A DNA stretch of 19,785 nt, taken from positions 5,147 to 24,931 of the forward strand of contig PSLL01000035.1 of the NCBI GenBank assembly GCA_040289575.1. The letters run 5' to 3'. Made by a program: the position numbers and the translations under genes. Shown here one piece after another: positions 1 to 19,785 of this stretch; the stretch's first letter is position 1, and each line of letters begins with the position of its first letter. The notes below the pieces were generated by a model. That model was given only the letters and a program-made list of their open reading frames with translations, searched no databases and was not told where the DNA came from. Source of the DNA: Candidatus Dadabacteria bacterium. Its GTDB lineage: Bacteria > Desulfobacterota_D > UBA1144 > Nemesobacterales > CSP1-2.

Positions 1-315
1 TTGCAGCCTCTGAGCGGTCAAGACGGAATGGAAAGGCTGAATTCGGATTATCCGTAAGCAGGGCACCGGTTAATCCGTTCACCGAAGGCGTATTAGGAAG
101 TGGCTTGAAGCGAGGCTCCTTGGGCGGATTGGCAGCATTTGGGTAGGTCGCGAAGTAGTGGTCAAATGAGACATTCTCCTGGAATATAATTACCAGTACT
201 TTATCGGAGTAGTAGCCCCATAGGCTGGATTTAGCCATGTGCTTAGGGTCATAGAACACAGAGTTAATATGACTATTAATGACTTGATACTCATTGCAAT
301 CCCTTTGGATTTCAT
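1..315 (-). pseudogene. Secreted phosphoesterase of the phospholipase C / AcpA acid phosphatase family, 5' part only (runs off the window), with a 1-nt frameshift near 195
   Basis: Hand translation: SD AAGGAGG, then ATG at 315 giving a signal-peptide-like MKSKGIAMSIKSLIVILTLCSMTLSTWLNPAYGATTPIKY. That frame hits TAA at 190-192. The adjacent frame continues VIIFQENVSFDHYFATYPNAANP, the family motif TPIKxxVxIxQENxSFDHYF. Not in the ORF track. Confidence 0.85.
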
Positions 316-364
316 TTCCTTATCCTCCTTGAAATTGTGTTTTGCTACAATCTACAGAGGGTAG

Positions 365-402
365 GTGAAAGGGAGATTAATTTTTTATTAAGATATGATT
401 AA
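365..402 (-). promoter_or_regulatory. Putative Pho box array (4 units, 11-bp period) upstream of the phosphoesterase
   Basis: Minus-strand pentamers TTAAT (402-398), TTAAT (391-387), TTAAT (380-376), TTCAC (369-365). Same pattern as three other sites in the cluster. Confidence 0.7.
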
Positions 403-452
403 TCAGACAATTCGGGCTTAGGGTTACTCGAGGATCGAATATCTACATATGC

Positions 453-2222
453 CTAGGCAGGAAGTGAGATTATAAACCTGCTTCCTTTTCCAACCTCACT
501 TTGAACCTCAATCCTCCCGCCGTGCATGATTACGATGTGTTTTACAATGCTAAGGCCAAGCCCAGTGCCGCCGATTTTCCTTGAGCGCGTCCTATCTACC
601 CTGTAGAACCGCTCAAAGATTCTAGGCAGATGCTCTTTTGGAATTCCGATCCCCGTATCTGAAACCTCGATTATAAACTGTGAATCGGATTTAGAAATCC
701 CGACCCCGATTGTCCCGTCTTCTGGTGTATACTTTGCAGCATTATCTATGAGGTTTATAAACATCTGCTCTAAAAGAAATCCATCACCTCTATACGGGGG
801 CAAGCCCTCTTTTATATCAAGACAAACCCGGAGGTTCTTCTCTTCTATTTTGCTCTTTATCGCCTCAAGTGATGATGATACTATTTGCTTAAAATTGATC
901 TCTTCAATGACAGCTTTGGATTCCTCTTCCCATAAAGCCTCCTTTCTTTCAATCTCGGAGAGCACAAGGAGATCGGATACTATATTTATCAATCTATCGG
1001 TATGCCTCTTTATTATGTTGAGAAAGTGGTTCCTCTCATCCGCGTTTTCATATGCCTCTGACTCTAGGGTTTCTATATAGCCCTTTATTGCTGTAAGCGG
1101 GGTTCTGAGTTCATGAGACACGTTTGCGACAAAATCGGCTTTTATCTTCTCGAGTCTTTTAAATTCGGTAATGTCGAATATCACAACTATCGCTCCTCTC
1201 TCTGAGGGGTTCAGCGGAATGCTATTTGCCAGATAGTATTTCTCAAGGGGATAAAGGAGCGAAATCTCTCTTTTCTCTGCCTTCATGCTTTTAAGCGTAT
1301 TCTCTATCAATTCCGCGATCTCTCTATTTCTTAAAACCTCCCAGTAGGATTTTCCAAGGGAAATATCTCTTATACTGAACATATCCTTTAAGGCTCTGTT
1401 TATGAGAATAACCCTACCATCGCCCCCTACAACCATCACCCCTTCGCTCATTGCACCGAGGACGGCTTCGAGTTGATTCTTCTCAAGTGACACCTCTTTA
1501 AACAACTCGTCTAATTTCTCAGCCATCCTGCCGAGAGCCAGATTGACCTTTCCAATCTCCCCTTTTTTATCTGAGATGGGGATATTTATATTAAAACTCC
1601 CTTTTGCAATCTCTTCAGATACCGCAATGATTTTATCAAGTGGCTTTGTAATTGCCCTTGACGATCCGAGTGAGAGTAGAAACGCAAAGAGGGTTAAAAT
1701 GAGCCCTATGTAGATTATCTTTGACTTTATTGAGGAAAAGGCCTTTTCAATAAAACTAAGCGGGAGCGCCGTTCGAACTATCGCTTTGATTTCACCTCTT
1801 TCATCCTTTAATGGAACCGCAACATAGAGCAAGTCCTTCTTAAGAGTTATGCTATAGCGCCTGCTTTTTCCAATCCCTTTGGAGATTGCCTCTATTACTT
1901 CGGGTCTTCCTGCATGGTTTTCCATAGTCGCAGGATCATGCTCGGAGTCGCCAATGACAACTCCGTCTTTGGCGATTACAGTGATCCTTACTCCAATTTT
2001 CTTACCAAGTTCCGGGACGAGGGATCTTATCTCTTCATTTTTGCCCTCGGCAATCGGGGTCTTAAGAATCTCACGAAGGAGATTAGCCCCAGTAAACAAC
2101 CTCTCTTCTGTAAGCGATTCATCGTATTTTTTAAGTTCGCTGATTATAAATATGGTAAATAAAAACAGAACTAAAGAGATGATTAAAAAATTGAGAAGAA
2201 ACTGCTTCCAGAGAGTCTTCAA
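453..2222 (-). CDS. phoR: Phosphate regulon sensor histidine kinase (2 TM, HAMP, PAS, HisKA, HATPase)
   Basis: H-box DFVANVSHELRTPLTAIKGY, N-box NLIDNAAKY, G-boxes DTGIGIP and GGTGLGLSIVKH, FERFYRVD, periplasmic MENHAGRPEV. Directly downstream of an OmpR-family regulator, among phosphatase and porin genes. Confidence 0.9.
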   Translation of the reverse strand: MKTLWKQFLLNFLIISLVLFLFTIFIISELKKYDESLTEERLFTGANLLREILKTPIAEGKNEEIRSLVPELGKKIGVRITVIAKDGVVIGDSEHDPATMENHAGRPEVIEAISKGIGKSRRYSITLKKDLLYVAVPLKDERGEIKAIVRTALPLSFIEKAFSSIKSKIIYIGLILTLFAFLLSLGSSRAITKPLDKIIAVSEEIAKGSFNINIPISDKKGEIGKVNLALGRMAEKLDELFKEVSLEKNQLEAVLGAMSEGVMVVGGDGRVILINRALKDMFSIRDISLGKSYWEVLRNREIAELIENTLKSMKAEKREISLLYPLEKYYLANSIPLNPSERGAIVVIFDITEFKRLEKIKADFVANVSHELRTPLTAIKGYIETLESEAYENADERNHFLNIIKRHTDRLINIVSDLLVLSEIERKEALWEEESKAVIEEINFKQIVSSSLEAIKSKIEEKNLRVCLDIKEGLPPYRGDGFLLEQMFINLIDNAAKYTPEDGTIGVGISKSDSQFIIEVSDTGIGIPKEHLPRIFERFYRVDRTRSRKIGGTGLGLSIVKHIVIMHGGRIEVQSEVGKGSRFIISLPA

Positions 2223-2230
2223 ATCTTTCC

Positions 2231-2920
2231 CTATTCTTCTATCTTGTAGCCTATACCCCGAATTGTTTTTACCATACTTCCAGCCTTGCCGAGTTTTTCC
2301 CTTAGGTTTTTTATATGAACATCAATGGTTCTGTCGTAGACCAGTTTTTCATCTCCCCAAATCCTTTTCTTTTTGAGCAGTTGGTCCCGTGTAAATACCC
2401 TTCCTCTGCCTTCTGCAAGCACCTCAAGTATTTTGAACTCCGTTGTTGTAAGCTCTATTTGCCTGCCGTCAACTGTAGCTTCAAACTTTTCAGGATCTAT
2501 GGAAAGGGGGCCGATTCTTATGGATTTTTCCTTATCCTGCTCCTTGCCTACTCGCCTCAGTATGTTTTTTACTCTTGCGACGAGTTCTCGCGGGCTAAAG
2601 GGCTTCACTATGTAGTCATCCGCGCCGAGCTCAAGTCCAACGACGATGTCTGCCTCCGTCCCCTTTGCGGTAAGCATGATTATTGGAAGCGATGAGGTGC
2701 GGCTGTTATTCTTTAGAATCCTGCATATCTCAAGCCCATCTGTCCCCGGAAGCATTATGTCTAGGATTACAAGATCAGGGAGTAAGGATTTTATATATGA
2801 AAGAAAATCCCTTCCATTGTAGAATCCCTTAACCTTAAATCCATCCCTTTTTAGATGATGGCTCACGAGCTCTACAATATCCTCTTCATCGTCTACTATG
2901 GTTATTAACTTGTCGGTCAT
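2231..2920 (-). CDS. phoB: OmpR/PhoB-family response regulator
   Basis: Receiver motifs IVDDE, LDIMLP, MLTAK, GADDYIVKPF and winged helix DRTIDVHIKNLREKL...TIRGIGY. ATG at 2920 preferred over TTG at 2935. The PhoB call rests on gene context. Confidence 0.88.
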   Translation of the reverse strand: MTDKLITIVDDEEDIVELVSHHLKRDGFKVKGFYNGRDFLSYIKSLLPDLVILDIMLPGTDGLEICRILKNNSRTSSLPIIMLTAKGTEADIVVGLELGADDYIVKPFSPRELVARVKNILRRVGKEQDKEKSIRIGPLSIDPEKFEATVDGRQIELTTTEFKILEVLAEGRGRVFTRDQLLKKKRIWGDEKLVYDRTIDVHIKNLREKLGKAGSMVKTIRGIGYKIEE

Positions 2921-2959
2921 TTGATATTCACCCAATTATTTTATATTTTGTATTTTTTA

Positions 2960-3019
2960 TTACAACAACTCTAATTTGCCCTTAACTAAATTTTAACATC
3001 CTTTTCATATCAGATTTAC
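2960..3019 (+). promoter_or_regulatory. Putative Pho box array (up to 6 units, 11-bp period) between phoB and the divergent gene
   Basis: TTACA 2960, CTAAT 2971, TTAAC 2982, TTAAC 2993, TTCAT 3004, TTTAC 3015. Confidence 0.75.
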
Positions 3020-3071
3020 TTGCGGTATTTAGTCTTTTAATTAAGTGATATATCTAAAGGAGAAGGAAAGT

Positions 3072-3566
3072 ATGGAGAAGAAAAGGAGGCAAGTCACTAT
3101 GGAAGAGGCAAAAAAGGAGTTAAAAATTGATGGAATTGAGGAAATAAGAGAGAAGGCGGTCAAAGGAGCAAATCTAGGGGTCAGAGACTATGTGGATATG
3201 ACTAGAGAGCTTACAGGGCTTGTAAAGGAGAGTTATATCACGGGCCTTCAGTTCTTCTTTTCCATCTATGAGGAGAGCCTAAAGGTTATAAATACGCAGT
3301 CCGAGGAGTGGAGGAGATTACATGAGGAATCCACAAGGCTAGTGAGAGAGACATTTGAGAGGTTTCCGGCTGAGGCGGTTAACTTCTGGAATACCCATTC
3401 GAGATTTATAGATAGCCATGCGGGGAAAATAATCGCCTTCCATAAGGATTATTCTCAGGTGTTGATAAATACATCAGATAAGTTTATGAAAGAAACCATT
3501 GGGCTTATTAAAAACAGCATTGATAGGATATTTGGGAGTTTCAACGAGTACTTGGAGGTTAAATAG
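3072..3566 (+). CDS. Hypothetical all-helical amphipathic protein, phasin-like
   Basis: SD AAGGA before ATG at 3072 (alternative GTG at 3045). Charged, nearly Pro-free sequence with periodic hydrophobic residues; no signal peptide or TM segment. Family resemblance is inference only. Confidence 0.65.
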   Translation: MEKKRRQVTMEEAKKELKIDGIEEIREKAVKGANLGVRDYVDMTRELTGLVKESYITGLQFFFSIYEESLKVINTQSEEWRRLHEESTRLVRETFERFPAEAVNFWNTHSRFIDSHAGKIIAFHKDYSQVLINTSDKFMKETIGLIKNSIDRIFGSFNEYLEVK

Positions 3567-3591
3567 GGGTTAATTCAGAATCCCACCGGGC

Positions 3592-4053
3592 ATGTATAGA
3601 TATACAGAGTTATACAAAAGAGCCCTTCTTTCCAACGGTGTGGGGATTGGGGCTATTGGTAAAAAACACCTAGAGCCTAGCCCACCGATCAAGATAATGT
3701 TGGCTTCAGGTTCAAGACTCTTCTTAGAAGGAGTCCGTAAAATTCTGGAGGATGAAGGGAGTATAAAGATAGTGACTGAGGCTTCAAGCTGGGGAGAGGC
3801 TACAAAGCGAGTTAATGAATTAGAATTTGATTTTTTGTTTATTGATAGTAGTACGCTCAGTTTGGATACCAATGATATATCAGATTTGATAAATAAGAAA
3901 GGTTCTAATACCAAGGTTATTTTATTGGAAAACCAAGCTAAAGATAGGATTGACATTCCTGATGTTATACACATAACTAAGGAAACTGGTTCTTCGGAGC
4001 TTATATATATTATAAAATTGATTGAGCAGCCTCATTACATACACCGTGATTAA
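3592..4053 (+). CDS. Stand-alone atypical receiver-domain protein (NarL-type N-terminal domain, no HTH)
   Basis: IKIMLASGSRLFLEGVRKILEDEGSIKIVTEAS...DFLFID...KVILL...ITKE follows the NarL/LuxR receiver pattern. The ORF ends right after the domain. Start uncertain. Confidence 0.65.
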   Translation: MYRYTELYKRALLSNGVGIGAIGKKHLEPSPPIKIMLASGSRLFLEGVRKILEDEGSIKIVTEASSWGEATKRVNELEFDFLFIDSSTLSLDTNDISDLINKKGSNTKVILLENQAKDRIDIPDVIHITKETGSSELIYIIKLIEQPHYIHRD

Positions 4054-4182
4054 AGGCAATATCTGTATGCATCAAATAATTGCAAATCAATAAAACGGCA
4101 TTTCACCAATGGTATTGCCAATGTCTCTAAACAGAATAGAATGATTTTCGTTCGTGATGAACGACTGAATTATGGAGAGAAG

Positions 4183-5121
4183 ATGAGAATCGAGTTTCAA
4201 AAATGGACTCTATTTCTTTTAGCGGCTGTTTTTGGTGCCTGTAGTTATACTAGCTTTATAGTACCCCGAAAGGGTGTGACAGCCGACCCCGTTATCGCAG
4301 CGGCGGGCGATATTGCCTGTGACCCAGCCGATGCAAATTACAACGGGGGAATCGGAACGGAGACGGCATGTCACATGAAGGCCACGTCGGATCTACTACT
4401 GGAGATAAATCCGGTTGCTGTTCTCACACTGGGTGACAATCAATATGAGGTCGCCACACTCAGCGAGTTCAATCAGTCCTTTGACCCTACATGGGGACGG
4501 CTCAAATCCATTATCCATCCTGCGGTTGGAAACCATGAATACAAGACGCCTGGGGCATCGGGTTACTTCAATTATTTTGGAGCTGCGGCCGGAGATCCTG
4601 AGAAGGGCTATTATAGCTATGACATAGGAGCCTGGCACATAATCGCGCTCAATTCCAACTGCTCTGAGGTAGGTGGATGTGGATTTGGCTCGCCTCAGGA
4701 GCGGTGGCTGAGGGCTGATCTTGCCGCGCATCCTGCCTTTTGTACCCTTGCATATTGGCACCATCCGCGCTTCTCCTCAGGCAGATACGGCAACAACCCT
4801 GATTATGAAGCATTTTGGCAAGACCTATATAATGCCGGTGCGGATGTTGTGCTCGTTGGACACGAACACAACTACGAACGGTTTACCCCTCAGGATCCAA
4901 ATGGGGTAGCCGATCCAGTGCGTGGGATTCGTCAGTTCATAGTCGGAACCGGAGGAAAGAACCTCTCTCCGTTTGTAAATGTTGGGCCTAACAGCGAGGT
5001 CCGCAATTCAGACACATTTGGCGTGCTGGTCATGACCCTTCATCCCAATAGTTATGATTGGAGATTCATTCCGGAGCATGGAAAGGGATTTACTGATTCC
5101 GGCGCCGCCCCCTGCCATTGA
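4183..5121 (+). CDS. Calcineurin-like metallophosphoesterase (purple acid phosphatase-like), probable lipoprotein
   Basis: Motifs AAGDIA, LGDNQY, GNHEY, WHHP, GHEHNY. Hydrophobic N-terminus with lipobox FGAC. SD GGAGA before ATG at 4183. Confidence 0.9.
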   Translation: MRIEFQKWTLFLLAAVFGACSYTSFIVPRKGVTADPVIAAAGDIACDPADANYNGGIGTETACHMKATSDLLLEINPVAVLTLGDNQYEVATLSEFNQSFDPTWGRLKSIIHPAVGNHEYKTPGASGYFNYFGAAAGDPEKGYYSYDIGAWHIIALNSNCSEVGGCGFGSPQERWLRADLAAHPAFCTLAYWHHPRFSSGRYGNNPDYEAFWQDLYNAGADVVLVGHEHNYERFTPQDPNGVADPVRGIRQFIVGTGGKNLSPFVNVGPNSEVRNSDTFGVLVMTLHPNSYDWRFIPEHGKGFTDSGAAPCH

Positions 5122-5208
5122 CATTTAGGATTCAATATATTTGTCTTACATACAGTTGAGTAATTGGGTGTATAAACTTAGTCTGACAATGGAAGAATTG
5201 CCTTTGAA

Positions 5209-5257
5209 TTATTGAGCACTTAACTGAACTTTAACCCTCCCTTCATGGGGTATTAAT
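5209..5257 (+). promoter_or_regulatory. Putative Pho box array upstream of the alkaline phosphatase-superfamily gene
   Basis: TTATT 5209, TTAAC 5220, TTAAC 5231, TTCAT 5242, TTAAT 5253 (11-bp period). Confidence 0.75.
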
Positions 5258-5304
5258 TCTCTCTATTTAGAGTTTCATAAGAATTGAAATTGGAGGCAAT
5301 AAAA

Positions 5305-5943
5305 ATGGACCTCAGACGCACACTCATTAAAATCACCTCGGCGGTATTATTTGTTGTGATTATGTTACTACCAATAGGTCTGATTTCAGTTCAGGCACAA
5401 GATATAAATAGCAGTGCGACTGGAGCTAGCAAAGGCAAAGGTATCGAACGAGTCTTGTTAATCAGCATTGATGGCATGCACGCTGTTGATCTCGAGAAAT
5501 TCGTGTTTGCTAATCCGCAGTCTACACTGGTGCAGCTAAAAAAGTACGGCATCACATATACAAATGCCTCTACTTCGCGCCCTTCTGACTCATTTCCCGG
5601 ACTGCTGACACAGGTAACTGGTGGCTCTACAGTATCAACCGGTGTATGGTACGACGATAGCTATGACCATACTCTCTCGCCCCTCTGGGTCAATTGTACT
5701 ACGGTTGGAACCGAGGTACTGTATGACGAGTCAATTGACAAGAATTCAAATGCGATTGATGGTGGAGGCGGGGGTAACAACATCAATGCAATTGATCCTA
5801 CTAAACTGCCCCTTGACCCAAAAAAGGGTGCAAACCCGTCTACCCCCACAGCTATCTGCGGGTCAATACGGTCTTTGAGGTCATCAAGGCTCACGGTGGG
5901 CGCACTGCCTGGTCTGATAAGCATCCGGCTTATGATATTGTGA
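5305..5943 (+). CDS. Alkaline phosphatase superfamily (type I phosphodiesterase / NPP-like) protein, N-terminal fragment of a gene frameshifted at 5820-5826
   Basis: SD GGAGG before ATG at 5305, signal peptide, LISIDGMH, nucleophile region PSDSFPG. Plausible protein sequence moves to the -1 frame after LPLDPKK. Confidence 0.85.
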   Translation: MDLRRTLIKITSAVLFVVIMLLPIGLISVQAQDINSSATGASKGKGIERVLLISIDGMHAVDLEKFVFANPQSTLVQLKKYGITYTNASTSRPSDSFPGLLTQVTGGSTVSTGVWYDDSYDHTLSPLWVNCTTVGTEVLYDESIDKNSNAIDGGGGGNNINAIDPTKLPLDPKKGANPSTPTAICGSIRSLRSSRLTVGALPGLISIRLMIL

Positions 5944-6863
5944 ATGGACCCTCGGGTAAGGGGGTTGATGATCTTTACAACCCAGAGATCGCTGCCAACA
6001 ACTCGAGTGCAACCTCGAGTGTTCCCGCAGCTGAAGCCTACGATGATCTGAAGGTACAGGCCATAATAAATGAGATAGATGGGTTCGATCACACCGGGGC
6101 CGTATTTGTAGGGGTACCTACGATCTTTGGGATGAATTTCCAGACCGTCAGTGTAGCACAGAAACTCTCGGGAAATGGTTATGCAGACAGTAGAGGAACA
6201 CCTAGTTCAGGTCTGATGGATGCATTAAATCATACCGACCAGTCAATTGGTAAGATGGTGCAGGAGCTTCAGAAGAAAGGCTTATTCAGCTCGACACTAA
6301 TTATAATAAGCGCCAAGCACGGCCAGTCACCGATTGATCCCAGCAAATCGAAAATCGTTGACAAGAATCTGATTCCGAATTTGGTCAATGGTGTACAGAA
6401 CAATTTACTAGCCCAAGCAACCCAAGATGATATATCCCTGCTCTGGTTGACTGACAGGGGTCGTATCAACGATGTTGTCAATGCTCTGATTACTAATCAA
6501 CCTCAATTTAAGATACAAGAGATCTACTCTGGTGAGTCACTAAAACTACAGTTTAACGACCCACAAAATGACCCCCGTGTGCCTGATATAATCGTACAAT
6601 CCGAGCTAGGTGTAATATACGCAAAGACTACCGCTACAAAAATCGCAGAACACGGTGGTTTCAGCGATAACGATACGAATGTGGCTCTGCTGGTTTCCTT
6701 CCCTGGTCTTCATGGACAGGAGATCAAGTCACCTGTGCAGACCACACAGATTGCTCCTACCATCTTAGCGGCGCTCGGACTTAATCCGCAGGCGCTGGAA
6801 GCGGTGCAAATAGAGCATACATCGGTGCTTCCTGGATTGAGTTTTTTTAAAGGCGAAGAATAG
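5940..6863 (+). CDS. Alkaline phosphatase superfamily protein, C-terminal fragment (this frame is open from about 5823)
   Basis: Upstream of the listed start the frame reads GCKPVYPHSYLRVNTVFEVIKAHGGRTAWSDKHPAYDIV. It then has DQSIGKMV, IIISAKHG, PDII, AEHGG, QIAPTILAALG. Confidence 0.85.
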   Translation: MNGPSGKGVDDLYNPEIAANNSSATSSVPAAEAYDDLKVQAIINEIDGFDHTGAVFVGVPTIFGMNFQTVSVAQKLSGNGYADSRGTPSSGLMDALNHTDQSIGKMVQELQKKGLFSSTLIIISAKHGQSPIDPSKSKIVDKNLIPNLVNGVQNNLLAQATQDDISLLWLTDRGRINDVVNALITNQPQFKIQEIYSGESLKLQFNDPQNDPRVPDIIVQSELGVIYAKTTATKIAEHGGFSDNDTNVALLVSFPGLHGQEIKSPVQTTQIAPTILAALGLNPQALEAVQIEHTSVLPGLSFFKGEE

Positions 6864-6886
6864 TTAGAGAGCGGTTGAGGACTTTC

Positions 6887-6924
6887 TTAACCAAACCTTA
6901 ACATTCTTTTCATATTGAGTTCAT
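6887..6924 (+). promoter_or_regulatory. Putative Pho box array upstream of the porin
   Basis: TTAAC 6887, TTAAC 6898, TTCAT 6909, TTCAT 6920 (11-bp period). Confidence 0.75.
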
Positions 6925-7016
6925 TTTTCCTATTTACTCTAAATCGCAGGATTTCACGGGGGGATTAAATGACATAGTGAAATCTAATAACAAAAAATCC
7001 ATAAGGAGGATGACCT

Positions 7017-8384
7017 ATGGTCAGAATTTTATCCGGAGTGATGTTGGTGTTGGGGATGTTTCTGATACCGTATTTTGCTGTAGACTCATGGGCTGAGGGA
7101 CAAAAGAATCAAACCCAGGTGGCAAAAAGCCCGGAAGAATCACAGATAGAGCAGCTCAAGCAAGAGATTGAGATAATCCAAAATCAAAACCAAAAGCAGA
7201 TTGAAGAGCTTCAAAAGAAGATAGAGGGACTCGAGAAGAAAGAGGCAAAAGCGCCGGAGAAAGGAAAATTCCCTGGTAACTTTGATGCTGGATACAAGGA
7301 TGGTCTTTATTTAAAGACAAGGAATGATAAATTCAGTCTCAAATTCAATGTCTTATTCCAGGGTCAATTTTTTCTCCAGACTTTTGATAATGATAGAGGG
7401 TTAGATAAAGACAAGCAGATAACTATTCAGATAAGGAGACTTAGGCTTTTCTTTACCGGCAATGGGTTTTTTCCTTGGATGAAGTACTTTGTTCAGGTAG
7501 GTTCTGATAAGGGAGGTAGCTTTGAGATAAAGGACGCTTTCCTAGACTTTGCCTATTATCCAGAGTTAACACCCAGAATAGGTCAGTGGAAGGTTCCTTT
7601 TCAAAGAGAGGAACTGACGTCCGATGCTTTTTTGGAATTTGGAGCTGACCGTTCTATTGTCAATGATGAATTCACATTTGAAAGGGACCTTGGAGTTGAA
7701 ATATATGGAAGCCTGATTAATAACCTAATAGAATATGCAGGTGGGGTGTTCAATGGAGCAGGAAGAAATGTATCGCCTAATCCCAACGGCACAAACTTAC
7801 TCTATGCAGGCCGTGTGGTATTTCAACCATTCGGAAAATACGAATACTCTCAAGGGGATCTCAGAGATGACCCGACTCAGCCACTATTTGCAATAGGAGC
7901 AGCAGTTGCTGGACTTCCAAATTTTAATCCTACAACAGCTACAAGTAGCAGGGCAAATCTTGCAAAAGCTGTTTTAGCGATAGATCCAAACATCAAGAAT
8001 GCAGATGTGTTTCAGTTCACAGCGGATGTTGGATTTAAGTATTATGGATTTGCATTTGAGGGGGAATATGACATGAGGCGTATATTTCATATACAATCTA
8101 CTGCTGCGATTAATAATCCCGCTACGGCTCATGGTCTTAGGCTCCAGGCGGGTTATTTATTTCTTCCACCACACTTTGAAGTAGCGTTCAGATATGGGAT
8201 AGTAGACCCTAACAATCATAAGAGTGGAGATAGGAAACAGGAATTCACACCGGCTCTAAATTACTACATATACAAACATCGCCTAAAGGTTGGAGTGAAC
8301 TACTCGCTTCTTCTACAACAGGATTCTAATGGAGGTAATTTTAAAGATAATAGGTTTAGAATTCAAACACAGCTTTACTTTTAA
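7017..8384 (+). CDS. Phosphate-selective porin, OprO/OprP family
   Basis: SD AAGGAGG, signal peptide, N-terminal coiled coil, IRRLRL, KDAF, RIGQWKVPFQREEL, RDLGV, YAGGVFNG, alternating beta-strand pattern and C-terminal Phe (QTQLYF). Confidence 0.85.
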   Translation: MVRILSGVMLVLGMFLIPYFAVDSWAEGQKNQTQVAKSPEESQIEQLKQEIEIIQNQNQKQIEELQKKIEGLEKKEAKAPEKGKFPGNFDAGYKDGLYLKTRNDKFSLKFNVLFQGQFFLQTFDNDRGLDKDKQITIQIRRLRLFFTGNGFFPWMKYFVQVGSDKGGSFEIKDAFLDFAYYPELTPRIGQWKVPFQREELTSDAFLEFGADRSIVNDEFTFERDLGVEIYGSLINNLIEYAGGVFNGAGRNVSPNPNGTNLLYAGRVVFQPFGKYEYSQGDLRDDPTQPLFAIGAAVAGLPNFNPTTATSSRANLAKAVLAIDPNIKNADVFQFTADVGFKYYGFAFEGEYDMRRIFHIQSTAAINNPATAHGLRLQAGYLFLPPHFEVAFRYGIVDPNNHKSGDRKQEFTPALNYYIYKHRLKVGVNYSLLLQQDSNGGNFKDNRFRIQTQLYF

Positions 8385-8429
8385 ATTAGGTATTCATCTC
8401 CTTACCATTCTATCGGCGTTATCGCCTAA

Positions 8430-8474
8430 AGGAACCCGGCGCCCCGGCCCCGGTGTTGGGTTCCTCCTTTATTT
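8430..8474 (+). terminator. Probable intrinsic terminator after the porin gene
   Basis: Stem AGGAACCCGGCGCC / GGTGTTGGGTTCCT (G-U pairs valid on the + strand) followed by CCTTTATTT. Confidence 0.7.
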
Positions 8475-8580
8475 GATGTGATGAACTCCCATAAACCAAG
8501 GCACAAATTGTTGAAATGTGAGATTGGATTATATACACTATTGGAACTTTTTTACTAATTGACTTTTAGATCTAGAAAAT

Positions 8581-9177
8581 ATGTCCTCAGAAAAATTAAC
8601 AGAGGGATGGATCTCAGCATTAAAACTCTATGAGTCGGTAAAGACTGTAAGCGTTTCAAACCATAAGTATACAAATGGCCGTGAGAGAAATACCTTTATA
8701 AGCAAGGAATTCGGGTTTAGGGTGTCGTGGCCCAATGGGTGGGCGGCAGAGAGCAGGCTGAGCGAATTCTACAAGAGGCAGTCTGGATTCGGCTCCAGTG
8801 TTATAATGCCGATAGTGATAGTTCCTGAATCGCTCTGTGGTGGTTTTAGACCGAGCGTTACCGTGGCAATGGAGAACTCGGTGGGAATTGATATTGAGAG
8901 CTATTTGAGAGAAAGAATTCAGATATCTAAAGGCGCACTGGTCGAAATTGTGAGGTCAATCGGGGTAGATCTTGTGTCAATACTACAGTTTCGCTATCTA
9001 AGTCCTCTGGGCATACCCTCTGAGGAGAGGATTTTTCAAATCCAAAAAATAGCCCTTACAAACAATAGAGTCTATATTATAACGGCCTCTCAGATACCCG
9101 AGTCTGAGCTTAAAAGAAATGATAGATTAAAAGGCGACCTGGATAAGATAATGAGTTCTTTTGCATTTGTCACCTAA
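8581..9177 (+). CDS. Hypothetical protein, possible PsbP/Mog1p-like fold
   Basis: 198-aa ORF with FGFRVSWPNGW near the N-terminus and NRVYIITA...DKIMSSF at the C-terminus, a pattern seen in PsbP-like proteins. Confidence 0.6.
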   Translation: MSSEKLTEGWISALKLYESVKTVSVSNHKYTNGRERNTFISKEFGFRVSWPNGWAAESRLSEFYKRQSGFGSSVIMPIVIVPESLCGGFRPSVTVAMENSVGIDIESYLRERIQISKGALVEIVRSIGVDLVSILQFRYLSPLGIPSEERIFQIQKIALTNNRVYIITASQIPESELKRNDRLKGDLDKIMSSFAFVT

Positions 9178-9196
9178 GCGAATAAACTTATAATCC

Positions 9197-9604
9197 CTAT
9201 AATTTTTTCTTCACCCGCTTTGCCTCAATTTCATTGATGAATCTATAGTTTGATATGTTAAGAGCCCTTCTGTATATTCCTATAACCTCCACGATATCCC
9301 CTTCGGCTATAGGCAGGTGGCCAAGGGCAAATACATTGACAAAATTCCCGTCTTTATCAGCGAGTTTAAAATTCGTATATGGGCTTCCTTTATCCTTATC
9401 ATCTTCTCCCAGTGTGCTAAATACCAAATCCCAGACCCTTCCTTCCACTATTACCCCTGCGCTGTCATAAATAATGGGGTTTATTAGAATGGTCGTTATG
9501 TCCATTTTCTTAGCCGGAGTGGTAGTGTTGGGGTTTTGCCACTCACCCGCGCATCCCGAAAAAATGAGAAATAGCATGGAATATACGAAATATTTACTTC
9601 TCAT
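9197..9604 (-). CDS. Putative lipoprotein with an OB-fold-like domain
   Basis: SD GGAGG before ATG at 9604; lipobox FSGC; VIVEGRV...FKLAD...VNVF...EGDIVEVIGIY...IEAKRV. Confidence 0.7.
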   Translation of the reverse strand: MRSKYFVYSMLFLIFSGCAGEWQNPNTTTPAKKMDITTILINPIIYDSAGVIVEGRVWDLVFSTLGEDDKDKGSPYTNFKLADKDGNFVNVFALGHLPIAEGDIVEVIGIYRRALNISNYRFINEIEAKRVKKKL

Positions 9605-9713
9605 GAGTGCCTCCCAGGTATGGCTACGCAGAGAAAATACCAAGCACGTGTAAGGTTATAACATCTCTCACCGTAAAACAATGAGTGAATAAAAGAATGT
9701 AATCTGCTCGAAC

Positions 9714-10328
9714 TCACTTATCACAGATAGCGCAAATGATATTGATAATTCCCGATATATGACTTTCGACATAATCTATATTTAGCCCAGCTTTTTTGGC
9801 GTTTCCTAATGCATCGCGATTTAGATGGCATCCTATCCTTCTCACATTAAACGGCGTAAGCCAGTCCTGAACCCTACCGAGAAATGAATTATGGCTTCGG
9901 GCGTGTTCCAAAATTAGAATCTTCCCTTCCGGTCTACAAACCCTTTTCATCTCTGACAGCGCTCTAATGGGATTCGGAACGGTGCAAAGTGAGAGCGCGC
10001 AGAGAACCGTATCAAACGTGCTATCTTTGAATGCGAGATTCTCCGCATCCATCACAATTAGATTTATCGCAATACCGAGGTTAAGAGCGAGTTTCCTCGC
10101 TTCTTCGATCATTCTTTCGGACAGGTCTACTCCGGTAATCTTGCATCCGCTTGTGTAGAATGGGAGATTTCTCCCTGTGCCTATACCTACTTCCAGGACA
10201 TTACCATTAGCCCGACTGACCAATTTCTTACGATAGCGGCGGAAGACAAGAGGCTCCATAATCCACTCCCGCCTGTTAAATGAAGGGGCGGTCTCATTAT
10301 ATATTTTGCGAATTTCTTGTGTTTGCAT
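9714..10328 (-). CDS. Class I SAM-dependent methyltransferase (PmtA/UbiE-like)
   Basis: Motif I VLEVGIGTG, GVDLSERM, DAENLAF...FDTV, RVCRPEG, LEH. Confidence 0.9.
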   Translation of the reverse strand: MQTQEIRKIYNETAPSFNRREWIMEPLVFRRYRKKLVSRANGNVLEVGIGTGRNLPFYTSGCKITGVDLSERMIEEARKLALNLGIAINLIVMDAENLAFKDSTFDTVLCALSLCTVPNPIRALSEMKRVCRPEGKILILEHARSHNSFLGRVQDWLTPFNVRRIGCHLNRDALGNAKKAGLNIDYVESHISGIINIICAICDK

Positions 10329-10387
10329 TTAATTTAATGTTTCGTTTTTTAAAGGTATTACCTTTGGATAGGCAGGGGAAAACGCCT

Positions 10388-10955
10388 TTATATGGTGTGT
10401 CCATAGTCCATCTGTCGTCGGATCTTCTCTTTAACCTTATAACCCCCCTAATTTTCGCATAGATATAGCCCCAAATCAATTGAAGAGGTGACTCCTCTTG
10501 CAGTAATGACATTGCCTTCATCAACGATTCTTTGATTCACAACAGACAAGCAAAATCCCCTAAGGTCGTCAAAGTGATTGGGATGTGTAGTTGCATTTTT
10601 TCCTTTTAGGAATCCCGCAGCGCCCAGGAGTAAAGCACCTGTACACACAGAGGCTTTTAATTTGCAAGGCCTTGCAGTCGTAAGCCATTGGATGAACTCT
10701 GCATTATCAATCAAATTTTGTATCGTGGATATGAATCCGCCGGGTACAATAACCGTGTCATAATCTTCTAGTGATTCTCCTACCTCAGTTGGTGTGAAGT
10801 GTAGTCCCGCATTATCGCCTACTTCCTTAGAATGTGCACAGATTTCCCATTCCAGGTCATGCACAAATCCCATTGTTTTAAGCCGGATTAACGGGTCATA
10901 GACGCCGATAAGATCCAAAGCGGATTCCATTGTAAATAATAAAAGCAATTTTCAT
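10388..10955 (-). pseudogene. DJ-1/PfpI family protein, disrupted by a frameshift near 10922 and an in-frame TAG at 10448-10450
   Basis: ATG at 10955 (SD AGAGG) gives MKIAFIIYNG. The core (ALDLIG, IVPGG, SVCTGALLLGAAG, ATTH, ITARGVTSSIDLGL) is in another frame. After the TAG the same frame continues GGYKVKEKIRRQMDY to TAA at 10388. Confidence 0.85.
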
Positions 10956-10974
10956 GACAGCCTCTTGTTTAATT

Positions 10975-11940
10975 TTACTTGAGCTTAGCGGATAGAGCAG
11001 TAGCACAACCGGCGGCAAGGAGGTATGACGCACTGCCTGCAAGGCTTGTGAATGTAAAACCGAGACCAACACCTATCATGATTGCCGCGATTGAGCCAAA
11101 TACAGACATAATACCGTTTAGACCCCAGTAAAACGGAACGCCTCCTGCGTTTAGCGAATTGCCCACAATCCTTATACCAAGCGGAAATGGCATCCCCATA
11201 AGAAGCCCAAGCGGGAATAGTAGAATAAACGTTATAGCGATCCTTACTTGGATTGAAAAGGGCAGAAAAATCGGTATTAGATGGGGCAGAGCTAAGGCAT
11301 AAGTTGTTGAGATAAAAAATATAAGAGAGCACACCGTAAAAATCCGTTTCGGAAGAACCTCTCCTCTAAATCTACTGCTTAAAAAACTGCCAATCCCGCC
11401 TGATACGAGTAGTGAAAAGAGTATCACGGATAGGGTAAAAATCGGATGACCTAAGAGGAGAATGAATTTCTGGAGTATTGATATTTCTATAAGTATAAAT
11501 CCGAGCCCTAGTGCGATGAAATAGAGAATAAACAGCGTTGTTTCAGTCTTTTTCTTTGCCTCGCTGGTGTATGAAAAGGCAAAGAATAAAAATGTAGCAG
11601 AAATCGGTATAAGGAGAAATCTCATCAGGTATGTCGGAATCTCATAGGGTCTTTCATTTGCAAAGTAAAATGGGCTGTCGTCTCGAACTGGGTCTACCTT
11701 TTCGTCGAAATGAGAGTAGAACTCAGTGGGAGAAATCCTTCCGCTAAAAAGCTCGTTGTATGGAGATGAAGAGACAATATGCGGAATGTGAACTGGATTA
11801 TATTTAGACGAGAGATTTTTTATCTCCAGACTTTCTTTCTTTGTAAAGGGTGTCTTTTTGAGCATAAAGATCATCTGAGTCGGCTCGTTCTTTTTTTGGA
11901 ACGTCCGCCAGCAGGATTGCAATGTTATTTCCGGCTTCAT
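10975..11940 (-). CDS. Membrane spermidine-synthase-like / SAM-dependent protein, C-terminal multi-TM fragment (real coding from about 11897)
   Basis: PVRDDSPFY, YFIALGLGFILIEI, LLGHP, GLLMGMPFPLG, WGLNG followed by TM helices. Confidence 0.8.
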   Translation of the reverse strand: MKPEITLQSCWRTFQKKNEPTQMIFMLKKTPFTKKESLEIKNLSSKYNPVHIPHIVSSSPYNELFSGRISPTEFYSHFDEKVDPVRDDSPFYFANERPYEIPTYLMRFLLIPISATFLFFAFSYTSEAKKKTETTLFILYFIALGLGFILIEISILQKFILLLGHPIFTLSVILFSLLVSGGIGSFLSSRFRGEVLPKRIFTVCSLIFFISTTYALALPHLIPIFLPFSIQVRIAITFILLFPLGLLMGMPFPLGIRIVGNSLNAGGVPFYWGLNGIMSVFGSIAAIMIGVGLGFTFTSLAGSASYLLAAGCATALSAKLK

Positions 11941-13288
11941 CCGGCGGGATTCCGTGCCCCTCCATCATAGAGATTGAATTTGAGACGAGTCTCGGAATAT
12001 CAACCTGCCACCTTATAACAACAAACATTCCATTATTTGTTAGGTGATCGAAATACTCGTGAAACGCCTCGGTTGTGTAGAGATAATTCTCTGAAAGAGC
12101 AAGCCCTCCTGATGAAACGGATGCCCAAGAGTCAACAAAACTGAGCGATATGATGTCGTATTTTTCATTCGACCTGCTTATGAAATTGCGCCCCTCGTCT
12201 ATTATTAGGTGCACGTTTGGGTTGTTGTATATGTTCCCCGCTTTTTCTCCGTAATGTCTTACAAAATCGACTATTAGTGGATTAAGTTCTACAGCGGTTA
12301 CATGTGTGCTTCCCGCAATGAGTGAGAGTAATACATCTACTCCACCGCCCGGGCCGATTATAAGGGCTTTTGGCTTCTTCTCAAGGCGAAAGGGTATATA
12401 CCTGAACCACTCTTTAGCCTTCTCTATACTCTCAATCCTTCCGTCCCATTTGACGACATTCGTCCACGCATCGGAATCAATATAAATTCTTGCGATGTGC
12501 GGCGGGGCTACGCCCTCCACACCGTCAATCCTCGAGTATGAATTCCATTTCGTAAAGACTATGTGGAGATTTGGGTCGGAGTGCATGTGCTGATATAGAC
12601 CCTTTGCCGGGGCGTTTTTAATGGTGAGTATATGGAACTCGCTGTTACAGATTATTAAAAGGGCAACTGCCAATATAGAGGTCAGTCCCAATGAAAATAT
12701 CTTAGTTTTCCAAAAATCTGGACGATGTGTAGAAAAGAGAATGGTGGCCAATGCGGGAAGTATAGCGACAAAGAGCACAGTTGATTCGCCCCCTAGCAGT
12801 CCAAGTATCAGAGTAATTCCCCATGCCCCGAATGTGGCTCCTATTAAATCTGCAAAATACAGCTTTCCCGTAATTTCCCTGAAAATATCAAACGCCTGAA
12901 CGAGTGTGATGCCCGCAAGGAGAAATGGAATGACAGATGTAATAAAATACAGGCTGAGAAAGTTTGGGGTAGCTGGAAGCTGAATGATTATCCAAAGAAA
13001 TATTGGAATTGATAATGAAAAAAGGAGCGATGCCAGAGCAAGGAAGCCAGGGGTGGATTTTATAATATTTCTTTCCTTGAGAATATGGAGCGAGAATCCG
13101 CCCAATCCCCAGCCAAAGAGAGCGACTGAGATTGCAATAAATGCGTAGTGATACCAAATAGTCGCGGAAAAGATACGCGTGAGCGTAACCTCAAGCATCA
13201 ATCCAGATGCAGAGATTAAAAATATTCCCAAAAGGAGTAAAGGTGTGGAAATTCCTACACCGTTCTTTGAGATGCTTTTATCTGACAT
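11804..13288 (-). CDS. Membrane spermidine-synthase-like / SAM-dependent protein, N-terminal fragment (frameshift at the T7 run 11891-11897)
   Basis: N-terminal TM block (LEVTLTRIFS, YFADLIGA), then KWNSYSRI, LIIGPGGG, AVELNP, DEGRNFI, YDII, ENYLYTTEAF. Confidence 0.85.
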   Translation of the reverse strand: MSDKSISKNGVGISTPLLLLGIFLISASGLMLEVTLTRIFSATIWYHYAFIAISVALFGWGLGGFSLHILKERNIIKSTPGFLALASLLFSLSIPIFLWIIIQLPATPNFLSLYFITSVIPFLLAGITLVQAFDIFREITGKLYFADLIGATFGAWGITLILGLLGGESTVLFVAILPALATILFSTHRPDFWKTKIFSLGLTSILAVALLIICNSEFHILTIKNAPAKGLYQHMHSDPNLHIVFTKWNSYSRIDGVEGVAPPHIARIYIDSDAWTNVVKWDGRIESIEKAKEWFRYIPFRLEKKPKALIIGPGGGVDVLLSLIAGSTHVTAVELNPLIVDFVRHYGEKAGNIYNNPNVHLIIDEGRNFISRSNEKYDIISLSFVDSWASVSSGGLALSENYLYTTEAFHEYFDHLTNNGMFVVIRWQVDIPRLVSNSISMMEGHGIPPDEAGNNIAILLADVPKKERADSDDLYAQKDTLYKERKSGDKKSLV

Positions 13289-13331
13289 TTATGATAGGAC
13301 TCAGCCAATTTTTTGTCCAATTAGCCCGTAT

Positions 13332-13359
13332 ATCTTAATGGAGGTAGTGAGTTAGTCAA
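13332..13359 (-). promoter_or_regulatory. Candidate sigma70 promoter for the 13288-9197 minus-strand gene run
   Basis: Minus-strand TTGACT-N16-TAAGAT, ending 44 nt upstream of the ATG at 13288. Confidence 0.4.
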
Positions 13360-13672
13360 GGATGTATGCCGGTTATTGATTTGTTACATACTGTAAACCT
13401 GTAAGAAACCCCTACATAGAAAATCGAGGGCAAACGAAGCAAAATTGTGATGCTTCATCAACCTGTATCAATTTTCAAGGGCCGTCTTTGTCTCAGGGTG
13501 CTTATAAGCAAAATGCTGAGACATTTGCGTGAATAATATGCATAAATAGCCCCCCCAGAATTGAAGTTGCTATTTTTTAGGTACACCAAAATCGATTTAA
13601 TTATAAAGATCTATGGCATCTCGATGCTAAATCCAATCCCGGTAAGCTGTTTATTAAACTCAAGAATAGTCT

Positions 13673-14818
13673 CTAATACCTCGGCATATCGGGGTCGTAT
13701 TCCTCTGCCCAGGCGTCTATACCGCCTCTTAGATTCTTTACCTTTTTGAATCCCATCTGCCTCAAAAACCTTGTTGCACGAAGGCTTCTCATACCGAGAT
13801 GGCAGTAGGCTATGATTTCATCGGCTGTGTCAAGCTCATTTATCCTCGAGGGCAATTCACTAAGCGGGATTAGTATAGAGCCATCTATATGACATATCTC
13901 GTATTCATGGGGCTCTCTGACATCAAGTATTACGACGTTCTTTTTACTCTTAATCAGGTCGTGGAATTCCTCCACTGTGATCTCTAGGTCTGAGCCCGGC
14001 GAGACATCCTCTTCACCGCGTCCGAGCCCGCAGAATTCCTCATAATCAATTAGTCCTGTAATTGTCGGATTATTGCCACATATCGGGCAGTTCGGGTCTT
14101 TTCGGAGCTTTAATTCCCTGATTTTCATCCCCATTACATCAATAAATAGGAGCTTCCCAATGAGCGGCTCGCCCTTACCGAGAATGAGCTTTAGGGTCTC
14201 TGCGGCCTGAAGGGTACCGACAATTCCTGGGAGGATTCCCAGCACCCCCCCCTCAGCACAGCTCGGAACCATTCCCGGAGGAGGTGGCTCAGGATAGAGG
14301 CAGCGATAGCAGGGACCGCGCTTTGCATCAAACACGCTTACCTGTCCCTCAAAACGGAATATGCTTCCATAGACATTCGGTTTTCCGAGGAGCACACATG
14401 AGTCATTTACAAGGTAACGTGTGGCAAAGTTGTCCGTACCGTCAACAACAACATCGTAATCCTTTATAATGTCAAGGGCATTTTCGGATGTCAGCCTAAG
14501 ATTATAGGTTTCTACCTTTACATCTGAATTGATTTCGCGGATCCTTTCTTTTGCGGATTCTACTTTAAGCTTTCCCACCTTGGGCTCGCTGTGGATTATC
14601 TGCCTCTGGAGATTGCTGAAATCTACGACGTCGAAATCAACAATGCCAAGGCGTCCTACGCCTGCTGCTCCAAGATAGAGAGCAAGAGGCGATCCGAGTC
14701 CGCCCGCACCTATGCATAGAACGCTCGATGCGGCCAATTTCTCCTGCCCCTCTACACCCACTTCAGGCATAATCAGGTGCCGACTATATCGGCTTATTTG
14801 CTGGTTTGTGAGATTCAT
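13673..14818 (-). CDS. moeB: MoeB/ThiF-family E1-like adenylyltransferase fused to a rhodanese domain (MoeZ type)
   Basis: RYSRH, GAGGLG, SNLQRQ, DGTDNF, CYRC...SCAEGGVLG...CPIC, C-terminal rhodanese DVREPHE...YCHLGMRS...GGIDAW. Confidence 0.93.
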   Translation of the reverse strand: MNLTNQQISRYSRHLIMPEVGVEGQEKLAASSVLCIGAGGLGSPLALYLGAAGVGRLGIVDFDVVDFSNLQRQIIHSEPKVGKLKVESAKERIREINSDVKVETYNLRLTSENALDIIKDYDVVVDGTDNFATRYLVNDSCVLLGKPNVYGSIFRFEGQVSVFDAKRGPCYRCLYPEPPPPGMVPSCAEGGVLGILPGIVGTLQAAETLKLILGKGEPLIGKLLFIDVMGMKIRELKLRKDPNCPICGNNPTITGLIDYEEFCGLGRGEEDVSPGSDLEITVEEFHDLIKSKKNVVILDVREPHEYEICHIDGSILIPLSELPSRINELDTADEIIAYCHLGMRSLRATRFLRQMGFKKVKNLRGGIDAWAEEYDPDMPRY

Positions 14819-14845
14819 TTGCCATTTACCTTCCTTTTCGAGGAT

Positions 14846-15103
14846 CTATATAACATCTCCGACGAATAATAGGACAAAAGCGATGACGAAGAGCTTTCAG
14901 ATGACATACGATATGGCAACTTCGGTTTATGTCATCCGACTCCTTCCATTGGTCGGAGTTGTGATGGACACCATTGACTTACGGGAACAGGAGCAAAGAA
15001 TAGACACTCCTGGATGCCGTTGCCTGTTGGCTATGGTGTCCTGTTGCTCTTGTTCATCGCAACAGTGGGCGTCTGATTTCTTCTATTCGTCGAAATTATA
15101 TAG
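14846..15103 (-). ncRNA. Unassigned highly structured element, candidate ncRNA or cis-regulatory leader of moeB/moeZ
   Basis: Nested complementary segments: 14846-14853/15096-15103, 14857-14869/15083-15095, 14880-14894/15046-15060, 14900-14908/14928-14936, 14937-14943/14955-14961, 14966-14974/15033-15041, 14981-14984/15017-15020, 14988-14993/15007-15012. Strand is inferred from the promoter and G-U pairs and is not certain. Confidence 0.6.
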
Positions 15104-15130
15104 TTTAATATGAAAATCCTAATTTTTCAA
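15102..15130 (-). promoter_or_regulatory. Candidate sigma70 promoter for the structured element and moeB/moeZ
   Basis: Minus-strand TTGAAA (15130-15125), 17-nt spacer, TAAACT (15107-15102). The implied start near 15095 coincides with the first base of the closing stem. Confidence 0.55.
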
Positions 15131-15192
15131 ATCTCAGTCACAGCGGACTGACTTTGATTTACTTAGTTAAAAGGTATATAATTGAGGCACTT

Positions 15193-15894
15193 ATGAGTAA
15201 AACCAAACCGACAATAGGGATAACAGCGGATATAAAATTGGATGCAGACAATGAAGAAAAATTCGTCGTGGATAGACCCTATGTCGTAGCCGTTGCCAAT
15301 GGAGGTGGCATCCCGCTCTTTCTTCCAACGCTTTCAGAAGGCAGTTTAATTAAGGATTTAGTATCAAGGATTGATGGGCTTCTAATCTCAGGCGGAAGGG
15401 ATATTGACCCGAAGTTCTACGATGAGGAGCCCCATCCAAACCTTAGGCCTATGAGGCTTGAGAGAACACAATCGGAGATGGTCATGTTAGAAGAGTCCCT
15501 AAAACGGGGTATACCCGTTTTAGGTATCTGCGGCGGGATGCAGCTTATAAATGTCTTCTTTAGAGGCTCTCTCTATCAGGACATCTCCTCTCAGATTTCC
15601 GACGCCCTTATTCATGAAAAGGGTTCTGTTCATGAGGTCTATGTTGAAGAGAACACACTTCTCCGAGAGATTACCAAAGAGAAGAGGTTCTCCATAAAGA
15701 GTTATCACCATCAATCCGTGAAGGTACTCGGAAAGGGGTTGAGAATCTCTGCAATATGTCCGGATGGGATTGTAGAGGCAATAGAATGGCCAAATTCTTT
15801 TGTTCTCGGTCTTCAGTGGCATCCCGAAAGGGAAGAGACCGAGATTTCAAAAAGGATTTACAGGGCCTTTGTGGATGCGTGCAGGAAACAATAA
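15193..15894 (+). CDS. Gamma-glutamyl-gamma-aminobutyrate hydrolase family protein (peptidase C26, class I glutamine amidotransferase-like)
   Basis: KPTIGIT, DGLLISGG-DIDP, LGICGGMQ, SYHHQ, GLQWHPE. SD GAGG before ATG at 15193. Confidence 0.92.
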   Translation: MSKTKPTIGITADIKLDADNEEKFVVDRPYVVAVANGGGIPLFLPTLSEGSLIKDLVSRIDGLLISGGRDIDPKFYDEEPHPNLRPMRLERTQSEMVMLEESLKRGIPVLGICGGMQLINVFFRGSLYQDISSQISDALIHEKGSVHEVYVEENTLLREITKEKRFSIKSYHHQSVKVLGKGLRISAICPDGIVEAIEWPNSFVLGLQWHPEREETEISKRIYRAFVDACRKQ

Positions 15895-16044
15895 CACCAC
15901 CTAAGAAATTTAGTAGGTTGCTAACACTAAGGCGGAATTGAACCGTTCATGCGATGTCTTCCGATTTCCGAGCCGGTTCGACGTGTCTTCCCATTAATAG
16001 ATTCATTCATCATTGGGTTGAATAGCAGGTAAAATAAAGCTACT

Positions 16045-17874
16045 TTGGAAACAATTAGGATTGTTGGAGCAAGAGAGCATAATCTAAAAGACATCACCGT
16101 TGAGATTCCAAGGGGAAAACTCATTGTAATTACGGGGATAAGCGGATCGGGAAAATCCTCCCTTGCATTCGATACGATTTTTGCAGAGGGCCAGAGGAGA
16201 TACATGGAATCCCTCTCTACATACGCAAGGCAGTTTATAGAGAAGATTGACAAGCCCGATGTGGATTCAATAGAAGGTCTTTCGCCCTCCGTCTCGGTTG
16301 ATCAGAGAACGCTTCAGAGAAACCCGCGCTCAACCGTAGGCACGATAACAGAGATATACGATTTCCTGAGGCTCTTTTTCGCCCGCATCGGGAAGCCCTA
16401 TTGCTACAGGTGCGGGGATGAGATAGTCTCACAAAACCTAGATGAGATGACAGAGCGCATCTTTGCCCTTGGAGAGAGGGAAAGGATTTCTATATTCTCT
16501 CCAATTATAATGGGAAGAAAGGGGGAGTATAAAAAAGAACTTGAGGAACTCAGAAAGCAGGGATTCGTGAGGGTCAGAATTGATGGGAAACTCTTTGATC
16601 TTGGGGATGAAATACATCTCGAAAAACAAAAGAAGCATACAATTGAGCTTCTTGTGGATGTAGTAGCTCTTAATAAAGAGGGTTCGAAAGACAGGATTAG
16701 GGATTCTCTAAGACTCGCACTTAGGCGTTCTGGAGGAAGCGCAAGGGTAGAGGCTGAAGGCAGAGGGGCTATTACATTCAGTGAGAAATTCGCATGCCTC
16801 AGATGCGGGATAAGTTACCCAGAGATCTCCCCGAGACTCTTTTCCTTTAACAGCCCTTATGGAGCATGCCCTGAGTGTCAGGGACTCGGAATAAAGTCGT
16901 TTTTTGATCCCGATCTTGTTATTGATTCATGGGACAAGTCAATTGAAGAGGGGGCGATAATCCCGTGGAGGAATTCAGTTTACTTCAGTCGGATAGTTGA
17001 GTGTGTTGCGAGGCATTATAAATTCAGCTTAAAAACACCGCTTAAAAAACTCCCTCCGAAAATAAGAAATATAATCCTCTATGGTGCGGGTGATGAGAGG
17101 ATTAGATTCTATAGGGAAAGGGGCAGATGGACAGAAGAATACTGGGACATATTCCCCGGAGTGATCGGTATTATTTCACAGTGGTACAGAGAGACCGAAT
17201 CAGAAGAGGTCAGAGAGACACTTGAAAGATATATGCGTACTGTTTCCTGTTCTACATGTGGCGGCTCAAGGCTAAAGAAGGAGAGCCTTGCGGTCTTGGT
17301 GTCTAAGAGATCAATACACGATGTATCGAGGATGACTGTCAATGAATGTATCGGTTTTTTTGATGCCCTTGAGCTTAAAGGGAGAGAAAGGGAGATAGGC
17401 GAAAGGATTATTAAAGAGATTAAATCGCGCCTTGGCTTTCTAAAAAACGTCGGTCTCGGATACCTTACACTTGAACGCCCTGCCACTACACTCTCAGGCG
17501 GAGAGGCTCAGAGAATAAGGCTCGCAACCCAAGTCGGATCAAAGCTCGTAGGCGTCATATACGTTCTTGATGAGCCGAGCATAGGGCTTCATCCCAGGGA
17601 TAACCAGAGGCTTATTGGCACACTCAAGGCACTAAGGGATACCGGAAACACAGTTGTAGTCGTTGAGCATGACGAAGAGACAATTAGGAGCGCGGATTTC
17701 ATAGTGGATATGGGGCCGGAGGCTGGAGAAAGGGGAGGGGAGGTTGTCGCTCAGGGGAAGATTTACGATTTAATAAAAAATGAAAAATCGCTTACAGGGA
17801 GGTATCTCTCAGGTGAGCTTTCGATTCCCGTTCCACCAGAGAGAAGAAAACCAAAGGGTTTTATAACAACCTAA
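16045..17874 (+). CDS. uvrA: Excinuclease ABC subunit A, N-terminal fragment (break near 17865)
   Basis: [41 protein letters not shown], zinc fingers, [26 protein letters not shown]. Confidence 0.95.
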
Positions 17875-17915
17875 AAAACTTAGATGTCTCTTTTCCAATC
17901 GGCGTATTTACATGC

Positions 17916-18824
17916 GTGACGGGCGTTTCAGGCTCGGGGAAAAGCACCCTTGTCATTGACACCCTTTACAATGCCATCTCTTCAAGGCTTTACGGAAGCA
18001 AGGGAAAACCGGGCAGGCACAGAGAGATATTAGGAGACGAGGGGATTGATAAAATCGCAAACGTCGATCAATCCCCGATTGGAAGGACTCCGAGGTCAAA
18101 TCCCGCAACATATACCGGGGTTTTTGCTCATATAAGGGAATTATTCTCTATGCTTCCTGAGTCGAGAATGCGCGGATATAAGCCCGGCAGGTTCAGTTTC
18201 AATGTTGAATCTGGAAGGTGCAGCGCATGCAGGGGTGAGGGAATGGTAAAGATAGAGATGCACTTTCTCCCGGATGTCTATGTGAGATGCGATCAATGCG
18301 GAGGAAAGAGGTACAATCCCGAGACACTTGATGTCAAGTACAAAGGAAGGAGCATATCCGATGTCCTGGATATGACGGTAAGCGAGGCGCTTGAGTTTTT
18401 TGAAAATGTTCCACATATAAAATCCAAACTCGAGGTGATCTATGCGGTGGGGCTCGATTACATAAGGCTAGGTCAGCCTGCTACGACCCTCTCGGGGGGT
18501 GAGGCGCAGAGGATAAAGCTCACAAAGGAGCTGTCGCGCCGTGCTACAGGAAGAACTCTTTACATACTTGACGAGCCGACTATCGGGCTGCATTTTGATG
18601 ATGTGAGGGAGTTGCTGTATGTTATTCATAGGCTCGTTGATATGGGAAACACGGTAATTATAATCGAGCACAACCTCGATGTGATAAAGTCCGCCGATTA
18701 CATAATTGATTTGGGTCCCGAGGGGGGAGAAGAAGGCGGGCGGATTGTAGCATGCGGTACACCCGAAGAGGTTTCACAGATTGAGGGATCGTACACCGGA
18801 ATGTTCTTAAAAAGGGTTCTATAA
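17916..18824 (+). CDS. uvrA: Excinuclease ABC subunit A, C-terminal fragment (frame is homologous from 17865: [18 protein letters not shown])
   Basis: [64 protein letters not shown]. Confidence 0.95.
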
Positions 18825-18839
18825 GCAAGATACATGATT

Positions 18840-18925
18840 CAGAATACAGTAGACAGGACACAGGAGCTCGAGGTTTTTCCCTGTATTCTGTCTACTGTAT
18901 TTTTTGTTCGTGTTCATTCGTGGTT
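18840..18925. repeat. 24-bp inverted repeat built from 7-nt units, followed by a TTCGTG tandem; may also terminate uvrA
   Basis: 18841-18864 pairs with 18880-18903 (1 mismatch, 2 G-T). Units are CAGAATA CAGTAGA CAGGACA CAGGAGC and TATTCTG TCTACTG TATTTTT, then TTCGTGTTCATTCGTGGTT. Confidence 0.7.
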
Positions 18926-18960
18926 TAATACTTAAATCTGGCAAATAGGAGAATATTTTG

Positions 18961-19773
18961 ATGAATATAATTCAATCCGCGGTTTTAGGATTCGTTCAGG
19001 GTCTGACGGAGTTTCTTCCAATAAGCAGCACGGCACACCTTGCCCTTGTACCCTGGTTTTTTAGATGGAACGATCCGGGGCTGGCTTTTGATATCGCCCT
19101 CCACATAGGAACACTCGCCGCCGTCGTATACTATTTCTGGCGCGATTTTGTGTTGATTATTAGGGAATTTATACAGGGTATTTTTACAAGGAGTTTTAAA
19201 GACTACCCCAATGGGAGATTGGGGCTTTTTATTATAATTGCAACTATACCGGGGGCACTATTCGGATTTTTATTTGAAAAGCAGGCGGAGGAGGCTTTTA
19301 GAGACCCTCTTGTCATTGCCCTTTCTATTTTTATTTTTGGAATAGTCCTTTATATCGCCGATAGGTTCTCAAGAAAACGGAAAGAGATTTCAGATATGAG
19401 CATTCTTGATTGTCTGATAATAGGAGTCTCTCAAGCGCTTGCGATAATCCCCGGTGTTTCACGCTCTGGGATTACTATTACAGGCGGTTTGGCAAGAAAC
19501 CTAAAGAGGGATACGGCGGCGAGGTTTTCCTTTCTCATAAGTGCCCCTCTTATAGCCGGTGCTGCTATACTCGAATCAAGGCACCTGGATCATACAGCCG
19601 TTACAAGCCCTCCATTTGCGGCCGGCATTCTTACAGCCGCTGTCTTTGGATTTCTTGCCATAAAATACCTCCTGAGATATGTTCAAACAAAGAGCTATAC
19701 GTTGTTTGTCGTCTACCGCGTACTTATTACCGTCCTGATTTTGTTTGTGTATGTGCGGAGGGGCGGTGTTTGA
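18961..19773 (+). CDS. uppP: Undecaprenyl-diphosphate phosphatase (BacA)
   Basis: QGLTEFLPISSTAH, HIGT, QALAIIPGVSRSG, AARFSFL, YR. SD AGGAG; start is ATG at 18961 or TTG at 18958. Confidence 0.96.
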   Translation: MNIIQSAVLGFVQGLTEFLPISSTAHLALVPWFFRWNDPGLAFDIALHIGTLAAVVYYFWRDFVLIIREFIQGIFTRSFKDYPNGRLGLFIIIATIPGALFGFLFEKQAEEAFRDPLVIALSIFIFGIVLYIADRFSRKRKEISDMSILDCLIIGVSQALAIIPGVSRSGITITGGLARNLKRDTAARFSFLISAPLIAGAAILESRHLDHTAVTSPPFAAGILTAAVFGFLAIKYLLRYVQTKSYTLFVVYRVLITVLILFVYVRRGGV

Positions 19774-19785
19774 TTTTTATATAGA

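Follow-up and report, generated by a model that had tools for sequence, protein, structure and literature searches.

The window (the whole 19,785-nt stretch of Candidatus Dadabacteria DNA that was analysed) contains an intergenic region with a minus-strand moeZ-like gene on one side and a plus-strand glutamine amidotransferase gene on the other (Table 1). The original prediction had described a series of nested helices filling this region, and these were reproduced on both strands at the same coordinates by RNAfold: a closing stem (14857–14869/15083–15095), a second stem (14880–14894/15046–15060) and three inner arms. The predicted folding energy of 14846–15130 was −96.9 kcal/mol on the minus strand (shuffled sequences −61.9±4.7; z = −7.4) and −95.0 kcal/mol on the plus strand (z = −5.5), with none of 200 shuffles as good on either strand. 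The view that the region is an orphan with respect to known RNA families was also upheld, in that no match to Rfam 15 was obtained at gathering score across the whole window. At E ≤ 10, the interval 14700–15300 returned VqmR alone, at chance level (12.9 bits, E 9.4).

Two further observations concern reading frames of the window. The uvrA gene is apparently split into ORFs at 16045–17874 (609 aa, with UvrA DNA-binding and interaction domains) and 17916–18824 (302 aa, with ABC_tran); a frameshift, decay to a pseudogene or faulty assembly could account for the split. On the plus strand, a 133-aa ORF (14712–15113) lies antisense to the start of moeZ and spans most of the structured region; it is most likely spurious.

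Forty relatives were searched by DNA, and the intergenic region was recovered solely in two other genomes of the same genus (G001 and G002). In pairwise alignments with each of these, the flanks 14780–14853 and 15104–15200 abut, and a single gap of 250 nt corresponds to 14854–15103 of the window. Identities over the flanks were 55/59, 13/14 and 28/30 for G001 and 54/59, 13/14 and 26/30 for G002. The exact end of the element in the moeZ leader is ambiguous by 2–4 nt, and both placements are given in Table 1. Contigs of four DNA metagenome runs (from two studies; two of the runs are possibly the source) contained the filled site alone, with no joint across the empty moeZ-leader site in any contig of those four runs.

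A minus-strand promoter, TTGAAA-N17-TAAACT, had been assigned to the element as its own. The site is present (Table 1), but the stretch that carries it (15104–15133) is 28/30 identical in G001 and 26/30 in G002, both of which are without the element; the promoter is therefore moeZ's own and older than the insert, which lies just downstream of its −10 box. By consensus spacing, we infer that the insertion would have lengthened the moeZ leader from ∼30 to ∼280 nt. A scan of 14650–15350 found no promoter/terminator pair bounding the window's copy. The suggestion of a 6S-like or co-transcribed small RNA with a promoter of its own was not borne out, given the missing Rfam match and a promoter that pre-dates the insertion; 6S RNA itself was considered and rejected, as no 6S model in Rfam matched and the element is multi-copy and inserted.

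As a whole, the insert occurs only once in its genome, and sensitive searches revealed a divergent family at ∼12 loci. The repeat unit of this family is ∼80 nt long and consists of three hairpins, H1-P2-H3, with stems of 5–7 bp and loops of 11 nt. In H1 the stem varies and the 11-nt loop, close to GACGAAUAGGA, is conserved; P2 is the central hairpin; in H3 the stem ends in UUGC/GCAA and the loop is close to UCUUGUUCAUC. Ten of the 11 positions of the H3 loop can pair with the H1 loop, and the ends of each unit thereby serve as an inverted repeat.

Pairing was assessed on nine units from eight loci of the window's genome (G000), none of them from the window; among such related paralogues the measures are inflated, and with this reservation 84.9% of cells pair as against 70.1% in shuffles (0/500 reaching the observed value), 12 of 18 pairs are changed on both sides (2/500 shuffles), and slid controls gave 31–49% pairing. 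Paired-column changes among paralogues thus lend support to the predicted three-hairpin unit. Stem cells with G-U (12) were not in excess over those with A-C (9), so that selection on a single RNA strand is not indicated; a DNA palindrome accounts for this lack of strand bias better than would an RNA of fixed strand.

The internal organization of the insert became apparent from its alignment to an 81-nt family element on contig C25 of the same genome. The global alignment of 14854–15099 to this element scored 97.2 (200 shuffles, 12.3±4.9; maximum 29.4) and ran end to end with exactly two long gaps, 14875–14962 and 14988–15065. R1, a covariance model of the unit to which the window's units had not contributed, matched inside the insert at 14876–14964 (46 bits) and 14989–15068 (47.7 bits). 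The left end of the insert is the same end as that of the copies on contigs C22 and C25, and its right end is 88% identical over 33 nt to G000:C25:16645–16677; the two ends are inverted copies of each other (CGACGAATA... with ...TATTCGTCG), an arrangement also found at the C22 and C25 copies. Judged by these sequence comparisons, the insert is one host unit, a close relative of the C25 copy, with two further units nested within it. Because any H1 is able to pair with any H3, the nested units would, when folded on paper, give rise to the stems and the junction of the original prediction: the 13-bp closing stem is formed by the ends of the host unit, the 15-nt stem by H1 of unit 1 with H3 of unit 2, and the “four-way junction” is a by-product of nesting.

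Table 1. Features at the moeZ/amidotransferase intergenic region (positions in the window).
Feature	Position	Strand	Basis and remarks
moeZ/moeB-like gene	13673..14818	-	Domains ThiF (2.2e-86) and Rhodanese (1.5e-23); insert now within its leader
Left flanking direct repeat TATATAA, TA-rich	14847..14853		Sequence reading, junction comparison
Composite insertion, ∼246 nt (by gap placement 14854-15103, 250 nt)	14854..15099		Absent from the orthologous site in G001 and G002
Host unit, left end (5' half of H1, terminal inverted repeat)	14854..14874	+	First 21 nt of the C25 element
Nested unit 1	14875..14962	+	H1 14877-14897, P2 14898-14936, H3 14936-14956; first alignment gap and R1
Host unit, middle (5' side and loop of P2)	14963..14987	+	Alignment to the C25 element
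Nested unit 2	14988..15065	+	H1 14989-15011, P2 15012-15041, H3 15041-15065; second alignment gap and R1
Host unit, right end (3' side of P2 and H3, terminal inverted repeat)	15066..15099	+	Alignment to the C25 element
Right flanking repeat TATATAG	15097..15103		6/7 identical to the left copy; sequence reading
moeZ promoter-like site TTGAAA-17-TAAACT	15130..15102	-	Consensus scan, 9/12 positions matched
Promoter-like site TTGATT-17-TATAAT of the amidotransferase gene	15154..15182	+	Consensus scan; outside the insert
Glutamine amidotransferase gene, Peptidase_C26 type, divergent from moeZ	ATG at 15193	+	Pfam domain

Eight copies in G000 were compared with the congeners (the copies on C19, C23, C54 and C122 were left out), and the flanks of one of them, C116a, were not collinear. 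For each of the seven assessable copies, one congener or both had an empty orthologous site: the window's copy and those on C65, C66, C25 and C116 (C116b) were missing in both, and the C99 and C22 copies were missing in G002. Reciprocally, six congener loci were compared, and for both of the assessable ones the site in G000 was empty. One of these two congener copies shares 95% identity over 99 nt with the C65 copy of G000, which is situated elsewhere in the genome, whereas the genes around it are 81–86% identical.

At the level of the phylum, R1 matched 13 of 120 genomes at E ≤ 1e-4. These are all three of the window's own genus and members of some genera in two further families; the 12 remaining genomes of its own family gave none. 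R1 matches in the 13 genomes total roughly 100. Match counts were 20 in G000, 31 in G002 and one in G001; R1 matches on both strands because the unit is nearly palindromic. Of the 16 ORFs flanking eight copies, 13 matched unrelated Pfam families and three lacked a Pfam match. The neighbors included a metallo-beta-lactamase fold, cobalamin adenosyltransferase, EamA, MgtC, amidohydrolase, PP-loop ATPase and AmiS/UreI families, and being unrelated they indicate no link to molybdopterin or sulfur-carrier genes. In its presence and absence at orthologous sites, its patchy spread and its unrelated neighbors, the family behaves as mobile. The MITE-like element offered among the earlier readings can be kept in modified form: the element is inserted and dispersed, and copies differ in place between species, while the “many dispersed copies with target duplications” named as the mark of a MITE correspond only loosely to ∼12 loci with divergent copies and short, variable duplications. 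The low copy number in G000 and the divergence among copies speak against claiming recent activity in that genome.

Ten other family loci gave nothing relevant in Rfam at E ≤ 1, plasmid and phage records gave no match, and four family sequence motifs retrieved unrelated primer-like matches alone from full-text literature. A scan of IMG/VR with the H3 motif returned five loci. One of these, on a predicted viral contig (L230, ∼1495–1578), is weakly family-like (R1 21.8 bits, mostly from H3); the flanks of its hairpin resemble those of the g20 sub-family, and no tRNA is nearby. Within the phylum, eight copies in genome G017 share an end motif that departs from the search pattern at two positions, identical in all eight (nine entries with two mismatches in the end-motif listing). 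These copies, on contigs C78, C138, C225, C226, C293, C294 and C309 (loci L198–L205), also have upstream modules in common, and many lie at contig ends, which suggests a recent burst and larger mosaic elements. On contig C22 of G000, a cobalamin riboswitch (L023:73–259, minus strand; 108 bits, E 1.2e-26) is located ∼800 nt from the C22 repeat.

Junctions varied among copies. The C25 copy is flanked by a clean 3-bp TAA duplication, and the last three bases of the left flanking repeat at the window are the same TAA; the C66 junction has a CAT duplication, the C22 junction one of ∼4 nt, and the C99 copy and the window have TA-rich imperfect repeats of 6–7 nt. The copies on C65 and on contig C90 of G002 had no evident flanking duplication. 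Such variable duplications are not expected of a single classical DDE transposase. The target sequences at G000:C65:7980–8110, G000:C126:20400–20470 and G002:C90 (L152) are alike (GAGGGA ... TTTTAGGGAACC), and the C65 and G002:C90 copies are near-identical units at unrelated loci with similar targets. The likeness of these two targets hints at site-selective insertion into another short repeat.

The search for mobilizing machinery covered five genomes, all of which contained genes or remnants of Y1 (IS200/RAYT-type) transposases. No family hairpin lay alongside any of the 12 Y1_Tnp loci in these genomes, where a single R1 match was at chance level (E 0.19). No recurrent protein adjoined the 30 family loci inspected, and a pattern search of the five genomes with the end motif recovered small elements alone and no autonomous insertion sequence with those ends. 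The Y1 matches of G000 (C116:50118–50405, C126:87760–87997, and others on C50 and C32) are short or interrupted by stops; several in G002 are intact.

We consider the feature to be non-coding mobile DNA, a nest of repeat units moved in trans, rather than a dedicated RNA gene (probability roughly 0.8), and the family is a new family of MITE/REPIN-like structured repeats, ordinary in kind. Units would be moved by an enzyme encoded elsewhere that recognizes hairpin or inverted-repeat ends, and the mover could be either a DDE enzyme or a hairpin-recognizing single-strand enzyme. Insertion would target AT-rich sequence or other members of the family, with duplications of 0–7 bp left behind. At moeZ, passive transcription of the insert within the minus-strand leader is probable. 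It may alter the stability or translation of the moeZ mRNA, and would not have been selected as a sulfur-carrier regulator.

Spread by way of an RNA or single-strand intermediate (HUH/Y1 as for REPINs, or retro-type) in place of a classical DDE mechanism is possible, if somewhat unlikely. The covarying stems imply that the hairpins actually form, the flanking duplications range from 0 to 7 nt, and the Y1 genes or remnants found in five of five genomes would supply a candidate enzyme, yet not one of the 12 Y1 loci has a family hairpin beside it. Two inverted hairpins with a spacer are also the plan of REPINs as presented in PMC3337134; a short-looped hairpin with a GTAG or CGTC tag, as described for REPs in PMC3733652, is absent from the units.

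The H3 hairpin also occurs in elements of another type. All species genomes were scanned for the 19-nt H3 motif, which gave at least 117 stretches where ∼70 chance matches are expected by arithmetic. About 34 of the 80 loci examined among these form a coherent family in candidate-phyla MAGs, with hosts in Omnitrophota, Gracilibacteria, Peribacteria, Ratteibacteria and Dependentiae. Its members (among loci L027–L104, e.g. L036:194–300, L046:343–449 and L034:357–459) are non-coding elements of ∼100 nt that lie beside or within a tRNA gene, with the break point in the T-loop. Direct repeats of 18–32 nt flank them and derive from the 3' end of the tRNA, in some cases with downstream flank included. 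Support for their fold comes from double-changed pairs, 14 of 27 in one sub-alignment and 15 of 27 in another, and they belong to no Rfam family. A short ORF starting from an ATG in the hairpin loop was considered for these elements and rejected on account of frequent stops. Keyword searches brought up no pertinent literature on elements inserted in the T-loop of tRNA genes.

Profile searches of the flanks detected no similarity between the window's family and the tRNA-linked elements outside the hairpin with the 11-nt loop, and R1 matches in the latter were mostly local to H3, that is, to the search motif itself. In G000, no tRNA genes were found near family copies, and the flanks of the C65 and C66 copies did not match the tRNA 3' ends of that genome. 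Because ∼70 chance matches to the 19-mer are expected, we treat the connection between the two groups as weak, and the shared hairpin may be coincidental. It is improbable that the hairpin-triplet units represent an undescribed class of tiny, site-selective mobile elements, read as folded ssDNA or RNA by machinery that does not adjoin them. Were that so, and were the 11-nt-loop hairpin truly shared with the tRNA-linked insertions, a single widespread mobilization system would extend across phyla.

It is quite improbable, too, that the units are a functional RNA family, whether small RNAs or RNA modules (for example protein sponges with a purine-rich, AGGAG-containing loop, or loop-kissing modules of H1 with H3), whose patchiness would result from gene turnover and not from transposition. 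Loops that are conserved while stems covary would suit such a role, as would the copies of genus g20, which are near-identical across species within different flanks. The copies are nevertheless precisely bounded insertions, one with a target duplication, and units nest within each other; G-U does not exceed A-C and there is no strand bias; and the window's copy, the one scanned for these signals (14650–15350), is not enclosed by a promoter/terminator pair. An RNA-level role acquired secondarily by the insert at the moeZ locus is nonetheless conceivable.

A dedicated cis-regulatory RNA (a riboswitch or protein-binding leader) controlling moeZ and sulfur-carrier activation is highly improbable. 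In its favor are the very stable fold and a position between the moeZ promoter and ribosome-binding site that would make it part of the leader. It is already largely refuted by the empty sites: the moeZ leaders of both congeners keep promoter and ribosome-binding site and lack the element. In addition, three nested repeat units make up the insert, no Rfam family, Moco RNA included, matches it, and the same units adjoin 13 unrelated gene families.

Recognition of the feature as nested mobile repeats has several consequences. What seemed an “orphan riboswitch” before a sulfur-carrier gene is a nest of repeats, and a false lead is thereby removed. More generally, nested inverted hairpin repeats give rise to multi-junction folds with extreme z-scores and are a trap for structure-based RNA discovery. 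The H1-P2-H3 family, as captured by R1, can be masked and tracked in the phylum, where it marks recent genome change between sister species. The moeZ locus offers a natural experiment, in that the same gene behind the same promoter either has or lacks a structured leader of 250 nt. Specialists might find it worthwhile to consider the transposase that is missing, duplications of variable length, units nested in their own kind and the hairpin common to tRNA-targeting mini-insertions of candidate phyla.

Among known systems, REPINs and BIMEs provide one comparison. A REPIN, as described in PMC3337134, consists of two inverted REPs with a spacer and is moved by a RAYT, and REPs as described in section 6 of PMC3733652 have GTAG or CGTC tags, stems of 8–9 bp and loops of 4–5 nt. 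The units reported here resemble REPINs and BIMEs in being small (∼80 nt), non-coding and intergenic, in occurring singly, in tandem or as mosaics, and in folding as separate hairpins or as one long stem; the H1-P2-H3 unit likewise corresponds to the two inverted hairpins with spacer of a REPIN. They differ from the REPs of PMC3733652 in having 11-nt loops and 5–7 bp stems, without a fit to the GTAG or CGTC class. They also differ from REPINs in that no repeat-flanked RAYT gene was found (12 Y1 loci, five genomes), copies number in the tens and not the hundreds, and some carry short flanking duplications.

MITEs, of which Correia in Neisseria, RUP in pneumococcus and Nezha in cyanobacteria are examples, are similar in their terminal inverted repeats, their lack of coding capacity and insertions that are polymorphic between close relatives. 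Further points in common are TA-rich targets (here with one clean TAA duplication) and insertion into promoters or leaders, with co-transcription, which at moeZ is probable. Unlike MITEs, the present units had no parent insertion sequence with matching ends in the five genomes searched, their duplications seem not to be constant in length, and they self-nest and are far more divergent than the copies of a recent MITE burst.

The BOX elements of Streptococcus pneumoniae are modular boxA-boxB-boxC repeats. They belong to another phylum, and the H1-P2-H3 organization with complementary loops sets the present family apart from them; likened by description rather than by sequence, the two nevertheless have in common a variable number of hairpin modules, a fold stable in transcripts (predicted, for the present family) and the lack of a linked transposase.
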